Notes under the pieces: model-generated
The model's input: the letters and a program-made list of their open reading frames with translations, nothing else
Database searches by the model: none
What the model was told of the DNA's origin: nothing
Shown here: piece by piece, positions 1-64,000 of the stretch
Numbering within the stretch: position 1 is the first letter of the stretch
How the letters are laid out: every line of letters starts with the position of its first letter
Made by a program: the position numbers and the translations under genes
From: Escherichia coli
GTDB taxonomy: Bacteria; Pseudomonadota; Gammaproteobacteria; Enterobacterales; Enterobacteriaceae
Strand: one strand, 5' to 3'
Assembly (NCBI RefSeq): GCF_013122565.1
Contig: NZ_CP053258.1
Length of the DNA stretch: 64,000 bases

Positions 1-10886: not shown

Positions 10887-13259
10887 ATGAAGCGAGTTCT
10901 TATTCCTGGCGTCATTTTATGTGGCGCTGATGTGGCGCAGGCCGTCGATGACAAAAACATGTACATGCATTTTTTTGAAGAGATGACGGTCTATGCTCCT
11001 GTCCCTGTACCCGTAAACGGCAACACGCATTACACCAGTGAAAGCATCGAGCGTTTACCGACCGGGAATGGCAATATCAGCGATCTGCTGAGAACCAACC
11101 CTGCGGTACGCATGGATTCAACACAAAGTACCTCGTTGAACCAGGGAGATATTCGCCCTGAGAAAATCTCTATTCACGGTGCGTCGCCCTACCAGAATGC
11201 CTATTTGATTGACGGTATTAGTGCAACTAATAACCTGAACCCCGCGAATGAGTCCGATGCCAGTAGTGCAACCAATATTAGCGGGATGTCACAGGGGTAT
11301 TATCTTGATGTCAGCTTACTGGACAATGTGACGCTTTATGACAGTTTTGTGCCGGTTGAATTTGGTCGCTTCAATGGCGGGGTAATTGATGCAAAGATCA
11401 AACGCTTCAACGCTGATGATAGCAGCGTGAAACTGGGTTACCGCACTACGCGTTCGGACTGGTTAACATCGCATATCGATGAGAATAACAAGAGCGCATT
11501 TAATCAAGGTTCTTCAGGAAGTACTTATTTCTCTCCAGATTTTAAAAAGAACTTTTATACCTTGTCGTTTAATCAGGAACTCGCTGATAACTTTGGCGTT
11601 ACCGCCGGTTTATCGCGCCGCCAGTCTGATATCACCCGCGCGGATTATGTTTCGAATGACGGCATTGTCGCCGGTCGGGCACAATATAAAAACGTTATCG
11701 ATACCGCTTTGAGCAAATTTACCTGGTTTGCCAGCGACCGCTTTACCCACGATTTAACCTTAAAATATACCGGCTCCAGTCGTGATTATAATACCAGCAC
11801 CTTCCCGCAGTCTGATCGCGAAATGGGTAATAAATCCTATGGTCTGGCATGGGATACGGATACGCAGCTCGCATGGGCTAAACTGCGTACCACCGTTGGT
11901 TGGGATCATATTAGTGATTATACCCGTCACGATCATGACATCTGGTACACCGAACTTTCATGTACATATGGTGAAATTACAGGGCGTTGCACCCGTGGCG
12001 GATTAGGACACATTTCCCAGGCTGTAGATAATTACACCTTCAAAACACGCCTGGACTGGCAAAAATTCACCGTGGGTAATGTTTCGCATCAACCCTACTT
12101 CGGCGCGGAATACATCTATTCCGATGCATGGACTGAACGCCATAACCAGTCTGAATCCTATGTGATTAATGCTGCCGGAAAGAAAACTAACCATACCATT
12201 TACCATAAAGGTAAAGGCAGCCTGGAAATTGACAACTACACGCTGTATATGGCGGATCGCATTAGCTGGCGTAATGTGTCATTAATGCCCGGCGTGCGGT
12301 ATGACTATGACAACTATCTGTCAAACCACAATATCTCCCCGCGCTTTATGACGGAATGGGATATTTTTGCTGATCAAACCTCAATGATTACCGCAGGTTA
12401 TAACCGTTACTATGGCGGGAATATTCTTGATATGGGATTACGTGATATCCGCAATAGCTGGACGGAATCGGTATCAGGCAATAAAACCCTGACGCGTTAT
12501 CAGGATTTGAAAACGCCTTATAACGATGAACTGGCAATGGGGTTGCAGCAGAAAATCGGTAAGAACGTTATTGCGCGTGCAAACTATGTTTATCGTGAAG
12601 CGCATGATCAAATCAGTAAAAGCAGTCGTACCGACAGCGCGACTAAAACCACCATTACTGAATATAACAACGACGGCAAAACCAAAACGCATTCGTTTAA
12701 CCTCAGTTTTGAGCTGGCCGAACCCCTGCATATCCGCCAGGTAGATATTAACCCACAAATTGTCTTTAGCTATATCAAGAGCAAGGGCAACTTGTCGTTA
12801 AACAATGGTTATGAGGAGAGCAATACCGGTGATAACCAGGTGGTTTATAACGGTAATCTTGTCTCTTACGATAGCGTTCCAGTGGCAGATTTTAATAACC
12901 CATTAAAGATCTCCTTAAACATGGATTTCACGCATCAACCGAGCGGGTTGGTGTGGGCGAATACGCTGGCCTGGCAAGAAGCGCGTAAAGCTCGCATTAT
13001 CCTTGGTAAGACAAATGCGCAATACATCAGCGAATATTCAGATTACAAGCAGTATGTTGACGAAAAACTGGATAGCAGCCTGACCTGGGACACCCGCTTG
13101 TCCTGGACGCCACAATTTCTGAAACAACAAAACCTGACGATCAGTGCCGATATTCTCAATGTACTGGATAGCAAAACCGCTGTTGATACAACGAATACCG
13201 GTGTGGCGACCTACGCCAGTGGCCGTACTTTCTGGCTTGATGTCAGCATGAAATTTTAA
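10887..13259 (+). CDS. yddB: TonB-dependent receptor-like outer-membrane protein YddB, 790 aa
   Basis: RBS acggag; signal peptide; plug/barrel-like sequence ending in aromatic C-terminal residue (…VSMKF). Confidence 0.9.
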   Translation: MKRVLIPGVILCGADVAQAVDDKNMYMHFFEEMTVYAPVPVPVNGNTHYTSESIERLPTGNGNISDLLRTNPAVRMDSTQSTSLNQGDIRPEKISIHGASPYQNAYLIDGISATNNLNPANESDASSATNISGMSQGYYLDVSLLDNVTLYDSFVPVEFGRFNGGVIDAKIKRFNADDSSVKLGYRTTRSDWLTSHIDENNKSAFNQGSSGSTYFSPDFKKNFYTLSFNQELADNFGVTAGLSRRQSDITRADYVSNDGIVAGRAQYKNVIDTALSKFTWFASDRFTHDLTLKYTGSSRDYNTSTFPQSDREMGNKSYGLAWDTDTQLAWAKLRTTVGWDHISDYTRHDHDIWYTELSCTYGEITGRCTRGGLGHISQAVDNYTFKTRLDWQKFTVGNVSHQPYFGAEYIYSDAWTERHNQSESYVINAAGKKTNHTIYHKGKGSLEIDNYTLYMADRISWRNVSLMPGVRYDYDNYLSNHNISPRFMTEWDIFADQTSMITAGYNRYYGGNILDMGLRDIRNSWTESVSGNKTLTRYQDLKTPYNDELAMGLQQKIGKNVIARANYVYREAHDQISKSSRTDSATKTTITEYNNDGKTKTHSFNLSFELAEPLHIRQVDINPQIVFSYIKSKGNLSLNNGYEESNTGDNQVVYNGNLVSYDSVPVADFNNPLKISLNMDFTHQPSGLVWANTLAWQEARKARIILGKTNAQYISEYSDYKQYVDEKLDSSLTWDTRLSWTPQFLKQQNLTISADILNVLDSKTAVDTTNTGVATYASGRTFWLDVSMKF

Positions 13260-13278
13260 TAGTTCGGATTTTACTTAA

Positions 13279-13300
13279 CCGGGTAAATTCGCCCGGTTTT
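13279..13300 (+). terminator. Short hairpin plus T4 between yddB and pqqL (possible attenuator)
   Basis: ccggg / taaattcg / cccgg tttt, ending 4 nt before the pqqL ATG. Confidence 0.4.
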
Positions 13301-13303
13301 CGC

Positions 13304-16099
13304 ATGGAGATAATTATGAGAAACCTCTGTTTCTTACTGACGTTAGTGGCAACTCTGTTGCTCCCCGGGCGGCTGATTGCCGCCGCCTTACCGCAGGATG
13401 AAAAGTTAATTACCGGACAACTGGACAATGGCTTGCGATATATGATTTATCCGCATGCTCAACCAAAGGATCAGGTAAATTTATGGCTGCAAATTCATAC
13501 CGGTTCATTGCAGGAAGAAGACAATGAGCGCGGCGTGGCTCATTTTGTAGAACATATGATGTTTAACGGCACAAAAACATGGCCGGGTAATAAAGTCATC
13601 GAAACATTTGAGTCAATGGGCCTGCGTTTTGGTCGCGATGTTAATGCCTATACCAGCTATGACGAAACGGTGTATCAGGTGAGTTTGCCGACTACGCAGA
13701 AACAAAATCTGCAACAAGTGATGGCAATCTTCAGTGAATGGAGTAATGCCGCAACCTTTGAAAAACTCGAAGTAGACGCTGAACGTGGAGTAATTACTGA
13801 GGAATGGCGTGCCCATCAGGATGCGAAATGGCGCACCTCTCAGGCGCGCCGCCCTTTCCTACTGGCTAATACCCGTAATTTAGACCGTGAACCTATCGGC
13901 CTGATGGATACTGTCGCCACGGTCACACCGGCACAATTGCGCCAATTTTATCAACGCTGGTATCAACCAAATAATATGACCTTTATCGTGGTCGGCGATA
14001 TCGACAGTAAAGAAGCGCTGGCGCTGATAAAGGATAATTTAAGTAAGCTTCCAGCTAACAAAGCAGCTGAAAATCGCGTCTGGCCGACAAAAGCCGAAAA
14101 TCACCTGCGCTTTAATATCATTAATGATAAAGAAAACCGGGTGAACGGCATCGCACTCTATTATCGCCTGCCAATGGTACAAGTGAACGATGAGCAAAGC
14201 TTTATCGAACAAGCTGAATGGAGCATGTTAGTTCAGCTGTTCAATCAACGTCTGCAGGAACGCATACAGTCGGGCGAGTTGAAGACTATTTCTGGCGGCA
14301 CTGCGCGCAGCGTTAGAATTGCACCCGATTATCAGTCGCTGTTTTTCCGTGTAAATGCACGAGACGATAATATGCAGGATGCTGCGAATGCATTAATGGC
14401 AGAGTTGGCAACCATTGATCAGCATGGTTTTTCTGCTGAAGAACTCGATGATGTCAAATCTACCCGCCTCACCTGGCTGAAAAATGCGGTTGATCAGCAA
14501 GCTGAACGTGATTTACGTATGCTGACCAGTCGCCTGGCATCCAGCTCATTAAATAATACGCCGTTCTTGTCGCCGGAAGAGACATATCAACTTTCGAAAC
14601 GTCTGTGGCAGCAAATTACCGTGCAAAGTCTGGCGGAAAAATGGCAGCAGTTAAGAAAGAACCAGGACGCATTTTGGGAGCAAATGGTAAACAATGAGCT
14701 TGCCGCCAAAAAAGCATTGTCTCCTGCGGCTATCCTGGCGCTGGAAAAAGAGTACGCCAACAAAAAGCTGGCGGCTTACATCTTCCCAGGCAGAAATTTA
14801 TCGTTAACAGTAGACGCTGACCCACAGGCGGAAATTAGCAGCAAAGAAACGCTGGCTGAGAATCTGACATCATTAACACTTTCCAATGGTGCCAGGGTTA
14901 TTCTGGCAAAATCCGCGGGTGAAGAGCAAAAGCTACAAATTATTGCCGTATCGAATAAAGGCGATTTAAGTTTCCCTGCGCAGCAAAAATCACTTATCGC
15001 GCTGGCAAATAAAGCAGTTAGCGGAAGCGGCGTTGGCGAACTCTCCTCTTCCAGCCTGAAACGCTGGAGTGCGGAAAACTCGGTAACCATGAGCAGTAAA
15101 GTCAGTGGCATGAATACGTTGCTCTCCGTTAGCGCGCGGACTAATAACCCTGAACCTGGTTTTCAGTTGATTAACCAGCGAATCACCCACAGCACGATTA
15201 ACGACAATATTTGGGCATCGCTACAAAATGCTCAAATTCAGGCGTTGAAAACGCTCGACCAGCGTCCAGCGGAGAAATTCGCCCAGCAGATGTATGAGAC
15301 GCGCTATGCTGATGACCGCACGAAATTACTGCAAGAAAATCAGATTGCACAGTTTACTGCCGCAGATGCGCTGGCTGCCGATCGCCAGTTGTTTTCATCT
15401 CCAGCGGATATCACGTTTGTCATTGTAGGTAATGTCGCAGAAGACAAACTCGTGGCGTTAATTACGCGTTACTTAGGATCAATCAAACACTCTGATTCGC
15501 CATTAGCCGCAGGTAAACCATTAACTCGCGCGATGGACAACGCATCGGTTACTGTAAAAGAACAAAATGAACCTGTGGCACAGGTTTCACAGTGGAAGCG
15601 TTATGATTCCCGGACACCTGTTAATCTGGCGACGCGTATGGCGCTCGATGCTTTTAACGTCGCACTGGCAAAAGATCTACGCGTTAATATTCGTGAACAG
15701 GCATCTGGGGCATACAGCGTTTCTTCTCGCCTCTCGGTTGATCCTCAGGCTAAAGATATCAGTCATTTGCTGGCTTTTACTTGTCAACCAGAACGACATG
15801 ATGAACTGTTAACGTTAGCGAATGAAGTGATGGTTAAGCATTTGACTAAAGGGATCAGTGAGCAAGAACTGAACGAATACCAGCAAAACTTTCAGCGCAG
15901 CCTCGATATCCAACAGCGTAGCGTTCAACAATTAGCGAACACTATTGTAAATAGTCTTATTCAATATGACGATCCTGCAGCATGGACTGAGCAGGAGCAA
16001 TTGTTGAAACAAATGACGGTAGAGAATGTTAACACTGTCGTTAAACAATATCTTTCTCATCCGGTAAATACTTATACCGGAGTATTATTGCCAAAATAA
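13304..16099 (+). CDS. pqqL: Periplasmic M16 zinc metalloprotease PqqL, 931 aa
   Basis: Signal peptide; inverted zinc-binding motif HFVEH (M16 family HxxEH); tandem M16 domains. Confidence 0.92.
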   Translation: MEIIMRNLCFLLTLVATLLLPGRLIAAALPQDEKLITGQLDNGLRYMIYPHAQPKDQVNLWLQIHTGSLQEEDNERGVAHFVEHMMFNGTKTWPGNKVIETFESMGLRFGRDVNAYTSYDETVYQVSLPTTQKQNLQQVMAIFSEWSNAATFEKLEVDAERGVITEEWRAHQDAKWRTSQARRPFLLANTRNLDREPIGLMDTVATVTPAQLRQFYQRWYQPNNMTFIVVGDIDSKEALALIKDNLSKLPANKAAENRVWPTKAENHLRFNIINDKENRVNGIALYYRLPMVQVNDEQSFIEQAEWSMLVQLFNQRLQERIQSGELKTISGGTARSVRIAPDYQSLFFRVNARDDNMQDAANALMAELATIDQHGFSAEELDDVKSTRLTWLKNAVDQQAERDLRMLTSRLASSSLNNTPFLSPEETYQLSKRLWQQITVQSLAEKWQQLRKNQDAFWEQMVNNELAAKKALSPAAILALEKEYANKKLAAYIFPGRNLSLTVDADPQAEISSKETLAENLTSLTLSNGARVILAKSAGEEQKLQIIAVSNKGDLSFPAQQKSLIALANKAVSGSGVGELSSSSLKRWSAENSVTMSSKVSGMNTLLSVSARTNNPEPGFQLINQRITHSTINDNIWASLQNAQIQALKTLDQRPAEKFAQQMYETRYADDRTKLLQENQIAQFTAADALAADRQLFSSPADITFVIVGNVAEDKLVALITRYLGSIKHSDSPLAAGKPLTRAMDNASVTVKEQNEPVAQVSQWKRYDSRTPVNLATRMALDAFNVALAKDLRVNIREQASGAYSVSSRLSVDPQAKDISHLLAFTCQPERHDELLTLANEVMVKHLTKGISEQELNEYQQNFQRSLDIQQRSVQQLANTIVNSLIQYDDPAAWTEQEQLLKQMTVENVNTVVKQYLSHPVNTYTGVLLPK

Positions 16100-16105
16100 T
16101 AACAG

Positions 16106-16135
16106 CCCCGTCAACACATCGTTGGCGGGGATTTT
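16106..16135 (+). terminator. Rho-independent terminator after pqqL
   Basis: ccccgtcaac / acatc / gttggcgggg followed by atttt. Confidence 0.65.
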
Positions 16136-16361
16136 AGCAATATTCGCTATTTTTATGTAATAATTTTATAAATGCGTTCAAAATAATAACCAAGTACTAA
16201 TAGTGATATTTTAAGGTCTGATTTTTACGTGATAATTCAGGAGACACAAAAAGCGCATAAAAATAACAACATAAAACACCTTACCACCACCCAAGAATTC
16301 TCTATTGCATTGTTTTTTAATGGAAAAATATTATTCTAACAATATCTCACGATAAATAACA

Positions 16362-16381
16362 TTAGGATTTTGTTATTTAAA
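16362..16381 (+). promoter_or_regulatory. GAD box (GadX/GadW/GadE-type 20-bp element) of the gadB promoter
   Basis: Exact TTAGGATTTTGTTATTTAAA, about 80 bp upstream of the gadB ATG. Confidence 0.8.
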
Positions 16382-16460
16382 CCCGAGTCCTTTGCACTTG
16401 CTTACTTTATCGATAAATCCTACTTTTTTAATGCGATCCAATCATTTTAAGGAGTTTAAA

Positions 16461-17861
16461 ATGGATAAGAAGCAAGTAACGGATTTAAGGTCGGAACTAC
16501 TCGATTCACGTTTTGGTGCGAAGTCTATTTCCACTATCGCAGAATCAAAACGTTTTCCGCTGCACGAAATGCGCGACGATGTCGCATTTCAGATTATCAA
16601 TGACGAATTATATCTTGATGGCAACGCTCGTCAGAACCTGGCCACTTTCTGCCAGACCTGGGACGACGAAAATGTCCACAAGTTGATGGATTTATCCATT
16701 AACAAAAACTGGATCGACAAAGAAGAATATCCGCAATCTGCAGCCATCGACCTGCGTTGCGTAAACATGGTTGCCGATCTGTGGCATGCGCCTGCGCCGA
16801 AAAATGGTCAGGCCGTTGGCACCAACACCATTGGTTCTTCCGAGGCCTGTATGCTCGGCGGGATGGCGATGAAATGGCGTTGGCGCAAGCGTATGGAAGC
16901 TGCAGGCAAACCAACGGATAAACCAAACCTGGTGTGCGGTCCGGTGCAAATCTGCTGGCATAAATTCGCCCGCTACTGGGATGTGGAGCTGCGTGAGATC
17001 CCTATGCGCCCCGGTCAGTTGTTTATGGACCCGAAACGCATGATTGAAGCCTGCGACGAAAACACCATCGGCGTGGTGCCGACTTTCGGCGTGACCTACA
17101 CCGGTAACTATGAGTTCCCGCAACCGCTGCACGATGCGCTGGATAAATTCCAGGCCGACACCGGTATCGACATCGACATGCACATCGACGCCGCCAGCGG
17201 TGGCTTTCTGGCACCGTTCGTCGCCCCGGATATCGTCTGGGACTTCCGCCTGCCGCGGGTGAAATCGATCAGTGCTTCAGGCCACAAATTCGGTCTGGCT
17301 CCGCTGGGCTGCGGCTGGGTTATCTGGCGTGACGAAGAAGCACTGCCGCAGGAACTGGTGTTCAACGTTGACTACCTGGGTGGTCAGATTGGTACTTTCG
17401 CCATCAACTTCTCCCGCCCGGCAGGTCAGGTAATTGCACAGTACTATGAATTCCTGCGCCTCGGTCGTGAAGGCTATACCAAAGTACAGAACGCCTCTTA
17501 CCAGGTTGCCGCTTATCTGGCGGATGAAATCGCCAAACTGGGGCCGTATGAGTTCATCTGTACGGGTCGCCCGGACGAAGGCATCCCGGCGGTTTGCTTC
17601 AAACTGAAAGATGGTGAAGATCCGGGATACACCCTGTACGACCTCTCTGAACGTCTGCGTCTGCGCGGCTGGCAGGTTCCGGCCTTCACTCTCGGCGGTG
17701 AAGCCACCGACATCGTGGTGATGCGCATTATGTGTCGTCGCGGCTTCGAAATGGACTTTGCTGAACTGTTGCTGGAAGACTACAAAGCCTCCCTGAAATA
17801 TCTCAGCGATCACCCGAAACTGCAGGGTATTGCCCATCAGAACAGCTTTAAACATACCTGA
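16461..17861 (+). CDS. gadB: Glutamate decarboxylase beta, 466 aa
   Basis: ATG at 16461 with aaggag RBS (track ORF extends 23 codons upstream); [19 protein letters not shown]...; PLP-binding region [10 protein letters not shown]. Confidence 0.97.
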
Positions 17862-17881
17862 TAACGTTTAACGGTAACGGT

Positions 17882-17907
17882 GTCCCGAAACGAACCCGTT
17901 TCGGGAC
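17882..17907 (+). other. 11-bp perfect inverted repeat in the gadB-gadC intergenic region
   Basis: gtcccgaaacg / aacc / cgtttcgggac; no strong T tract. Confidence 0.6.
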
Positions 17908-18016
17908 AATTTCCAAAGTCTGTTCACTGGCATTAGCAACGGAAAATATTGTTCTGAATACGCTTCAGAACAAAACAGGTGCGGTTCCGACAGGAATACC
18001 GTTTTAGGGGGATAAT

Positions 18017-19552
18017 ATGGCTACATCAGTACAGACAGGTAAAGCTAAGCAGCTCACATTACTCGGATTCTTTGCCATAACGGCATCGATGGTAATGGCT
18101 GTTTATGAATACCCTACCTTCGCAACATCGGGCTTTTCATTAGTCTTCTTCCTGCTATTAGGCGGGATTTTATGGTTTATTCCCGTGGGACTTTGTGCTG
18201 CGGAAATGGCCACCGTCGACGGCTGGGAAGAAGGTGGTGTCTTCGCCTGGGTATCAAATACTCTGGGGCCGAGATGGGGATTTGCAGCGATCTCATTTGG
18301 CTATCTGCAAATCGCCATTGGTTTTATTCCGATGCTCTATTTCGTGTTAGGGGCACTCTCCTACATCCTGAAATGGCCAGCGCTGAATGAAGACCCCATT
18401 ACCAAAACTATTGCAGCACTCATCATTCTTTGGGCGCTGGCATTAACGCAGTTTGGTGGCACGAAATACACGGCGCGAATTGCTAAAGTTGGCTTCTTCG
18501 CCGGTATCCTGTTACCTGCATTTATTTTGATCGCATTAGCCGCTATTTATCTGCACTCCGGTGCCCCCGTTGCTATCGAAATGGATGCGAAGACCTTCTT
18601 CCCTGACTTCTCTAAAGTGGGCACCCTGGTTGTATTTGTTGCCTTCATTTTGAGTTATATGGGCGTTGAAGCTTCCGCAACCCACGTCAATGAAATGAGC
18701 AATCCAGGGCGCGACTATCCACTGGCTATGTTACTGCTGATGGTGGCGGCAATCTGCTTAAGCTCTGTTGGCGGTTTGTCTATTGCGATGGTCATTCCGG
18801 GTAATGAAATCAACCTCTCCGCAGGTGTAATGCAAACCTTTACTGTTCTGATGTCCCATGTGGCACCGGAAATTGAGTGGACGGTTCGCGTAATCTCCGC
18901 ACTGCTGTTGCTGGGTGTTCTGGCGGAAATCGCCTCCTGGATTGTTGGTCCTTCTCGCGGGATGTATGTCACAGCGCAGAAAAACCTGCTGCCAGCAGCA
19001 TTCGCTAAAATGAACAAAAATGGCGTACCGGTAACGCTGGTCATTTCGCAGCTGGTGATTACTTCTATCGCGTTGATCATCCTCACCAATACCGGTGGCG
19101 GTAACAACATGTCCTTCCTGATCGCACTGGCGCTGACGGTGGTGATTTATCTGTGTGCTTATTTCATGCTGTTTATTGGCTACATTGTGTTGGTTCTTAA
19201 ACATCCTGACTTAAAACGCACATTTAATATCCCTGGTGGTAAAGGGGTGAAACTGGTCGTGGCTATTGTCGGTCTGCTGACTTCAATTATGGCGTTTATT
19301 GTTTCCTTCCTGCCGCCGGATAACATCCAGGGTGACTCTACTGATATGTATGTTGAATTACTGGTCGTTAGTTTCCTGGTGGTACTTGCCCTGCCCTTTA
19401 TTCTCTATGCTGTTCATGATCGTAAAGGCAAAGGGAATACCGGCGTTACTCTGGAGCCAATCAACAGTCAGAACGCACCAAAAGGTCACTTCTTCCTGCA
19501 CCCGCGTGCACGTTCACCACACTATATTGTGATGAATGACAAGAAACACTAA
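18017..19552 (+). CDS. gadC: Glutamate:GABA antiporter, 511 aa
   Basis: Multi-pass APC-family permease immediately downstream of gadB. Confidence 0.96.
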
Positions 19553-19577
19553 CCATGTCTGAATGGTTATAAGATAA

Positions 19578-19606
19578 GGGAGCGATAATTCATCGCTCCC
19601 TTTTTC
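19578..19606 (+). terminator. Rho-independent terminator after gadC
   Basis: gggagcgat / aattc / atcgctccc followed by ttttt. Confidence 0.8.
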
Positions 19607-19682
19607 GTGCTTGCTGTCGTATTGACTTAACCGGGATAAGTACGAGAATGAGCGCACATCTGTTTACCGGAAACCAGCACAT

Positions 19683-21002
19683 ATGGATATCTGCTCCCGA
19701 AACGAGAAATTAGCGATTAGAAGACCAGCGATACTGGTTGCACTGGCACTTTTACTGTGTAGTTGTAAAAGCACGCCTCCAGAGTCCATGGTGACACCAC
19801 CAGCGGGTTCAAAGCCACCAGCCACGACGCAACAATCGTCACAACCGATGCGTGGCATCTGGCTGGCCACGGTGTCTCGCCTCGACTGGCCACCGGTTTC
19901 CTCGGTTAACATTAGTAACCCCACCAGCCGGGCCCGTGTACAACAACAGGCGATGATCGACAAACTAGATCATCTGCAACGTCTCGGCATAAACACGGTC
20001 TTTTTCCAGGTCAAGCCAGACGGTACCGCCCTGTGGCCATCGAAAATTTTGCCGTGGTCCGATCTTATGACCGGTAAGATTGGTGAAAATCCGGGTTACG
20101 ATCCGCTGCAATTCATGCTCGACGAAGCCCACAAGCGTGGGATGAAAGTACACGCCTGGTTTAACCCCTATCGCGTATCGGTTAATACGAAGCCCGGTAC
20201 TATCAGGGAACTGAATAGCACCCTGTCTCAACAACCGGCGAGCGTCTATGTGCAACACCGCGACTGGATCAGAACGTCCGGCGATCGCTTTGTCCTCGAC
20301 CCGGGCATACCTGAGGTTCAGGACTGGATCACGTCAATAGTCGCAGAAGTGGTTTCCCGCTATCCGGTAGATGGCGTGCAGTTTGACGACTATTTCTATA
20401 CTGAGTCACCGGGTTCACGGCTAAATGATAACGAAACGTACCGCAAATACGGAGGCGCATTTGCGTCGAAAGCAGACTGGCGGCGCAACAATACTCAGCA
20501 GTTAATTGCAAAAGTATCGCACACCATTAAAAGCATTAAGCCGGGAGTCGAATTTGGCGTTAGCCCGGCAGGCGTGTGGCGTAACCGATCACACGATCCG
20601 CTCGGTTCCGATACCCGAGGCGCGGCAGCCTATGACGAATCCTACGCTGACACCCGTCGATGGGTGGAACAAGGATTGCTGGATTACATTGCTCCCCAAA
20701 TTTACTGGCCGTTCTCACGGAGTGCCGCGCGTTATGACGTGTTGGCAAAATGGTGGGCGGATGTCGTTAAACCGACCAGGACCCGCCTGTATATCGGTAT
20801 CGCCTTCTATAAAGTGGGTGAACCTTCAAAGATAGAGCCAGACTGGATGATTAACGGCGGCGTACCGGAACTGAAAAAGCAGCTCGATCTTAACGATGCG
20901 GTACCAGAAATTAGCGGCACAATCTTGTTCCGTGAGGACTATCTGAATAAACCGCAGACTCAACAAGCGGTCAGCTATCTGCAAAGTCGTTGGGGCAGTT
21001 AA
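19683..21002 (+). CDS. yddW: Lipoprotein, glycoside-hydrolase-like YddW, 439 aa
   Basis: Lipobox-like LLLCSC after signal peptide; length and position match YddW. Confidence 0.85.
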   Translation: MDICSRNEKLAIRRPAILVALALLLCSCKSTPPESMVTPPAGSKPPATTQQSSQPMRGIWLATVSRLDWPPVSSVNISNPTSRARVQQQAMIDKLDHLQRLGINTVFFQVKPDGTALWPSKILPWSDLMTGKIGENPGYDPLQFMLDEAHKRGMKVHAWFNPYRVSVNTKPGTIRELNSTLSQQPASVYVQHRDWIRTSGDRFVLDPGIPEVQDWITSIVAEVVSRYPVDGVQFDDYFYTESPGSRLNDNETYRKYGGAFASKADWRRNNTQQLIAKVSHTIKSIKPGVEFGVSPAGVWRNRSHDPLGSDTRGAAAYDESYADTRRWVEQGLLDYIAPQIYWPFSRSAARYDVLAKWWADVVKPTRTRLYIGIAFYKVGEPSKIEPDWMINGGVPELKKQLDLNDAVPEISGTILFREDYLNKPQTQQAVSYLQSRWGS

Positions 21003-21379
21003 ACTCCCATTTTTACTTTGTAACAAGCCGGTGCTTTACCCACTGGCTTGTTACCCTCTTGAACTATCCCACTAGTAATCATGCTTACTAAAGTCAAATT
21101 AACCACGCAATTAACCACACTTAGTTAAATAACCATAAATCCCCTAATAAAAATGTATGAATATGAAAAACCATACGATATTCGCTGTCACCGAAAAATA
21201 ATTACGATGGGCTATACTCTTCTGAAGAACAGTAGCGTAGATTGAAACTGTCCTAAGTCGCTTATTTCTTTTCAGTATATCTTCATATTTCAGGAGAATA
21301 TGGTGCAGTTAGTCGATCTCGCACGTTGCGTTTCGTTTTTGATTCCGTCTGATTTCCCAGCCTTATAAGGGTGTGAATT

Positions 21380-22762
21380 ATGGAGATGTATTTTAAAAGA
21401 ATGAAAGATGAGTGGACCGGACTTGTCGAGCAGGCAGATCCGCCCATTCGTGCTAAAGCCGCGGAAATTGCCGTTGCGCATGCTCATTATCTGAGTATCG
21501 AGTTTTATCGAATTGTCCGCATCGACCCGCATGCCGAAGAATTCTTGAGTAATGAACAAGTTGAGCGGCAGTTGAAAAGTGCGATGGAACGCTGGATTAT
21601 TAACGTGCTTTCCGCCCAGGTTGACGATGTCGAAAGGCTAATACAAATCCAGCATACCGTCGCGGAAGTGCATGCCCGCATAGGAATTCCGGTAGAAATT
21701 GTCGAGATGGGGTTTCGGGTGCTGAAAAAAATCCTCTATCCGGTAATCTTCTCTTCGGATTATTCCGCCGCAGAAAAACTTCAGGTCTACCATTTCTCTA
21801 TTAACAGTATTGATATCGCGATGGAAGTGATGACCCGCGCGTTTACCTTTAGTGACAGTAGTGCCTCAAAGGAAGATGAAAACTATCGTATCTTCTCGTT
21901 ACTGGAAAATGCCGAAGAAGAAAAAGAACGGCAAATAGCCTCAATACTTTCATGGGAAATAGATATTATCTATAAAGTCCTGCTGGATTCTGATTTAGGC
22001 AGTAGTTTGCCTTTAAGCCAGGCTGATTTTGGCCTGTGGTTTAACCATAAAGGTCGACATTATTTTAGCGGCATTGCCGAAGTGGGCCATATCTCCCGTC
22101 TGATTCAGGATTTCGACGGTATTTTCAATCAAACCATGCGTAACACCAGGAATTTGAATAACAGAAGTCTGCGGGTGAAATTTTTATTACAGATAAGAAA
22201 TACTGTATCGCAAATTATTACCTTGCTGCGTGAATTGTTTGAAGAAGTATCGCGCCACGAAGTCGGTATGGATGTACTGACGAAATTACTTAACCGCCGT
22301 TTCCTGCCGACTATCTTCAAACGCGAAATTGCCCATGCCAACCGGACCGGTACACCGCTGTCAGTGCTGATTATTGACGTTGATAAATTTAAAGAGATCA
22401 ACGATACGTGGGGCCATAACACTGGCGATGAAATTCTGCGTAAAGTCTCTCAGGCCTTTTATGACAACGTCCGCAGTAGTGATTATGTTTTCCGCTACGG
22501 GGGCGATGAATTTATCATTGTTTTGACTGAAGCTTCTGAAAACGAAACGTTACGTACCGCAGAACGTATTCGCAGTCGGGTGGAGAAAACCAAACTGAAA
22601 GCCGCAAACGGCGAGGATATTGCCCTCTCACTTTCCATCGGTGCCGCCATGTTTAATGGTCATCCTGACTATGAGCGCCTCATTCAAATAGCCGATGAAG
22701 CTCTGTATATCGCCAAAAGACGAGGTAGAAACCGTGTTGAACTCTGGAAAGCCAGTCTTTAG
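21380..22762 (+). CDS. dosC: Globin-coupled diguanylate cyclase DosC, 460 aa
   Basis: C-terminal GGDEF domain (RYGGDEF); N-terminal sensor domain; precedes dosP. Confidence 0.95.
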   Translation: MEMYFKRMKDEWTGLVEQADPPIRAKAAEIAVAHAHYLSIEFYRIVRIDPHAEEFLSNEQVERQLKSAMERWIINVLSAQVDDVERLIQIQHTVAEVHARIGIPVEIVEMGFRVLKKILYPVIFSSDYSAAEKLQVYHFSINSIDIAMEVMTRAFTFSDSSASKEDENYRIFSLLENAEEEKERQIASILSWEIDIIYKVLLDSDLGSSLPLSQADFGLWFNHKGRHYFSGIAEVGHISRLIQDFDGIFNQTMRNTRNLNNRSLRVKFLLQIRNTVSQIITLLRELFEEVSRHEVGMDVLTKLLNRRFLPTIFKREIAHANRTGTPLSVLIIDVDKFKEINDTWGHNTGDEILRKVSQAFYDNVRSSDYVFRYGGDEFIIVLTEASENETLRTAERIRSRVEKTKLKAANGEDIALSLSIGAAMFNGHPDYERLIQIADEALYIAKRRGRNRVELWKASL

Positions 22763-22786
22763 ATGCGCCAGGATGCAGAGGTAATC

Positions 22787-25186
22787 ATGAAGCTAACCGA
22801 TGCGGATAATGCCGCCGATGGCATTTTTTTCCCCGCCCTTGAGCAAAATATGATGGGTGCGGTGTTAATTAACGAAAATGATGAAGTGATGTTTTTCAAC
22901 CCCGCCGCAGAGAAGCTCTGGGGGTACAAACGTGAAGAAGTCATTGGCAATAACATTGATATGCTGATTCCGCGGGATTTGCGTCCTGCGCATCCTGAAT
23001 ACATTCGTCACAACCGTGAAGGCGGTAAAGCGCGCGTCGAGGGGATGAGTCGGGAGCTGCAGCTGGAGAAAAAAGACGGCAGTAAAATCTGGACCCGTTT
23101 TGCGCTATCGAAAGTGAGCGCCGAGGGGAAAGTTTATTACCTGGCGCTGGTACGGGATGCAAGCGTAGAAATGGCGCAAAAAGAACAGACCCGACAATTG
23201 ATTATTGCCGTTGACCATCTCGACCGACCGGTGATTGTCCTCGATCCGGAACGCCATATTGTGCAGTGCAATCGCGCATTTACCGAAATGTTTGGTTACT
23301 GCATTAGCGAAGCCAGCGGTATGCAGCCCGATACACTCCTGAACATTCCTGAATTCCCTGCCGATAACCGCATTCGTTTACAACAGTTGCTATGGAAAAC
23401 CGCCCGCGATCAGGACGAATTTCTGCTGTTGACGCGCACCGGTGAAAAAATCTGGATTAAAGCCTCTATCAGCCCTGTTTATGACGTGCTCGCGCATCTG
23501 CAGAACCTGGTAATGACCTTCTCGGATATCACCGAAGAACGGCAAATCCGCCAGCTTGAAGGCAATATTCTCGCCGCCATGTGCAGCAGCCCGCCATTTC
23601 ATGAAATGGGGGAAATCATTTGTCGTAACATCGAATCTGTTCTCAACGAATCGCATGTTTCGCTGTTCGCACTGCGCAACGGGATGCCGATACACTGGGC
23701 GTCATCTTCGCACGGTGCAGAAGTTCAAAATGCGCAAAGCTGGTCAGCGACCATTCGTCAGCGTGATGGCGCGCCTGCGGGGATCCTGCAAATTAAAACC
23801 TCGTCAGGAGCAGAAACCAGCGCCTTTATCGAACGCGTGGCAGATATCAGCCAGCATATGGCCGCGCTGGCGCTGGAACAGGAAAAAAGCCGTCAGCATA
23901 TTGAACAACTCATCCAATTTGATCCGATGACCGGTCTGCCAAATCGCAATAACCTGCACAATTACCTCGATGACCTGGTCGACAAAGCCGTCTCTCCGGT
24001 GGTGTATCTCATCGGTGTTGACCATATTCAGGATGTGATTGATAGCCTTGGCTATGCGTGGGCCGATCAGGCATTGCTGGAAGTGGTCAATCGCTTTCGT
24101 GAAAAACTCAAACCGGATCAGTATCTCTGTCGTATCGAAGGTACGCAGTTTGTCCTCGTGAGCCTGGAAAACGACGTCAGTAACATTACCCAAATCGCCG
24201 ATGAGCTACGGAATGTGGTCAGCAAGCCGATAATGATTGACGATAAACCCTTCCCGCTTACCTTGAGTATTGGCATCAGCTACGACGTGGGTAAAAACCG
24301 CGATTACCTGCTCTCCACTGCTCACAATGCAATGGATTATATTCGCAAGAATGGGGGTAACGGCTGGCAGTTCTTCAGCCCGGCGATGAACGAAATGGTA
24401 AAAGAGCGTTTGGTTTTAGGCGCAGCGCTGAAAGAAGCGATTAGCAATAACCAACTGAAACTGGTTTACCAGCCGCAAATCTTCGCAGAAACGGGTGAAC
24501 TGTACGGCATCGAAGCCCTTGCTCGCTGGCACGATCCCCTGCATGGTCATGTGCCCCCTTCACGGTTTATTCCTCTCGCAGAAGAGATTGGTGAAATCGA
24601 AAATATTGGGCGCTGGGTCATCGCGGAAGCTTGCCGTCAGTTAGCAGAATGGCGTAGCCAGAATATTCATATCCCGGCGCTTTCCGTTAACTTGTCGGCA
24701 CTGCACTTTCGCAGTAATCAACTGCCTAATCAGGTGTCTGATGCAATGCAAGCCTGGGGTATTGACGGCCACCAGCTGACGGTAGAAATCACGGAAAGCA
24801 TGATGATGGAACACGATACCGAAATCTTTAAGCGCATTCAGATCCTGCGTGATATGGGCGTCGGCTTATCGGTAGATGATTTTGGCACGGGCTTTTCCGG
24901 ATTATCCCGCTTAGTCAGTCTTCCGGTAACGGAAATCAAAATTGACAAAAGTTTTGTCGATCGTTGTCTTGCGGAAAAACGCATCCTTGCCTTACTTGAA
25001 GCCATTACCAGCATTGGGCAAAGCCTCAATTTAACCGTCGTGGCGGAAGGCGTCGAAACCAAAGAGCAATTTGAGATGCTACGCAAGATCCACTGTCGCG
25101 TTATTCAGGGATATTTCTTTTCCCGTCCCCTGCCCGCCGAAGAAATTCCAGGCTGGATGAGCAGCGTGTTACCGCTGAAAATCTGA
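22787..25186 (+). CDS. dosP: Heme-regulated c-di-GMP phosphodiesterase DosP, 799 aa
   Basis: ATG at 22787 (track ORF starts 8 codons earlier); PAS domains, degenerate GGDEF, EAL domain (EALARW). Confidence 0.95.
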   Translation: MKLTDADNAADGIFFPALEQNMMGAVLINENDEVMFFNPAAEKLWGYKREEVIGNNIDMLIPRDLRPAHPEYIRHNREGGKARVEGMSRELQLEKKDGSKIWTRFALSKVSAEGKVYYLALVRDASVEMAQKEQTRQLIIAVDHLDRPVIVLDPERHIVQCNRAFTEMFGYCISEASGMQPDTLLNIPEFPADNRIRLQQLLWKTARDQDEFLLLTRTGEKIWIKASISPVYDVLAHLQNLVMTFSDITEERQIRQLEGNILAAMCSSPPFHEMGEIICRNIESVLNESHVSLFALRNGMPIHWASSSHGAEVQNAQSWSATIRQRDGAPAGILQIKTSSGAETSAFIERVADISQHMAALALEQEKSRQHIEQLIQFDPMTGLPNRNNLHNYLDDLVDKAVSPVVYLIGVDHIQDVIDSLGYAWADQALLEVVNRFREKLKPDQYLCRIEGTQFVLVSLENDVSNITQIADELRNVVSKPIMIDDKPFPLTLSIGISYDVGKNRDYLLSTAHNAMDYIRKNGGNGWQFFSPAMNEMVKERLVLGAALKEAISNNQLKLVYQPQIFAETGELYGIEALARWHDPLHGHVPPSRFIPLAEEIGEIENIGRWVIAEACRQLAEWRSQNIHIPALSVNLSALHFRSNQLPNQVSDAMQAWGIDGHQLTVEITESMMMEHDTEIFKRIQILRDMGVGLSVDDFGTGFSGLSRLVSLPVTEIKIDKSFVDRCLAEKRILALLEAITSIGQSLNLTVVAEGVETKEQFEMLRKIHCRVIQGYFFSRPLPAEEIPGWMSSVLPLKI

Positions 25187-25199
25187 CAAATTCCTCTCG

Positions 25200-25220
25200 C
25201 CCGCACTCGCGGGTTTTCAT
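25200..25220 (+). terminator. Rho-independent terminator after dosP
   Basis: cccgc / actc / gcggg followed by ttttcattt. Confidence 0.6.
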
Positions 25221-25383
25221 TTAACGTGACACTGTCACTTAAATACTGTGATTTCAGCTACGATTCCGGGAGATTCCTTCCTTAACTTCCCCTCTTGCAC
25301 CAAAACTGCACTACGCTGCACAAATGTTGATCAAAAGTTAAAAAATATAACTTTAAGCCAGCATTCTGGCGCTTATCCCGGCA

Positions 25384-25400
25384 TGGCATGAGATCTGCAT
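25384..25400 (+). promoter_or_regulatory. Candidate sigma-54 (-24/-12) promoter upstream of ddpX
   Basis: TGGCATG-agat-CTGCAT: GG and GC separated by 10 nt, about 45 nt upstream of the ddpX ATG. Confidence 0.6.
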
Positions 25401-25443
25401 AAGCGGAAAGCGCAGCAATTTTTGTCTTATACAGGAACCGTTT

Positions 25444-26025
25444 ATGTCGGATACCACCGAACTGGTTGATTTAGCCGTGATCTTCCCTGATCTGGAGATC
25501 GAATTGAAATACGCCTGCGCTGATAACATCACAGGTAAAGCTATTTACCAGCAAGCGCGTTGTCTGTTACACAAGGATGCGATTACCGCGCTGGCGAAAA
25601 GTATCAGTATCGCCCAGCTATCAGGCTTACAACTGGTGATTTACGATGCGTATCGCCCACAACAAGCACAGGCGATGTTGTGGCAAGCCTGCCCAGACCC
25701 GCAATATGTTGTTGATGTGACGGTCGGTTCTAATCACAGCCGTGGCACGGCGCTCGACCTGACGCTTCGTGATGAGCACGGGAACATCCTGGATATGGGC
25801 GCAGGGTTCGATGAAATGCACGAGCGCTCCCATGCCTATCACCCTTCCGTCCCGCCCGCCGCTCAGCGCAATCGCCTGTTGCTGAATGCGATAATGACTG
25901 GTGGCGGTTTTGTCGGTATCTCCAGCGAATGGTGGCACTTCGAATTACCCCAGGCAGCGAGTTACCCTCTGCTCGCTGATCAATTCACCTGTTTTATATC
26001 CCCTGGCACACAGAACGTCAGTTAA
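25444..26025 (+). CDS. ddpX: D-Ala-D-Ala dipeptidase, 193 aa
   Basis: VanX-like sequence (SNHSRGTALDLT, EWWHFE); first gene of the ddp operon. Confidence 0.95.
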   Translation: MSDTTELVDLAVIFPDLEIELKYACADNITGKAIYQQARCLLHKDAITALAKSISIAQLSGLQLVIYDAYRPQQAQAMLWQACPDPQYVVDVTVGSNHSRGTALDLTLRDEHGNILDMGAGFDEMHERSHAYHPSVPPAAQRNRLLLNAIMTGGGFVGISSEWWHFELPQAASYPLLADQFTCFISPGTQNVS

Positions 26026-26038
26026 TCAGGAAACTGTC

Positions 26039-27589
26039 ATGAAGAGATCGATATCGTTTCGTCCCACATTGCTCGCGCTCGTCCTTGCCACAACTTTCCC
26101 GGTTGCGCACGCCGCCGTACCGAAAGATATGCTGGTGATTGGTAAGGCCGCCGATCCACAAACCCTCGACCCGGCAGTAACAATAGATAATAACGACTGG
26201 ACAGTGACCTACCCGTCTTATCAGCGGCTGGTTCAGTACAAAACGGACGGTGATAAAGGCTCAACCGACGTTGAAGGCGATCTGGCAAGTAGCTGGAAAG
26301 CGTCTGACGATCAAAAAGAGTGGACGTTCACCCTGAAAGATAATGCTAAATTTGCCGATGGCACACCTGTCACTGCCGAAGCAGTAAAACTTTCTTTTGA
26401 GCGGCTACTAAAAATCGGCCAGGGGCCAGCAGAAGCATTTCCCAAAGATTTAAAGATTGATGCTCCCGACGAACATACGGTGAAGTTTACCCTTAGCCAA
26501 CCATTCGCACCGTTCCTCTACACGCTGGCGAATGACGGTGCATCCATTATCAATCCGGCGGTCTTAAAGGAACATGCAGCGGATGATGCCCGCGGCTTCC
26601 TCGCGCAAAATACCGCCGGTTCCGGACCATTTATGCTGAAAAGCTGGCAAAAAGGTCAGCAATTAGTTCTGGTGCCAAATCCGCATTACTCCGGCAATAA
26701 ACCGAACTTTAAGCGAGTATCGGTAAAAATTATCGGTGAAAGTGCCTCCCGTCGCCTGCAGCTCTCCCGTGGCGACATTGACATTGCCGATGCGCTGCCG
26801 GTGGATCAACTCAACGCCCTGAAGCAGGAAAATAAAGTCAATGTGGCAGAGTATCCGTCACTGCGCGTCACCTATCTGTATCTGAATAACAGCAAAGCGC
26901 CACTTAATCAGGCGGATCTGCGGCGGGCCATTTCCTGGTCTACCGATTATCAGGGCATGGTTAACGGCATTCTGAGTGGTAACGGAAAACAAATGCGCGG
27001 CCCGATTCCGGAAGGCATGTGGGGCTACGATGCGACGGCAATGCAATACAACCATGACGAAACGAAAGCCAAAGCCGAATGGGATAAAGTGACGAGCAAA
27101 CCCACCAGCCTGACGTTTCTCTACTCCGATAACGACCCGAACTGGGAACCGATCGCTCTGGCGACACAATCCAGTCTCAACAAGCTGGGCATCAATGTGA
27201 AGCTGGAAAAACTGGCGAACGCCACCATGCGCGACAGAGTGGGTAAAGGTGATTACGACATTGCGATTGGCAACTGGAGTCCGGATTTTGCCGACCCGTA
27301 TATGTTTATGAATTACTGGTTTGAGTCAGACAAAAAAGGTCTGCCGGGTAACCGCTCGTTCTATGAAAACAGTGAGGTCGATAAGTTACTGCGCAATGCG
27401 CTTGCGACCACCGACCAGACGCAGCGTACCCGAGACTACCAGCAGGCACAGAAAATCGTCATTGATGACGCTGCTTATGTGTACCTGTTCCAGAAAAACT
27501 ACCAACTGGCGATGAACAAAGAGGTGAAAGGCTTTGTGTTCAATCCCATGCTGGAACAGGTCTTCAATATCAATACCATGAGTAAATAA
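26039..27589 (+). CDS. ddpA: Periplasmic D,D-dipeptide-binding protein, 516 aa
   Basis: ATG at 26039 (track ORF begins upstream inside ddpX on an alternative start); signal peptide; SBP family 5. Confidence 0.93.
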   Translation: MKRSISFRPTLLALVLATTFPVAHAAVPKDMLVIGKAADPQTLDPAVTIDNNDWTVTYPSYQRLVQYKTDGDKGSTDVEGDLASSWKASDDQKEWTFTLKDNAKFADGTPVTAEAVKLSFERLLKIGQGPAEAFPKDLKIDAPDEHTVKFTLSQPFAPFLYTLANDGASIINPAVLKEHAADDARGFLAQNTAGSGPFMLKSWQKGQQLVLVPNPHYSGNKPNFKRVSVKIIGESASRRLQLSRGDIDIADALPVDQLNALKQENKVNVAEYPSLRVTYLYLNNSKAPLNQADLRRAISWSTDYQGMVNGILSGNGKQMRGPIPEGMWGYDATAMQYNHDETKAKAEWDKVTSKPTSLTFLYSDNDPNWEPIALATQSSLNKLGINVKLEKLANATMRDRVGKGDYDIAIGNWSPDFADPYMFMNYWFESDKKGLPGNRSFYENSEVDKLLRNALATTDQTQRTRDYQQAQKIVIDDAAYVYLFQKNYQLAMNKEVKGFVFNPMLEQVFNINTMSK

Positions 27590-27590
27590 C

Positions 27591-28613
27591 GTGACCTTCT
27601 GGAGTATTTTACGCCAACGCTGCTGGGGGCTGGTGCTCGTTGTGGCGGGCGTCTGCGTGATTACGTTTATTATCTCACATCTGATCCCTGGTGATCCGGC
27701 TCGGTTACTGGCGGGTGACCGCGCCAGCGATGCTATCGTGGAAAATATTCGCCAGCAACTGGGACTGGACCAGCCACTGTATGTACAGTTTTACCGCTAC
27801 GTCAGCGACCTGTTTCATGGTGACCTGGGAACATCCATTCGTACTGGGCGTCCGGTGCTGGAAGAGTTGCGTATATTTTTCCCGGCGACGCTGGAGCTGG
27901 CTTTTTGTGCCCTGCTGCTGGCACTCTTGATTGGCATCCCGCTGGGCATACTCTCTGCAGTCTGGCGAAATCGCTGGCTGGATCATCTGGTGCGAATAAT
28001 GGCGATTACCGGAATCTCCACACCTGCGTTCTGGCTTGGGCTGGGCGTCATCGTGCTGTTTTATGGTCATCTGCAAATACTTCCCGGCGGCGGAAGGCTT
28101 GATGACTGGCTGGATCCACCAACGCACGTTACCGGCTTTTATCTGCTCGATGCGTTGCTTGAAGGCAACGGTGAAGTCTTCTTCAATGCGTTGCAACATC
28201 TCATCTTACCGGCATTAACGCTGGCGTTTGTTCACCTGGGAATTGTCGCCCGCCAGATCCGTTCAGCGATGCTGGAACAATTGAGTGAAGACTACATTCG
28301 TACCGCCCGGGCCAGCGGCTTGCCCGGCTGGTATATCGTTCTATGTTATGCGCTACCCAATGCGTTGATCCCCTCGATTACCGTATTGGGTCTGGCACTG
28401 GGCGATTTGTTGTATGGCGCAGTGCTCACCGAAACCGTTTTTGCCTGGCCCGGAATGGGGGCATGGGTAGTGACATCAATACAGGCGCTCGACTTCCCTG
28501 CGGTGATGGGATTTGCCGTCGTGGTTTCATTTGCTTATGTGCTGGTGAACCTGGTAGTGGATTTGCTCTATTTGTGGATTGATCCGCGTATCGGACGTGG
28601 AGGTGATGAATGA
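27591..28613 (+). CDS. ddpB: D,D-dipeptide ABC permease, 340 aa
   Basis: DppB-like integral membrane protein. Confidence 0.93.
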   Translation: MTFWSILRQRCWGLVLVVAGVCVITFIISHLIPGDPARLLAGDRASDAIVENIRQQLGLDQPLYVQFYRYVSDLFHGDLGTSIRTGRPVLEELRIFFPATLELAFCALLLALLIGIPLGILSAVWRNRWLDHLVRIMAITGISTPAFWLGLGVIVLFYGHLQILPGGGRLDDWLDPPTHVTGFYLLDALLEGNGEVFFNALQHLILPALTLAFVHLGIVARQIRSAMLEQLSEDYIRTARASGLPGWYIVLCYALPNALIPSITVLGLALGDLLYGAVLTETVFAWPGMGAWVVTSIQALDFPAVMGFAVVVSFAYVLVNLVVDLLYLWIDPRIGRGGDE

Positions 28614-29506
28614 TGCTAAGCGAGGAAACGTCCGCCGTACGCCCAGCAAAACAAACGCGATTTAACGGTGCAAAACTGGTATGGATGCTGAAAGGCAGTC
28701 CGCTCACCGTGACCGGCGCAGTCATCATTGTATTAATGCTATTGATGATGATTTTTTCACCGTGGCTGGCGACGCATGATCCCAACGCCATTGATTTAAC
28801 CGCCCGCCTTTTACCGCCTTCTGCGGCGCACTGGTTTGGCACCGATGAAGTGGGACGCGATCTGTTCAGCCGCGTACTGGTCGGCAGTCAGCAATCAATT
28901 CTCGCCGGATTAGTGGTGGTCGCCATTGCGGGTATGATTGGTTCGCTACTCGGATGTCTATCCGGTTTGCTTGGCGGACGCGCAGACGCCATCATCATGC
29001 GCATCATGGACATTATGCTGTCGATTCCTTCGTTGGTACTGACAATGGCACTGGCTGCCGCTCTCGGGCCGAGTTTATTTAACGCCATGCTGGCGATTGC
29101 AATTGTGCGAATTCCCTTTTATGTGCGCCTGGCGCGGGGGCAAGCATTAGTTGTACGCCAGTATACCTATGTTCAGGCGGCGAAAACCTTTGGTGCGTCG
29201 CGTTGGCATCTGATCAGCTGGCATATTTTACGTAACTCCCTGCCGCCGCTGATCGTGCAGGCATCGCTGGATATCGGTAGCGCGATTTTAATGGCCGCCA
29301 CGTTGGGATTTATTGGCCTGGGTGCTCAACAACCGAGTGCTGAATGGGGCGCGATGGTAGCGAATGGTCGCAACTATGTACTCGATCAGTGGTGGTATTG
29401 CGCATTTCCGGGGGCAGCGATTTTGCTTACCGCCGTCGGGTTTAATCTCTTTGGTGATGGTATTCGCGATCTGCTTGACCCGAAAGCAGGAGAAAAGCAG
29501 TCATGA
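28610..29506 (+). CDS. ddpC: D,D-dipeptide ABC permease, 298 aa
   Basis: DppC-like; 4-nt overlap with ddpB. Confidence 0.93.
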   Translation: MMLSEETSAVRPAKQTRFNGAKLVWMLKGSPLTVTGAVIIVLMLLMMIFSPWLATHDPNAIDLTARLLPPSAAHWFGTDEVGRDLFSRVLVGSQQSILAGLVVVAIAGMIGSLLGCLSGLLGGRADAIIMRIMDIMLSIPSLVLTMALAAALGPSLFNAMLAIAIVRIPFYVRLARGQALVVRQYTYVQAAKTFGASRWHLISWHILRNSLPPLIVQASLDIGSAILMAATLGFIGLGAQQPSAEWGAMVANGRNYVLDQWWYCAFPGAAILLTAVGFNLFGDGIRDLLDPKAGEKQS

Positions 29507-30489
29507 CCCAACCCGTTCTGGACATCCAACAACTGCATTTGAGTTTCCCCGGTTTTAACGGTGATGTTCACGCGCTCAACAATGTGTCCTTGCAGATTAA
29601 CCGCGGTGAAATTGTCGGTCTGGTGGGAGAATCCGGCTCAGGTAAATCAGTCACCGCAATGCTGATTATGCGTCTGCTACCGACGGGCAGTTATTGCGTA
29701 CATCGGGGGCAGATTTCCCTGCTGGGAGAAGATGTTCTTAACGCGCGGGAAAAACAGCTTCGTCAGTGGCGCGGCGCACGAGTGGCGATGATCTTTCAGG
29801 AACCGATGACCGCCCTCAATCCAACACGTCGAATAGGTCTTCAGATGATGGACGTGATCCGCCATCATCAACCAATAAGTCGTCGGGAAGCCAAAGCTAA
29901 AGCGATTGCCTTGCTGGAAGAGATGCAAATCCCGGATGCCGTGGAAGTTATGTCGCGCTATCCGTTTGAGCTTTCAGGTGGTATGCGCCAGCGGGTAATG
30001 ATTGCATTGGCATTCTCCTGCGAGCCGCAATTGATTATTGCCGACGAACCGACGACGGCGCTGGACGTCACAGTACAGTTGCAGGTACTGCGTTTGCTTA
30101 AACATAAAGCCCGCGCCAGTGGAACTGCGGTACTGTTCATCAGCCATGATATGGCCGTGGTGTCGCAACTGTGCGATAGCGTTTACGTGATGTATGCCGG
30201 AAGCGTAATTGAAAGCGGCGGGACGGCAGACGTTATCCATCATCCCCGGCATCCGTATACCATTGGTTTGCTGCAATGCGCACCAGAACATGGAGTACCA
30301 CGCCAGCCATTACCCGCCATTCCAGGGACGGTACCAAACCTCACCCATTTGCCTGACGGCTGCGCTTTTCGCGATCGTTGCTATGCGGCAGGTGCACAGT
30401 GTGAAAACGTCCCGGCGCTGACAGCGTGTGGTGACAACAACCAGCGCTGCGCCTGTTGGTATCCGCAGCAGGAGGTCATAAGTGTCTGA
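29503..30489 (+). CDS. ddpD: D,D-dipeptide ABC ATPase, 328 aa
   Basis: Walker A GESGSGKS, signature LSGGMRQR. Confidence 0.93.
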   Translation: MTQPVLDIQQLHLSFPGFNGDVHALNNVSLQINRGEIVGLVGESGSGKSVTAMLIMRLLPTGSYCVHRGQISLLGEDVLNAREKQLRQWRGARVAMIFQEPMTALNPTRRIGLQMMDVIRHHQPISRREAKAKAIALLEEMQIPDAVEVMSRYPFELSGGMRQRVMIALAFSCEPQLIIADEPTTALDVTVQLQVLRLLKHKARASGTAVLFISHDMAVVSQLCDSVYVMYAGSVIESGGTADVIHHPRHPYTIGLLQCAPEHGVPRQPLPAIPGTVPNLTHLPDGCAFRDRCYAAGAQCENVPALTACGDNNQRCACWYPQQEVISV

Positions 30490-31408
30490 CACGTTATTAA
30501 CGTTACGCGACGTCCATATCAATTTTCCGGCCCGTAAAAACTGGCTTGGTAAAACTACGGAATATGTTCATGCCATTAATGGTATTGATTTACAGATCCG
30601 CCGTGGTGAAACCTTAGGGATCGTCGGTGAGTCAGGCTGCGGCAAAAGCACCCTCGCACAGCTTTTAATGGGCATGCTGCAACCGAGCCACGGGCAGTAC
30701 ATCCGTTCAGGCTCGCAACGCATTATGCAGATGGTGTTTCAGGACCCGCTCTCTTCGCTTAATCCGCGCTTACCGGTGTGGCGCATCATCACTGAACCGC
30801 TCTGGATAGCTAAGCGTAGTAGTGAACAACAGCGGCGAGCGTTGGCAGAGGAGCTGGCTGTGCAGGTGGGTATTCGTCCGGAGTATCTCGACCGCCTGCC
30901 TCATGCGTTCTCCGGCGGGCAGCGGCAACGCATCGCCATTGCCAGAGCACTCTCTTCGCAGCCTGACGTGATTGTGCTTGATGAACCGACCTCGGCGCTG
31001 GATATCTCCGTGCAGGCGCAGATCCTCAATTTACTGGTAACGCTACAGGAAAATCACGGGCTGACTTATGTGCTGATTTCACACAATGTCTCGGTGATAC
31101 GTCATATGAGCGATCGGGTGGCGGTGATGTATCTCGGGCAGATTGTGGAACTAGGGGAAACGCAACAGGTGCTGACTGCTCCGGCACATCCATACACCCG
31201 ATTATTGCTGGATTCCCTCCCCGCCATTGATAAACCACTGGAGGAAGAATGGGCATTACGTAAAACGGATCTACCGGGAAACCGCACGTTGCCGCAAGGC
31301 TGTTTTTTCTACGAACGTTGCCCTCTGGCAACCCACGGATGTGAAGTCCGGCAATCATTAGCAATAAGGGAGGACGGACGTGAGCTCCGGTGCTGGCGGG
31401 CGCTGTAG
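30482..31408 (+). CDS. ddpF: D,D-dipeptide ABC ATPase, 308 aa
   Basis: Walker A GESGCGKST, signature FSGGQRQR. Confidence 0.93.
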   Translation: MSDTLLTLRDVHINFPARKNWLGKTTEYVHAINGIDLQIRRGETLGIVGESGCGKSTLAQLLMGMLQPSHGQYIRSGSQRIMQMVFQDPLSSLNPRLPVWRIITEPLWIAKRSSEQQRRALAEELAVQVGIRPEYLDRLPHAFSGGQRQRIAIARALSSQPDVIVLDEPTSALDISVQAQILNLLVTLQENHGLTYVLISHNVSVIRHMSDRVAVMYLGQIVELGETQQVLTAPAHPYTRLLLDSLPAIDKPLEEEWALRKTDLPGNRTLPQGCFFYERCPLATHGCEVRQSLAIREDGRELRCWRAL

Positions 31409-31463
31409 AGATGCTAACAACGCATTAGGCATTCACGCGCCTGACGCGTCATCCGACAATGCT

Positions 31464-31895
31464 TTACGATTTCAACTGGTAATCCAGCGTAATTTCCGCT
31501 TTCAGTACCTGAGAGACCGGGCATCCTGCTTTTGCTTTCTGGATGATGCCGTCAAAGGTAGAGGCATCAATACCCGGCACCGCAATTTCACTCTTCAGTG
31601 CGATTTTCGTAATCGCAAAACCGGCATCCACTTTATCCAGCGACACATCGGCGGTGGTATCAATCGATGTTGGCGTGAATCCTGCTTCTCCCAGCATTAA
31701 TGAAAGCGCCATTGAGAAACATGCGGCATGTGCTGCGCCAATCAGTTCTTCAGGGTTGGTTCCTTTTTCGCCTTCAAAACGCGTGTTAAATCCATACGGC
31801 TGTTGGTTCAGCACGCCACTCTCGGTGGATACTGTTCCCTTCCCGCGTTTGATATCGCCTTCCCAGTGTGCCTGACCTTTCTTATGGATTGTCAT
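31464..31895 (-). CDS. osmC: Osmotically inducible peroxiredoxin OsmC, 143 aa
   Basis: Full-length match to OsmC (MTIHKKGQAHWEGDIKRGKGTVSTESG...). Confidence 0.96.
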   Translation of the reverse strand: MTIHKKGQAHWEGDIKRGKGTVSTESGVLNQQPYGFNTRFEGEKGTNPEELIGAAHAACFSMALSLMLGEAGFTPTSIDTTADVSLDKVDAGFAITKIALKSEIAVPGIDASTFDGIIQKAKAGCPVSQVLKAEITLDYQLKS

Positions 31896-32240
31896 TATTG
31901 CTCTCCTGTGGGCTTAAAAAGGAAATTATAGACTACGTGAGAAACAGCACGAGGATAAGCAGGATATTCCGAATAAAATCCGGCAGAAAATATTACTTCT
32001 GCACTTAAATTAAATTTCCACAATAGATAACCGGGAATATATATCTCAAGAGATATTGCATCAATATCAATCAACTCACCACAATAATAATACCTATCAA
32101 TATCATGGGGTTAAAATATAAAAATCATCAACCAGGACTAATCTTAACAACGAAGCGGCAAATATTTGCCATGCTGAATGTGCTTTATAAATCTGCGATC
32201 CGTAGCAGACACCATAAATACACAGACACGGAGAATCACT

Positions 32241-32456
32241 ATGTTTACTTATTATCAGGCAGAAAATTCAACAGCAGAACCCGCTCTGGTTAATGCCATT
32301 GAGCAAGGCCTTCGGGCAGAGCACGGTGTTGTCACTGAAGATGACATTCTCATGGAGCTGACCAAATGGGTGGAAGCTTCTGATAACGACATCCTCAGTG
32401 ATATCTACCAGCAAACGATCAATTATGTGGTCAGTGGCCAGCACCCTACGCTTTAA
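32241..32456 (+). CDS. bdm: Biofilm-dependent modulation protein Bdm, 71 aa
   Basis: ATG at 32241 (track ORF extended upstream); MFTYYQAENSTAEPALVNAIEQ... Confidence 0.88.
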   Translation: MFTYYQAENSTAEPALVNAIEQGLRAEHGVVTEDDILMELTKWVEASDNDILSDIYQQTINYVVSGQHPTL

Positions 32457-32557
32457 GGTGCTATGCTTGATCGGCAACCTAATTTAGGGGTTTAGCACGT
32501 GTTTCTTCGCTACGGCGATGTTGTCCTTAAAACTAGCAACAGGATTGAGGAGTTAAA

Positions 32558-32695
32558 ATGAAATCGAACCGTCAGGCACGTCATATTCTTGGACTGGACC
32601 ATAAAATATCTAACCAGCGCAAAATAGTTACCGAAGGTGACAAATCCAGCGTGGTAAATAACCCAACCGGCAGAAAACGCCCCGCTGAAAAGTAA
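32558..32695 (+). CDS. sra: Stationary-phase ribosome-associated protein Sra (S22), 45 aa
   Basis: Below the ORF-track cutoff; read from DNA: RBS gaggag then ATG at 32558, [48 protein letters not shown] at 32693. Confidence 0.88.
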
Positions 32696-32726
32696 TTCAT
32701 AACCATCAGTCCTCAATGACGATTAA

Positions 32727-32760
32727 ACACCATTGCCTGCGCAATGGTGTTTTTGTTTTT
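32727..32760 (+). terminator. Strong rho-independent terminator after bdm-sra
   Basis: 10-bp perfect stem acaccattgc / ctgc / gcaatggtgt followed by ttttgttttt. Confidence 0.85.
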
Positions 32761-32851
32761 ATCTGCTTTATACTTGGGGCCGACGCCCTGGCGGTAAAGC
32801 AAAGACAATAAAAGCCCCCCAGGGATGGATATTCAAAAAAGAGTGAGTGAC

Positions 32852-34549
32852 ATGGAACCAAAAACAAAAAAACAGCGTTCGCTTTATATCCCTTACGCTG
32901 GCCCTGTACTGCTGGAATTTCCGTTGTTGAATAAAGGCAGTGCCTTCAGCATGGAAGAACGCCGTAACTTCAACCTGCTGGGGTTACTGCCGGAAGTGGT
33001 CGAAACCATCGAAGAACAAGCGGAACGAGCATGGATCCAGTATCAGGGATTCAAAACCGAAATCGACAAGCACATCTACCTACGTAACATCCAGGACACC
33101 AACGAAACCCTCTTCTACCGTCTGGTAAACAATCATCTTGATGAGATGATGCCTGTTATTTATACCCCAACCGTCGGCGCAGCCTGTGAGCGTTTTTCTG
33201 AGATCTACCGCCGTTCACGCGGCGTGTTTATCTCTTATCAGAACCGCCACAATATGGACGATATTCTGCAAAACGTGCCGAACCATAATATTAAAGTGAT
33301 TGTGGTGACTGACGGTGAACGTATTCTGGGGCTTGGTGACCAGGGCATCGGCGGGATGGGCATTCCGATCGGTAAACTGTCGCTCTATACCGCCTGTGGC
33401 GGCATCAGCCCGGCGTATACCCTTCCGGTGGTGCTGGATGTCGGGACGAATAACCAACAGCTGCTTAACGATCCGCTGTATATGGGCTGGCGTAATCCGC
33501 GTATCACTGACGATGAATACTATGAATTCATTGATGAATTTATCCAGGCGGTGAAGCAACGCTGGCCGGACGTGCTGTTGCAGTTTGAAGACTTCGCTCA
33601 AAAAAATGCGATGCCGTTACTTAACCGCTATCGCAATGAAATTTGTTCTTTTAACGATGACATTCAGGGCACTGCGGCGGTAACAGTCGGCACACTGATC
33701 GCAGCAAGCCGCGCGGCAGGTGGTCAGTTAAGCGAGAAAAAAATCGTCTTCCTTGGCGCAGGTTCAGCGGGATGTGGCATTGCCGAAATGATCATCGCCC
33801 AGACCCAGCGCGAAGGATTAAGCGAGGAAGCAGCACGGCAGAAAGTCTTTATGGTCGATCGCTTTGGCCTGCTGACTGACAAGATGCCGAACCTGCTGCC
33901 TTTCCAGACCAAACTGGTGCAGAAGCGCGAAAACCTCAGTGACTGGGATACCGACAGCGATGTGCTGTCACTGCTGGATGTGGTGCGCAATGTAAAACCA
34001 GATATTCTGATTGGCGTCTCAGGACAGACCGGGCTGTTTACGGAAGAGATCATCCGTGAGATGCATAAACACTGTCCGCGTCCGATCGTGATGCCGCTGT
34101 CTAACCCGACGTCACGCGTGGAAGCCACACCGCAGGACATTATCGCCTGGACCGAAGGTAATGCGCTGGTCGCCACGGGCAGTCCGTTTAATCCAGTGGT
34201 ATGGAAAGATAAAATCTACCCTATCGCCCAGTGTAACAACGCCTTTATTTTCCCGGGCATCGGGCTGGGTGTTATTGCTTCCGGCGCGTCACGTATCACC
34301 GATGAGATGCTGATGTCAGCAAGTGAAACGCTTGCTCAGTATTCGCCGCTGGTGCTGAACGGCGAAGGTCTGGTACTACCGGAACTGAAAGATATTCAGA
34401 AAGTCTCCCGCGCAATTGCGTTTGCGGTTGGCAAAATGGCGCAGCAGCAAGGCGTGGCGGTCAAAACGTCTGCTGAAGCTTTGCAACAAGCCATTGACGA
34501 TAATTTCTGGCAAGCCGAATACCGCGACTACCGCCGAACCTCAATCTAA
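32852..34549 (+). CDS. maeA: NAD-dependent malic enzyme, 565 aa
   Basis: ATG at 32852 (track ORF extended 9 codons); malic enzyme family, full length. Confidence 0.96.
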
Positions 34550-34556
34550 GCCTGTA

Positions 34557-34587
34557 CCCGGTAGTGAAGGCTACCGGGCAATTTTCC
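34557..34587 (+). terminator. Rho-independent terminator after maeA
   Basis: cccggtag / tgaagg / ctaccggg followed by caatttt. Confidence 0.7.
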
Positions 34588-34681
34588 TCCTCTTTTTCAG
34601 ATCTCATCCATACTGGGTAGTGGTGATTAAATCTCATTTGCCTCACCTGCTATGCAGAACATCATCCGAAAAGGAGGAACT

Positions 34682-35692
34682 ATGAAGGCTGCAGTTGTTA
34701 CGAAGGATCATCATGTTGACGTTACGGATAAAACACTGCGCTCACTGAAACATGGCGAAGCCCTGCTGAAAATGGAGTGTTGTGGTGTATGTCATACCGA
34801 TCTTCATGTTAAGAATGGCGATTTTGGTGACAAAACCGGCGTAATTCTGGGCCATGAAGGGATTGGTGTGGTGGCAGAAGTGGGTCCAGGTGTCACCTCA
34901 TTAAAACCAGGCGATCGTGCCAGCGTGGCGTGGTTTTACGAAGGATGCGGTCATTGCGAATACTGTAACAGTGGTAACGAAACGCTCTGCCGTTCAGTTA
35001 AAAATGCCGGATACAGCGTTGATGGCGGGATGGCGGAAGAGTGCATAGTGGTCGCCGATTACGCGGTAAAAGTGCCAGATGGCCTGGACTCGGCGGCGGC
35101 CAGCAGCATTACCTGTGCGGGGGTCACCACCTACAAAGCCGTTAAGCTGTCAAAAATTCGTCCAGGGCAGTGGATTGCTATCTACGGTCTTGGCGGTCTG
35201 GGTAACCTCGCCCTGCAATACGCGAAGAATGTCTTTAACGCCAAAGTGATCGCCATTGATGTCAATGATGAGCAGTTAAAACTGGCAACCGAAATGGGCG
35301 CTGATTTAGCGATTAACTCACGCACTGAAGACGCCGCCAAAATTGTGCAGGAGAAAACCGGTGGCGCTCACGCTGCGGTGGTAACAGCAGTAGCTAAAGC
35401 TGCGTTTAACTCGGCAGTTGATGCTGTCCGTGCAGGTGGGCGTGTTGTGGCAGTCGGTCTGCCGCCGGAGTCTATGAGCCTGGATATCCCACGCCTTGTG
35501 CTGGATGGCATTGAAGTGGTCGGTTCTCTGGTCGGCACGCGCCAGGATCTAACCGAAGCCTTCCAGTTTGCCGCCGAAGGCAAAGTGGTGCCGAAAGTCG
35601 CCCTGCGTCCGTTAGCGGACATCAACACCATCTTTACCGAGATGGAAGAAGGCAAAATCCGTGGCCGTATGGTGATTGATTTCCGCCGCTAA
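34682..35692 (+). CDS. adhP: Zn-dependent alcohol dehydrogenase AdhP, 336 aa
   Basis: aaggagg RBS; ATG at 34682; Zn-ligand motifs GHEGIGVV and CGHCEYC. Confidence 0.96.
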
Positions 35693-35837
35693 GAGGCCTT
35701 TGCTGCGACTGCCATGTTCGGGTCGCAGCATCGCACACTCTCCAACATGAAATGGCTAAATGGATTATTGTTGCGTAGGAAGGAACAATAATGATAGTGT
35801 TCCCAGAGAAGGAACGCTACTGAGAGTAAAGACACTA

Positions 35838-36122
35838 ATGAAAATGGCCAATCATCCCCGCCCGGGGGACATTATTCAGGAATCACTGGACGAACTTAAT
35901 GTCAGCCTGCGCGAGTTTGCCAGAGCAATGGAAATTGCTCCCTCAACGGCAAGCCGATTGCTGACAGGAAAAGCAGCTTTGACGCCAGAAATGGCAATTA
36001 AACTTTCCGTGGTGATCGGCAGTTCGCCGCAAATGTGGCTGAATCTGCAAAACGCCTGGAGTCTGGCAGAGGCTGAAAAAACGGTGGATGTGTCGCGATT
36101 ACGCCGTCTGGTTACGCAATAA
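35838..36122 (+). CDS. yddM: HigA-like XRE-family HTH protein (putative antitoxin), about 94 aa
   Basis: HTH region [34 protein letters not shown]; start could be 35838 or an upstream in-frame ATG (track ORF begins 35760). Confidence 0.75.
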
Positions 36123-36175
36123 AAAAATGGAACTTTATAAAGCGCCATTTAGAACTGATGACAAACGCAACATTG

Positions 36176-36275
36176 CCTGATGCGCTACGCTTATCAGGCC
36201 TACATGTTCACTGCAATCTATTGTATTTGAAGGGTTTGTAGGCCGGATAAGGCGTTCACGCCGCATCCGGCATGA
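36176..36275. repeat. REP (repetitive extragenic palindromic) elements
   Basis: gcctgatgcgctacgcttatcaggcctac and gccggataaggcgttcacgccgcatccggca, canonical E. coli REP units. Confidence 0.85.
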
Positions 36276-36350
36276 ACAAAGCCTACGTTGTCTACAATAT
36301 GAAAATGACGCCTTTTACAGCGCCATTTTCAGCTTAAAGTTCAAAAGAGA

Positions 36351-37004
36351 TTATATCCCTTCTTCACTCTCTTTTTTCGCTTCTGCCTTCTCGATTTCAC
36401 GATACCAGCGCGGATGGTGTTTCTTCGCCCAGCGACGGCTCACCTTCCCTTCGATCATCCCTTTAATCGATCCTTTCACCCAGAATGCCATATACATATG
36501 GATCAGGATGGCGTGGATCAGGATGATACCCGCAGCCGCGTGGATCAGCAGGCTGTAGCGAACAACTTGCATCGGGAAGTACTGCGCAAAGTACGGACGC
36601 CAGATAATTACCCCGGTCACCAGCAGCACAAAAATCATACTCATGATTGACCAGAACATCATCTTTTGCCCGGCGTTGTACTTACCAACATCCGCCACTT
36701 TATGCTCATTGCCTTTCAATACTTCGACAATGTTCAACAGCCACGGAATATCTTTCTTATCCGGGATGTTGTGATGCACAAAACGCACAAACATAAACAT
36801 CAGCGCGACGAAAATCGCAATGCCGAAGAACGGGTGCAAAATGCGTCCCATCTGCGGCGTACCGAAGGTTTGCGTCAGCCATTGCAGCGTCGGGAAGAAG
36901 AACGAAATCCCGGACAGCGCCACCAGGAAGAAGCAAATCACCACGGTCCAGTGACAGGCGCGATCAATAAATTTGGTGCGCACAATCATTTTCGACTTAC
37001 TCAT
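36351..37004 (-). CDS. fdnI: Formate dehydrogenase-N gamma subunit (cytochrome b556), 217 aa
   Basis: Start at internal Met ([19 protein letters not shown]...); four transmembrane helices with His ligands; start overlaps the fdnH 3' end by 8 nt. Confidence 0.93.
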
Positions 37005-37881
37005 GATGATCCTCCTCGTCATCGTCCACTTCCTTATTCGGGCCAATACCGATGTAGTGGAAAATCAACCCGGCAAAAGTGGCAATAAAGCCAGCCGCTG
37101 CCAGCGGTTTCAACGCGCCTTTCCACAGGCTTACCGAGGTGTCGATCTTCGGATCTTTCGGCAGACCGTGATACAGCTCCGGCTGATCGGCGTGATGCAG
37201 CACGTACATAACGTGCGTACCACCGACCCCTTCCGGGTTGTAGACGCCAGCATGTTCGTAACCACGCGCTTTCAGTTTCGCCACGCGCTGTTCCGCCAGC
37301 TCCAGCATCTCCTTCTTGGTGCCGAAGTGGATAGCCCCGGTCGGACAGGTTTTCACACAAGCCGGTTCCTGGCCGACGCTGACGCGATCGACGCAGAGCG
37401 TGCATTTATATACCCGGTTATCCTCTTTGTTGAGGCGCGGAATATTAAACGGACACCCGGCAATGCAGTAACCACAGCCGATGCAGTTTTCCGACTGGAA
37501 ATCGACAATCCCGTTAGCGTACTGAATGATTGCACCAGCAGATGGGCACGCCTTCAGGCAGCCGGGATCTTCACAGTGCATACAGCCGTCTTTACGGATC
37601 AGCCACTCCAGCTTGCCGTTCTGTTCGGTTTCGCTAAAGCGCATCACCGTCCAGGACTTGGCGCTCAGATCGGCGGGGTTATCGTAAACCCCGACGCAGT
37701 GCCCCACTTCATCACGGATGTCGTTCCACTCCGAACACGCCACCTGACAGGCTTTACAACCGATACAGGTGGAAACGTCGATAAGCTTCGCGACTTCTGC
37801 TTTGTAATCACGCACCTGAGAAGGCGGCGTGATGGAGTTAGTTGCGGACCTTTTGATAATGTCCTGCGTTTCCATAGCCAT
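36997..37881 (-). CDS. fdnH: Formate dehydrogenase-N beta subunit (4x[4Fe-4S]), 294 aa
   Basis: Four ferredoxin-type Cys clusters ([27 protein letters not shown]...C); C-terminal membrane anchor. Confidence 0.95.
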
Positions 37882-37893
37882 CTGTTCGCCCCC

Positions 37894-40800
37894 TTACGCC
37901 TTCTCGATGTTGACTAAGAACGCTTTATATTCCGGCGTTTGCGAGTTTGCATCACCGACATTCGGCGTCAGAGTGTTAGCGATATAACCTTTACGCGCGA
38001 CACCCTCAAAGCCCCAGTGGATCGGAATACCCACCGTTTCAACCTGCTGACCATTTACATTCAGCGGTTTCAGACGGCGCGTTACCACCGCCACCGCGCG
38101 GATAAAGCCACGCTTGCTTGAGACAGTGACACGATCGCCATTATTAATGCCTTTCGCCGCCGCCAGCGTTTCGCTGATTTCCACAAACTGTTCCGGCTGA
38201 GCAATTGCGTTGAGCAACGCGTGCTTGGTCCAGGTGTGGAAGTGCTCGGTCAGACGATAGGTCGTACCCACATACGGGAACTGCTCTTTTTTACCCATCC
38301 GCAGCGCGTCTTGTTCATACAGACGAACGACCGGGTTAGACACCACGTTCGGATGCAGCGGGTTAGTGCCCAGCGGCGTTTCAATCGGCTCGTAGTGTTC
38401 CGGGAACGGACCTTCCGCCATTTTGTTGATGGCAAACAGGCGTCCCATCCCTTCCGGCTGCATGATAAACGGCCCGGTTGGCGTACCCGGTGCGGCATTG
38501 CCGAAGTCCGGAATATCGTTACCCGTCCACTTGCTGCCGTTCCACTGGATCAGCATCCGTTTCGGATCCCACGGTTTACCGTTGATATCCGCCGAAGCAC
38601 GGTTGTAGAGTACGCGACGGTTGAGCGGCCACGCCCAGGCCCATCCCAGCGTATTCCCCAGACCGGACGGGTCGGAGTTATCGCGGTTAGCCATCTGGTT
38701 GCCCTGCTCTGTCCAGCTACCGGTGTAGATCCAGCAAGAAGATGCGGTTGTACCGTCATCACGCAGATGCGCAAAGCTACTCAGCAACTGACCTTTCTTC
38801 GCAATCAGCACGCCATTTGCGTCATAGAGATCTTCCAGCGCATAGCCGTTGTTCTCTTTTGCCACTTCGTCAGATTGCGGTTCGTGCGGCTGCTTGTAGT
38901 TCCAGCTCATCTTCATCAGCGGTTCTACGCCTTTACCACCTTCGGCCTGGTACAGCTCGCGCAGATGATGGTAGATACCCGCCAGAATTTCGCCGTCGTT
39001 ACGCGCTTCGCCCGGCGCGTCCTGACCTTTCCAGTGCCACTGCAACCAGCGACCGGAGTTAGCGATAGAACCATCTTCTTCGGCAAAGCAGGTCGAAGGC
39101 AGACGGAATACTTCAGTCTGAATAGACGCCGGATCGACATCGTTCGACTCGCCGTGGTTCTGCCAGAAGGTAGAGGTTTCAGTCACCAGCGGATCGATAA
39201 CCACCATGTACTTCAGCTTGCTCAGGCAGCTCACCACTTTGTTTTTGTCCGGGAAGGACGCAACCGGGTTAAAGCCCTGGCAGAAATAACCGGTGACTTT
39301 GCCTTCGTCCATCATGTTGAAATACTTGATGACGTCGTAGGTCTGGTCCCACTTCGGCAGCCAGTCATAGCCCCAGTTGTTCTCTTTCTGCGCGGCATCG
39401 CCATAGAAAGATTTCATCAGGCTAACGAAGAACTTCGGATAGTTGCTCCAGTAGTTCACCTGATCAGCCAGCGTCGCTTTCGGCGTGTTCGCTTCCAGAT
39501 ACGACTGCAAATCAACCTGTTTTTCTGACGGCAGCGTCAGATAACCTGGCAGGCTGGTAGAGAGCAGGCCTAAGTCAGTCAGGCCCTGAATGTTGGAGTG
39601 ACCACGCAATGCGTTCACGCCGCCACCGGCCATACCCATGTTACCGAGCAGCAACTGGATCATCGCCATAGTACGGATGTTCTGCGCACCCACGGTGTGC
39701 TGCGTCCAGCCCAGCGCGTACAGGAAGGTGGTTGTGCGATCCGGTGCGCTGGTGGAGGCCAGCACTTCACACACTTTCAGGAAGTCGGCTTTTGGCGTAC
39801 CGCAGATGTTTTCAACGACGTCCGGCGTGTAGCGGGAAACGTGCGCTTTCAGCAGGTTCCACACACAGCGCGGATGAGTCAGTGTTTCATCGCGTTTCGC
39901 ATAGCCGTTTTCATCGAACTGATAGTTCCAGGACGATTTATCGTATTGCCGTTTTTCAGCGTCGTAGCCGCTGAACAGACCGTCTTCGAAAGCAAAATCA
40001 TCACGCACCAGCAGGCTGGCGTTGGTGTAATGCTTAACATATTCGGCGTTGATTTTGTTGTTTTCGATCAGGTAGCGCAAAACGCCAGACAGGAACGTAA
40101 TGTCCGTACCGGAACGAATAGGTGCGTAAATATCCGCCACAGAAGCGGTACGCGTAAAACGGGGATCGACAACGATCAGGGTTGCATCGTTGTTGTTTTT
40201 CGCTTCCATCGCCCAGCGGAAACCGACGGGATGCGCTTCCGCAGCGTTACCGCCCATTACCATTACGACGTTAGCGTTTTTGATATCCACCCAGTGGTTG
40301 GTCATCGCACCGCGACCAAATGTTGGAGCAAGACTTGCTACCGTTGGTCCGTGTCAGACGCGCGCCTGGTTGTCTACCGCCAGCATCCCGAGGGAGCGGG
40401 CAAATTTCTGGGTCAGCATCCCGGTTTCGTTGCTGGCACCGGAGGCACACAGCATACCGGTAGAAAGCCAACGGTTTACCGTTACGCCCTGCTCGTTCTT
40501 TTCAATAAAGTTAGCGTCACGGTCAGCTTTCATCAGCTTCGCAATACGGGTGAATGCTTCTTCCCAGCTAATGCGCTGCCATTTGTCAGAACCTGGCGCA
40601 CGATATTCCGGGTAGCGCAGACGGTTTTCGCTGTTGACGTAATCCAGCAAACCGGCCCCTTTCGGACACAGCGCACCACGGCTTACCGGATGATCCGGGT
40701 CACCTTCAATGTGATAAATCGCTTCTCTGGCGTTTTTCGCGCCATCACCCAGGCTATACATCAATAGCCCGCAACCTACGGAACAGTATGTGCAGGTGTT

Positions 40801-40941
40801 ACGGATCTCTTTAGCGCGTAATAATTTGTAGTTTCGCGCCTGAGCCAGTGCTTGCTTCGGGGCAAAGCCCAATGCCGCTACTGTTGTTCCAGCCATACCG
40901 CCCGCGCAGATTTTAAAAAATTGTCTGCGACTGACGTCCAT
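37894..40941 (-). CDS. fdnG: Formate dehydrogenase-N alpha subunit, selenoprotein; in-frame UGA (Sec) at 40354-40356, about 1015 aa
   Basis: Two adjacent same-frame minus-strand ORFs (40354..40941 and 37894..40305) separated only by one TGA; Tat signal RRQFFK at the N-terminus; molybdopterin enzyme motifs. Confidence 0.93.
40311..40353 (-). ncRNA. Candidate SECIS stem-loop immediately 3' of the fdnG UGA (mRNA element)
   Basis: mRNA after UGA: CACGGACCAACGGUAGCAAGUCUUGCUCCAACAUUUGGUC, with GACCAA...UUGGUC and GCAAG...CUUGC complementary arms. Confidence 0.6.
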
Positions 40942-41005
40942 TGCTTTCCTCTTTTTTCAGGGGTATTACTGCGCGAGGAAACTAACAGTAAAATTCTGAA
41001 TCTTT

Positions 41006-41019
41006 TTGCGCGAAATCAA
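41006..41019. promoter_or_regulatory. FNR-box-like site upstream of fdnG
   Basis: TTGCG-cgaa-ATCAA versus consensus TTGAT-N4-ATCAA, about 70 bp upstream of the fdnG start codon. Confidence 0.5.
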
Positions 41020-41172
41020 AAAGAACACGTGTTTGCCACAAAATAATCCGCCTGCGCAAATTGACCTACCTCAATAGCGGTAGAAAAACGCACCACTGCC
41101 TGACAGGCCAGTTAAAAAAATGCTATAAAATTCAGCTTAATTTTTAACGGCAAGAGAGACAAAACAGCGAGC

Positions 41173-42054
41173 ATGACACGACAAAAAGCAACGCTCATAG
41201 GGCTAATAGCGATCGTCCTGTGGAGCACGATGGTAGGATTGATTCGCGGTGTCAGTGAGGGGCTCGGCCCGGTCGGCGGTGCAGCTGCTATCTATTCATT
41301 AAGCGGGCTGCTGTTAATCTTCACAGTTGGATTTCCGCGTATTCGGCAAATCCCGAAAGGCTATTTGCTCGCCGGGAGTCTGTTATTCGTCAGCTATGAA
41401 ATCTGTCTGGCGCTTTCATTAGGGTATGCGGCGACCCGTCATCAGGCGATTGAAGTGGGTATGGTGAACTATCTATGGCCCAGCCTGACAATTCTCTTTG
41501 CCATTCTGTTTAATGGTCAGAAAACCAACTGGCTGATTGTACCAGGATTATTATTAGCCCTCGTCGGCGTCTGCTGGGTGCTAGGCGGTGACAATGGGTT
41601 ACATTATGATGAAATCATCAATAATATCACCACCAGTCCATTGAGTTATTTCCTGGCGTTTATTGGTGCGTTTATCTGGGCAGCCTATTGCACAGTAACG
41701 AATAAATACGCACGCGGATTTAATGGAATTACCGTTTTTGTCCTGCTAACGGGAGCAAGTCTGTGGGTTTACTATTTTCTCACGCCACAACCAGAAATGG
41801 TATTTAGCACGCCCGTCATGATTAAACTCATCTCTGCGGCATTTACCTTAGGATTTGCTTATGCTGCATGGAATGTCGGTATATTGCATGGCAACGTCAC
41901 TATTATGGCGGTAGGTTCGTATTTTACGCCCGTACTTTCCTCAGCGCTTGCAGCCGTGCTGCTCAGCGCCCCGCTGTCGTTCTCGTTCTGGCAAGGCGCG
42001 CTAATGGTCTGCGGCGGTTCCCTGCTCTGCTGGCTGGCGACACGTCGTGGTTAA
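41173..42054 (+). CDS. yddG: Aromatic amino acid exporter (DMT family), 293 aa
   Basis: Ten-helix EamA-like membrane protein, full length. Confidence 0.93.
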   Translation: MTRQKATLIGLIAIVLWSTMVGLIRGVSEGLGPVGGAAAIYSLSGLLLIFTVGFPRIRQIPKGYLLAGSLLFVSYEICLALSLGYAATRHQAIEVGMVNYLWPSLTILFAILFNGQKTNWLIVPGLLLALVGVCWVLGGDNGLHYDEIINNITTSPLSYFLAFIGAFIWAAYCTVTNKYARGFNGITVFVLLTGASLWVYYFLTPQPEMVFSTPVMIKLISAAFTLGFAYAAWNVGILHGNVTIMAVGSYFTPVLSSALAAVLLSAPLSFSFWQGALMVCGGSLLCWLATRRG

Positions 42055-42058
42055 AATA

Positions 42059-42083
42059 ACTGCCGGGTCTACGGCCCGGCAGT
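42059..42083 (+). terminator. Hairpin after yddG
   Basis: ctgccggg / loop / cccggcag; no strong T tract. Confidence 0.45.
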
Positions 42084-42313
42084 TAATCAGATAAATTCCG
42101 ACAATATTAAAAAAATAAACTTCAAATACCAGTAATTCACCTTATATCTCATTTCGACTTCGATCACATATCGATAAATAATATTATTTCATCTATTTTT
42201 CTCATTGTTTTTAATCACCGTTCTATTTTAAAAACAGTATGTCATTTATAAATGACGCCGTTTAAAATTCGTTTAGAAAATACGTTTAACGATAATTAAA
42301 AGGATTCTGTTAA

Positions 42314-43414
42314 ATGAAATTAAAAATAGTTGCGGTGGTTGTAACTGGTTTGTTAGCTGCGAACGTAGCACACGCTGCCGAAGTCTATAACAAGGATGGT
42401 AATAAACTCGACCTTTATGGCAAGGTTACCGCTCTACGTTATTTTACTGATGATAAGCGTGACGATGGTGATAAAACTTATGCCCGTCTCGGCTTTAAAG
42501 GAGAAACGCAAATCAATGATCAAATAGTTGGTTTTGGTCACTGGGAATATGATTTTAAAGGCTATAACGATGAAGCCAACGGCTCGCGCGGCAACAAGAC
42601 CCGTCTGGCCTATGCAGGTTTAAAAATTAGTGATTTTGGCTCTCTGGACTATGGTCGTAACTACGGTGTCGGCTATGACATTGGTTCATGGACCGATATG
42701 TTGCCAGAATTTGGTGGCGATACCTGGAGTCAGAAAGATGTCTTCATGACATACCGTACCACCGGTGTAGCAACCTATCGCAACTACGATTTCTTTGGCT
42801 TAATTGAAGGGCTGAACTTTGCCGCGCAATATCAAGGCAAAAATGAACGTACTGACAACAGTCATCTTTATGGTGCTGACTACACGCGCGCCAACGGTGA
42901 CGGTTTCGGTATCTCCTCAACTTATGTTTATGATGGCTTTGGTATCGGTGCGGTATATACCAAATCTGATCGGACAAATGCGCAGGAAAGAGCCGCTGCT
43001 AATCCTCTCAATGCCTCCGGTAAGAATGCAGAACTGTGGGCTACAGGTATAAAATATGGTGCCAACAACATCTACTTTGCAGCTAATTACGCTGAAACAT
43101 TAAACATGACCACCTATGGCGATGGTTATATCTCGAACAAAGCACAAAGTTTTGAAGTGGTGGCGCAATATCAATTCGACTTCGGCTTGCGCCCATCACT
43201 CGCTTACCTGAAATCGAAAGGCAGAGATCTGGGCCGCTACGGCGACCAGGACATGATTGAGTATATCGACGTTGGTGCGACGTATTTCTTCAACAAAAAT
43301 ATGTCGACCTATGTTGATTATAAAATCAACCTGATTGATGAAAGCGATTTTACCCGTGCCGTAGATATTCGCACCGATAACATCGTCGCTACGGGCATTA
43401 CCTATCAGTTCTAA
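42314..43414 (+). CDS. Intact OmpC/OmpD-family general porin, 366 aa (yddL position)
   Basis: Signal peptide ...[20 protein letters not shown]; porin hallmarks (PEFGGDT, C-terminal ...TYQF); adjacent to yddG as Salmonella ompD is. Confidence 0.88.
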
Positions 43415-43427
43415 CATCCTCTCCTGA

Positions 43428-43452
43428 CCAGCCCTTCTCTGGGCTGGTTTTT
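43428..43452 (+). terminator. Rho-independent terminator after the porin gene
   Basis: ccagccc / ttctct / gggctgg followed by ttttt. Confidence 0.8.

Positions 43453-64000: not shown

Follow-up and report, generated by a model that had tools for sequence, protein, structure and literature searches.

The question raised by this locus is whether the 20-bp sequence a short distance upstream of gadB is the GAD box of the gadBC promoter, and which regulators would act through it. A pattern search of the window, by which we mean the whole 64-kb stretch of DNA that we analysed, found TTAGGATTTTGTTATTTAAA at 16362-16381 on the plus strand with 0 mismatches and as a single copy. Permitting 3 mismatches brought up no second site in the 64 kb, and at that tolerance shuffled sequences gave 0.02 matches. 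The original prediction that the exact 20-mer is present upstream of gadB was therefore borne out. The distance that it gave to the gadB ATG, about 80 bp, was accurate as well, since the box and the A of the ATG (16461-16463) are separated by 79 nt, which places the box at -99 to -80 relative to the ATG.

Castanie-Cornet et al. 2010 described the GAD box as a 20-bp consensus whose centre is 63 bp from the transcription starts of gadA and gadBC, on the upstream side (PMC2887963), and the claim that the 20-mer sits where a promoter element is expected fits this placing. A published GAD box that differed from the 20-mer had been named as the result that would overturn the prediction. We checked this and the two agree: the GadE site characterised earlier, as cited by Seo et al. 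2015, is TTAGGAttTTgTTATTTAAa (PMC4918353). In an alignment, the box in the window is the same as both the K-12 gadB box and the K-12 gadA box at 20/20 bp. At the level of sequence, every defining feature of a GAD box is present at 16362-16381. Given the exact match and the identity to K-12 and to the published site, we are close to certain that the 20-mer is the canonical GAD box of a chromosomal E. coli gadBC promoter, the putative RcsB/GadE activator site. It was already known, as a known element in a known place.

The spacing was the same in 9/9 E. coli lineages that we sampled (79 nt from box to ATG), likewise at K-12 gadA, and was 79-80 nt in other Escherichia species. For the lineage sample, we picked E. 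coli genomes across the full identity range (91-98.6%) of the 361-nt intergenic region, with the box not considered in the choice, and aligned seven picks together with K-12 and the window. The alignment has 59 variable columns, 57 of them in 16100-16351 (252 nt) and two at 16382-16383. The box is invariant at 20/20 positions, and in this alignment of nine lineages nothing varies across 16352-16381 (the box with the 10 nt 5' of it) or between 16384 and the ATG. Had the box varied at the upstream rate, its 20 nt would hold about 4.5 variable sites, and the probability of zero is about 0.006. In this sample the GAD box is under purifying selection compared to its flanks (0/20 versus 57/252 varying positions). 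We also looked for the 30-mer 16352-16381, which has the box at its end, and found a match of at least 28 nt with no mismatch in 5364 of the 5426 complete E. coli genomes.

To look beyond E. coli, we used a scan of one genome per species (100,044 species, 298 Gb), which found the exact 20-mer in 11 stretches. Eight of them are from Escherichia: two E. coli representatives, Escherichia sp. E1V33, E. albertii and E. whittamii. All eight copies lie 79-80 nt 5' of an ATG that opens a protein with a gadB-type (MDKKQV) or gadA-type (MDQKLL/MEQKLL) N-terminus. The remaining three, from metagenome-assembled genomes of unrelated Lentisphaeria and Bacteroidales, have no gad gene near them and are chance matches. 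Because 298 Gb holds three unrelated exact matches, the exact 20-mer alone is no proof, but position and conservation together amount to more than chance. The scan returns exact matches only, so our claim of conservation rests on the E. coli sample and the 30-mer count. In the representatives of E. albertii and E. whittamii, we saw the exact 20-mer at a gadA-type promoter only. The same exact-match scan found no 20-mer in the single genomes of E. fergusonii, E. marmotae and E. ruysiae, and the gad promoters of these species are either absent or have variant boxes.

There are some unusual cases within E. coli. The gadB promoter region, including the box, is reported in six copies on plasmid-classed records in the complete E. 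coli set. In E. coli AR_0085 (NZ_CP029741.1, locus ~1490-1590, corresponding to ~16373-16460 of the window), a deletion fuses a truncated sulfatase-family pseudogene to the gadB promoter. The junction falls inside the GAD box, with approximately the last 5 nt kept, the exact box gone and gadB intact. This is a natural gadB promoter without the GadE/RcsB site, and integrity of the box is not universal. The most divergent gadB promoter alleles that we sampled are those of MS10711 and 81009 (91-92% identity), yet their GAD box and core promoter are exact. Both genomes have pqqL annotated as a truncated pseudogene, and the annotation of MS10711 gives gadB as frameshifted.

As for what binds the box, the published work points to the RcsB/GadE heterodimer. 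GadE alone neither protects nor shifts the GAD box, earlier reports of GadE-only binding were explained by co-purified RcsB, and the heterodimer has an apparent constant of ~10 nM (PMC2887963). When a conserved G is changed by point mutation, binding and GadE-dependent activation are both lost (PMC2887963). The RcsB/GadE biochemistry, in vitro and in vivo, was done on K-12 gadA only, with gadB included by sequence conservation (PMC2887963), and the model has been repeated in later papers. Like the canonical RcsB/RcsAB boxes, the GAD box has a left half that resembles an RcsB site, and it has a conserved G in common with the RcsB box (PMC2887963); unlike them, it is asymmetric and requires GadE as a partner.

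The original prediction had called the box a GadE/GadX/GadW element. GadE holds, with RcsB as its partner in the heterodimer (PMC2887963), but the GadX/GadW part draws on older literature and not on the current model. The ChIP-exo consensus for GadX/GadW is AKGKCTGWTWTTWWYMYVAK (PMC4918353), and 16362-16381 does not match it at up to 2 mismatches, so by its sequence the box is not a GadX/GadW consensus site. With up to 2 mismatches allowed, a motif scan gave a single match in the window, AGGTCTGATTTTTACGTGAT, with 1 mismatch at 16214-16233 on the plus strand, roughly 150 bp upstream of the GAD box; the motif is weak and 0.44 matches are expected by chance. We saw no variation in 16212-16243 in the 9-lineage sample. 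Sites of 42 bp have reportedly been described for GadX and GadW by Tramonti et al. in 2006 and 2008. The GadX/GadW sites are similar to the GAD box in belonging to the same regulatory region and regulon and in also acting on gadBC (PMC4918353), but they have another consensus, their binders are of the AraC family, and their match in the window is at 16214-16233 and not at the GAD box. We also tried the degenerate GadE motif of Seo, TTARGAWWWWAAATA, which misses the box at up to 2 mismatches and is uninformative (6 matches in the window against 4.8 expected). At the same chance-level stringency, TTAGGATTTGTAATA at 1979-1993 on the minus strand is similar to TTAGGATTTTG, the left half of the GAD box; it is ~30 nt 5' of the ydeP ATG, on the opposite strand.

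There are three other ways to read the box. It could be mainly an element of the AraC-family regulators GadX and GadW, or be shared by them with GadE, with direct activation or competition taking place there. PMC6128205 refers to Castanie-Cornet & Foster 2001, Ma 2002 and Tramonti 2002 for the view of GadW and GadX as repressors that compete for the gad box; GadX also shifts gadA and gadB promoter fragments from -173 to +77, which include the box (PMC3050690), and gadBC is in both the GadE and the GadX regulons by ChIP-exo (PMC4918353). The box is unrelated to the GadX/GadW consensus, however, and footprinting and mutation assign it to RcsB/GadE (PMC2887963). In the legend of Fig. 7 of that paper, the GadXW, GAD and RcsB boxes are three distinct elements (PMC2887963), and GadE activates gadA and gadBC more than 50-fold where GadX activates less than 2-fold (PMC4918353). 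We consider the GadX/GadW reading unlikely, and we keep it as a minor rival because of the older work on competitive binding at the gad box that PMC6128205 cites.

It is also conceivable that the box is the same at gadA and gadB, and from strain to strain, through duplication and gene conversion instead of selection on the site. The two genes are near-identical paralogues whose homology runs from the coding region into the promoter. The box is nevertheless an island: when we aligned 11 gadA and gadB promoters, it was invariant at 20/20 positions versus 3/60 upstream and 1/16 downstream. The downstream positions are the 16-nt spacer to the -35, and homology stops directly upstream of the box. 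Since a conversion tract would not skip the spacer, its divergence argues against conversion. The identity of the box in this set of 11 is partly by construction, as the species loci were found by exact-match scan, but this does not hold for the fixed spacing in those loci or for the sharp drop in similarity on either side of the box. Within gadB alone, the lineages have the same box despite differences of up to 9% in their upstream DNA, and mutation of the box abolishes activation (PMC2887963), so we regard conversion without site selection as highly improbable. We give even less credit to the box being a chance A+T-rich 20-mer in A+T-rich intergenic DNA. The intergenic region is indeed 24-33% G+C and the three metagenome-assembled genomes do have exact copies, but with up to 3 mismatches allowed the expected number of matches in the window is only 0.02, the box keeps a fixed distance to the ATGs of gadA and gadB, and it is near-universal in E. 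coli. Positional conservation refutes a chance occurrence. We found no data against the canonical GAD box reading in our analysis.

We back-calculated the transcription start by setting the centre of the box at -63, the distance given in PMC2887963. The start would be at ~16434-16435 with a leader of 26-27 nt, and the box would span approximately -72 to -53 relative to it. DNase I protection of gadA by RcsB/GadE extends from -50 to -76 (PMC2887963); transferred by homology from the gadA promoter, the footprint would cover 16358-16384 on the plus strand (-76 to -50). A putative -35 hexamer, TTGCTT, is at 16398-16403 (plus strand), 17 bp upstream of a putative -10, TACTTT, at 16421-16426 (plus strand). 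The -10 has a C before it, is conserved, and fits the start that we calculated. CTTGC is invariant in 11/11 gadA and gadB promoters.

The GAD box and the RcsB box are both reported to be conserved at gadB, with the RcsB box just upstream of the gadA -10 and strictly conserved at gadB save for a C in place of G at its left end (PMC2887963). We found this companion box as CGATAAATCCTA at 16411-16422 on the plus strand (the limits are approximate). It is identical to K-12 gadB and has the C-for-G difference between gadB and gadA as published; going by the literature and this identity, it would be the repressing RcsB site just 5' of the -10. Across 16411-16429, 17/19 positions are invariant in the 11 gadA and gadB promoters. 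The Shine-Dalgarno sequence AAGGAG can be read directly at 16450-16455 (plus strand), 5 nt before the gadB ATG, and is invariant in all of the aligned gadA and gadB promoters. A scan of 16050-16520 with the sigma-70 consensus did not call the gadB promoter and returned only a sub-chance match on the minus strand. The promoter was missed because its hexamers are weak, and the result is no evidence against it.

On the upstream side, folding gave a terminator-like hairpin 3' of pqqL at 16106-16135 on the plus strand, with a 10-bp G+C-rich stem followed by AUUUU. The hairpin (16106-16130 plus the U-tract) has a folding energy of -18.6 kcal/mol and z = -5.3, with 0/200 shuffles folding as well, and it is nearly invariant across lineages. 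It is the upstream edge of the gadB regulatory region. The A+T-rich DNA between the genes (24-33% G+C) fits the repression by H-NS in the literature (PMC2887963).

What we read directly in this strain is the sequence, position and conservation of the box and the integrity of the operon. The mechanism is carried over from K-12 by sequence identity, and from it we infer the start, the protein binding and the activation. Acid or stationary-phase signals would raise GadE via several routes, including the EvgA-YdeO-GadE cascade; ydeO is within the window at 4819-5580, and gadE and rcsB are outside the 64 kb. GadE would pair with basal RcsB, and the RcsB/GadE heterodimer would bind the 20-bp box, with its centre ~63 bp 5' of the start at ~16434. 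Once bound, it would activate RNA polymerase at the weak promoter (TTGCTT, 17 bp, TACTTT), giving transcription of gadB-gadC. GadX/GadW and H-NS would act further upstream in the A+T-rich intergenic DNA.

The box had also been taken to show that the regulatory region is intact in this strain. The box by itself cannot show this, but the full alignment supports it. Compared to K-12, the 361-nt intergenic region has no indels and 15 substitutions (95.8% identity), with 14 of the 15 located 5' of the box and one at 16383, 2 nt past its end. From 16384 to the ATG the sequence is the same as K-12, which covers the -35, the RcsB box, the -10 and the Shine-Dalgarno sequence. The substitution at 16383, a C, lies at the edge of the predicted footprint; we considered whether it was a SNP private to the strain and rejected this, with the same 40-mer found in 482 of the 5426 genomes. 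Further upstream, the A at 16250 and the G at 16323 are unique to the window within the 9-lineage sample, and the clusters CTC (16300-16302) and TAAC (16337-16340) differ from K-12.

The genes downstream are as expected for the operon, with the box 79 nt from the ATG of a full-length gadB and then gadC. Glutamate decarboxylase B is encoded by gadB at 16461-17861 on the plus strand (466 aa, with Q459H), which aligns over 1-466 with PDB 1PMM and differs from K-12 by 1 aa and 19 nt. The glutamate/GABA antiporter gene gadC is at 18017-19552 on the plus strand (511 aa, full length, annotation transferred from strain EC1515) and has 2 aa differences from K-12. The two are co-transcribed (PMC2887963). 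Directly 3' of the gadB stop, we observed a perfect 12-bp hairpin at 17881-17908 on the plus strand with a stem of the GUCCCGAAACGA / UCGUUUCGGGAC type, ~-21 kcal/mol and z = -3.6. The 155 nt of the gadB-gadC spacer are all identical to K-12 and the hairpin there has no U-tract; it may be an mRNA-stability or partial-termination element.

The original prediction used the box to confirm the start of gadB. The box is consistent with this start and makes a fair supporting argument, but the main support is the identity to full-length GadB (PDB 1PMM), the AAGGAG, and RefSeq, where annotations open gadB at the same ATG, 16461. The list of open reading frames opens gadB at a TTG at 16392 (489 aa), and there is a further in-frame ATG at 16431 (476 aa). 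Both are located 5' of the predicted start of transcription at ~16434 or at it, and neither could serve as a start codon on that mRNA. They are an annotation trap for ORF callers.

Q459H, at codon 17835-17837, is the only difference of this GadB from the K-12 and PDB GadB proteins. Residue 459 belongs to the C-terminal tail, which closes off the active site of GadB at neutral pH. If the lineage variants held anything new, those in the promoter could retune GadX/GadW or H-NS control of gadBC and Q459H could shift the pH threshold of enzyme activation, but going by the sequences we find this very unlikely. Proteins identical to this GadB and PqqL have E. coli records, QJU24247.1 (WP_171459387.1) and QJU24246.1, and are neighbours on a single contig.

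The window is fully collinear with E. coli in its gene order: ydeS/R/Q, ydeP, safA, ydeO, ydeN, ydeM, yddA, yddB, pqqL, gadB, gadC, digH, dosC, dosP. Among 5,426 complete RefSeq E. coli genomes, the best identity was 98.7% over 1-25000 and 98.3% over 25001-50000. As no complete genome is above 98.3-98.7%, the strain comes from a sparsely sampled E. coli lineage. The only Rfam match in the window is the selenocysteine insertion element SECIS_3 at 40301-40359 on the minus strand (84 bits, with a gathering threshold of 63). It is at the junction of the minus-strand ORFs 37894-40305 and 40354-40941, which are fdnG split by an in-frame UGA.

Set beside the known systems, the locus is most simply compared with the K-12 gadBC promoter, with which it shares the 20 bp, the 79-nt distance to the ATG, the sequence from 16384 to the ATG, and pqqL and gadBC on its flanks. 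It differs by the 15 substitutions in 361 nt, with no indels. The GAD box of K-12 gadBC reportedly goes back to Castanie-Cornet and Foster in 2001. The K-12 gadA promoter, in the acid fitness island, has the same 20-mer, the same spacing from box to ATG and the CTTGC and GATAAATCCTACTTTTTT core, but it is at another locus, its upstream DNA cannot be aligned, its spacer from box to -35 has diverged, and its RcsB box opens with G instead of C.

What we have here is of value as an annotation check only. Because approximately 99% of complete E. coli genomes have the same sequence in the same place, it does not extend what is known of the Gad system, and for a specialist only the absence of the box would be a surprise.

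Follow-up and report, generated by a model that had tools for sequence, protein, structure and literature searches.

Glutamate-dependent acid resistance needs an abundant cytosolic decarboxylase and far less of a membrane antiporter, and both are made from one operon, gadB-gadC. The question raised by this locus is whether a hairpin lying in the spacer between the two cistrons has a part in giving more message for the enzyme than for the transporter, and if so, by what means. The window analysed here is a stretch of 64,000 nt of Escherichia coli DNA, which runs in the reverse orientation with respect to K-12 and whose gadB-gadC spacer, 155 nt long, does not differ from that of MG1655 (K-12). 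An earlier note, made from the sequence alone, had pointed to an inverted repeat in this spacer and regarded it as a stabiliser or processing site of the gadBC mRNA rather than as a full terminator. Our preferred reading, which we hold with about even confidence, is that the sense gadBC transcript contains an intercistronic stem-loop which sets the 3' end of a gadB-only mRNA and shields that end. The features of the region are collected in Table 1.

Table 1. Features of the gadB-gadC region, in coordinates of the window
Feature	Coordinates	Strand	Evidence
pqqL	13304-16099		
gadB, glutamate decarboxylase, upstream cistron	16461-17861	+	TIGR01788 score 692.7
gadB stop codon TGA	17859-17861		
RNA stem-loop in the gadBC mRNA, 12 bp	17881-17908	+	sequence, folds, RNAalifold
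5' arm GTCCCGAAACG	17882-17892	+	
loop AACC	17893-17896	+	
3' arm CGTTTCGGGAC	17897-17907	+	
tail AUUUCCA, with short U run at 17910-17912	17909-17915	+	Term-seq RNA 3' end at 17912
gadC, glutamate/GABA antiporter, downstream cistron	18017-19552	+	TIGR00910 score 1026
canonical intrinsic terminator of the operon, GGGAGCGATAATTCATCGCTCCC then TTTTTC	19578-19606	+	score +19.0; Term-seq 3' end at 19606
digH/yddW	19683-21002		

The core of the element is a perfect 11-bp inverted repeat (17882-17907), with sequence and loop exactly as the earlier note described them, and an additional U17881-A17908 pair extends the stem to 12 bp. As the note also stated, 20 nt (17862-17881) intervene between the gadB stop codon and the repeat, which places the stem outside the footprint of a ribosome terminating at that codon. 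The hairpin proved to be as stable as had been supposed: its folding energy is -18.3 kcal/mol for the 26-nt repeat, -19.9 kcal/mol for 28 nt and -21.1 kcal/mol in a 45-nt context, its z-score is about -4.5 (-4.46), and none of 200 shuffled sequences folds equally well. Folding of the whole 155-nt spacer also yields the hairpin, both in the centroid structure and in the minimum free energy (MFE) structure. The 64-kb window has six distinct sites with a perfect inverted repeat (arms of 11 bp or more, loops of 3-8 nt), the gadC terminator among them, against a chance expectation of about 0.07 per window (estimated from dinucleotide shuffles), hence the hairpin is more than a product of chance. 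Two other perfect hairpins of the window, which have arms of 11 bp or more and lack a U tract, are located directly after the stop codon of the ORF 41173-42054 (hairpin at 42057-42085) and between the same-strand ORFs 43578-44843 and 44906-46159 (an AT-rich hairpin at 44850-44879), and may represent further U-less stem-loops at or between cistrons.

The only exact copies of the arms within the window are the two arms themselves, and the spacer is present in a single copy in 5405 of 5426 complete E. coli genomes. Membership in the REP/BIME or another repeat family was therefore ruled out, the element being single-copy per genome (in these 5405 genomes) and unrelated in sequence. A search of positions 16000-20000 with Rfam covariance models (E <= 10) gave no match at the hairpin. 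The single-sequence MFE fold also pairs the tail AUUUCC with the Shine-Dalgarno sequence of gadC; this pairing is absent from the consensus fold and was dropped. The spacer contains a second perfect hairpin of 10 bp (17949-17973, TTGTTCTGAA-TACGC-TTCAGAACAA), which on the minus strand resembles a terminator, being followed there by TATTTTCC. We do not regard it as part of the element, because it acquires uncompensated C.A mismatches in the loci L002 and L003 and is replaced by a long imperfect helix in the RNAalifold prediction.

An RNA 3' end has been mapped at this hairpin in vivo. In supplementary file 1 of the Term-seq study by Adams 2021 (eLife, PMC7815308), the sheet for M63 glucose medium at OD 0.4 lists a curated 3' end at NC_000913.3 1570594(-), with 33,816.8 average reads, the class 'orphan' and the flanking sequence TAACGTTTAACGGTAACGGTGTCCCGAAACGAACCCGTTTCGGGACAATTT / CCAAAGTCTG. 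Mapped via the identical K-12 spacer, it corresponds to position 17912 of the window, at the final U of AAUUU and 4-5 nt beyond the stem, and the transcript ends in ...GGGACAAUUU. The class 'orphan' results solely from its distance of 51 nt to the gadB stop codon, one base past the 50-bp limit of the 'primary' class (PMC7815308). The 3' end at the gadC terminator (K-12 1568900, window 19606) has 70,553 reads in the same sheet (PMC7815308), a comparison to be read in the light of the fact that Term-seq read counts are not strictly quantitative. Both gad 3' ends are curated only in M63 glucose and remain uncalled in the two LB conditions, probably owing to low expression there. Neither gadB nor gadC has an entry in the SMRT-Cappable-seq supplements, and our full-text literature searches found no paper that discusses the gadB-gadC hairpin; the site is published only as an unannotated row of a supplementary table, while the kind of element to which it belongs is already well known. 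As a positive control for the coordinate mapping, another hairpin of the window (32725-32752, AAACACCATTGC-CTGC-GCAATGGTGTTT, then the T-run TTGTTTTT) matches the flank of a strong Term-seq 3' end, K-12 1555766(-), with 143,837 reads. The same tables contain an 'orphan' 3' end at K-12 3656317-3656318 (minus strand), between hdeA and hdeB and 25 nt upstream of hdeB; this site, outside the window, provides a further acid-resistance operon with a 3' end between its cistrons.

The expression data reported by Seo 2015 (Nat Commun, PMC4918353, Supplementary Data 1; RNA-seq, FPKM at pH 5.5) reveal that most of the gadC message is nevertheless transcribed through the hairpin. Upon deletion of gadE the FPKM values fall from 2532.55 to 29.2 for gadB, from 1189 to 20.6 for gadC and from 2266.61 to 26.1 for gadA (PMC4918353), so gadB and gadC each decrease more than 50-fold (gadC 58-fold). 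The dependence of gadC on the GadE-activated promoter upstream of gadB implies that one promoter serves both genes and that most gadC message reads through the hairpin. In the wild type the gadB:gadC ratio is 2.1:1, i.e. gadC reaches 47% of gadB, with the reservation that gadA and gadB are about 98% identical and reads shared between them may inflate or blur the gadB value. Thus, the result by which the earlier note would have been refuted, uniform coverage with no 3' end at this position, does not apply: a 3' end is mapped 5 nt downstream of the stem, and the transcript level is not uniform along the operon. Its judgement that the hairpin is not a full terminator also holds, given the 58-fold fall of gadC in the gadE deletion, the main 3' end of the operon at the gadC terminator and the low terminator score described below.

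A twofold downstream drop is also what a terminator of about 50% efficiency would produce, and a possible, if doubtful, explanation is that the hairpin together with AAUUU constitutes a leaky intrinsic (Rho-independent) attenuator, which stops a fraction of the polymerases and thereby sets the ratio, the hairpin protecting the released RNA as well. The stem itself would suit this role: it is stable and G+C-rich (12 bp, -19.9 kcal/mol), and its energy is within the range of real terminators. The 3' end falls on the last U of UUU, at a distance from the stem that resembles the corresponding 6 nt at the gadC terminator in these Term-seq data, and Dar & Sorek (PMC6061677) remark that stem-loops poor in U may act as intrinsic terminators of low efficiency. 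The sequence that follows the stem fits far less well. In the tail AAUUUCCAAAG two A's adjoin the stem and only three U's follow, in place of a U tract of 7-8 nt, so that the earlier note was in essence correct to state that a U tract is missing. Intrinsic terminators usually release the RNA 7-9 nt from the stem, and the mapped end is closer than that, which suggests some trimming. A simple scan for the terminator consensus does not call the hairpin, and a d'Aubenton-Carafa-type score (after d'Aubenton Carafa 1990) is about -21 to -33, far below the threshold, against +19 for the gadC terminator; the T-tract scores are 0.9-1.5 and 4.0, respectively. Nor does the hairpin block most downstream transcription, as a canonical terminator would, since gadC retains nearly half the level of gadB and the larger 3' end is at the gadC terminator.

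Termination by Rho has no obvious site in the spacer either. The C/G ratio is about 1.1 in the 60 nt that follow the hairpin and 0.8 over the spacer; the downstream sequence is thus not C-rich or G-poor, and a Rho loading site is not obvious. No coordinate match was found among the Rho regions defined with bicyclomycin, in data from exponential growth in LB, where gad expression is probably low.

Comparison of related spacers reveals what has been maintained at this site. We compared five distinct Escherichia spacers: the one shared by the window and K-12, those of Escherichia sp. E1V33, strain E69 (identical to that of the metagenome locus L083) and E. albertii, and that of the metagenome locus L082; a scan of metagenomes for spacers unlike that of K-12 returned only two loci. 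In E1V33 only the loop is changed. In E69 and L082, A-to-G and C-to-U changes convert pairs of the stem to G.U wobbles in the sense RNA, which on the other strand are C.A mismatches; wobbles that pair only on the mRNA strand are found in L002, L082 and L003. E. albertii has accumulated about nine substitutions in the stem and a longer loop (about 6-7 nt instead of 4), and its hairpin still folds with -20.6 kcal/mol. It has three compensatory pair changes (U-A to C-G once and A-U to G-C twice), all of which come from this single lineage. Across the five spacers 96.7% of the stem cells are paired, and RNAalifold independently predicts the hairpin helix, the only one with compensatory changes.

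Tests based on counts of pairs and on energy differ in outcome. In a pair-count shuffle test, which has little power with five sequences, 70 of 500 shuffles reach the observed value, and a pair-count simulation of mutations with a transition bias was not significant (P = 0.22), because wobbles are cheap. The energy-based simulation, which took the place of the shuffle test, is informative: when nine random substitutions were introduced into the stem, an energy of -20.6 kcal/mol or better was kept in only 0.005-0.03% of the trials, with substitutions drawn either uniformly or with the observed transition/transversion mix. Meanwhile the U run decays across the lineages, from AAUUUCC through AAAUUCC (E69-like) to AAACUCC (E. 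albertii). That the stem is kept by compensatory change while the U run is lost indicates that what is selected for is the stem, as formed by the mRNA strand, rather than an entire terminator; this also speaks against the leaky attenuator. Among 5406 E. coli records, 1812 show differences in the 55-nt segment that surrounds the hairpin. Six variants were taken at regular intervals from the ranked list, and in each of them the changes are confined to the loop or the innermost pair (AACC to AAGC, or G17892A together with A17893C, which gives a 6-nt loop). A block of 33 nt directly 3' of the hairpin (17913-17945, CCAAAGTCTGTTCACTGGCATTAGCAA...) is invariant in all five Escherichia spacers, unlike the adjoining hairpin, with its approximately ten changes in E. 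albertii. This block could be a site for a nuclease, an sRNA or a protein, or a part of the translational control of gadC.

The same comparison bears on the idea that the repeat acts as a DNA palindrome bound by a dimeric regulator, or that its function resides on the antisense strand. Its perfect dyad symmetry with a 4-bp spacer does look like an operator. In E. albertii, however, the half-sites change symmetrically and the distance between them grows, thus the pairing of the RNA is preserved and neither the recognition sequence nor the half-site spacing is; the G.U wobbles can be accommodated in the sense RNA alone, on the minus strand no U run follows the stem, and the RNA 3' end mapped at the site belongs to the sense strand. 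We consider such a function very improbable.

In order to see how far the arrangement extends beyond Escherichia, we carried out a scan anchored on GadB with one genome per species. Only in Escherichia and in Mesopusillimonas faecipullorum (71% GadC identity) is gadB followed by a gadC of the E. coli type. In Hafnia, Yersinia, Serratia and Edwardsiella (loci L006-L039 and L078) GadB is 80-89% identical to its E. coli counterpart, whereas the next antiporter is only about 32% identical to E. coli GadC. The gadB-gadC operon appears to have a mosaic character, its two genes having evolved separately. Strong hairpins without a U tract are present after gadB in unrelated spacers of Hafnia paralvei, Yersinia ruckeri, Lamprocystis, the locus L034 and Mesopusillimonas (z-scores from -3 to -8). 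Most Yersinia species and all short spacers showed no hairpin after gadB, which does not support a universal gadB-downstream hairpin; the arrangement is recurrent, not universal, in gadB-antiporter operons. Copies of the gadA type (L004, L008 and L040) have their own, unrelated hairpins with weak U runs, e.g. CCTGCATGC-CAGGA-GCATGCAGG followed by TTTAATG, in parallel to the leaky arrangement at gadB.

The history of the operon offers another explanation, namely that the hairpin is the vestigial terminator of a once monocistronic gadB, left behind after the E. coli-type gadC joined it, in which case the 3' end would be incidental and without an adaptive role in stoichiometry. The gadB-gadC junction is indeed specific to Escherichia within the Enterobacterales sampled, the U run erodes progressively across the lineages, and the gadA and gadB loci cease to be homologous no more than a few bases past the stop codon (TGATAAC...). 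Against this, the compensatory changes and the energy simulation (P about 10^-4) show ongoing selection for the stem, and the polymorphism sampled in E. coli avoids it. Moreover, Hafnia, Y. ruckeri, Lamprocystis and Mesopusillimonas possess strong U-less hairpins of their own after gadB. We therefore regard a mere relic as unlikely.

We return to the preferred reading, in which the stem-loop fixes where a gadB-only mRNA ends and shields that 3' end. Transcription starts upstream of gadB, at the promoter that depends on GadE, and the majority of polymerases pass the hairpin into gadC. Some transcripts would then end up without their gadC part, because an endonuclease cuts in the A/U-rich spacer or because transcription stops prematurely at a point further downstream, and the shortened molecules would be trimmed in the 3'-to-5' direction, for which E. 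coli typically employs PNPase and RNase II. These exonucleases would be halted at the G+C-rich base of the stem, leaving ...GGGACAAUUU-3', and the gadB message could thus outlast the gadC segment, giving the approximately twofold excess of gadB mRNA at steady state. That the 3' end arises mainly by trimming or processing back to the hairpin could go either way in our estimate. The trimming and the longer life of the gadB mRNA are what we infer; the hairpin, its 3' end in vivo, the read-through to gadC, the ratio of roughly 2:1 and the selection for the stem in the mRNA strand are observed. Exonuclease trimming and low-efficiency intrinsic termination at AAUUU are both possible and can coexist. 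Trimming or processing back to the hairpin is the route that the earlier note preferred.

One could go further and propose that the hairpin is a regulated control point for the GadB:GadC stoichiometry, a former terminator co-opted after the E. coli-type gadC joined gadB. A 3'-end-binding protein such as ProQ, or nuclease activity dependent on pH or growth phase, might then alter the amount of the gadB-only message. The hints in this direction are the strong selection on the stem and the invariant block next to it, and we find a regulated switch improbable. The hairpin offers a simple structural explanation for the approximately twofold excess of gadB mRNA, and an ordinary way for an operon to make more message for an enzyme than for a transporter. 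It also annotates an RNA 3' end that the published map lists only as "orphan", and may be of use in operon annotation and in the engineering of GABA-producing strains. The understanding of the acid resistance system or of bacterial mRNA ends is unchanged by it.

The element can be compared with several known systems, one of them being the canonical intrinsic terminator, such as that of its own operon. In both, a stem rich in G+C carries a short loop and is followed within a few nt by an RNA 3' end. Unlike the gadC terminator, the gadB hairpin has AAUUUCC where a U tract of 7-8 nt would be expected, has a negative terminator score and is read through.

Intercistronic stabilising hairpins are known from the REP elements between malE and malF of E. 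coli and from the hairpins of the pufBA genes of Rhodobacter capsulatus, where they give unequal expression within an operon. In analogy to these, the gadB hairpin lies between the gene of an abundant upstream product and that of a scarcer membrane component, and would protect the upstream mRNA, so that it exceeds the downstream mRNA in amount. Unlike the malE-malF element it is no REP/BIME sequence and occurs once per genome, and its stabilising effect is a presumed one.

Within the acid fitness island, an RNase III-dependent intercistronic cleavage of the gadX-gadW transcript that involves GadY is cited in PMC3937726. The gadB-gadC hairpin would likewise be the site of a post-transcriptional event between cistrons of the gad regulon. 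The gadX-gadW case, however, depends on an antisense sRNA and a long duplex, whereas the gadB hairpin is an intramolecular stem of 12 bp, too short for a typical RNase III substrate by the length generally accepted for this enzyme, and on this ground an RNase III site was ruled out. We know of no antisense partner of the gadB-gadC hairpin.

The preferred reading agrees with the class of elements described by Dar & Sorek 2018 (NAR, PMC6061677), in which stable, U-poor stem-loops of E. coli obstruct PNPase and RNase II and thereby determine where steady-state 3' ends lie. Its members are found mainly at the ends of genes or operons with Rho-terminated transcripts, and the sequence downstream of them is enriched in C over G (PMC6061677). 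The gadB hairpin differs from them in being placed inside an operon and read through into gadC, and in a downstream sequence that is not C-rich, and its relation to the exonucleases is drawn by analogy. It shares with this class (PMC6061677) a stable stem-loop of terminator-like energy, little uridine after the stem and a precise 3' end, at 17912, immediately downstream.

Follow-up and report, generated by a model that had tools for sequence, protein, structure and literature searches.

The sigma-54 promoter of the Escherichia coli ddpXABCDF operon: a conserved putative NtrC enhancer block and the apparent loss of a SapR-like regulator in Escherichia

The -24/-12 element ahead of ddpX in the 64,000-nucleotide stretch of Escherichia coli DNA analysed here, which we call the window, is with very high confidence ddpXp, the sigma-54-dependent, NtrC-activated promoter of the ddpXABCDF operon. 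It explains why E. coli induces the import and cleavage of D-Ala-D-Ala when nitrogen is exhausted. A sigma-54/NtrC promoter of ddpX is already published, so the motif itself is not a new finding, and as textbook-level biology of the NtrC regulon its confirmation adds little. What is new here is modest: a SapR-like regulator gene lies between the promoter and ddpX in most of the Enterobacterales loci compared, and appears to have been lost in Escherichia. The comparison provides what looks like a small, clean case of regulatory rewiring by deletion, in which a dedicated regulator and its presumed operator are lost while the sigma-54 promoter and enhancer are kept, and a literature search found no earlier description of such a rewiring of Escherichia ddp.

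The genes of the locus run gadC-digH-dosC-dosP-ddpXABCDF in the RefSeq annotation of matching genomes, and the region matches dosP, ddpX and ddpA in 5,398 of 5,426 complete E. coli genomes. The operon has the makeup of the DdpX/VanX type, with a D-alanyl-D-alanine dipeptidase first and a dipeptide-type ABC transporter following it. The permease gene ddpC reaches 619 bits against a cut-off of 434 for the D,D-dipeptide permease equivalog NF007376, the other ddp transporter genes match dipeptide/oligopeptide ABC families, and DosP matches its own equivalog. The features on which the argument depends are the following.

25199..25214 (+), terminator-like hairpin GCCCGC-ACTC-GCGGGT with a T-rich tail, just past the dosP stop, from a terminator scan
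25296..25312 (+), putative upstream activator site A, TGCACCAAAACTGCACT, with a perfect left NtrC half-site and a degenerate right half
25317..25333 (+), putative upstream activator site B, TGCACAAATGTTGATCA, the best full-length NtrC-box match, 10/14
25296..25341 (+), whole conserved enhancer block, 46 bp, including an invariant GTTAA at 25337-25341
25383..25399 (+), sigma-54 (RpoN) -24/-12 promoter element ATGGCATGAGATCTGCA, from the pattern, the weight matrix, the published ChIP-seq site OS16 and cross-genus invariance
25410 (+), predicted transcription start, placed 19 nt past the motif centre (25391) by the rule of PMC4591121, giving a 34-nt leader
25412..25443 (+), 3' part of the leader, aligning with the last codons of the SapR-like regulator and the ddpX ribosome-binding site (AGGA at 25433-25436) of other genera
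25444..26025 (+), ddpX, D-alanyl-D-alanine dipeptidase, 193 aa (NF007557, 333 bits against a cut-off of 176)
26039..31408 (+), ddpA, ddpB, ddpC, ddpD and ddpF, D,D-dipeptide ABC transporter, all reading frames intact

The dosP hairpin folds as RNA at -11.4 kcal/mol (z = -2.75) with a stem of only 6 bp and an interrupted T tract, and from its sequence it may partly insulate ddp from dosCP transcription. A promoter scan detected no sigma-70-like promoter in 25100-25500. Just after the terminator, at 25221-25243, there is a near-perfect palindrome, TTAACGTGACA-C-TGTCACTTAAA, which is Escherichia-specific and is kept in strains that have no ddp genes. The cassette 25263-31419, comprising the enhancer, the sigma-54 promoter and ddpXABCDF, is missing in one piece from about 22% of the complete E. 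coli genomes; in Nissle 1917, which has no ddp cassette, only 68 bp of unrelated sequence separate dosP from osmC.

The plus strand at 25384-25400 reads TGGCATGAGATCTGCAT, with GG at 25385-25386 and GC at 25397-25398 exactly 10 nt apart, which is the GG-N10-GC spacing that the original prediction had taken as the mark of an RpoN promoter. The distance to ddpX, put there at about 45 nt, is 43 nt when measured from the end of 25384-25400 to the ATG at 25444, and 44 nt from the end of the 17-mer at 25383-25399. Set against the extended consensus TGGCACG-N4-TTGCW, the sequence TGGCATG-AGAT-CTGCA has 2 differences, each one pyrimidine for another. The pattern TGGCAYG-N4-YTGCW occurs a single time on both strands of the 64 kb, where 0.08 occurrences are expected and 8 of 100 shuffles contained a match. 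Because the strict sigma-54 consensus with 2 mismatches allowed was uninformative, giving 10 matches against 12.2 expected in the window, we used the degenerate pattern and a weight matrix in its place. The matrix draws on the intergenic sigma-54 ChIP-seq sites that Bonocora et al. 2015 list in their Table 1 (PMC4591121), 41 of them once that of ddpX is left out, and it gives the 17-mer at 25383-25399 a score of 15.9 bits, which ranks second among about 128,000 window positions on either strand. By the same measure the ddpX element is mid-range among ChIP-bound sites, being 23rd of the 42 published intergenic ones, so that the predicted RpoN promoter scores as a bound site does. Simulated 64-kb sequences reach at least 15.9 bits by chance a mean of 0.57 times, hence the sequence alone is suggestive and not decisive; function is settled by the intergenic position, the correct orientation toward ddpX with a predicted start 34 nt before the ATG, the cross-genus conservation and the published binding data.

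Two other high scores in the window give an impression of what the matrix finds. Its top match is CTGGCACTACCGTTGCA at 52705-52721 (+), inside narY, with 17.2 bits; the identical sequence has been published as IS19, an intragenic site of sigma-54 ChIP-seq, from which we conclude that the matrix detects real sites. The other is TTGGCGTGAATCCTGCT at 31670-31686 (+), antisense within osmC, with 15.8 bits. The K-12 counterpart of the osmC motif has CCCGCT at the -12 position and 10.9 bits, a strain-specific SNP creating the TGC, and the match in osmC is probably due to chance.

The dosP-ddpX spacer of 257 bp is base-for-base identical to that of K-12 MG1655, in a surrounding 15 kb that is 98.2% identical, and for this reason experiments in K-12 apply directly. 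For that identical sequence, sigma-54 and NtrC occupancy, binding of both in vitro, and strong induction on nitrogen depletion have been shown in the literature. The same 17-mer is sigma-54 ChIP-seq site OS16 of Bonocora et al. 2015, given as ATGGCATGAGATCTGCA on the ddpX strand with a Fold Above Threshold of 10, a start predicted 19 bp past the centre of the motif and 34 bp from ddpX, and an EcoCyc status of 'predicted' (PMC4591121); the sigma-54 promoter anticipated upstream of the ddp operon is thus one already seen to be bound. Brown et al. 2014 assigned an NtrC ChIP-seq peak to ddpXABCDF (PMC4066584), whose interval in window coordinates is 25363-25443, centred on the promoter and not on the enhancer block, which is within ChIP resolution. 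Shimada et al. 2021 recovered the ddpX/dos spacer by gSELEX with the RpoN holoenzyme, and obtained binary and ternary complexes in gel shifts of a ddpX probe with NtrC and RpoN holoenzyme; by RT-qPCR, ddpX mRNA rose 104-fold on nitrogen depletion, which the authors credit to RpoN and NtrC, treating ddpX as a known target of both after Zimmer et al. 2000 (PMC8743547). That rise, together with the NtrC ChIP-seq peak, bears out the nitrogen-limitation control that had been suggested for the operon. The gel-shift primers map to about 25113-25521, with a few strain differences in the forward primer. Overlapping enhancer site A at 25294-25310, CTTGCACCAAAACTGCA scores 12.8 bits on the sigma-54 matrix despite an absent GG, and might be the source of the extra RpoN-holoenzyme bands on that probe.

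As to base-level detail, we infer the exact start site from the motif, a literature search having found no mapped ddpX 5' end or start site. For ddpX, the supplements of PMC8743547 and PMC4066584 give gel-shift primers but no NtrC-box sequence, a full-text literature search returned no enhancer sequences, and a search for a base-resolution NtrC footprint at ddpX found none in the literature.

In overall plan, ddpXp resembles the other E. coli NtrC/sigma-54 nitrogen-scavenging promoters, glnAp2, glnHp2, astCp, nac, argTp and potFp, with which it has in common a -24/-12 element, a short leader, a transport or catabolic operon downstream, and NtrC sites, putative in ddpXp, roughly 80-150 bp upstream. 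The C ahead of TGC, as in CTGCA, is common to ddpXp, astC, argT and norV. The element is the same as ddpXp of E. coli K-12, which we take to be the entry of that name in EcoCyc/RegulonDB; the promoter is without any difference while the surrounding genes differ by about 1.8%. The NtrC regulon described by Zimmer et al. in 2000 reportedly includes ddpXp. The enhancer of glnAp2 is made of strong dyads, whereas that of ddp consists of two half-degenerate boxes 21 bp apart.

Direct copies of TGCAC start at 25296, 25307 and 25317, with a spacing of 11 and 10 bp. By script count this is the sole triple cluster of TGCAC in the window, whereas such a cluster turned up in 10 of 200 simulated ones; a direct-repeat search of the spacer returned no family, the TGCAC units being too short for it. 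These repeats, at about 25290-25320, had been proposed as NtrC-like half-sites; the repeats are there, and both an NtrC ChIP-seq peak and a gel shift are published. Their assignment as NtrC-type sites is supported, whereas a reading as three equivalent half-sites is not, since they are the left halves of two degenerate 17-bp boxes that lie 21 bp, or two helical turns, apart. The NtrC box consensus, as quoted in PMC8743547, is TGCACCAnnnTGGTGCA, with 14 scored positions. Site A matches 9 of the 14 (5 mismatches) and is centred at about -106 from the predicted start, and site B is centred at about -85. In both boxes only the left half is perfect, and the right halves are non-palindromic.

In alignments with other genera, nearly every position of the enhancer block agrees with the window base at 85-100%, while agreement in the flanking sequence is mostly 0-60%. 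The block hardly varies among Escherichia, Citrobacter, Enterobacter and relatives; in Raoultella, Serratia and Pantoea it lines up with NtrC boxes close to the consensus. Site A is nearly invariant across 13 non-Escherichia sequences and aligns with better palindromes in Pantoea, such as TGCACTAGTGTGATGCA. The 17-mer of site B recurs unchanged in other genera: relative to the promoter 17-mer it sits at -66 in Escherichia, and Citrobacter, Enterobacter and Lelliottia have it at -75 to -78. The position orthologous to it is occupied by near-consensus NtrC boxes elsewhere, TGCACCTTCTTTGTGCA in Raoultella-like genomes, and by near-consensus NtrC dyads, TGCCCAATTGTTGTGCA in Serratia and TGCACGCTTTTTGTGCG in Pluralibacter, these orthologous boxes of other genera matching 11-12 of the 14 consensus positions. 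The dyads in distant genera support NtrC as the activator across the order, and the footprint likely marks the bases that NtrC contacts in E. coli. As base-level candidates for NtrC contacts these positions may be of use, none having been found printed in the literature search. Upstream of the enhancer block, TGTGA at 25247-25251 and CG at 25261-25262 are also invariant across genera, and the former is a possible CRP half-site judging from its letters.

Put together, the promoter would work as follows. Sigma-54 RNA polymerase would bind the -24 GG and -12 GC at 25383-25399 as a closed complex. On nitrogen limitation, phosphorylated NtrC would occupy the degenerate boxes of site A (25296-25312) and site B (25317-25333), which share one face of the helix about 85-106 bp upstream of the start, where it would oligomerise and reach the closed complex by looping across the AT-rich, A-tract-rich spacer. 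Reading by eye for an IHF site (WATCAANNNNTTR) between enhancer and promoter gave no convincing match, and we infer a looping geometry without IHF. ATP would then power the opening of the promoter by NtrC, and the transcript would begin near 25410. The operon takes up D-Ala-D-Ala and splits it to D-alanine, which lets a cell-wall dipeptide be scavenged as a source of nitrogen and carbon.

To see how the promoter is placed elsewhere, one genome per species was scanned, giving 80 Enterobacterales loci that encode DdpX relatives. The present analysis establishes both the quality of the motif and the conservation, from genus to genus, of promoter and enhancer block: in alignments these two are conserved islands in otherwise diverged spacers, with the promoter bases TGGCA-G-N5-TGCAT invariant, and both remain in genera whose upstream neighbour is a gene other than dosP. 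A plus-strand site of at least 12.5 bits falls within 1.1 kb upstream of ddpX in 70 of the 80 loci, as compared with 8 of 80 on the minus strand and 3 of 80 when the 1.1 kb past the start codon is scanned instead, in loci that are related and so do not count as independent events. Only in Escherichia and a few others among the 80 is the motif directly upstream of ddpX itself.

What intervenes in most of the rest is a gene. In 65 of the 80 loci (within L005-L082), a same-strand regulator gene of about 285 aa precedes ddpX, for example at 2061-2988 in L017 and 2046-2986 in L006. The protein is a MurR/RpiR-family member that most resembles SapR (NF046014), with scores of 374-400 bits that are below the 500-bit cut-off of that model. 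Each of these 65 genes is preceded by a sigma-54 motif scoring 12.5 bits or more. A palindrome, TGTTA-N6-TAACA, is also present in 59 of the loci; it starts 1-2 nt past the end of the promoter 17-mer (17 nt past it in Serratia) and spans the predicted start site. The regulator-ddp association is an old one, because SapR also neighbours a dipeptidase/ABC operon in Burkholderia pseudomallei. There, in the sapR / BP1026B_II1040-1045 locus, the RpiR-family SapR adjoins the D-Ala-D-Ala dipeptidase/ABC operon and is required for its expression, the operon ranking with the genes whose expression drops most when sapR is mutated (PMC9884982).

Compared with the sapR-like-ddpXABCDF operons of other Enterobacterales, the E. 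coli operon has a homologous promoter and enhancer and the same dipeptidase and ABC transporter genes. What differs is that Escherichia is without both the palindrome and the regulator gene, and that its enhancer is about 11 bp, one helical turn, closer to the promoter; tblastn found no homologue of the SapR-like regulator anywhere in the 64-kb window. Over its last ~30 nt, the E. coli leader can be aligned to the end (3') of the Citrobacter regulator gene plus the ddpX ribosome-binding site, so this part of the leader looks like a remnant of a deleted regulator gene. The simplest account of these alignments is that the Escherichia lineage lost about 0.9 kb, with both the regulator and the palindrome, and that this loss fused the ancestral promoter to ddpX. 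For the larger history we lean, with some reserve, to an ancestral unit running from the sigma-54 promoter through a sapR-like RpiR-family regulator to ddpXABCDF, with the palindrome over the start, which would have needed both nitrogen limitation (through NtrC) and a specific signal. The Escherichia deletion would then have removed regulator and palindrome and brought the enhancer nearer by one helical turn, with general nitrogen (and RpoS) control alone remaining.

Against the promoter assignment stands the RpoS effect, as ddpX and ddpA are reported to be 39- and 31-fold RpoS-dependent in O157:H7 EDL933, which is left unexplained by a sigma-54 promoter. Read-through from dosCP across the modest terminator is a possibility as its source. 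Taken further, this could mean that the sigma-54 site is bound and of minor effect, with ddp transcription coming mostly from an unrecognised sigma-S/sigma-70 promoter in the spacer or from RpoS-dependent dosCP read-through past 25199-25214. The short, interrupted hairpin there agrees with such an account, as does the fact that many sigma-54 ChIP sites are transcriptionally silent (PMC4591121), and a mapped start site that would contradict it was not found in the literature search. We regard it as highly improbable nonetheless: the 104-fold induction of ddpX mRNA on nitrogen depletion is credited to RpoN and NtrC, the scan of 25100-25500 has no sigma-70-like hexamer pair, and the -24/-12 bases and enhancer are conserved in genera without dosP upstream. 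Transcription independent of sigma-54 is probably an extra stationary-phase input and not a replacement.

A promoter that is sigma-54-dependent could also have its conserved block targeted by an enhancer-binding protein other than NtrC, or by an extra factor such as Nac or CRP. What counts against our assignment of ddpXp to NtrC is that the E. coli boxes are poor, with 4 and 5 mismatches of 14, and look more like three direct TGCAC repeats than dyads; the separate invariant TGTGA at 25247-25251 and a report that ddpX is lower in a cya mutant point in the same direction. On the other hand there is the NtrC ChIP-seq peak at ddpXABCDF, gel shifts show purified NtrC on the ddpX probe and, together with RpoN holoenzyme, in a ternary complex, and site B aligns with the near-consensus NtrC dyads of Raoultella, Serratia and Pluralibacter. 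We hold it very unlikely that the block serves an activator other than NtrC or such an extra factor. A functionless chance match of the -24/-12 motif has practically no probability at all. The 0.57 equally good matches expected per 64 kb, and the similar-scoring motif at 31670 antisense inside osmC, would allow for one, yet in vivo binding to the identical sequence is published, the key bases are invariant across genera where the intervening spacer varies, and the orientation and distance to ddpX are correct. The idea of a chance match is refuted by the ChIP-seq data and the conservation.

Two observations from the survey and the window stand apart from the operon. An Enterobacterales MAG (L040, 2945-2961) and Erwinia endophytica (L076, 2912-2928) have stand-alone ddpX homologues without a transporter, adjoining prepilin-peptidase-dependent genes and having a strong sigma-54 motif 39-72 nt upstream. 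Farther along in the window, an Rfam SECIS_3 element at 40301-40359 (-), scoring 84 bits, lies at the junction of the minus-strand open reading frames 37894-40305 and 40354-40941, as would fit a selenocysteine UGA within a gene for formate dehydrogenase, by map position probably fdnG.

Follow-up and report, generated by a model that had tools for sequence, protein, structure and literature searches.

The 45-codon open reading frame between bdm and maeA in the window (the whole 64,000-nucleotide stretch of Escherichia coli DNA that was analysed) is, with very little room for doubt, sra, a core gene of E. coli whose product is a basic peptide of 45 residues that attaches to the 30S ribosomal subunit and builds up in stationary phase. 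It is an ordinary, already annotated gene and presents nothing new biologically; studies characterising sra go back to 2001.

Read directly from the sequence, the frame runs uninterrupted from an ATG at 32558 to a TAA at 32693–32695. The coordinates and translation agree letter for letter with those of a preliminary description of the window, and re-reading revealed no frameshift, one of the two faults that description had named as fatal to the call. The GAGGAG Shine-Dalgarno (SD) sequence that it had reported as the ribosome-binding site is also present, and the SD takes the form GAGGAG or AAGGAG across all five genera compared. The peptide is strongly basic in composition (11 Lys/Arg against 4 Asp/Glu) and its proposed match to Sra was borne out by an exact match over all 45 residues to the b1480 protein of E. 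coli K-12 MG1655 and by family scores far above the cut-offs, both for Pfam PF08136 (SRA_like, 108.2 bits, cut-off 25, covering profile positions 1–46 of 46) and for the NCBIfam equivalog model (74.5 bits, cut-off 35). The RefSeq annotation under the matching region of the nearest genomes reads bdm, sra, maeA in that order and the ORF upstream of sra scores as BDM, which places sra downstream of bdm as first described. Only the statement that the ORF track had missed the gene needs to be narrowed: sra is absent from the length-filtered ORF list because its 45 aa fall below the 60-aa cut-off of that list, but the genome annotation has it. Ribosome profiling, proposed at the outset as a check, is available as a published estimate of synthesis, which stands at 15,792 copies per cell (PMC10502375, table 1). 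At the level of the species, the 801 bp around sra (window 32100–32900) were found by megablast in 5412 of 5426 complete E. coli genomes. The features of the locus are collected in Table 1.

Table 1. Features at and around sra, with positions counted from the first nucleotide of the window.
Feature	Position	Strand	Description or basis
osmC, 143-aa ORF	31464–31895	−	Family-model scans
bdm coding sequence, 71 aa	32241–32456	+	Pfam BDM, 175 bits; NCBIfam NF008515 equivalog, 175.1 bits; RefSeq
Candidate sigma-S-type extended −10 element, GCTATGCTTGA	32460–32470	+	One mismatch to KCTAYRCTTAA; in the bdm–sra spacer
Nearly invariant leader segment with possible SD-pairing helix	32524–32551	+	7 bp, UCCUUAA / UUGAGGA
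Shine-Dalgarno sequence GAGGAG	32547–32552	+	5 nt upstream of the sra ATG; read directly
sra coding sequence	32558–32695	+	45 codons plus TAA; ORF call, family models, K-12 identity, RefSeq
Rho-independent terminator, expected to end the bdm–sra transcripts	32725–32762	+	12-bp perfect stem, CUGC loop, then UUGUUUUUAU

Sixty-six homologues of Sra were retrieved in a protein search; all but one carry PF08136, and those named to organism all belong to the Enterobacteriaceae (Escherichia, Shigella, Salmonella, Citrobacter, and Intestinirhabdus). This narrow taxonomic range agrees with the recent origin proposed in a 2025 preprint, in which the appearance of Sra was dated within the Enterobacteriaceae and de novo birth was suggested. 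The homologues share 64–87% identity with the window peptide. Across nine of them, 19 residues are invariant (M1–H9, L11, G12, I17–Q20, K22, G38, R39, and R41), and the MKSNRQARH N-terminus, the ISNQ motif, and the GR(K/H)R motif are unchanged in the PF08136 proteins of Salmonella, Citrobacter, Intestinirhabdus, and E. albertii, where the leader and terminator are kept as well and maeA lies downstream. Most homologues outside Escherichia differ in the C-terminal tail, which is about 2 residues longer (..RRADSQK). One E. coli record, represented by a single contig, encodes a 58-aa Sra (P0007) with a 13-residue insertion in the middle of the peptide (LGAFILPALIRAG), which may reflect a small insertion, a duplication, or an error of assembly.

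What is known of the function of Sra comes from K-12 and B strains in the literature. The protein was found as ‘protein D’, a tight binder of the 30S subunit first named S22/RpsV (PMC10502375), and is described as a 45-aa basic protein with a pI of 11.04 (PMC6904343). A strain with sra deleted has lower antibiotic tolerance and persistence (PMC8407246). Sra appears on ribosomes and later leaves them together with RMF, being lost after a few days, and a functional link between the two has been suggested from these shared dynamics (PMC9959377). RMF (ribosome modulation factor, 55 aa) resembles Sra in being a small, basic, stationary-phase peptide that binds the 30S subunit, with arrival at and exit from the ribosome in common (PMC9959377), but belongs to an unrelated sequence family and acts by forming 100S dimers with HPF. 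Taken at its best-supported guess, Sra is most likely an accessory ribosome-hibernation or protection factor.

The strongest competing reading takes Sra for a true structural component of the ribosome (S22/RpsV) and not for a factor of hibernation or stress. Its tight binding to the 30S subunit and its original place among the 54 r-proteins (PMC6904343; PMC10502375) speak for this, as does native mass spectrometry of E. coli B ribosomes, in which SRA was among the most abundant 30S species (PMC13220301). A structural role is nevertheless unlikely, given a sub-stoichiometric occupancy of about 0.1 copies per ribosome in growing cells, rising to about 0.4 in stationary phase (as cited in PMC8407246), dispensability (PMC10502375, PMC8407246), induction in stationary phase followed by loss from ribosomes with Rmf (PMC9959377), and the restriction of named homologues to the Enterobacteriaceae with the recent, possibly de novo, origin proposed for them. 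Sra is also missing from deposited ribosome structures, as phmmer searches of the 45-mer against all PDB chains gave no match at E = 0.01 or at E = 10. An AlphaFold2 model built from a 9-sequence alignment was of low confidence (mean pLDDT, 64.7; pTM, 0.27) with a short helix at residues 4–11 only, a result compatible with folding of the peptide upon its target. As an accessory factor, Sra would probably be disordered until it docks on 16S rRNA, and may possibly assist RMF.

Selection on the frame was assessed from Nei-Gojobori counts over 41 gap-free codons in six sequences. For sra, dN/dS was 0.09–0.24 in most between-genus pairs, with dS as high as 0.9, and 0.20–0.49 in pairs that included the most distant locus (metagenomic contig L006), substitution counts which indicate that the sra reading frame is under purifying selection across genera. 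That the 45 codons form a chance frame in a non-coding bdm–maeA spacer, and that the hairpin serves as the bdm terminator only, is vanishingly improbable: the frame is short, and 60 ORFs of 20–60 codons occur in the six frames of 3.5 kb, but such a reading is refuted by curated family models passed at 3–4 times the cut-offs, by the between-genus constraint, by conservation of the start codon, the SD, and the 19 invariant residues, by RefSeq annotation of the gene, and by detection of Sra on ribosomes by mass spectrometry in several studies (PMC9959377, PMC13220301, PMC8407246). Of similarly negligible probability is an antisense product (minus strand, 32510–32716, 68 aa, or 32581–32706, 41 aa) with the sense frame as its by-product, for while frame −1 is free of stops over the sra span in five of the six sequences compared, a stop breaks it in C. 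amalonaticus, the annotated RefSeq records have no minus-strand gene there, and the substitutions are distributed as constraint on the sense frame would predict. Where a sense frame does without TTA, CTA, and TCA codons, frame −1 is expected to stay open (the codon-mirror effect), and the antisense ORFs were rejected as mirror-frame artefacts and are effectively refuted as the product.

Compared with K-12 MG1655, the 801-bp region has 99% DNA identity. The sra ORF carries two substitutions, both synonymous (ATA/ATT, Ile; GTG/GTA, Val), and outside the ORF the leader differs at one position and the sequence beyond the terminator at two, none of these substitutions having an obvious consequence. 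The K-12 gene (b1480; formerly RpsV, 30S protein S22, or protein D) has the same SD and terminator and the same neighbours (osmC, bdm, maeA, and adhP). Gene order at the locus agrees with both K-12 and strain PapM-32-1, and the whole window is collinear with K-12 positions 1,524,006–1,588,505 in reverse orientation.

For synteny, the loci encoding four of the homologues were fetched (Salmonella, Intestinirhabdus, C. amalonaticus, and contig L006). The order osmC (minus strand), bdm, sra, maeA holds in Salmonella and Intestinirhabdus, and in Citrobacter amalonaticus and on L006 bdm is absent and sra still lies directly upstream of maeA. Several irregularities were seen in the neighbours. On L006 (2910–4507) maeA is split into four called genes beside an intact sra, which suggests frameshifts, assembly errors, or a pseudogene; on L005 (1421–1873) osmC is split into two, again with sra intact. 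In the window itself the start codon of maeA is ambiguous between 32825 and 32852, the ATG of the ORF list at 32825 (plus strand) giving 574 aa and the 565-aa RefSeq form starting at the equivalent of 32852 (MEPKTKK...). Just past the sra terminator, at 32764–32774 (plus strand), lies TGCTTTATACT, kept as ATGCTTTATACT in Salmonella, Intestinirhabdus, and C. amalonaticus, which probably represents the −10 region of a promoter for maeA. The same 3′ region has a second predicted hairpin, at about 32764–32799.

The anatomy of the locus is consistent with two routes of transcription into sra. A terminator scan of the plus strand over 32457–32557 found no terminator-like site between bdm and sra, so that transcripts from the bdm promoter should run into sra, and sra would be transcribed in part by such read-through. 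The second route would start within the 100-nt spacer, from a promoter belonging to sra itself, a proposal that draws on the retention of the spacer by sra in lineages that have lost bdm. By either route, all bdm–sra transcripts would be expected to end at the hairpin ahead of maeA. A promoter in the spacer is likely because deletion of sra in K-12 was partially complemented by a fragment with primers at window 32456–32695 (spacer plus ORF), which according to its authors contains the native promoter (PMC8407246). The same study, citing earlier work, names RpoS, ppGpp, cAMP, FIS, and IHF as stimulating sra transcription (PMC8407246). A sigma-70 scan of the region predicted no plus-strand promoter near bdm or sra, and its overall count equalled chance. 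The spacer does hold the sigma-S-type extended −10 element of Table 1. Matches of the KCTAYRCTTAA type are no commoner than chance in the window (6 found, 6.6 expected), but the element was retained as a candidate because it is conserved, its TGCTAWGCT core being kept in Salmonella, in Intestinirhabdus, and on L006, which is without bdm (four of five genera).

Downstream of sra, the terminator of the preliminary description was found again with a slightly larger stem than the 10-bp perfect stem first given for it (32727–32760). The stem, at 32725–32752, pairs AAACACCATTGC with GCAATGGTGTTT over 12 perfect base pairs (5 of them G-C) around a 4-nt CTGC loop, and is followed by the tail TTGTTTTTAT, with the T-tract reaching 32762. 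Alone the hairpin has a folding energy of −16.2 kcal/mol, and the 80 nt 3′ of the sra stop are far more stable than shuffled sequence (z = −4.75), with none of 200 shuffles folding as well. Four terminator-like sites were found in a scan of the region against 0.8 expected by chance, and that of sra is the longest and the only one on the plus strand. On the minus strand no T-tract follows the stem, and the terminator would therefore work in one direction only. When the hairpin was aligned across five genera, 96.7% of cells were paired, compared with 33–68% when the partner columns were slid. Covariation is weak, with only five sequences: there is one compensatory pair (U-A to C-G), nine pairs never vary and are thus uninformative, and the covariation statistic was reached by 55 of 500 shuffles. 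Even so, the stem, the position of the loop, and the T-tract are clearly conserved. An Rfam scan at gathering thresholds placed no family over the sra locus; sub-threshold matches to a Streptococcus sRNA and to microRNA precursors were rejected as chance hairpin matches to the terminator.

Upstream of the start codon, about 35 nt are almost invariant across genera whose synonymous sites have diverged heavily. Within this leader, 32524–32530 could pair with 32545–32551 in a candidate helix that would pair with the SD, for which 35 of 35 cells are paired in five genera. Two of its pairs change on one side only and none on both, the shuffle control was uninformative, and the full leader does not exceed shuffled sequence in stability (z = −0.48). 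A published RNAfold analysis placed part of the sra SD in a structured region, and cadaverine has been reported to stimulate an sra translational fusion (PMC10917681). A tentative and rather doubtful extension of these observations is that sra is an autonomous unit with its own sigma-S promoter, that its translation is gated by opening of the SD helix, and that co-transcription with bdm is a later addition. Cadaverine would be a possible trigger of helix opening, proposed because of its reported effect on the fusion.

Elsewhere in the window, the sole match at gathering level in Rfam is a SECIS_3 selenocysteine insertion element on the minus strand at 40301–40359 (84.3 bits; gathering score, 63), which by collinearity with K-12 is placed inside fdnG (formate dehydrogenase-N alpha subunit) and is expected and ordinary there. 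At 42314–46159 (plus strand) the window has an intact 366-aa Porin_1 ORF (444.8 bits) together with two ORFs that encode leucine-rich repeats (421 and 417 aa), where K-12 has only the short yddL, yddK, and yddJ pseudogene; 42598–44135 and 44462–45096 had no match within the K-12 region compared. By this comparison, K-12 appears to carry a degraded version of the cluster. At 57303–61145, 3.8 kb are without counterpart in the corresponding K-12 region, which has a 6.4-kb RhsE / ydcD / yncI / ydcC (H-repeat) element in their place. This stretch, to judge from the comparison a strain-variable island, holds a GNAT-like ORF of 108 aa and five minus-strand ORFs (250, 186, 140, 110, and 90 aa) without a Pfam match. 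At about 36133–36328, two segments of the BLAST comparison with K-12 share 196 nt of the window and have offsets 179 nt apart; the fdnI–yddM spacer of K-12 is therefore longer by about 179 bases, a difference that looks like a change in copy number of a tandem or REP-like repeat.

For annotation, the locus illustrates how small genes that are real and well known drop out of view under a 60-aa ORF cut-off, and how a start codon, an SD, and a terminator read from the DNA recover such genes correctly. For the biology of Sra, the real question is where and how the peptide acts on the 30S subunit, a question general to the field, as no deposited structure matches Sra. The doubtful reading of sra as an autonomous unit gated at its SD would, if true, apply to all of the Enterobacteriaceae that carry sra and not to this window alone.

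Follow-up and report, generated by a model that had tools for sequence, protein, structure and literature searches.

The yddM gene of Escherichia coli encodes an antitoxin of the HigA type, and in the stretch of DNA analysed here, 64,000 nucleotides of one strand (the window), no toxin gene stands in front of it. This raises the questions of whether the antitoxin ever had a partner at this locus, how the partner was lost, and what the antitoxin does alone. The gene order around it, maeA–adhP–yddM–fdnIHG, is of the E. coli type, with fdnI lying downstream of yddM on the other strand. The stop codon of adhP ends at 35692, and a gap of 145 nt (35693–35837) separates adhP from yddM. An earlier note made from the letters of the sequence had described yddM as a HigA-like antitoxin gene without an intact upstream toxin, and had suggested that the tiny open reading frames (ORFs) in the gap may be the remnant of a decayed one. 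The features of the locus are collected in Table 1.

Table 1. Coordinates of yddM and of the elements in front of it, numbered from the first letter of the window.
Feature	Position	Strand	Description
Hairpin	35701–35730	+	9-bp stem TGCTGCGAC/GTCGCAGCA, 12-nt loop, just past the adhP stop codon
Operator O1 (predicted)	35770–35786		GTTGC-GTAGGAA-GGAAC, 17 bp; upstream repeat of the former higBA promoter
-35 hexamer (putative)	35771–35776		TTGCGT, inside O1
Extended -10 element (putative)	35792–35800		TG-A-TAGTGT, overlaps the left half-site of O2
Operator O2 (predicted)	35799–35815		GTTCC-CAGAGAA-GGAAC, perfect 5-bp inverted repeat with a 7-bp spacer
Leader and deletion scar	35816–35837	+	22 nt between O2 and the ATG, from pairwise and profile alignments
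yddM	35838–36122	+	94 aa, orphan HigA-family antitoxin, XRE-type HTH DNA-binding protein

The assignment of YddM to the HigA family is firm. YddM scores 93.7 bits against the TIGR02607 'antidote_HigA' profile, whose cutoff is 47.7, over residues 3–81, and 39.1 bits against Pfam HTH_3 (cutoff, 23). It is 100% identical over 94/94 residues to the 'antitoxin HigA' of PDB entries 2ICP/2ICT, and 2ICP is HigA of E. coli CFT073, as cited in PMC6987408. YddM thus lies above the cutoff of a curated family profile and, through the identical solved structure, has the HigA fold, a compact HTH dimer. A further mark of the family, a HigB (PF05015) gene directly upstream, is absent from the window and present in orthologous loci. 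The RefSeq name of the gene in thousands of E. coli genomes is 'yddM: HigA family addiction module antitoxin', and the record WP_000781370.1, identical to the YddM of the window, is annotated in both higB+ and toxin-less genomes. The reading of yddM as a HigA-type antitoxin gene without an upstream toxin therefore holds, on the strength of TIGR02607, HTH_3, the identity with 2ICP and a gap that contains no toxin gene. Because YddM is identical to the protein encoded beside HigB in toxin-bearing strains, it would be expected to bind and neutralise HigB.

The toxin partner is found at the same position in other genomes. A 279-nt gene annotated as 'type II toxin-antitoxin system RelE/ParE family toxin' lies exactly between adhP and yddM there, encodes 92 residues and shares one base with the ATG of yddM (strains Yu5, Z0117EC0036 and NRG857c). 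Its product scores 64 bits against the PF05015 HigB-like_toxin profile and is 56.5% identical to the endoribonuclease HigB of plasmid Rts1 (E = 8e-32), with His54 and the C-terminal EDYH motif conserved between the two. The comparison with genomes carrying an intact pair, which the earlier note had proposed, bears out the existence of such a pair: of the 5426 complete E. coli genomes, 1329 have a HigB gene between adhP and yddM, 3023 a toxin-less gap of the window type and about 1061 a second toxin-less type (strain H10), these being sample frequencies and not population frequencies, as clinical lineages are oversampled in RefSeq. The three classes together cover nearly all of the 5426 genomes. 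Among named strains, ST131, S88 and NRG857c are toxin-bearing and K-12, O157:H7 and O111:H8 are toxin-less; the gap of the window is 100% identical to that of O157:H7 strains. The locus as a whole has no fully identical counterpart among complete RefSeq E. coli genomes, the best reaching 98.7–99.0%. From the phylogroups of these named strains, the loss of higB presumably occurred after the B2 lineage had branched off.

The pair is also old. In a scan of one genome per species for relatives of YddM with HigB directly upstream, an overlapping HigB–YddM pair was found in E. albertii and other Escherichia lineages, in about 12 Citrobacter species, and in Pluralibacter and Enterobacter, and in these genera it mostly adjoins fdnI. 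The pair is present in Buttiauxella, Cedecea, Chimaeribacter and Erwinia as well, with no match to fdnI within the stretch fetched. As judged from these gene neighbourhoods, the common ancestor of Escherichia and Citrobacter already carried higB–higA at the adhP–fdnI position. Because the pair is old at this position, the toxin-less alleles of E. coli are the derived ones.

Little of the toxin gene has stayed behind in the window. A tblastn search of the gap with the HigB proteins of E. coli and Rts1 at word size 2, of the kind suggested in the earlier note, revealed no toxin similarity in any frame, the best hit being a match of 3 residues with E = 0.97, and no HigB-like ORF was found across the whole 64-kb window (best E = 0.19). 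A DNA profile of 415 positions was built from 21 intact modules; it takes in 75 nt ahead of higB, the higB gene and the first 60 nt of yddM, and was aligned to the window by nhmmer. Profile positions 11–65, the operator region, match 35763–35817 with E = 3e-11, and positions 350–415, from the last higB codon onward, match 35833–35898 with E = 7e-21. The 284 positions in between (66–349), which take in the last leader nucleotides and almost the entire higB ORF, have no match in the window, and 15 nt stand in their place (35818–35832). This filler shows short, unconvincing matches to the higB leader and codons 5–6 (TGA-GAG ... AGACAC) and to the last higB codons (TACTG ... GAC ... CACTGATG). The only trace of higB in the window is the CAC-TAA at 35833–35837, whose last A lies within the ATG and which corresponds in the alignment to the final His codon and stop codon of higB. 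The H10-type toxin-less allele retains CACTGATG, the same as higB+ alleles. The deletion junction is common to all toxin-less variants, which points to a single deletion event. Alignment thus indicates that in the lineage of the window, K-12 and O157:H7 one old deletion took essentially all of the 279-nt higB ORF and fused the promoter and operators to yddM. An intact yddM and the O1/O2 control region are left of the complete HigBA module. Because higB is absent from both the gap and the 64-kb window, the locus holds the antitoxin half only and is not a toxin–antitoxin system.

Two other accounts of how the antitoxin came to stand alone have to be weighed against this deletion. That the gap is a decayed toxin pseudogene, with the small ORFs as its remains, is highly improbable. 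Decay of the toxin is known at this locus elsewhere, in that an identical 1-nt frameshift in higB is shared by 545 E. coli genomes, ST131 included, and truncated or frameshifted copies occur in Citrobacter sp. FP75, C. portucalensis and Xenorhabdus species; the higB-like CAC-TAA before the ATG of the window points the same way. However, residual similarity over a substantial part of the length of HigB, as expected of a toxin pseudogene, is absent: no frame of the gap resembles HigB, and the profile finds 15 nt where the higB ORF should be. As for the ORFs, the gap does contain tiny ones only, as the earlier note had stated, the longest on the + strand having 25 codons (35714–35791). The small ORF singled out in that note starts at an internal Met codon of this ORF and was placed one base off, at 35746–35790; it actually spans 35747–35791, stop included. 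It starts ahead of O1 and runs across it, and the DNA that it occupies is homologous to the non-coding stretch preceding higB in intact loci; an Rfam scan of 35500–36500 found nothing within the gap. The pseudogene account is refuted for all but the last 5 nt of the gap. It is hardly conceivable, in turn, that yddM has always been a lone XRE regulator at this locus, with no toxin at any time, and owes its HigA label to mere family resemblance. Many XRE-HTH proteins are indeed not antitoxins, and in publications on K-12 YddM figures as a transcription factor yet to be characterised. However, the identical WP_000781370.1 is encoded downstream of, and overlapping, a PF05015 gene at the same adhP–fdnI position, and a HigB partner is present in roughly one E. 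coli genome in four and in every outgroup genus that was examined. The orthologous loci refute this account.

The start codon of yddM had been regarded as ambiguous between 35838 and in-frame codons from 35760 upwards, and this ambiguity can be settled in favour of the ATG at 35838. In all intact loci, the stop codon of the toxin overlaps this ATG (TGATG or TAATG). The TIGR02607 profile begins at residue 3 of the 94-residue form, the crystallised HigA has 94 residues, and RefSeq also places the start at 35838. Initiation at the alternative in-frame ATG, 35760, would yield a protein of 120 aa, and the additional 26 codons would be supplied by the operators O1 and O2 themselves. The overlap with the toxin stop, the start of the profile, the length of the crystallised protein and the presence of the operators inside any extension together identify 35838 as the start. 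The Shine–Dalgarno sequence before this ATG is poor, and in intact loci the translation of yddM is probably coupled to that of higB, so that the expression of yddM in the window may be low. The hairpin just past the adhP stop codon is near-identical in higB+ and toxin-less alleles and forms the left edge of the region that differs between them. Because this hairpin has no T-run and gave no intrinsic-terminator score, adhP transcripts might read through it into yddM.

The control region of the former module is retained in front of yddM. O2 starts 29 bp after O1. Both follow the pattern GTTSC-N7-GSAAC, which recurs near positions -58 and -29 relative to the higB ATG in 24/24 higB+ loci from Escherichia to Erwinia. 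The half-sites GTTCC and GGAAC of O2 are invariant in these 24 loci. Across loci, there is little or no variation in the operator half-sites and free variation in the 7-nt spacers, which is the pattern expected of protein-binding sites. Elsewhere in the 64 kb, the motif occurs as a single weaker variant at 7253. A consensus scan of 35600–36400 found no strong sigma-70 promoter and likewise no terminators. Because no strong sigma-70 consensus is present, the -35 and -10 elements of Table 1 are weak assignments that draw on conservation and on the analogy with Rts1, where HigA alone represses and two operators cover the -35 and -10 elements (PMC12266136). In K-12, binding of the RpoD holoenzyme (RNA polymerase–sigma70) has been observed between adhP and yddM (PMC3946193), and YddM belongs to the ten candidates whose DNA binding was confirmed by ChIP-exo, and its motif is palindromic (PMC6237786).

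In the window, the control region (35731–35815) has diverged from its counterpart in the higB+ E. coli allele much further than the flanking genes have. Between toxin-less and higB+ E. coli, 9 of 14 operator-spacer positions differ with the half-sites unchanged, and the stretch from the adhP hairpin to O1 is barely alignable; yddM itself shows merely 2–9 synonymous differences from the higB+ allele. Natural variants of this promoter also exist. In the H10-type genomes (about 1061), the 11-nt core of O1 (35773–35783 in the window) is inverted: in place of GCGTAGGAAGG stands the exact reverse complement, CCTTCCTACGC, flanked by perfect 9-nt inverted repeats, ATTATTGTT and AACAATAAT. The flipped O1 still reads GTTSC-N7-GSAAC with its halves swapped, and the TTG of the putative -35 hexamer is gone. 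Because the haplotype differs at further positions too, the flip resembles a hairpin template-switch mutation that has become fixed in a single haplotype, not a reversible switch. A second variant, seen directly in three genomes (AST215, WP4-S17-ESBL-08 and MRSN346647) and, from its abundance rank, present in at most about 200, is a 29-nt deletion between 8-nt direct repeats, GAAGGAAC (window 35779–35815). It removes the left half of O2 together with the putative -10 element and leaves one hybrid operator and an intact yddM.

Loss of the toxin with retention of the antitoxin has also taken other routes. The common 1-nt deletion that frameshifts higB is carried by AVS0970 and 544 other complete genomes, that is, 545 of the 1329 toxin-bearing ones, O25b:H4-ST131 included; about 41% of the 'toxin-bearing' genomes in the collection are thus without a functional toxin and have an intact higA. 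Independent cases occur in other genera. In Citrobacter sp. FP75, an internal deletion between ATGGCGA repeats has removed part of higB, and C. portucalensis and Xenorhabdus lircayensis carry higB frameshifts. In X. khoisanae and Chimaeribacter californicus, just the 3' end of higB is left and the operators are lost.

In toxin-bearing strains, the selection that acts on the antitoxin is obvious. After the loss of the toxin, yddM also appears to be under purifying selection, as indicated by an excess of synonymous changes. Among toxin-less alleles, pN is 0 and pS is up to 0.07 in yddM. Six toxin-less alleles segregate at 7 synonymous sites and 1 non-synonymous site (binomial P = 3e-4 against neutrality), and the sites private to toxin-less alleles, a weaker test, give 4 synonymous to 1 non-synonymous (P = 0.013). 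Recombination from toxin-bearing strains may have introduced some of this synonymous polymorphism.

Taken together, yddM is very probably the remnant of a higB–higA module of the toxin-first, Rts1/PF05015 kind, which lost its toxin by deletion and persists as the gene of a small autoregulated DNA-binding regulator. In the mechanism proposed, yddM would still be transcribed from the old higBA promoter, with the -35 element inside O1 and the extended -10 element overlapping O2, and YddM dimers are predicted to bind the O1 and O2 sites and so repress their own synthesis. The locus would be unable to arrest growth or to act as an addiction module without the toxin, YddM would go on as a small autoregulated DNA-binding regulator, and it would neutralise its cognate HigB if higB were reintroduced. 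A further step, which is possible though doubtful, is that the antitoxin has been domesticated: selection would keep YddM and the half-site pairs of both operators as a small autoregulated transcription factor, possibly with a role in immunity against the re-acquisition of higB from toxin-bearing E. coli, and promoter variants would reset its expression. If so, the flip of O1 in about 20% of genomes and the 29-nt O2 deletion in a minority would be such resets, and the operator spacers, having diverged unusually fast once the toxin was lost, would be part of the retuning.

The persistence of yddM could also be explained in other ways. It would be quite improbable for yddM to be a functionless relic that has simply not yet decayed. 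Such a relic would be consistent with the loss of O2 and the putative -10 element in some strains, which suggests that expression of yddM is dispensable at least in those with the 29-nt deletion, with the weak Shine–Dalgarno sequence, and with the want of a clear phenotype, the epetraborole hypersusceptibility of the Keio yddM deletion not having been complemented. However, the synonymous excess in yddM is strong, annotation shows an intact gene in every toxin-less genome inspected, and these span deep phylogroups, and the operator half-sites are untouched despite their diverged spacers. The protein is moreover expressed and DNA-binding in K-12, as shown by ChIP-exo (PMC6237786). Immunity is another candidate function, in which the orphan would be kept mainly as an anti-addiction factor against HigB arriving on plasmids or by recombination from toxin-bearing E. 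coli, and not as a regulator of other genes. This role is often discussed for orphan antitoxins (PMC7354431). YddM, being identical to the partner of HigB in toxin-bearing strains, should neutralise that toxin, and HigB homologues are encoded on 539 plasmids, 99 of them from Escherichia. However, leaving out three chromosomal records filed as plasmids, the plasmid HigB proteins are all below 60% (at most 59%) identical to the chromosomal toxin of E. coli, and YddM is just 41% identical to Rts1 HigA over the 81 aligned residues. Toxin–antitoxin pairs are usually insulated from one another. At such low identities, cross-neutralisation is hypothetical, and immunity as the main reason for the retention of yddM is unlikely.

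The toxin-less state at the K-12 locus is already known and ordinary, and the HigA identity of YddM is already given in RefSeq. Bustamante and Vidal (2020; PMC7232551) listed the locus of the adherent-invasive E. coli (AIEC) strain NRG857c as TA20, parE-2/higA-2, and reported that HS and K-12 encode the antitoxin alone there; the coordinates of TA20 in NRG857c were confirmed to be those of the adhP–toxin–yddM–fdnI locus. CFT073 HigA and NRG857c TA20 resemble the window in the protein (94/94 residues), the position between adhP and fdnI and the operator pair. However, these B2 strains have the 92-aa toxin of the HigB/ParE family upstream with a one-base overlap, whereas in the window the toxin is deleted and 22 nt lie between O2 and the ATG. 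HigB–HigA of plasmid Rts1 from Proteus vulgaris belongs to the same two families (PF05015 and TIGR02607) and has the toxin first, as in the chromosomal pair of E. coli. Two operators lie over its promoter, which HigA alone represses, an arrangement also predicted for the window. It differs in being a plasmid addiction module that has its toxin, and its proteins share 41% (HigA) and 56.5% (HigB) identity with their chromosomal counterparts in E. coli. K-12 has a second XRE protein of the HigA type, YbaQ (PDB 2EBY), a relative of YddM (E = 5.6e-9). The toxin for YbaQ, parE-1 of the PF05015 type, is present just in some pathogenic strains (PMC7232551), and YbaQ, like YddM, is DNA-binding in ChIP-exo (PMC6237786). 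Unlike YddM, YbaQ is encoded at a different locus and has 113 aa, and it is a distant relative. Orphan antitoxins in general, such as those of a Klebsiella catalogue and the anti-addiction case of chromosomal CcdA, are likewise antitoxins kept from a formerly complete module (PMC7354431), but the yddM locus differs in that the complete module of the ancestor, the point of deletion and the operators left behind can each be shown directly.

To this the present analysis makes an incremental addition: it locates the deletion junction, describes the conserved operator pair, and provides allele frequencies and evidence for purifying selection. For annotation, the locus should be called an orphan antitoxin, neither a toxin–antitoxin system nor a toxin pseudogene, with the start of yddM kept at 35838. 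It is an example of a common pattern, in which chromosomal toxins are lost repeatedly by deletion or frameshift and the DNA-binding antitoxin and its operators persist. The predicted pair of GTTSC-N7-GSAAC sites also provides a concrete candidate binding site for a poorly characterised regulator of K-12.

Several features near yddM were observed in passing. Palindromic repeats of the REP/BIME type lie at 36140–36280, between yddM and fdnI, with about 40 matches per E. coli genome, and Rfam gave sub-threshold matches to the REP-derived naRNA4 and ES036 downstream of yddM. The spacer between yddM and fdnI differs greatly from strain to strain: it measures about 50 nt in H10, 228 nt in the window and about 406 nt in K-12, and some strains carry an IS200-family insertion there. 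A 90-codon ORF antisense to yddM (35876–36148, - strand) is annotated in none of the genomes inspected and is probably spurious. The ORF of fdnG (37894–40305, - strand) is listed with 803 aa only; the listing presumably ends at the in-frame TGA that is the selenocysteine codon of formate dehydrogenase-N. Finally, the 214-nt contig NZ_JAMQHS010000132.1 of 'Clostridium sp. CMCC3677' matches the beginning of E. coli yddM with 100% identity and is almost certainly assembly contamination.

Follow-up and report, generated by a model that had tools for sequence, protein, structure and literature searches.

REP elements at three intergenic sites of an Escherichia coli chromosome segment: BIME-1 copies in different states of preservation and a possible footprint of their insertion

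REP and BIME repeats were recognised about 40 years ago. Three classes of REP are distinguished by length, z1 (29 nt), y (35 nt), and z2 (37 nt) (PMC8266576). BIME-1 combines z1 and y with a long L linker, which often carries an IHF site, and BIME-2 combines z2 and y with a short linker; the GTAG tetranucleotide has been reported to be necessary for TnpA-REP binding (PMC3333891 for both). In transcripts, REP stem-loops resist 3'-to-5' exonucleases and define steady-state 3' ends, including those of Rho-terminated transcripts (PMC6061677; PMC12306157). REPINs, mobilised by RAYT/TnpA-REP (a Y1 HUH transposase; yafM in K-12), consist of an inverted REP pair that forms a long hairpin, as do the pairs described here. 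Atypical BIMEs, which are chimeric combinations of y, z1, and z2 with short or long linkers (PMC3333891), share z1, y, and a short linker with one of our sites (site 2), but they are described as multicopy arrays, whereas site 2 is a single pair. According to PMC3184786, REPs lack the signatures of MITEs, and the abstract of PMC8266576 still calls the spread of REPs and BIMEs poorly understood.

The window analysed here, a stretch of 64,000 nucleotides of an E. coli chromosome, corresponds in reverse orientation to about 1.52 to 1.56 Mb of K-12 MG1655. REPs occur at three sites in it, all lying between the stop codons of convergent genes, yddM/fdnI (site 1), yddE/nhoA (site 2), and ansP/yncE (site 3), and the gene assignments of the initial annotation (yddM; yddE and nhoA; ansP) proved correct. 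The neighbouring genes are as follows.

yddM, stop 36120-36122, + strand, left of site 1
fdnI, stop 36351-36353, - strand, right of site 1
yddE, 54690-55583, stop codon 55581-55583, + strand, left of site 2
nhoA, 55679-56524, stop codon 55679-55681, - strand, right of site 2
ansP, stop 63525-63527, + strand, left of site 3; yncE, - strand, lies on its right

REP units in the window

We searched the window with a REP pattern consisting of the head GCCKGATGCG, a gap of 3 to 20 nt, and the tail CTTATCMGGYCTAC. This consensus scan, the check that the initial annotation had named, matched five units, and no unit was found in 200 dinucleotide-preserving shuffles.

36175-36203, pattern on + strand: REP unit, site 1
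36238-36271, pattern on - strand: REP unit, site 1
55591-55619, pattern on + strand: REP unit, site 2
55632-55665, pattern on - strand: REP unit, site 2
63582-63613, pattern on + strand: REP unit, site 3

The 14-nt tail motif alone gave 5 matches against 0.55 expected. A REP pattern with a fixed 11-nt centre had no match in the window because the centres of the units are 5, 8, and 10 nt long. Profiles built only from other genomes, which served as an independent test of identity, recovered the same five units with E values from 7e-14 to 1.7e-8; apart from one REP remnant at about 47871-47915, they found nothing else significant in the window. There is no z2 unit in the window, and no BIME-2, which is a tandem array of z2 and y REPs joined by a short S linker; the z2 profile gave only weak cross-matches to the z1 units.

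All five units fold better than their own shuffles (z from -3.7 to -5.4; -11 to -22 kcal/mol), each into a stem that an internal mismatch separates from an upper stem, and GATAAG...GCATC is present in all of them. The GTAG tetranucleotide, which in REPs is conserved 5' of the palindrome's foot, is kept in four of the five, the y unit of site 2 having GTAT instead; GTAG together with the AA/GC bulge, both of which are needed for TnpA-REP binding, is likewise found in 4/5 units. Covariation among 45 distinct y REPs was limited to 3 compensatory cells, and as the copies are too alike, this signal is too weak to speak for selection on the fold. Queries containing the repeats had medians of at least 39 and of 23 matching places per E. 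coli genome, and every unit is extragenic, lying between stop codons. No REP feature is listed in the K-12 RefSeq record, and an Rfam scan of the whole window at gathering thresholds returned the fdnG SECIS element only, with no curated RNA family at the REP sites.

The three sites are very probably genuine copies of the known REP/BIME-1 (RIB or RIP) repeat family that differ in their preservation. Elements of this kind are known already, and in substance the initial interpretation holds: the REP sequences lie within 1 to 3 nt of where they had been placed. Two of its words need refinement. "Palindromes" describes site 3, which has a single y unit, whereas sites 1 and 2 are inverted pairs of z1 and y; "canonical" suits site 1, where both units are identical to the commonest variants of the family, but not sites 2 and 3, whose sequences are altered.

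Published work on the REP family suggests what these sites may do. Each would be transcribed within the 3' UTRs of its neighbouring genes; there, the GC-rich stem-loops would halt exonucleases that degrade from 3' to 5', and mRNA 3' ends would be fixed and protected as a result. The position of these GC-rich stem-loops, where convergent genes end, would also suit ordinary Rho-independent terminators of those genes that are not dispersed repeats. However, no T-run follows any REP, a terminator scan found none at sites 1 or 3, and repeats with the same or almost the same sequence as the REPs occur in several genera at loci unrelated to these. Moreover, separate terminator-like hairpins adjoin the REPs at sites 1 and 3 (36302-36331 and 63533-63561); these come closer to terminators, although they fail the T-run rule of the scan. 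We regard terminators as an extremely unlikely explanation of the REPs themselves.

Four plus-strand open reading frames cross the repeats.

36158-36241, + strand: ORF of 27 aa, crossing site 1
55596-55853, + strand: ORF of 85 aa, crossing site 2, with its ATG inside GCCTGATGCG
63424-63675, + strand: ORF of 83 aa, crossing site 3
63536-63880, + strand: ORF of 114 aa, crossing site 3

Those at sites 2 and 3 are open for 83 to 114 codons and have start codons, as real small genes would. No repeat-crossing ORF has a Pfam match above threshold, however, and these longer ORFs run antisense through the conserved coding sequences of nhoA and yncE. The K-12 annotation has no gene in any of the three intervals, nor does that of strain PT62 have one between ansP and yncE, the sole interval of the three covered by the PT62 stretch. 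The parts of the ORFs that the REPs encode are shared repeat sequence, and on another BIME-1, the corresponding ORF is annotated by PGAP as a frameshifted fragment. The chance that these are genes is, in our judgement, negligible. The initial annotation had attributed the spurious ORFs to the REPs, which explains them in part: frames without stops come from the REPs, as does the start codon at site 2, but the ORFs at site 3 start upstream of the REP, and the longer ORFs are mostly antisense read-through into nhoA or yncE. Preventing false gene calls in these intervals is the main practical benefit of recognising the REPs.

The full-length BIME-1 of site 1 and its relation to C0362

To define the BIME-1 family, we collected loci in which a z-type tail is followed after 28 to 40 nt by a y-type tail. 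With one genome per species, this gave 120 loci from E. albertii, E. whittamii, E. coli, Pseudocitrobacter, Citrobacter, Kosakonia, and others. REPs in about 1 Mb of these loci fall into length classes of 29, 34, and 36 nt, counted without the flanking A, which correspond to z1, y, and z2. Pairs of z1 and y about 35 nt apart dominate in these loci, which had been preselected for a 28- to 40-nt spacer, and z2-y pairs are spaced by 14 to 17 nt.

When the flanks of 103 BIME-1 copies from other genomes were aligned, conservation extended about 25 nt to the left and about 31 nt to the right and dropped sharply beyond. The family consensus is 154 nt long and reads TGAGACTGATGACAAACGCAAAATT, then z1, L, and y, then ATGAACAAAGCGCACTTTGTCAGCAATCTGA; the consensus of the L linker is AAGGTTTCTGCAATATATTGAATTTGCACGATTTT. 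The outer 16 nt of the 154-nt consensus, read by eye, are imperfect inverted repeats with 13/16 matches. The standard descriptions of BIME-1 that were consulted comprise z1-L-y only (about 98 nt), whereas the conserved unit found here is about 152 to 154 nt long, with additional arms of 24 to 25 and 30 to 31 nt. It may be these arms that Gilson et al. 1991 named motifs "A" and "B".

At site 1, the BIME-1 is complete. It measures about 152 nt (36151-36301), is made up of left arm, z1, a 34-nt L, y, and right arm, and is wider than 36176-36275, the extent given in the initial annotation. It matches the 154-nt profile over 36154-36301 (positions 5 to 153; 144.5 bits; E = 4e-44) and is bracketed by two similar 27-nt palindromes, 36124-36150 and 36302-36328.

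36124-36150, unstranded: left hairpin copy AAAATGGAACTTTATAAAGCGCCATTT, a direct repeat of 36302-36328, directly 3' of the yddM stop; preceded by an A-tract; decayed, -6.5 kcal/mol
36151-36174, + strand: left arm AGAACTGATGACAAACGCAACATT, conserved in the 103 other-genome copies; profile positions 5 to 25
36175-36203, - strand (GTAG-first orientation): z1 REP, 29 nt, equal to the commonest z1 variant; E = 1.5e-11; -13.2 kcal/mol, z = -4.6
36204-36237, + strand: L linker, 34 nt, 25/35 matches to the family consensus
36214-36226, - strand: segment ATACAATAGATTG resembling the IHF consensus, 2 mismatches to WATCAANNNNTTR
36238-36272, + strand: y REP, 35 nt, GTAGGCCGGATAAGGCGTTCACGCCGCATCCGGCA, equal to the commonest variant; E = 7e-14; -21.3 kcal/mol, z = -4.9
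36273-36301, + strand: right arm TGAACAAAGCCTACGTTGTCTACAATATG, from flank conservation and profile alignment
36302-36331, unstranded: right hairpin copy and T-run; on the minus strand a 13-bp stem of -18.1 kcal/mol just downstream of the fdnI stop

Site 1 has the composition and order that define BIME-1, with a homologous L, and stands in one copy at the 3' ends of transcription units. Its y REP fits the y numbering of PMC8266576 (T11, A12A13/G26C27, G32). With 25 matches to the L consensus, the linker is inside the range of the family (median, 28) and above the shuffle average (mean, 19.5; maximum, 26). By homology, the linker may bind IHF. Its IHF-like segment has 2 mismatches, against 1 in the family consensus; as 39% of shuffled linkers also reach 2 or fewer, consensus scoring does not separate L from shuffles.

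Because the hairpin on the yddM side is weak (-6.5 kcal/mol), yddM transcripts would probably run into the element; the strong copy faces fdnI.

The number of units at this site varies. In K-12, the whole 178-nt unit, that is, the element and one hairpin copy, occurs twice in tandem with the junction inside the hairpin repeat, and this two-unit junction is present at 99% identity or more in 1,240 of 5,426 complete E. coli genomes. We took a census with a query made of the coding flanks only in 60 E. coli genomes sampled evenly down the ranking. An intergenic region of about 50 nt without a unit was found in 23/60 (about 38%), one of 228 nt with one unit, as in the window, in another 23/60, and one of 406 nt with two units in 10/60. 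The remaining 4/60 gave split matches to which units were not assigned, and in one of these four, an IS200/IS605-family tnpA lies in the A-tract beside the site-1 hairpin.

The K-12 stretch orthologous to site 1 carries C0362, one of three sRNAs in EcoCyc known to contain REPs, with function unknown (PMC12306157). C0362 was cloned as an RNA of about 386 nt, and its overexpression gave bands of about 200 and 230 nt and no phenotype (PMC4606813). By blastn, the C0362 insert from the supplement of PMC4606813 maps to 1552001-1552386 of NC_000913.3 on the fdnI strand and, in the window, to 36341-36117 on the minus strand. On this alignment, site 1 is the single-copy orthologue of the C0362 stretch of K-12, and C0362 is the two-cassette version: K-12 has two tandem cassettes of about 386 nt, the window has one, with an equivalent of about 208 nt, and many strains have none.

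Site 1 might accordingly be read as a bona fide trans-acting sRNA of which the REPs are incidental parts, given that its K-12 orthologue is catalogued as an sRNA on the fdnI strand and that discrete bands appear upon overexpression. Against this, the C0362 stretch consists entirely of hairpin and BIME-1 cassette sequence, E. coli genomes carry 0, 1, or 2 copies of it, a scan of 36050-36400 gave no promoter-like site, Rfam has no family for the stretch, and overexpression of this RNA of unknown listed function had no phenotype. A simpler account of the signal is that C0362 would be a REP-protected 3' fragment of fdnGHI mRNA, and we consider a trans-acting sRNA very unlikely.

Hairpin copies at the ends of BIME-1

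The paired hairpins of site 1 have a counterpart in the empty allele of this site in E. coli, which has one perfect hairpin (AAAAATGGCGCTT-CTTA-AAGCGCCATTTT) preceded by an A-tract and followed by a T-run. Among 101 to 102 BIME-1 loci, a direct repeat between left and right flanks exceeded the 99th percentile of cross-locus controls in 36 to 37, which after removal of orthologues left 28 to 29 distinct loci. The left copy usually ends 24 nt before z1 (16/29) and the right copy starts 30 nt after y (18/29); both modal positions fall exactly at the ends of the element. The duplicated repeats are 17 to 31 nt long, locus specific, and nearly all stable hairpins, and nine pairs are identical. A strong hairpin is present at one end at least in about 60% of BIME-1 copies, compared with 4 to 23% of control windows. 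Since the sequence is A-rich before the left copy at 21/28 loci and T-rich after the right copy at 18/28, the targets look like bidirectional intrinsic terminators.

Empty and occupied alleles were compared at two further loci. Between agp and yccJ, E. whittamii has a hairpin-element-hairpin arrangement with a perfect 25-nt duplication, and E. coli K-12 has a single hairpin. Between uvrB and yvcK, E. coli E69 has hairpin-element-hairpin and isolate AF39 a single hairpin; in K-12 the element is present and the left hairpin copy has been lost. All three comparisons (site 1, agp-yccJ, and uvrB-yvcK) agree with a duplication of the hairpin.

Two other origins of the flanking copies were considered and rejected. 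Inverted (fold-back) repeats do not fit asymmetric loops that have the same orientation in both copies, and for 28 loci that share one 24/30-nt geometry, tandem duplication followed by precise deletion would be too contrived an explanation.

The simplest reading of these alignments is that the target hairpin is duplicated as a whole in connection with insertion. BIME-1 would have been inserted beside a terminator-like hairpin between convergent genes, with a copy of the hairpin coming to lie on either side; the left copy would keep the A-tract and the right copy the T-tract, and the element would therefore be transcribed from both directions upstream of a terminator. Unequal exchange between hairpin copies could later have changed the number of units to 0, 1, 2, or more, which would account for the alleles of site 1 and the arrays of E. 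albertii, and erosion could have led to sites 2 and 3. In its full form, the proposal is that BIME-1 is a MITE-like element of about 154 nt with 16-nt imperfect terminal inverted repeats, which is inserted next to a bidirectional terminator-like hairpin and duplicates it in full (17 to 31 nt), and that this is previously undescribed. We put this full form forward tentatively, as a possibility that is more doubtful than probable.

The IS200/IS605 family, to which the REP-associated transposase is related, is described as making no larger target duplications (PMC2817692). No hairpin-sized duplication is known for Y1 transposases of this type, whereas BIME-1 is bracketed by hairpin duplications of 17 to 31 nt. 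The 64 kb of the window contain no RAYT gene. Presence/absence polymorphism would be consistent with mobility but does not point to a particular enzyme. The hairpin duplication is not described in the literature consulted and may be new; an earlier description may exist. If it is true, a target duplication of hairpin length would be a concrete trace of the way in which REP/BIME elements spread, and the hairpin-element-hairpin arrangements with single-hairpin empty alleles at three loci make this insertion footprint defined and testable.

Incomplete copies at sites 2 and 3

At site 2 (55591-55666), z1 and y are separated by 12 nt; most of L is missing and there are no arms. The 154-nt profile matches the core only (55586-55668; 70.6 bits; E = 2e-21).

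55591-55619, - strand: z1 REP, 29 nt, tail CAGGTCTAC, which carries a G-to-T change; E = 5e-10; -11.1 kcal/mol, z = -4.0
55620-55631, + strand: linker AACCGAGCTAAT, 12 nt, aligning to the profile as L with a 23-nt internal deletion
55632-55666, + strand: y REP, 35 nt, with GTAT for GTAG (GTATGCC); E = 6e-12; -22.2 kcal/mol, z = -5.4

A tail-to-tail linker of 12 nt fits neither BIME-1, with its L of about 35 nt, nor BIME-2, and the alignment suggests a BIME-1 with a 23-nt deletion inside L. Site 2 is covered by 5,149 of 5,425 E. coli genomes, and its intergenic length is 95 nt in 37 of 40 that were sampled. K-12 also has it, with a more decayed z1.

The stem-loops of site 2 start 7 nt past the yddE stop and 13 nt past the nhoA stop. 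According to Liang et al. 2015, as cited in PMC12306157, terminating ribosomes stall and the upstream gene is translated less when a REP and a stop codon are less than 16 nt apart. Both stems are in this range of up to 15 nt, which makes yddE and nhoA candidates for REP-dependent translational down-regulation by analogy with the published effect. One REP pair serving two convergent genes does not appear in the account of that effect given in PMC12306157.

Site 3 (63563-63619) lies beside a hairpin and retains a y REP together with the proximal portion of the right arm. By nhmmer, it matches the 154-nt profile on the minus strand from 63619 to 63563 (positions 84 to 141; 40.2 bits; E = 5e-12).

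63533-63561, unstranded: GC-rich hairpin AAATTGCCCGGCTACGTGCCGGGCAAATT, 5 nt past the ansP stop, followed on the minus strand by AAUUUUG; identical in K-12
63562-63580, - strand: right-arm remnant, TGAAGTAAAGAGCACCTTC on the minus strand; nhmmer, profile positions 124 to 141
63581-63613, - strand: y REP, GTAGGCCGGATAAGGCGCTTGCCGCATCCGGCA on the minus strand; E = 1.7e-8; -19.3 kcal/mol, z = -3.7

The hairpin at 63533-63561 sits where the boundary hairpin of the element would be, and with the y REP and arm remnant abutting it, site 3 fits the hairpin-element layout. The unit is 32 to 33 nt long and lacks 2 nt of the upper stem that are present in the 34-nt y REP of strains G1/2 and PT62. Alleles were told apart by identity bands, the intergenic length (110 to 114 nt in all) being uninformative. 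At 95% identity or more, the allele of the window is found in 68 of 5,411 E. coli genomes (about 1%), and 5,291 fall into the 80 to 90% band. Site 1 is missing from about 38% of the sampled E. coli, and an intact site 3 from about 99%, so that neither of these sites can be essential.

Such presence/absence polymorphism at sites 1 and 3, together with the loss of GTAG at site 2, the decay of its z1 copy in K-12, and the truncation of site 3, could mean that a selfish repeat has left inert, decaying remnants here that do nothing to the flanking genes at present. The near-constant length and wide coverage of site 2 argue against this. A stable stem-loop in a transcribed 3' untranslated region is also expected to affect decay (PMC6061677), and the stop-codon distances of site 2 are inside the range that matters according to the citation of Liang et al. 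2015. We judge inertness to be rather unlikely.

K-12 is without site 3. Its coding ends and the hairpin corresponding to 63533-63561 are nearly identical to those of the window, and about 68 nt between them differ. Within this stretch, K-12 keeps a 17-nt remnant, TGCCGGATACGCCGTGA, which matches the head of y at 15/17 positions and folds no better than chance.

Duplicated hairpins around BIME-1 and the fdnI-yddM region

When comparing BIME-1 elements (a z1 REP, an L linker, and a y REP, plus flanking arms) between loci, we noticed a terminator-like hairpin of 17 to 31 nt, specific to each locus, in directly repeated copies on both sides of the element. Such hairpin-bracketed BIME-1 elements were found at 28 to 29 distinct loci, including the comparison loci L100, L085, L108, L073, L039, and L042. 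About 24 nt separate the end of the left copy from z1, and about 30 nt lie between y and the start of the right copy. "Empty" alleles with one hairpin were found at fdnI-yddM, agp-yccJ, and uvrB-yvcK.

Features of the fdnI-yddM (site 1) and uvrB-yvcK intergenic regions
Window 36124-36150: left hairpin copy at site 1
Window 36302-36328: right hairpin copy at site 1
Window 36117-36341, minus strand: C0362 stretch, one-cassette version
L001 (K-12) 32002-32387: C0362 stretch, two cassettes
L125 (E. coli WR14-2) 2651-3412: yddM-fdnI intergenic, carrying an IS200/IS605-family element with a tnpA coding sequence of 459 nt
L128 (K-12 derivative) 175-272: BIME-1-borne pseudo-CDS, uvrB-yvcK intergenic

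C0362, a K-12 candidate sRNA of about 386 nt with unknown function, is simply the sequence between fdnI and yddM, in which two cassettes stand in tandem, each consisting of the hairpin and a BIME-1. In E. albertii, we also observed such cassettes in tandem arrays. The BIME-1 starts in one locus (L025, reverse-complemented; 9819, 9996, and 10351) fit a period of about 177 nt with up to four units, three of which were detected, and the other locus (L005 6973-7478) carries four BIME-1 copies at a spacing of about 147 nt. The unit-wise amplification in these arrays is the same as that behind the K-12 two-copy state at fdnI-yddM.

Some strains have an IS200/IS605-family element at the "empty" site 1, inserted into the A-tract immediately upstream of its one hairpin, which makes this position a target for another element associated with hairpins.

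The ansP-yncE alleles, a further REP remnant, and a spurious ORF

At site 3, from the hairpin on the ansP side to the stop codon of yncE, the window has about 68 nt (63562-63629; compared with L001 4370-4481), in place of which K-12 has unrelated sequence of near-equal length. This K-12-type replacement sequence is carried by about 98% of E. coli genomes, and its sole traces of the element are a REP head of 17 nt and, as judged by eye, the right arm's distal part. The alleles look as if one old insertion had eroded in two different ways.

A degenerate REP remnant, missing from the initial annotation, was observed in the narU-narZ intergenic region (window 47871-47915). It consists of ACCTGACACGTCTTATCAGGCTAC, a z-type head and tail without the upper stem, followed by GTCGCATCCGACA. 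The remnant partially matches the z2 profile (E value of 0.0016), and 13 nt of it are absent in K-12.

REP palindromes had also been said to account for spurious ORFs, and one live example is the pseudo-CDS at uvrB-yvcK, called "hypothetical protein, frameshifted; incomplete" by NCBI's pipeline, which lies entirely on a BIME-1.

The rest of the window

Two stretches of the window have no alignment to K-12: 42597-45097, corresponding to the yddJ/yddK/yddL region, and 57302-61146, corresponding to the rhsE-ydcD-yncI-ydcC-pptA region. In the second region, the closest strain, PT62, has a GNAT acetyltransferase gene and six hypothetical genes where K-12 has an Rhs remnant. A 201-nt piece at site 2 (yddE/nhoA) is 100% identical to PT62. 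When 5,426 complete E. coli genomes were compared, the top identity was only 98.5% for window 35600-36900 and only 97.5% for 58000-64000. The window appears to come from a lineage without close representation among these genomes, or to be a mosaic.

Across the window, Rfam gave no match other than SECIS_3 in fdnG (40301-40359, minus strand; 84 bits), which is the selenocysteine insertion signal expected for formate dehydrogenase-N.

Follow-up and report, generated by a model that had tools for sequence, protein, structure and literature searches.

The experimentally dissected prototype of the selenocysteine insertion signals of E. coli is the SECIS of fdhF, the gene of formate dehydrogenase-H (Rfam SECIS_2, RF01988). 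As the work of Liu et al. 1998 is summarised in PMC8659212, the upper stem-loop of a minimal E. coli SECIS starts 11 nt after the UGA, from nt 15 onward (the U of the UGA being nt 1). The bases contacted by SelB are a bulged U17 and the G23-U24 of the apical loop (PMC8659212). More generally, bacterial SECIS elements (bSECIS) are described as having an apical loop of 3-9 nt with a G in the first two loop positions, an upper stem of 4-16 bp, a distance of 16-37 nt from the UGA to the loop and a minimum free energy (MFE) of -7.5 kcal/mol or lower (PMC13188914). That source cites Berg et al. for the demonstration, in 1991, that UGA-196 of fdnG, which belongs to formate dehydrogenase-N, encodes selenocysteine (PMC13188914). 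UGA-196 of fdnG is thus a known selenocysteine codon, and the hairpin that follows it a known recoding signal. The structure of E. coli FdnG has been solved (PDB entry 1KQF).

Two further groups of genes are relevant here. E. coli fdoG (formate dehydrogenase-O), a paralogue at another locus, likewise has a UGA at codon 196; its protein is 76.9% identical to that of fdnG and its DNA 74.9% identical overall. Periplasmic FdhA of Desulfovibrio and related formate dehydrogenases (8cm4, 6sdr) are full-length homologues (E about 1e-288), and the Desulfovibrio-type protein ('formate dehydrogenase, alpha subunit, selenocysteine-containing') has selenocysteine at the aligned position, in the motif ARI-U-HSPTV. 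Yet the mRNA of this type forms a different hairpin after the UGA (e.g. GCGGCUCUGGCAGAG), which does not fit the pairing of the SECIS_3 family: of the 7 upper pairs, a mean of 4.55 are formed, and CU is a frequent loop dinucleotide.

We analysed a 64-kb stretch of E. coli DNA (hereafter the window), in which fdnG appears in the list of open reading frames as two pieces, one of 195 aa at 40354..40941 (-), ending on a TGA, and one of 803 aa at 37894..40305 (-). An earlier note on this DNA had read both as parts of one frame split by a single TGA. Translation of 40941-37894 (-) bore this out, as it gave 1,015 sense codons in one frame, with codon 196 as the sole internal stop and a terminal TAA. 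Around the stop, the minus strand reads ...CGC GTC TGA CAC GGA..., with the T at 40356, the G at 40355 and the A at 40354. No stop interrupts the 16 codons that lead from the TGA to the first ATG of the 803-aa ORF, and this ATG is the internal Met213 of fdnG. Since there is a single frame with one internal TGA, there is no frame change between the ORFs; such a change, which the note had named as evidence against its reading, was looked for and is absent.

The assignment of the gene as fdnG also held. The product matches NCBIfam TIGR01553 with 1620.5 bits (cut-off 814.2) over residues 2-1014, a match that spans the UGA, differs from 1KQF chain A at 4 of 1,015 residues, and is followed by fdnH and fdnI. 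Aligned to PDB 1kqf_A it matches over residues 1-1015, the UGA standing opposite the non-standard residue 196, and the conserved Cys/Sec motif that had been noticed around the TGA (ARV-U-HGPTVA) lines up with Cys in the small number of homologues that are of Cys type. The predicted protein begins MDVSRRQFFK..., with the twin-arginine motif (SRRQFFK) of a putative signal peptide, and the C-x2-C-x3-C near its N-terminus (CTYCSVGC) would, together with C92, serve a [4Fe-4S] centre; these residues are the same in 1kqf_A. The equivalog models for the alpha, beta and gamma subunits of FDH-N all exceed their cut-offs at fdnGHI. In contrast, fdnI scores 268.4 bits with the FDH-O gamma model, under its cut-off of 341, so that the gamma-subunit models separate the two operons and identify this one as fdn rather than fdo. 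The locus is collinear with yddG-fdnGHI-yddM-adhP of E. coli genomes. Coordinates of the features are collected in Table 1.

Table 1. Features of the fdnGHI locus and of the recoding element, in window coordinates. Nucleotides (nt) are numbered from the U of the UGA.
Feature	Position	Strand	Details and basis
fdnI, cytochrome b gamma subunit	36351..37004	(-)	NF007558 (FDH-N gamma) 486.9 bits, cut-off 339
fdnH, iron-sulfur beta subunit	36997..37881	(-)	TIGR01582 482 bits, cut-off 334.7; RefSeq of the collinear region agrees
fdnG CDS, formate dehydrogenase-N catalytic alpha subunit	37894..40941	(-)	1,015 codons + TAA; Sec = codon 196
Synonymous constraint zone, identical to K-12 fdoG	40289..40359	(-)	71 nt, longest identical run
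Full match to SECIS_3 (RF01989)	40301..40359	(-)	covariance model, 59 nt, model positions 1-59 of 59
Lower stem, 3' arm	40311..40319	(-)	nt 38-46; Rfam consensus structure and pair counts
Upper stem-loop GGUAGCAAGUCUUGCUCC, putative SelB-binding mini-hairpin	40325..40342	(-)	nt 15-32; 18 nt
Lower stem, 5' arm	40344..40353	(-)	nt 4-13; Rfam consensus structure
UGA codon 196, selenocysteine codon	40354..40356	(-)	direct sequence read and homologue alignment

In comparison with fdnG of E. coli K-12, the codon number, the operon and the flanking genes are the same, and no difference occurs in the 60 nt that start with the UGA. Across the gene there are 34 scattered nucleotide differences, none of them in the element, which lead to S131T, L342F, E366A and S666A, i.e. 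to 4 differing residues out of 1,015.

With the SECIS_3 model, the RNA that follows the UGA scored 84.3 bits, above the gathering score of 63; the E-value was 3.1e-20 for the local search and 1.4e-18 when the whole window was searched. The family may derive from enterobacterial fdnG/fdoG sequences, in which case the high score would recognise a known element rather than test it independently. No other Rfam family and no tRNA gene was found in a scan of the 64 kb, the SECIS_3 match being the only Rfam hit. The SECIS_2 model was also considered; with 28.8 bits it stayed below its gathering score of 70, several of the pairs were non-canonical, and we therefore assign the element to the fdnG/fdoG type, not to the fdhF type.

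The upper stem-loop consists of 2 bp, the bulged U17 (40340), 5 bp and an apical loop G23 U24 C25 (40334-40332), 7 bp in total. The spacer of nt 4-14 is 11 nt long, so that the upper hairpin starts 11 nt past the UGA, as in the minimal E. coli SECIS, and U17, G23 and U24 lie at exactly the positions published for the contacts with SelB, with U17 left unpaired by Rfam and ViennaRNA alike. The element also falls within the general bSECIS ranges, with a GUC loop (3 nt, G then U), an upper stem of 7 bp, 19 nt from the UGA to the loop and an MFE (ViennaRNA) of -14.6 kcal/mol when 57 nt are folded and of -12.7 kcal/mol when the fold is confined to nt 4-46. In the Rfam consensus, pairing ends at 40311, the left coordinate that the earlier note had given. 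These findings, together with the conservation described below, substantiate the SECIS-like hairpin that it had placed just 3' of the UGA, and a bSECIS search, which it had recommended, returned the SECIS_3 match above the gathering score. Judged by these sequence features, the RNA 3' of the fdnG UGA is a bona fide bacterial SECIS.

The fdhF element has G15, G16, the bulged U17, G23, U24 and C25 at the same distances from the UGA as fdnG, as well as the 11-nt spacer and a hairpin within the open reading frame (PMC8659212). The two elements share their first 8 nt (UGACACGG) but differ in the sequence of the lower stem. The fdhF hairpin is 17 nt long, with an upper stem of 4 bp and a GGUC tetraloop, whereas that of fdnG is 18 nt long, with 5 bp and a GUC triloop (or, with the closing A-U pair open, an AGUCU loop). 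The selenocysteine codon is number 140 in fdhF and 196 in fdnG.

The lower stem is less sharply defined than the upper one, which is the same in the Rfam, ViennaRNA and RNAalifold structures. When the Rfam consensus is applied to this E. coli sequence, two of the lower-stem pairs, an A-C and an A-G, are non-canonical, and the free energy of the structure comes to only -7.2 kcal/mol. In the ViennaRNA and RNAalifold structures, G43 and G44 are the partners of C13 and C14, a register shifted by one base, whereas Rfam bulges C14. We give the lower stem in the Rfam register, the comparative data not clearly favouring either. In the published E. coli model, the region of the 5' arm of the lower stem is the 11-nt spacer, which is unwound by the ribosome.

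To follow codon 196 and the hairpin outside E. coli, we used 116 homologues belonging to many phyla, which had been retrieved with a search pattern lying 3' of the hairpin. Codon 196 was TGA in 113 of them and a Cys codon (TGT or TGC) in the other 3. The bulge position was U in all 113 TGA sequences, and the loop was GU in 65 of the 66 sequences of the HG/HA class. The three Cys-codon homologues kept 7-12 of the 16 pairs, and none had GU at the two loop positions. Within E. coli, the element was found in 5,425 of 5,426 complete genomes, and 5,367 of 5,433 records had the 81-nt element at 99% identity or more. A natural variant, CAC to CAU, converts a C-G pair to U-G, and the pair is therefore kept.

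Pair counts were limited to the 41 distinct FdnG-type sequences among the 113 TGA homologues, because the hairpin of the 'HS' class (Desulfobacterota, Chloroflexi and others) has a different fold. In this set the upper helix was paired in 99.3% of cases and the lower helix in 86.4%; overall pairing under the structure was 92.1%, against 27-50% when the partners were slid. Two upper-stem pairs at synonymous third codon positions showed compensatory changes, namely 21-33 (GC 30, AU 8, GU 3) and 24-30 (AU 31, CG 10), counts which, the sequences being related, overstate the number of independent events. No mismatched combination occurred at either pair in any sequence, and the observed covariation score was reached in 0 of 500 shuffles. 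At both pairs the compensatory change is from AT to GC, and GC pressure thus contributes to it. In terms of codons, the rare CUU and GCA occurred together in 31 of the 41 sequences, while the remaining 10 had CUG with GCC, the two sets never being mixed. The loop dinucleotide G23-U24 (columns 26-27) was invariant, although U24 occupies the third position of its codon (AGU or GGU).

Synonymous sites were also constrained among closer relatives. Among 21 enterobacterial fdnG/fdoG genes, same-codon conservation was 0.985 for codons 197-212, compared with a gene mean of 0.557; this stretch ranked 3rd of 707 windows of 16 codons, the two higher ones being its overlapping neighbours. All 16 codons after the UGA are identical in fdnG and fdoG, while elsewhere the two genes share only 58% of their synonymous codons. 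The identical run between fdoG and fdnG of the window starts 3 nt before the UGA, and the next longest run of identity is 36 nt.

Folding energy was uninformative by comparison. Compared with dinucleotide shuffles (RNAfold), the hairpin had z = -0.22 (57 nt) and -0.26 (101 nt), which is not exceptional, and 73-79 of 200 shuffles folded as well or better. Folding of the RNA after the UGA had been proposed as a check: a foldable hairpin is indeed present, but its stability is no better than that of shuffled sequence. Because a shuffled sequence of like composition folds about equally, we rejected folding energy as a SECIS discriminator, and the absence of a foldable hairpin, which had been put forward as a refuting observation, is a weak test for the same reason. 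Synonymous-site conservation and covariation can validate a SECIS; hairpin stability cannot. As far as can be judged from sequence comparison, the case for the fdnG SECIS rests on conservation, not on folding energy.

We considered the possibility that fdnG is a pseudogene, in which the TGA would be a nonsense mutation truncating the protein at 195 residues and the 803-aa ORF a decaying remnant. This would explain why a naive ORF list gives two pieces and why some pipelines have deposited both as separate proteins. Yet a TGA at the same codon in nearly all homologues across many phyla, and an element present in all but one of the complete E. coli genomes, are not what a nonsense mutation would leave. 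The 819 codons downstream of the TGA are fully open, with only 3 residues differing from K-12, the sequence of the FdnG structure has a non-standard residue at position 196, and RefSeq carries no pseudogene flag. On reading frame and conservation we therefore rejected the pseudogene, which is extremely unlikely. The appearance of two ORFs in the list, and nothing else, would also fit a programmed frameshift joining them, or two separate polypeptides that assemble into one enzyme. Against both stand the common frame, the open intervening codons, the internal position of Met213 and the chain of the crystal structure, which is continuous over residues 1-1015. A frameshift is refuted by the reading frame, and the probability of either arrangement is practically negligible.

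A different objection is that the UGA is recoded but that the hairpin arises by accident, from a GC-rich stretch that codes for a highly conserved peptide, read-through depending on something other than a SECIS. The peptide, HGPTVASLAPTFGRG, is indeed highly conserved, which constrains codon positions one and two without any selection on the RNA, and a folding energy no better than that of shuffled sequence speaks for this proposal too. If the peptide alone were under selection, however, synonymous third positions should be free to vary. Instead, they are constrained both between the paralogues and across enterobacterial genera, the compensatory pairs lie at third positions, with the CUU/GCA and CUG/GCC sets switching together, and the loop U24, itself a third position, is, like G23, invariant in the FdnG-type sequences. 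Furthermore, pairing is lost in the Cys-type homologues. An accidental hairpin is accordingly very unlikely, and UGA-196 of fdnG is almost certainly translated as selenocysteine under the direction of a bacterial SECIS located 3' of the UGA within the coding sequence.

We infer the function of this SECIS from its sequence identity with the characterised E. coli element; SelB binding, selenocysteine insertion and molybdenum ligation in this strain would likewise follow the established E. coli system. By analogy with that system, the apical mini-hairpin (nt 15-32, with the bulged U17 and the loop G23-U24) would bind the C-terminal domain of SelB, the specialised elongation factor expected to carry Sec-tRNA(Sec) and GTP. 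SelB would thereby be tethered 11 nt downstream of the UGA, so that the selenocysteine tRNA could be delivered to the A site when the UGA arrives, a delivery that presumably outcompetes release factor 2. The ribosome would then melt the hairpin and read it as codons 197-211, and the selenocysteine at codon 196 would bind molybdenum in formate dehydrogenase-N. The genes required in trans (selA, selB, selC and selD) lie outside the 64-kb window, and the competence of the strain for selenocysteine insertion is therefore assumed. These genes are not expected at the fdnGHI locus.

The observation on fdnG is confirmed, already known and ordinary. It brings nothing new to biology, as the product is solved (1KQF) and the hairpin belongs to a curated Rfam family; its practical value lies in annotation quality. 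The earlier note had expected an annotation pipeline to call a truncated gene or a pseudogene here. RefSeq annotates the homologous stretch as one full-length fdnG CDS of 3,048 nt without a pseudogene flag, so that the claim fails for the RefSeq pipeline, but it stands for other pipelines, which deposited both fragments. The exact 195-aa and 803-aa sequences exist as separate protein entries on hundreds to at least 1,000 contigs, and in deposited records the 195-aa fragment is named 'sulfate ABC transporter substrate-binding protein'. Since the fragments are public as separate entries, one of them misnamed, a scan for TGA plus SECIS correctly rescues the full-length selenoprotein. The fdnG case is also a useful positive control for SECIS validation.

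Finally, one feature alone goes somewhat beyond the textbook account, namely how far the synonymous constraint reaches. Like the perfect identity between fdnG and fdoG, it continues beyond the hairpin, ending about 20 nt after the final base pair (near 40289, codons 212-216), and on the other side it takes in the 3 nt ahead of the UGA. Such an extension could conceivably stem from an additional helix around the UGA (CGUC/GAUG, seen when 101 nt are folded), from the footprint of a SelB-ribosome complex, or from local gene conversion between fdnG and fdoG, though we regard such explanations as improbable. Any of these causes, if true, would only slightly refine a system that is already known.

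Direct reading of the minus strand of fdnG (37894..40941), which encodes the alpha subunit of formate dehydrogenase-N, gives ...GCG CGC GTC TGA CAC GGA CCA... around codon 196. The earlier note had proposed that a single in-frame TGA splits this gene into a 195-aa and an 803-aa ORF, and its coordinates were right: translation of 40941-37894 in one frame yielded 1,015 sense codons, a single internal stop at codon 196 and a TAA at the end, so that the two ORFs share a frame. The first ATG of the 803-aa ORF is the internal Met213 of fdnG. The 16 codons that separate it from the TGA are all open, and no change of frame was found between the two ORFs.

Coordinates of the recoding site and its hairpin in fdnG (nt, numbering with the U of the UGA as 1)
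Feature	Position	Strand	Details
TGA, codon 196	40356-40354	-	sequence read
195-aa ORF	40354..40941	-	ends at TGA codon 196
803-aa ORF	37894..40305	-	ORF list
SECIS_3 match	40359-40301	-	84.3 bits vs gathering score 63, E = 1.4e-18
Spacer and lower-stem 5' arm	nt 4-14	-	
Mini-hairpin GGUAGCAAGUCUUGCUCC	nt 15-32, 40342-40325	-	2 bp, bulged U17, 5 bp, G23-U24-C25 loop
Lower-stem 3' arm	nt 38-46, 40319-40311	-	

The conceptual product is matched across residues 1-1015 by PDB 1KQF chain A ('formate dehydrogenase, nitrate-inducible, major subunit'). In this alignment, a check suggested in the earlier note, the UGA lies opposite the non-standard residue 196. The product differs from K-12 FdnG by four residues (S131T, L342F, E366A, S666A) and matches the NCBIfam model TIGR01553 (formate dehydrogenase-N subunit alpha) over residues 2-1014 with 1620.5 bits (cut-off 814.2). 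The next gene, fdnH, matches TIGR01582 (482 bits) and is followed by fdnI, which matches NF007558 (486.9 bits; cut-off 339) and on which the FDH-O gamma model stayed under its cut-off. The window is collinear with the E. coli yddG-fdnGHI-yddM-adhP-maeA region, and the 3.3-kb region was found in 5,425 of 5,426 complete E. coli genomes, with 95-99.3% identity.

A search with bacterial SECIS (bSECIS) models bore out the proposed element: in the Rfam scan of all 64 kb, exactly one match reached the gathering threshold, to the fdnG/fdoG-type model SECIS_3 (RF01989). The left end proposed earlier for the element, 40311, coincides exactly with the final paired base of the consensus hairpin. In the minimal E. 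coli SECIS, the upper stem-loop lies 11 nt from the UGA and carries a bulged U17 as well as G23 and U24 in the apical loop, U17 and G23 being contacted by SelB (PMC8659212, summarising Liu et al. 1998). The fdnG hairpin shows the same distance, bulge and loop nucleotides. It also conforms, with a spacing of 19 nt and an MFE of -12.7 to -14.6 kcal/mol, to the general bSECIS model (loop of 3-9 nt, upper stem of 4-16 bp, G in the first two loop positions, spacing of 16-37 nt, MFE <= -7.5 kcal/mol; PMC13188914).

Starting at the UGA, at least 60 nt of the element are the same as in K-12 fdnG and fdoG. The fdhF prototype is a close structural analogue with U17, G23 and U24 at the same positions, but its upper stem has 4 bp instead of 5 and the lower stems differ; the fdhF-type model, SECIS_2, scored only 28.8 bits (gathering score 70). 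The three E. coli FDH SECIS elements are described as the best characterised bacterial examples, and the fdnG UGA has been recognized as a Sec codon since Berg et al. 1991 (PMC13188914); both the selenocysteine UGA and the SECIS of fdnG are already known.

Homologues were retrieved with the peptide pattern FGRGAMTNHW, all synonymous codons being permitted and one genome being kept per species. Since its site is downstream of the stem, this pattern imposes no selection on the hairpin. The UGA was confirmed to occupy a conserved Cys/Sec site: among 116 usable matches, from Proteobacteria, Desulfobacterota, Chloroflexi, Bacillota and others, the homologous codon was TGA in 113 and TGT or TGC in 3. 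The latter (L035, L040 and L083, from a Dehalococcoidia MAG, Shewanella xiamenensis and an uncultured proteobacterium) retained no more than 7-12 of the 16 SECIS_3 pairs, and GU was found at the two loop positions in none of them. The bulge position was U in all 113 TGA homologues, and the loop dinucleotide was GU in 65 of 66 HG/HA-class sequences, U24 being a synonymous third position. Of note, about 47 'HS'-class Sec FdhA homologues (L007, L010, L077 and others; motif U-H-S-x-T-V), from Desulfobacterota, Chloroflexi, Bacillota and others, have TGA at the same codon and a different hairpin, e.g. GCGGCUCUGGCAGAG, which is incompatible with SECIS_3 pairing; their loop positions are often CU instead of GU.

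Pairs were counted on the Rfam structure in 41 distinct FdnG-type sequences (H-G/A-P-T-V-A...). Paired cells amounted to 92.1% (99.3% in the upper helix), as compared with 27-50% when partners were slid by 1-3 columns, and columns 26-27 (G23, U24) were invariant. Pair 21-33 was G-C in 30 sequences, A-U in 8 and G-U in 3, and pair 24-30 was A-U in 31 and C-G in 10, with no broken cell at either pair; the observed covariation score was matched by none of 500 shuffles. The four varying columns are the third codon positions of Val201, Ala202, Leu204 and Ala205, and the protein therefore leaves these two pairs free. GC pressure contributes to both switches, which are AT to GC in direction. Yet, the G-G or C-C combinations expected from GC pressure alone were absent from both pairs in the 41 sequences.

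Synonymous sites pointed in the same direction. The window's fdnG and K-12 fdoG share 76.9% protein and 74.9% DNA identity and use the same codon at 58% of identical degenerate residues, whereas the 16 codons 3' of the UGA are all identical between them. The longest perfect run between the two genes is 71 nt (gene positions 583-653; 40359-40289, minus strand), the runner-up being 36 nt. Among 21 enterobacterial fdnG/fdoG genes (Citrobacter, Enterobacter, Yersinia, Photorhabdus, Providencia and others; 74-97% protein identity), the same-codon fraction was 0.985 for codons 197-212 (gene mean 0.557), a segment ranking 3rd of 707 behind two overlapping neighbours. The 81-nt element is >=99% identical in 5,367 of 5,433 E. 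coli records. In a variant from E. coli O68:H12 strain 97.3, His197 CAC is replaced by CAU, turning a lower-stem C-G pair into U-G. In the same record, the second codon before the UGA is changed from CGC to CGU, the element occurs only once, where two copies are usual, and a CDS of 3,051 nt, the length of fdoG, is labelled fdnG.

Both synonymous constraint and paralogue identity start 3 nt upstream of the UGA and reach about 20 nt past the last paired SECIS base (codons 212-216). The 101-nt fold predicts an extra short CGUC/GAUG helix around the UGA, but the protein sequence dictates the flanking codons (Val/Ile195, Met213). The extended 71-nt constraint might reflect such an extended structure or a SelB/ribosome footprint; codon bias or gene conversion would explain it just as plausibly.

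We considered the possibility that the hairpin was accidental. The SECIS-like fold that the earlier note had predicted 3' of the UGA is present, but its stability is unexceptional (z = -0.22 for 57 nt and -0.26 for 101 nt) and 73-79 of 200 shuffles folded at least as well. As shuffled sequence folds equally well, a foldable hairpin is by itself no evidence for a SECIS. An accidental origin is nevertheless excluded by third positions that are both conserved and covarying; judged from sequence, the case for the hairpin beyond chance is comparative, not thermodynamic. Nor is the TGA a nonsense mutation in a pseudogene, a reading excluded by its conservation across phyla, the intact frame downstream and the solved structure of FdnG. 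Joining of the two ORFs by a frameshift, or their synthesis as two polypeptides, is ruled out by the reading frame.

These analyses established which gene this is, that its UGA falls on the catalytic Sec/Cys site, and that a hairpin with the geometry published for SelB recognition is conserved and covaries. On the basis of what is known of Sec insertion (PMC13188914, PMC8659212), we infer that SelB, with GTP and Sec-tRNA(Sec), would bind the apical hairpin, and that the approaching ribosome would unwind the lower helix. With the UGA in the A site, SelB would deliver Sec-tRNA(Sec) in competition with RF2; the hairpin would then be read as codons 197-211 and refold behind the ribosome, and Sec196 would serve as the Mo ligand of FDH-N. 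The 64-kb window contains none of selA, selB, selC and selD, no tRNA genes and no other Rfam match; because these sel genes lie outside it, competence of the strain for Sec insertion is assumed.

The warning that annotation pipelines would miscall fdnG was only partly upheld. RefSeq (PGAP) presents the gene in DH5alpha, MG1655 and strain C11 as one 3,048-nt CDS that bears a protein accession and lacks any pseudogene flag. Yet, an exact-sequence look-up found both fragments recorded as separate proteins: the 803-aa piece stands alone on at least 1,000 contigs and the 195-aa piece (40357-40941, minus strand) on 468, the latter with an unrelated label, 'sulfate ABC transporter substrate-binding protein [Escherichia coli]' (e.g. 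EFN8087279.1). The warning is therefore justified where simple ORF callers are used, but not for NCBI's current pipeline.

Elsewhere in the window, 57302-61866 is non-collinear with strain C11, whose sequence at this place carries ISEc1, an Rhs fragment and symE; NCBIfam gave no match for a 250-aa ORF (58095-58847, minus strand), and a 205-aa GST-like ORF (61144-61761, minus strand) matched GstA weakly, below cut-off. At 42314-46159 (plus strand), an intact 366-aa OmpC-family porin (NF007841, 494.7 bits) adjoins yddG; at this place, K-12 derivatives and strain C11 have only yddL, a truncated porin pseudogene. After the intact porin come two ORFs with leucine-rich repeats (421 and 417 aa), against one in those strains, and 42597-45097 is largely non-collinear with strain C11. 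Finally, about 145 bp between yddM and fdnI (36150-36295), absent from E. coli strain C11, consist of REP/BIME-type palindromic units (gcctgatgcgctacgcttatcaggcctaca ... gtaggccggataaggcgttcacgccgcatccggca).

What the first reader, a model, noticed from the sequence alone, without database searches (positions are those of the whole stretch)
41006..41019. FNR-like box in the fdnG promoter region
TTGCG-cgaa-ATCAA (9 of 10 against TTGAT-N4-ATCAA) lies about 70 bp upstream of the fdnG start codon on the divergent fdnG/yddG intergenic region, consistent with anaerobic induction of formate dehydrogenase-N.
Basis: partly seen in the sequence, partly recalled or inferred. Interest (0 to 1): 0.25.

Follow-up and report, generated by a model that had tools for sequence, protein, structure and literature searches.

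The report
Known FNR site of fdnG promoter
The flagged 14-base box is the already characterised binding site, centred 42.5 bases upstream of the transcription start, through which the oxygen sensor FNR switches on the E. coli formate dehydrogenase-N operon; it is ordinary, though a stronger Escherichia-only FNR-like box lies 55 bases further upstream.

Summary
The window is E. coli. The sequence TTGCGCGAAATCAA is at 41006-41019, in the divergent fdnG/yddG intergenic region, and its centre is 71.5 bp upstream of the fdnG ATG. It matches TTGAT-N4-ATCAA at 8 of 10 positions, not 9. Such matches occur about once per kb, so the motif alone is not beyond chance.

Position and conservation identify it. 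Published fdnG coordinates (FNR -42.5; NarL heptamers -100 and -109) all fit the sequence only if +1 is 40970, and that puts this box at exactly -42.5.

In 55 genomes from 12 named genera, chosen by coding sequence only, each fdnG upstream region has exactly one such box (TTGATTT-NN-CGCAA). In 50 of them it lies 18-19 bp before an extended -10 (TGnTAGTTT). This is class II FNR activation with NarL co-activation, and it is already known.

An FNR matrix scan ranks this box only 9th in the window. The top hit is a second box at 41061-41074 (-97.5), which overlaps the NarL 7-2-7 site. A published ChIP-seq study lists that box as the fdnG FNR site. It occurs only in Escherichia and its role is untested.

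The parts
41006..41019 (-). FNR binding site of the fdnG promoter, TTGATTTCGCGCAA in the fdnG sense, centred at -42.5 (class II position). The promoter-distal half TTGAT is perfect and the promoter-proximal half is CGCAA.
   Evidence: Sequence. It has 2 mismatches to the consensus and scores 10.3 bits. The -42.5 position follows from triangulation with the literature. It is present once in each of 55 genomes as TTGATTT-NN-CGCAA. Its half-sites carry 1.96 of 2 bits of genus-weighted information. The surrounding 40-mer is matched in 5406 of 5426 E. coli genomes.
40979..40987 (-). Extended -10 element TGTTAGTTT (TGn + TAGTTT) of fdnGp
   Evidence: In 50 of 55 genomes a TGnTAGTTT-like element lies a fixed 18 bp (19 bp in two) downstream of the FNR box, while the distance to the ATG varies from 74 to 223 bp. 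Mean information is 1.48 bits. The consensus promoter scan did not call it, as expected for an activator-dependent promoter without a -35.
40970..40970 (-). Inferred fdnG transcription start (+1, an A), 29 nt before the A of the ATG
   Evidence: Inferred, not measured here. It is the only +1 that makes the published positions -42.5, -100 and -109 coincide with the FNR box and the two NarL heptamers.
41067..41082 (.). NarL/NarP 7-2-7 inverted heptamer pair TACCGCT-AT-TGAGGTA (heptamer centres -109 and -100)
   Evidence: These are the only two TACYYMT matches with one mismatch or fewer in the intergenic region. 7-2-7 sites are reported for fdnG (PMC2718512). A TACYYMT-NN-AKRRGTA-type palindrome stands at the same offset from the FNR box in most other genera.
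41061..41074 (.). Second FNR-like box, TTGAGGTAGGTCAA in the fdnG sense, centred at -97.5. It lies 55 bp upstream of the -42.5 box and overlaps the -100 NarL heptamer.
   Evidence: It is the top FNR matrix score in the whole window, 15.8 bits with this site left out of the training set. Myers 2013 Table S6 lists it as the predicted site (1545292, ln p -12.93) at the yddG/fdnG ChIP-seq peak centred at 1545309. Apart from one MAG contig labelled Citrobacter that is identical to E. coli here, it was found only in Escherichia: E. coli, E. albertii and Escherichia sp.. It is unchanged in the E. coli variant strain inspected.
41035..41048 (-). Conserved block at -78 to -65 (E. coli GATTATTTTGTGGC; cross-genus consensus GACTATTAAGTGGG), next to the reported -77 NarL heptamer
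   Evidence: Anchored conservation profile and alignment. The -77 heptamer position comes from PMC3349551. Its function was not tested here.
37894..40941 (-). fdnG coding sequence (formate dehydrogenase-N alpha subunit), with an in-frame UGA (selenocysteine) at 40354-40356
   Evidence: ORFs 40354..40941 and 37894..40305. The span is annotated as one fdnG CDS in identical genomes.
41173..42054 (+). yddG (aromatic amino acid exporter), the divergent neighbour

Best explanation
The box at 41006-41019 is the FNR operator of the fdnGHI promoter. Under anaerobiosis a dimer of [4Fe-4S]-FNR binds TTGATTTCGCGCAA centred at -42.5. There it overlaps the position of a -35 element and recruits RNA polymerase to an extended -10 promoter (TGTTAGTTT). 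This is class II activation. The site is a deliberately imperfect match. FNR alone gives little expression, and full induction needs phospho-NarL (or NarP) bound at the upstream 7-2-7 heptamer pair (-109/-100) and neighbouring heptamers when nitrate is present. Shown here: the sequence, its position, the architecture and its conservation. Taken from the literature: FNR and NarL dependence, and the -42.5 designation. Inferred: the exact +1 (40970), and the idea that the weak half-site is kept in order to enforce co-dependence on NarL.
For: The window is E. coli, and its fdnG-yddG intergenic region is collinear with K-12 MG1655. There are 3 substitutions and none falls in either box.

Published positions (FNR -42.5; NarL -77, -100, -109, -124; PMC3349551) fit the sequence with a single +1 at 40970. 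With that +1 the box centre is -42.5 and the only two good NarL heptamers are centred at -109 and -100.

Myers et al. report that 19 of 23 FNR-activated promoters have the site at -41.5 +/- 4.

An FNR ChIP-seq and ChIP-chip peak lies in this intergenic region. It was called by all four peak callers and was also seen in an earlier ChIP-chip study. fdnG is listed as activated by FNR in nitrate and by NarL.

The hcp FNR site listed as ChIP-bound, TTGATTTAGCGCAA, differs from this box by one spacer base.

I retrieved 55 genomes from 12 named genera (plus unclassified Enterobacteriaceae MAGs) using only a codon pattern for the FdnG N-terminus. Every one has exactly one TTGAT-N4-NNCAA in the 300 bp upstream. 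In 54 of 55 the proximal half is CGCAA. In 50 of 55 the box lies 18-19 bp before TGnTAGTTT, even where 5'-UTR insertions move the ATG 50-150 bp away. The half-sites are the most conserved 5-4-5 frame in the anchored region, rank 1 of 123.
Against: As a bare motif the box is weak. It is 8 of 10, scores 10.3 bits, ranks 9th in the window, falls below all 62 training sites, and is absent from Myers' Table S6 at their threshold.

The ChIP-seq peak centre (1545309) is 10.5 bp from the upstream -97.5 box and 44.5 bp from this one. However, 30% of single-site peaks in that study are off by at least 44.5 bp, so this does not decide between them.

I could not read the primary mapping papers (Li and Stewart 1992; Darwin, Li and Stewart 1996). 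The -42.5 designation therefore rests on a secondary citation plus triangulation, and the +1 is inferred.

The anchored conservation profile was anchored on a regular expression that forces TTGAT and CAA. The unanchored MAFFT alignment shows the same block.
Confidence: 0.93

Rival explanations
1. The functional FNR site of this region is the upstream box at 41061-41074 (-97.5), and the reader's box is a chance 8-of-10 match.
For: The upstream box has the top FNR matrix score in the 64 kb window, 15.8 against 10.3 bits. It is the site Myers et al. list under the yddG/fdnG peak, and the peak centre is only 10.5 bp from it.
Against: A site at -97.5 is not an activating class II position. The upstream box is absent from every non-Escherichia genome sampled, all of which keep the -42.5 box and the NarL palindrome; best FNR scores there are below 7 bits. 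The -42.5 box is conserved at a fixed spacing to the -10 in 50 of 55 genomes, which a chance match would not show. The literature places the site at -42.5. ChIP peak offsets (median 23.5 bp) cannot separate boxes 55 bp apart.
Confidence: 0.03
2. Both boxes bind FNR in Escherichia. The -42.5 box activates. The -97.5 box is a lineage-specific modulatory site. It may damp fdnG in the absence of nitrate, as the -93.5 site of yfiD does, until phospho-NarL displaces FNR from the overlapping 7-2-7. Alternatively it may act on the divergent yddG promoter.
For: The matrix score is high and the ChIP peak centre is close. The box overlaps the -100 NarL heptamer. The 55-bp spacing resembles the 53 bp between the two yfiD sites in Table S6, where the upstream site down-regulates (Green et al. 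1998, cited). FNR occupies the region in glucose minimal medium without any FNR-dependent expression change (Category 3). E. albertii retains the box with only one spacer change. By my reading a plausible yddG promoter (CTGACA-18-TATAAA, 41100-41129) would put this box near -69 to -71.
Against: There is no functional evidence. The box is not conserved outside Escherichia, although the 7-2-7 palindrome there is conserved and nitrate control presumably is too. Half of the box is a NarL heptamer that is constrained anyway, so its retention within a young genus proves little. The promoter scan tool did not call the yddG promoter. Myers et al. saw no FNR-dependent change for yddG or fdnG in their medium.
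Confidence: 0.25
3. The box is a site for another CRP/FNR-family or unrelated regulator (for example CRP), not FNR.
For: CRP and FNR sites are related inverted repeats. The conserved non-consensus CGC in the proximal half could hint at a second reader.
Against: The perfect half is TTGAT, the FNR type, and not the CRP-type GTGA core. The literature assigns FNR. The ChIP-bound hcp FNR site is nearly identical.
Confidence: 0.02

Closest known systems
E. coli K-12 fdnG operon control region (Fnr site at -42.5; NarL heptamers at -77/-79, -100, -109, -124)
   Same: This is the same locus. The window is collinear with MG1655 and both boxes are identical. All published positions fit.
   Different: Nothing in the site itself differs. 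There are three substitutions elsewhere in the intergenic region. The strain also carries about 2.2 kb more than K-12 between yddG and narU.
Class II FNR-activated, NarL co-activated promoters narG, nirB and nrfA (FNR at -41.5)
   Same: FNR sits at about -41.5 and overlaps the -35 position, and nitrate-responsive NarL/NarP heptamers lie upstream.
   Different: The narG and nirB FNR sites are perfect or near-perfect matches to the consensus (Table S6 scores 14.8 and 17.1). The fdnG site is kept at 8 of 10 in all genera examined. The fdnG NarL 7-2-7 is only about 60 bp upstream of the FNR site.
hcp FNR site TTGATTTAGCGCAA
   Same: It differs from the fdnG box by one spacer base and has the same GCGCAA proximal half. 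It is listed as ChIP-bound.
   Different: By my recollection it sits further upstream of its start, at a class I-type position rather than class II. It passes Myers' matrix threshold, and the fdnG box does not.
yfiD tandem FNR sites (-40.5 and -93.5)
   Same: Two FNR-type boxes lie about five helical turns apart: 53 bp in yfiD (Table S6) and 55 bp here.
   Different: In yfiD both sites are strong and the upstream one is shown to down-regulate. Here the upstream box overlaps a NarL site, is Escherichia-specific and is functionally untested.

Membership tests
FNR binding site (TTGAT-N4-ATCAA) | Inverted-repeat match to the consensus, with the conserved G/C of each half-site | tested here: met
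   The box is 8 of 10. The TTGAT half is perfect and the CGCAA half keeps C, A, A. It differs by one spacer base from the ChIP-bound hcp site.
FNR binding site (TTGAT-N4-ATCAA) | Score above the threshold of a matrix built from bound sites | tested here: not met
   The box scores 10.3 bits. The lowest training site scores 11.4 bits and the median is 14.7. The box is not in the part of Myers' Table S6 that I read (part 1 of 2, threshold ln p <= -10.75), which lists the ChIP-bound sites. Known functional FNR sites can be partial matches, so this lowers the motif evidence but not the assignment.
FNR binding site (TTGAT-N4-ATCAA) | FNR occupancy in vivo | tested here: inconclusive
   A robust ChIP-seq and ChIP-chip peak lies in the yddG/fdnG intergenic region. 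Its centre is 44.5 bp from this box and 10.5 bp from the other. Peak-to-site offsets in that study have a median of 23.5 bp, and 30% are at least 44.5 bp.
Class II FNR-dependent promoter | Site centred at about -41.5 (+/-4) from the transcription start | tested here: met
   The box is at -42.5 with +1 = 40970. That +1 is fixed by the published -100 and -109 NarL heptamers. The +1 is inferred and was not measured here.
Class II FNR-dependent promoter | Fixed spacing of the site to the -10 element, conserved among orthologous promoters | tested here: met
   The box lies 18 bp (19 bp in two) before TGnTAGTTT in 50 of 55 genomes, while the distance to the ATG varies from 74 to 223 bp.
Class II FNR-dependent promoter | FNR-dependent anaerobic expression abolished by mutation of the site | not testable with these tools
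   Literature only. The fdn operon is regulated by Fnr, NarL and NarP and is activated by FNR in nitrate and by NarL. The primary mutational papers could not be read.
NarL/NarP 7-2-7 site | Two TACYYMT heptamers in inverted orientation separated by 2 bp | tested here: met
   TACCGCT-AT-TGAGGTA at 41067-41082, with one mismatch in each heptamer. fdnG is named among the genes with 7-2-7 sites. Palindromes stand at the same offset in most other genera.
Tandem-FNR (yfiD-like) down-modulation, considered for the -97.5 box | A second high-affinity FNR site about 53 bp upstream of the class II site | tested here: met
   The -97.5 box scores 15.8 bits and is rank 1 in the window. It is 55 bp upstream of the -42.5 box. 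The yfiD sites are 53 bp apart.
Tandem-FNR (yfiD-like) down-modulation, considered for the -97.5 box | The upstream site lowers expression when occupied | not testable with these tools
   No data were found. The box is not conserved outside Escherichia.

The most novel reading that the evidence does not exclude
In Escherichia only, the fdnG control region carries a second, much stronger FNR box at -97.5, fused to the NarL 7-2-7 site. FNR bound there, which may be what the published ChIP-seq peak mostly reports, could hold the promoter down without nitrate in the manner of the yfiD upstream site, and phospho-NarL could displace it. In that case part of 'NarL activation' in E. coli would be anti-repression of FNR by competition for overlapping DNA. 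Alternatively the box could serve the divergent yddG promoter.
Probability: 0.2. Interest if true: 0.45.

Novelty: already known. Interest (0 to 1): 0.12.

Why it matters
The flagged box is textbook E. coli regulation, so it adds no new biology. It does confirm that the first-stage reader located a real operator from sequence alone.

Two by-products are useful. First, matrix-based genome-wide annotation (Myers et al. 2013, Table S6) assigns the yddG/fdnG FNR ChIP peak to a different box from the classical -42.5 site. Curators and regulon modellers who use those tables should know that the region holds two candidate sites. Only the weak one is at an activating position and conserved across Enterobacteriaceae.

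Second, the non-consensus half-site CGCAA is preserved in 54 of 55 genomes from 12 named genera. This is a clear example of a weak operator being maintained, which is consistent with an enforced dependence on a co-activator.

Tried and rejected
I tried to read the primary papers: Li and Stewart 1992 (PubMed id and PMC206306), Wang and Gunsalus 2003 (PMC180993), Stewart and Bledsoe 2003 (PMC151514), and two PMC ids that I took to be later nitrate-regulation papers (PMC3034140, PMC3068693). None is held.

Searches for text describing the fdnG promoter returned mostly reference-list hits. Searching the box sequences themselves in papers gave only three unrelated-looking papers, which I did not open.

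Federowicz et al. 2014 and Latif et al. 2018 (FNR ChIP-chip and ChIP-exo) do not mention fdnG in their main text, so I found no higher-resolution occupancy data.

The consensus sigma-70 promoter scan found nothing in 40900-41200. That is uninformative for an activator-dependent extended -10 promoter.

I considered using the ChIP-seq peak centre to choose between the two boxes. I rejected this after calibrating peak-to-site offsets in the same study.

I also considered and rejected a CRP site and a chance match (see rival explanations).

Full report
**Observation.** The window is Escherichia coli. A 1.2-kb stretch around the finding is 100% identical to many complete E. coli chromosomes and is annotated there as fdnG and yddG. 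fdnG lies on the minus strand. The A of its ATG is at 40941. The ORF is interrupted by the in-frame UGA expected for selenocysteine, and the whole gene spans 37894-40941. yddG is divergent, on the plus strand at 41173-42054.

The flagged 14-mer is present as described, TTGCGCGAAATCAA at 41006-41019. In the fdnG sense it reads TTGATTTCGCGCAA. Its centre is 71.5 bp upstream of the ATG.

The box has two mismatches to TTGAT-N4-ATCAA, so it is 8 of 10 and not 9 of 10.

**Is it more than chance?** As a motif match it is not.
- The window contains 61 sites with two or fewer mismatches, against 44.9 +/- 6.5 in dinucleotide shuffles.
- I built a symmetrised matrix from the 62 other ChIP-bound FNR sites in Table S6 of Myers et al. 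2013 (PMC3688515).
That is rank 9 of 63,987 positions and below the weakest training site at 11.4 bits.
- The top score in the whole window (15.8 bits, with this site left out of the training set) belongs to a different box, 41061-41074. It lies in the same intergenic region and reads TTGAGGTAGGTCAA in the fdnG sense.

**What the literature says.** The fdn operon is regulated by Fnr, NarL and NarP (PMC1805755).

Babujee et al. 2012 (PMC3349551, citing Darwin, Li and Stewart 1996) give the E. coli fdnG architecture. The FNR site is at -42.5 and NarL heptamers are at -77, -100, -109 and -124.

The window's intergenic region is collinear with K-12 MG1655. It has three substitutions and none falls in either box. 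K-12 coordinates therefore transfer directly.

A scan for the NarL heptamer TACYYMT finds only two matches with one mismatch or fewer in the intergenic region. They form a 7-2-7 inverted pair, TACCGCT-AT-TGAGGTA, at 41067-41082. Their centres are at -109 and -100 if, and only if, +1 is 40970. Three independent published numbers thus fit one start site, an A 29 nt before the ATG. That start is inferred here, not measured.

The primary mapping papers could not be read.

**The ChIP-seq discrepancy.** Myers et al. report a strong FNR peak in the yddG/fdnG intergenic region, centred at 1545309 in U00096.2 coordinates. All four peak callers found it, and an earlier ChIP-chip study saw it too.

Their matrix search lists the site under that peak as 1545292, TTGAGGTAGGTCAA (ln p -12.93). 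The coordinate mapping was checked.

The peak centre is 10.5 bp from the upstream box and 44.5 bp from the -42.5 box. I calibrated peak-to-site offsets on their own tables. The median is 23.5 bp, and 30% of single-site peaks are off by at least 44.5 bp. The ChIP data therefore show that FNR occupies this region in vivo, but they cannot say which box.

The hcp site listed there as ChIP-bound, TTGATTTAGCGCAA, differs from it by a single spacer base.

**Comparative test.** I scanned one genome per species (GTDB set) with a degenerate codon pattern for the FdnG N-terminus (MDVSRRQFFKICAG). The selection was therefore independent of the promoter. It returned 55 loci from Escherichia, Salmonella, Citrobacter, Enterobacter, Leclercia, Kosakonia, Silvania, Phytobacter, Pluralibacter, Pseudenterobacter, Shimwellia, Trabulsiella, Yokenella and unclassified MAGs.

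The -42.5 box is conserved throughout.
- Every locus has exactly one TTGAT-N4-NNCAA within 300 bp upstream of the ATG.
- It always has the form TTGATTT-NN-CGCAA. In 54 of 55 the proximal half is CGCAA; Pseudenterobacter has CTCAA.
- In 50 of 55 it lies 18 bp (19 bp in two) before an extended -10 element, TGnTAGTTT.
- The distance to the ATG ranges from 74 to 223 bp because of 5'-UTR insertions. The conserved spacing is therefore to the promoter and not to the gene.
- An unanchored MAFFT alignment shows the same block.
- In a genus-weighted profile the ten half-site positions carry 1.96 of 2 bits. This is the best of 123 possible 5-4-5 frames, against 0.55 bits for the rest of the region. The anchoring regular expression forces eight of these positions, but the unforced CG and the TT of the spacer are also nearly invariant.

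The upstream -97.5 box behaves differently.
- At the homologous offset (-55 bp from the -42.5 box), most other genera keep a NarL/NarP-type palindrome. None has an FNR-like site; best scores are below 7 bits.
- The high-scoring box occurs only in E. coli, E. albertii (TTGAGGTAAGTCAA) and an unnamed Escherichia species. It also occurs in one MAG contig labelled Citrobacter that is identical to E. coli here.

Within E. coli both boxes are essentially fixed. The 40-mer around the -42.5 box is matched in 5406 of 5426 genomes. In the one variant strain I inspected, the single mismatch in the 40-mer around the upstream box lies outside that box.

**Mechanism.** The evidence supports the standard model. 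Active FNR binds at -42.5, within the +/-4 window around -41.5 where 19 of 23 FNR-activated promoters have their site. From there it activates an extended -10 promoter that lacks a -35 element. Phospho-NarL, or NarP, at the 7-2-7 and neighbouring heptamers supplies the nitrate signal.

fdnG is in Myers' Category 3. FNR is bound in glucose minimal medium, but expression changes only with nitrate and NarL.

The conserved imperfection of the proximal half-site (CGCAA) suggests selection for a weak operator, so that FNR alone is insufficient. That is an inference.

**Rivals.** The idea that only the upstream box is functional conflicts with its non-activating position, its absence outside Escherichia and the literature.

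A two-site reading remains open. The upstream box overlaps the -100 NarL heptamer and lies 55 bp from the class II site. This resembles the two yfiD sites, which are 53 bp apart in Table S6 and whose -93.5 site down-regulates (Green et al. 1998, cited). FNR there might damp fdnG until NarL displaces it.

Alternatively the upstream box might serve the divergent yddG promoter. By my reading that promoter is CTGACA-18-TATAAA at 41100-41129. The scan tool did not call it.

Nothing tests either idea here. Myers et al. saw no FNR-dependent change for either gene in their medium.

**Verdict.** The element is already known, so interest is low.

The points worth recording are the disagreement between the classical site and the matrix-assigned ChIP site, the Escherichia-specific strong box fused to the NarL site, and the conservation of a suboptimal half-site across the family.

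Noticed in passing
window 41061-41074: A second FNR-like box (TTGACCTACCTCAA on the plus strand) has the best FNR matrix score in the whole window. It overlaps the -100 NarL heptamer and is listed by Myers et al. 2013 as the FNR site under the yddG/fdnG ChIP-seq peak. Among the sampled genomes it was found only in Escherichia, plus one E. coli-identical MAG contig labelled Citrobacter.
   Followed up: yes
window 41035-41048: A block between the NarL 7-2-7 and the FNR box (E. coli GATTATTTTGTGGC; cross-genus consensus GACTATTAAGTGGG) is conserved in most genera. It is more conserved than the 7-2-7 itself and lies next to the reported -77 NarL heptamer. Its binding factor was not established here.
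   Followed up: partly
window 41006-41010 (the CGCAA half of the box, fdnG sense): The non-consensus half-site CGCAA is kept in 54 of 55 genomes from 12 named genera, although a change to TCAA would raise the FNR score by about 5 bits (as in Pseudenterobacter, 15.6 bits). This suggests selection for a weak operator or a second constraint on these bases.
   Followed up: partly
window 41100-41129: A possible sigma-70 promoter for yddG, CTGACA-18 bp-TATAAA. It is my reading of the sequence, and the consensus scan tool did not report it. It would put the upstream FNR-like box at about -69 to -71 relative to yddG.
   Followed up: no
L003, L010, L013, L019, L020, L025, L026, L028, L036, L041, L051 (Citrobacter and a Raoultella-labelled MAG); L047, L056 (Salmonella); L043; L023: The fdnG 5'-UTR carries an insertion of about 50-60 bp in the Citrobacter freundii group and in Salmonella. 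Larger insertions occur in Phytobacter diazotrophicus (box 184 bp from the ATG) and Enterobacter wuhouensis (223 bp). The FNR box to -10 spacing is unchanged in all of them.
   Followed up: no
L015 (DXKH01000009.1, 'Citrobacter sp. HRGM_Genome_0066' MAG): Its fdnG promoter region is identical to E. coli, including the Escherichia-only upstream box, and is unlike all other Citrobacter. The contig is probably mis-binned or mislabelled.
   Followed up: no
window 47425-47438: An FNR-like site, GTGACGTTGATCAA (13.8 bits, second best in the window), lies inside narU just upstream of narZ. It corresponds to Myers Table S6 site 1541120, which was predicted but not ChIP-bound.
   Followed up: partly
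window 42314-46159: Between yddG and narU this strain has an intact porin gene (annotated ompC-like, 366 aa) and leucine-rich-repeat genes. It carries about 2.2 kb more than K-12 in this interval, judging from the shifted position of the narU FNR-like site.
   Followed up: no
window 40354-40356: The in-frame UGA in fdnG (selenocysteine codon) splits the mechanical ORF list into 195-aa and 803-aa pieces. This is expected for formate dehydrogenase-N.
   Followed up: no

Follow-up and report, generated by a model that had tools for sequence, protein, structure and literature searches.

An intact porin gene beside yddG in Escherichia coli as the likely positional orthologue of Salmonella ompD, surviving in K-12 as the yddL fragment

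The stretch of the Escherichia coli chromosome that follows yddG raises the question of what the complete porin gene found there in some strains is, how it relates to the short yddL fragment that K-12 has at the same place, and what it would mean for the strains that keep it. The locus has been described several times. In EHEC O157:H7, z2239 is the first ORF of O-island 62, and of the K-12 remnants yddL resembles its 5′ end, while yddJ is similar to z2242 at the 3′ end; z2239–z2242 were treated as one recently acquired island of 33–36% GC, and the ORFs of the EAEC 042 island were numbered 1601–1599 (Okeke et al., 2011, PMC3079680). Ec042-1601 of EAEC 042 was called an “apparently functional ompD”, and the same paper pairs ompD with the nmpC pseudogene of K-12 (Chaudhuri et al., 2010, PMC2808357). 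Salmonella sRNA papers also take prophage nmpC as the ompD-like gene of E. coli, and a 2023 survey continues to consider that K-12 yddL might encode an outer-membrane protein of 96 aa (PMC9976479).

The gene is therefore already known, having been published as z2239 and as the ompD Ec042-1601, both of which are identical with the one analysed here in gene and in locus. Those papers give neither deletion junctions nor population frequencies, and the K-12 counterpart is given as nmpC, not yddL. To them we add the exact junctions, a census of three alleles, a correction of the OmpC and nmpC names, and the loss of the signatures of a major porin. Our material is a 64,000-nucleotide stretch of E. 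coli DNA (NZ_CP053258.1; hereafter the window), in which a first-pass annotation had noticed a complete porin of the OmpC/OmpD family lying next to yddG. We consider it very probable that this gene is the positional orthologue of ompD, that it encodes an OmpF/OmpC-type pore, and that it came down by vertical descent, was demoted to an accessory porin with weak or conditional expression, and was deleted twice within the species.

The porin gene is a single unbroken ORF that starts with ATG, encodes 366 aa and contains no internal stops, both in the ORF listing and on direct reading of the sequence (Table 1); the overlooked stop that the first-pass annotation had named as a possible flaw is absent, also when alleles are compared. 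The Pfam profile Porin_1 (PF00267) is matched from end to end, with residues 27–366 corresponding to profile positions 1–337 of 337 (444.8 bits, E = 3e-133, cut-off 23.7), and residues 22–366 match the solved OmpC, OmpK36 and OmpF chains at E values of about 1e-127. Because the unbroken frame is accompanied by this end-to-end match, by matches to solved porins and by yddG alongside, it cannot be a chance ORF. Residue 1 of mature OmpC (2j1n) aligns with residue 22, which predicts a signal peptide of 21 aa cleaved before AEVYNK, with the A-x-A and AE(V/I)YNK pattern of porin signal peptides present. General porins require a C-terminal aromatic residue, the terminal Phe, for outer-membrane assembly; the protein ends in ...GITYQF, and Y364, Q365 and F366 are invariant in the porin alignment. 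The first description of a complete porin with signal peptide and C-terminal strand is thus borne out by the reading frame, the full domain, the predicted cleavage site and the YQF end. The region upstream is strongly AT-rich (about 30% GC), and when all of the window was scanned against Rfam, the only match was the fdnG SECIS element, with none tied to the porin.

Table 1. Features of the yddG–porin–LRR locus, in window coordinates
Feature	Position	Strand	Basis or remark
yddG (aromatic amino acid / methyl viologen DMT exporter)	41173–42054	+	NCBIfam NF008676 YddG equivalog, 472.5 bits vs cut-off 194
AT-rich intergenic region with putative porin promoter and 5′ UTR	42055–42313	+	alignment to Salmonella and C. 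koseri ompD upstream DNA
Predicted porin transcription start	near 42241	+	alignment to Salmonella +1
AAGGA ribosome-binding site	42300–42304	+	9 nt before porin ATG
Porin gene, E. coli positional orthologue of Salmonella ompD	42314–43414	+	ORF, profiles, tree, synteny, model
Predicted signal peptide, 21 codons; contains weakened RybB site (CDS 18–27) and lost SdsR position (CDS ~38–52)	42314–42376	+	OmpC alignment, duplex calculations
PEFGGD motif of constriction loop L3, residues 131–136	42704–42721	+	OmpF/OmpC alignment, invariant columns
Intrinsic terminator: 9-bp stem (6 G-C pairs), 6-nt loop, T run	43426–43454	+	begins 12 nt past porin stop
LRR gene 1, EspR2-like, 419 aa from ATG, GC 35%	43584–44843	+	low-GC foreign part of O-island 62
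LRR gene 2, GC 34%; shares 95% identity with EspR1 of O157:H7 (type III secretion effector by annotation)	44906–46159	+	
K-12-type deletion 1, 1,547 bp	42595–44141		6-bp repeat CGGCAA at 42589–42594 and 44136–44141
K-12 second deletion, 653 bp	44462–45114		12-bp repeats CATTGATTTATC at 44450–44461 and 45103–45114
Empty-site segment, 4,152 bp, swapped for 6 bp	42136–46287		CFT073, ATCC 11775 (type strain) and similar; yddG then narU

Within the family the nearest relative is OmpD. The window porin shows 72–74% identity with Salmonella OmpD, 77% with the syntenic porin of Citrobacter koseri and 68–71% with the prophage porins NmpC/Lc, as against 61.7% with OmpC, 60.3% with OmpF, 59.0% with PhoE and 62.0% with OmpN of K-12. 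In a neighbour-joining tree of mature sequences with bootstrap, it falls in an OmpD/NmpC clade supported at 99%, in keeping with the family first assigned to it. The C. koseri porin, also of 366 aa and with the same flanks, is the closest full-length relative outside Escherichia and appears as its sister at 82% bootstrap, with the window porin on a long branch; this pairing, in place of a position outside a group of Salmonella and Citrobacter, makes the deeper branching order tentative. That the gene is instead a relocated OmpN or PhoE orthologue, which the first-pass annotation had raised against itself, has next to no chance of being right. OmpN is marginally the top match among the K-12 paralogues, but the scores of 455.9 and 457 bits lie well under the PhoE (599) and OmpF (583) equivalog cut-offs, the tree splits OmpN, OmpC, PhoE and OmpF from the window porin at the same 99%, and ompN itself is found at another locus, next to micC and ydbK.

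A different name is attached to the protein in the databases. In RefSeq it is WP_171459394.1, “porin OmpC”, and every full-length match is annotated “ompC: porin OmpC”, as is the C. koseri porin, so that the gene might be read simply as OmpC, or as a second copy of ompC, following the RefSeq/PGAP label in its carriers. This reading is hardly tenable. The NCBIfam model NF007841 “porin OmpC” is indeed matched, but it is a subfamily and not an equivalog model, and its cut-off is barely cleared (494.7 against 484 bits), which is why the label is given. The protein stands outside the OmpC/OmpN group in the tree, the true ompC is at another locus, beside micF and rcsD, and Salmonella members of the same clade are named OmpD. 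OmpC identity is thus ruled out by phylogeny and locus, and the RefSeq name is, judged by these, a misnomer. Among database groupings, the 90% protein cluster that holds the window porin also contains Roseburia LepA proteins, which we take as a clustering artefact.

The surroundings of the gene bear on its origin. Gene order in the window follows that of the E. coli chromosome through ydeQ, gadBC, dosCP, ddp, osmC, maeA, adhP, fdnGHI and yddG, and downstream of the porin come two LRR genes, narU and narZYWV, on to ansP and yncE. Salmonella ompD and the C. koseri porin occupy the same slot, in the order fdnI-fdnH-fdnG, yddG, porin, a variable segment, narU and narZ, so that the window porin lies where members of the ompD group are found, directly 3′ of yddG and within fdnGHI...narU-narZ; the position beside yddG noted in the first annotation is confirmed and extends to C. 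koseri. The variable segment consists of GFA-smvA-smvR in Salmonella and C. koseri and of the two LRR genes in the window. The 260 bp upstream of the porin can be aligned with the upstream regions of ompD in both genera, with conserved blocks at GATCACA, at TTTAAAAAyAGTmTGyCATT around the Salmonella +1, and at the ribosome-binding site; the 5′ UTR of Salmonella ompD, whose start has been mapped, is 69 nt long (PMC3333887, PMC4911921). The porin and yddG have diverged equally from Salmonella at synonymous sites (pS 0.70 and 0.71, respectively), the flank used for this comparison being yddG and not narU. The GC content of the porin is 44.5%, close to that of phoE and ompN, compared with 34–35% for the LRR genes and 50.4% for Salmonella ompD.

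These observations have to be weighed against an origin by horizontal transfer, in which the porin would have arrived together with the low-GC LRR genes of O-island 62, or with a prophage as an NmpC/Lc-type porin, and would not be a vertical orthologue of ompD. Such an origin might be suggested by the published treatment of z2239–z2242 as a single recent island (Okeke et al., 2011, PMC3079680), by the long branch, low codon bias and GC below that of Salmonella ompD, and by the prophage NmpC/Lc porins, which are 68% identical and belong to the same broad clade. We nevertheless regard it as quite unlikely. The LRR genes have a much lower GC than the porin, both flanks and the slot are common to Salmonella and C. 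koseri with GFA-smvA-smvR in place of the LRR genes, the promoter and 5′-UTR DNA is alignable with that of Salmonella, and the porin has diverged at synonymous sites as much as the adjoining yddG; acquisition together with the LRR island is disfavoured on each of these counts. As to a prophage source, there are no phage genes near the porin, its neighbours being core chromosomal genes and the LRR genes, and a prophage NmpC/Lc origin is rejected for lack of phage context. NmpC/Lc of lambdoid prophages share the OmpD/NmpC clade with the window porin, but they are prophage-borne, lie at another locus and have another signal peptide (MKKLTVAISAVAASVLMAMSAQA). The K-12 representative, nmpC of DLP12, is disrupted by IS5.

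Because the clade, the shared slot, the alignable upstream DNA, the synonymous divergence equal to that of yddG and the GC above that of the LRR genes all agree, these comparisons show the window porin to be the vertically inherited positional orthologue of ompD, which descended with the yddG–narU locus. The foreign-looking part of the published O-island 62 looks to be the LRR part only.

Alignment places the lesion that left the fragment in K-12. K-12 matches the window up to 42594 and resumes at 44136; both ends carry CGGCAA, a 6-bp microhomology, and the deletion is of 1,547 bp. With it go porin codons 94–366, the terminator and, from LRR gene 1, the initial 558 nt of its GTG-started ORF (43578). 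What is left as yddL comprises the first 93 porin codons plus 2 nt and then runs out of frame into LRR gene 1 for three codons, which yields the 96-aa YddL ending in ...GSRGKNL*. The second K-12 deletion, of 653 bp, joins both LRR genes into the yddK/yddJ remnant. K-12 yddL is thus a deletion stump, and the evidence points to it as what K-12 retains of the ompD orthologue. The claim that only the yddL fragment survives in K-12 could therefore be confirmed and made precise, and with it the claim that the window comes from a lineage not of the K-12 type, since yddL is a mere 5′ fragment of the intact window gene. In other strains, among them CFT073 and the type strain ATCC 11775, a longer segment is missing and yddG is followed by narU (Table 1).

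How the three alleles are distributed was assessed in 5,426 complete E. coli genomes, with genomes counted as carriers if they have the portion missing from the K-12 gene. The gene is carried by 1,101 genomes (20.3%), the K-12 deletion junction is found in 3,140 (57.9%) and the empty yddG–narU site in 1,118 (20.6%), and together these three states account for 98.8% of the set. Two different deletions have removed the porin from roughly four in five of the complete genomes, the 1,547-bp event leaving yddL and the 4.15-kb event leaving an empty site. The window allele itself is uncommon, with only nine genomes reaching 99% identity or more across the 3′ portion, and it differs from the O157 allele at six residues (98.4% protein identity, about 97.8% in DNA); the change D249G is private to it.

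The predicted structure agrees with the sequence-based assignment. The AlphaFold model (pLDDT 75.8) has 16 long strands and a short N-terminal strand that completes strand 16, which corresponds, as a prediction, to the 16-stranded antiparallel beta-barrel of general porins. Foldseek aligns it with OmpC 2j1n at TM 0.86/0.91, and over OmpC, OmpK36 and OmpF the TM scores are 0.85–0.93. In general porins the transverse charges, in OmpF numbering, consist of basic K16/R42/R82/R132 facing acidic D113/E117, with L3 bearing PEFGGD. Aligned with OmpF and OmpC, the window porin keeps all constriction residues, namely K16, R37, R76, R127, D107, E111, D115, Y96 and Y100 in mature numbering, and the acidic D107, E111 and D115 on L3 are opposite the basic K16, R37, R76 and R127. 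OmpC and OmpF (2J1N, 2OMF/1OPF) thus share its fold and pore architecture, but are only about 60–62% identical and differ in locus and regulators, micF adjoining ompC. The precursor would be exported via Sec with removal of the 21-aa signal peptide, the mature protein of 345 aa would fold into the barrel and, by homology, form outer-membrane trimers, and L3 would fold into the lumen with its acidic residues against the basic cluster, giving an OmpF/OmpC-type diffusion pore for small hydrophilic solutes. Because the fold model is accompanied by every constriction residue of OmpF and OmpC, we expect a trimeric non-specific diffusion pore.

The window gene and Salmonella ompD are alike in slot, in upstream DNA, in a signal peptide of the MKLKLVAV... 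type and in identical constriction residues. Salmonella OmpD (STM1572), however, is a major porin with strong codon bias, three sRNA sites in the CDS (RybB, SdsR and MicC) and GFA-smvA-smvR downstream. Codon bias was measured by Nc and optimal-codon fractions, which serve as a proxy for expression only. The window porin has an Nc of 50.9 and a CTG fraction among Leu codons of 0.32, compared with 34.5 and 0.84 for Salmonella ompD and 33.6 and 0.83 for the C. koseri porin; in K-12 the values are 29.0 and 0.89 for ompC, 37.1 and 0.78 for ompF, 40.4 and 0.63 for ompN, and 46.3 and 0.61 for phoE. The fraction of two-fold NNY codons ending in C is 0.40 in the window porin and 0.71 in Salmonella ompD, and ATA and AGA/AGG codons occur in it. 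The codon bias of a major porin is thus lacking in the window gene, whereas the C. koseri porin has it and keeps all three sRNA sites.

Duplex energies for the sRNA seeds, computed with the E. coli sRNA sequences, give a similar picture. For RybB they are −18.3 kcal/mol in Salmonella, −17.4 in C. koseri and −13.7 in the window, where the pairing is of 8 bp with two G-U wobbles. For MicC (codons 23–26) the values in Salmonella and C. koseri are −15.8 and −15.7, and in the window there is no duplex at the site; for SdsR (+40 to +60) they are −21.1 and −19.3, against −6.2 in the window, which is weaker than for shuffled sequence. The published sites are recovered in the Salmonella controls, down to the 6 + 7 bp architecture of SdsR, and by the same calculation the MicC and SdsR target sites in the CDS of the window porin are lost. 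This loss bears on regulation and leaves orthology unaffected. In the E. coli lineage, the porin would therefore have lost hallmarks of a major porin, namely its strong codon bias and the target sites for MicC and SdsR. Because of the weak codon bias and the lost sites, it is probably not a major porin but an accessory one, comparable to OmpN and expressed weakly or conditionally. In the literature on the E. coli gene, searched also under the locus tags Z2239, ECs2073/2074, ECs2076 and Ec042-1601, no expression or functional study was found.

A gene so quiet by these measures could also be a relic that looks intact but is silent, plays no part in the outer membrane and is in the course of being lost. 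The two independent deletions that leave four-fifths of genomes without the porin fit this idea, as do the weak codon bias with its ATA and AGA/AGG codons, the loss of two of the three conserved sRNA sites, the AT-rich upstream region and the silence of the literature on expression. So do seven private changes at positions that are invariant in 28 other porins, where other members of the clade have 0–3. The long branch, on which a three-point comparison places a dN of about 0.10 for E. coli against 0.04–0.065 for the other two branches, and these private changes could reflect relaxed constraint.

The alleles themselves speak for upkeep. Of 60 evenly sampled carriers, 58 have the whole annotated gene, with one split and one truncated, and between the window and O157 alleles dN/dS is 0.135, a value that comes from only 18 substitutions (12 synonymous and six non-synonymous changes). 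On the strength of these two results, purifying selection appears to be acting on the porin within E. coli, so that the gene is maintained where it is kept. A neutral relic would gather frameshifts across some 1,100 genomes with DNA differences of up to about 5%; moreover, the pore-lining and folding motifs are all retained, and neither the promoter block nor the ribosome-binding site nor the terminator is damaged. We therefore consider the silent relic improbable, though the best placed of the alternatives. Given whole ORFs in nearly all sampled carriers, the low dN/dS and intact constriction residues, the gene looks functional as an accessory porin, and its contribution to permeability may be small.

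A fuller history of the locus can be proposed, to which we would give about even chances. In it, the true ompD of E. coli is the gene at the yddL locus and not nmpC. It would have been demoted to a quiescent accessory porin, with decay of codon bias, loss of the MicC and SdsR sites, a weaker RybB site and protein evolution about two-fold faster. Two deletions, each common to many lineages, would then have removed it from some 80% of genomes, leaving the remaining carriers with a conditional extra pore.

The understanding of porins is unchanged by this gene, which belongs to a very familiar family, is unremarkable within it and lies at a locus already described. In about 1,100 complete E. coli genomes it goes under the misleading name “porin OmpC”. 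Its carriers, which include O157:H7, O145, EAEC 042 and the source strain of the window, would possess a fifth or sixth general porin. OmpD in Salmonella and Enterobacter affects beta-lactam entry, phage and colicin susceptibility and antibody recognition, and an additional porin of this kind could affect the same properties in E. coli, its expression being suggested to be low. In Salmonella, OmpD has been reported to work with the YddG exporter. If the history proposed above is true, the extra pore of the carriers might likewise work with the adjoining YddG, or might be a strain-specific target for phages or antibodies.

The segment that carries the intact OmpD-type porin gene (window 42055–43577) is 99.9% identical to the corresponding sequence of the E. 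coli comparison strain LHM10-1, whereas the 60 kb around it reaches only 97.3–98.6% identity to the same genome. The sequence comparison suggests that the porin locus is a recombination mosaic. Elsewhere, LHM10-1 carries an IS1 inside the sulfatase gene 5' of ydeM, while the window is free of IS1 at that point (about 6130–6139). A SECIS element (see table) adjoins the in-frame TGA that divides fdnG into two ORFs in the mechanical ORF list (37894–40305 and 40354–40941); this TGA is the codon already known to specify selenocysteine in formate dehydrogenase-N.

Within the porin itself, codon 249 (window 43058–43060) encodes Gly in the window allele and falls within a KYDANN turn. By contrast, the residue is Asp in all 28 of the other aligned porins, as it also is in the LHM10-1 and O157 alleles. 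Structural modelling places this residue in a predicted tight turn joining two strands. Upstream of the gene, positions 42136–42313 have a GC content of about 30%, and this region contains a conserved GATCACA block which, judged by its sequence, resembles a CRP half-site. Salmonella ompD is reportedly dependent on cAMP-CRP.

In the protein database, the 90%-identity cluster to which the porin belongs has a Roseburia LepA/EF4 protein of 603 aa as its representative, and its 9,017 members are of mixed identity. This looks like a clustering artefact, one that probably explains why the porin's exact cluster is absent from the homology search list.

Downstream of the porin lie two leucine-rich-repeat (LRR) genes, both with a GC content of 34–35% and sharing only 29% identity with each other. 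LRR gene 1 is the counterpart of "EspR2" and is uninterrupted in the window, in contrast to O157 Sakai/EDL933, in which EspR2 is split, and to LHM10-1, otherwise the closest genome, in which it is a pseudogene. The O157:H7 homologue of LRR gene 2, EspR1, is annotated in the database as a type III secretion effector.

Features located in the window
Feature	Coordinates	Strand	Details
SECIS element	40301–40359	−	Rfam RF01989, 84.3 bits
LRR gene 1	43584–44843		419 aa from ATG 43584; ORF-finder start GTG 43578
LRR gene 2	44906–46159		95% identity to O157:H7 EspR1
12-bp repeats, identical	44450–44461 and 45103–45114		CATTGATTTATC; in the two LRR genes

The 12-bp repeats held by the two LRR genes mark a second deletion in K-12, of 653 bp, and the yddK/yddJ fusion remnant of that strain is the product of this deletion.
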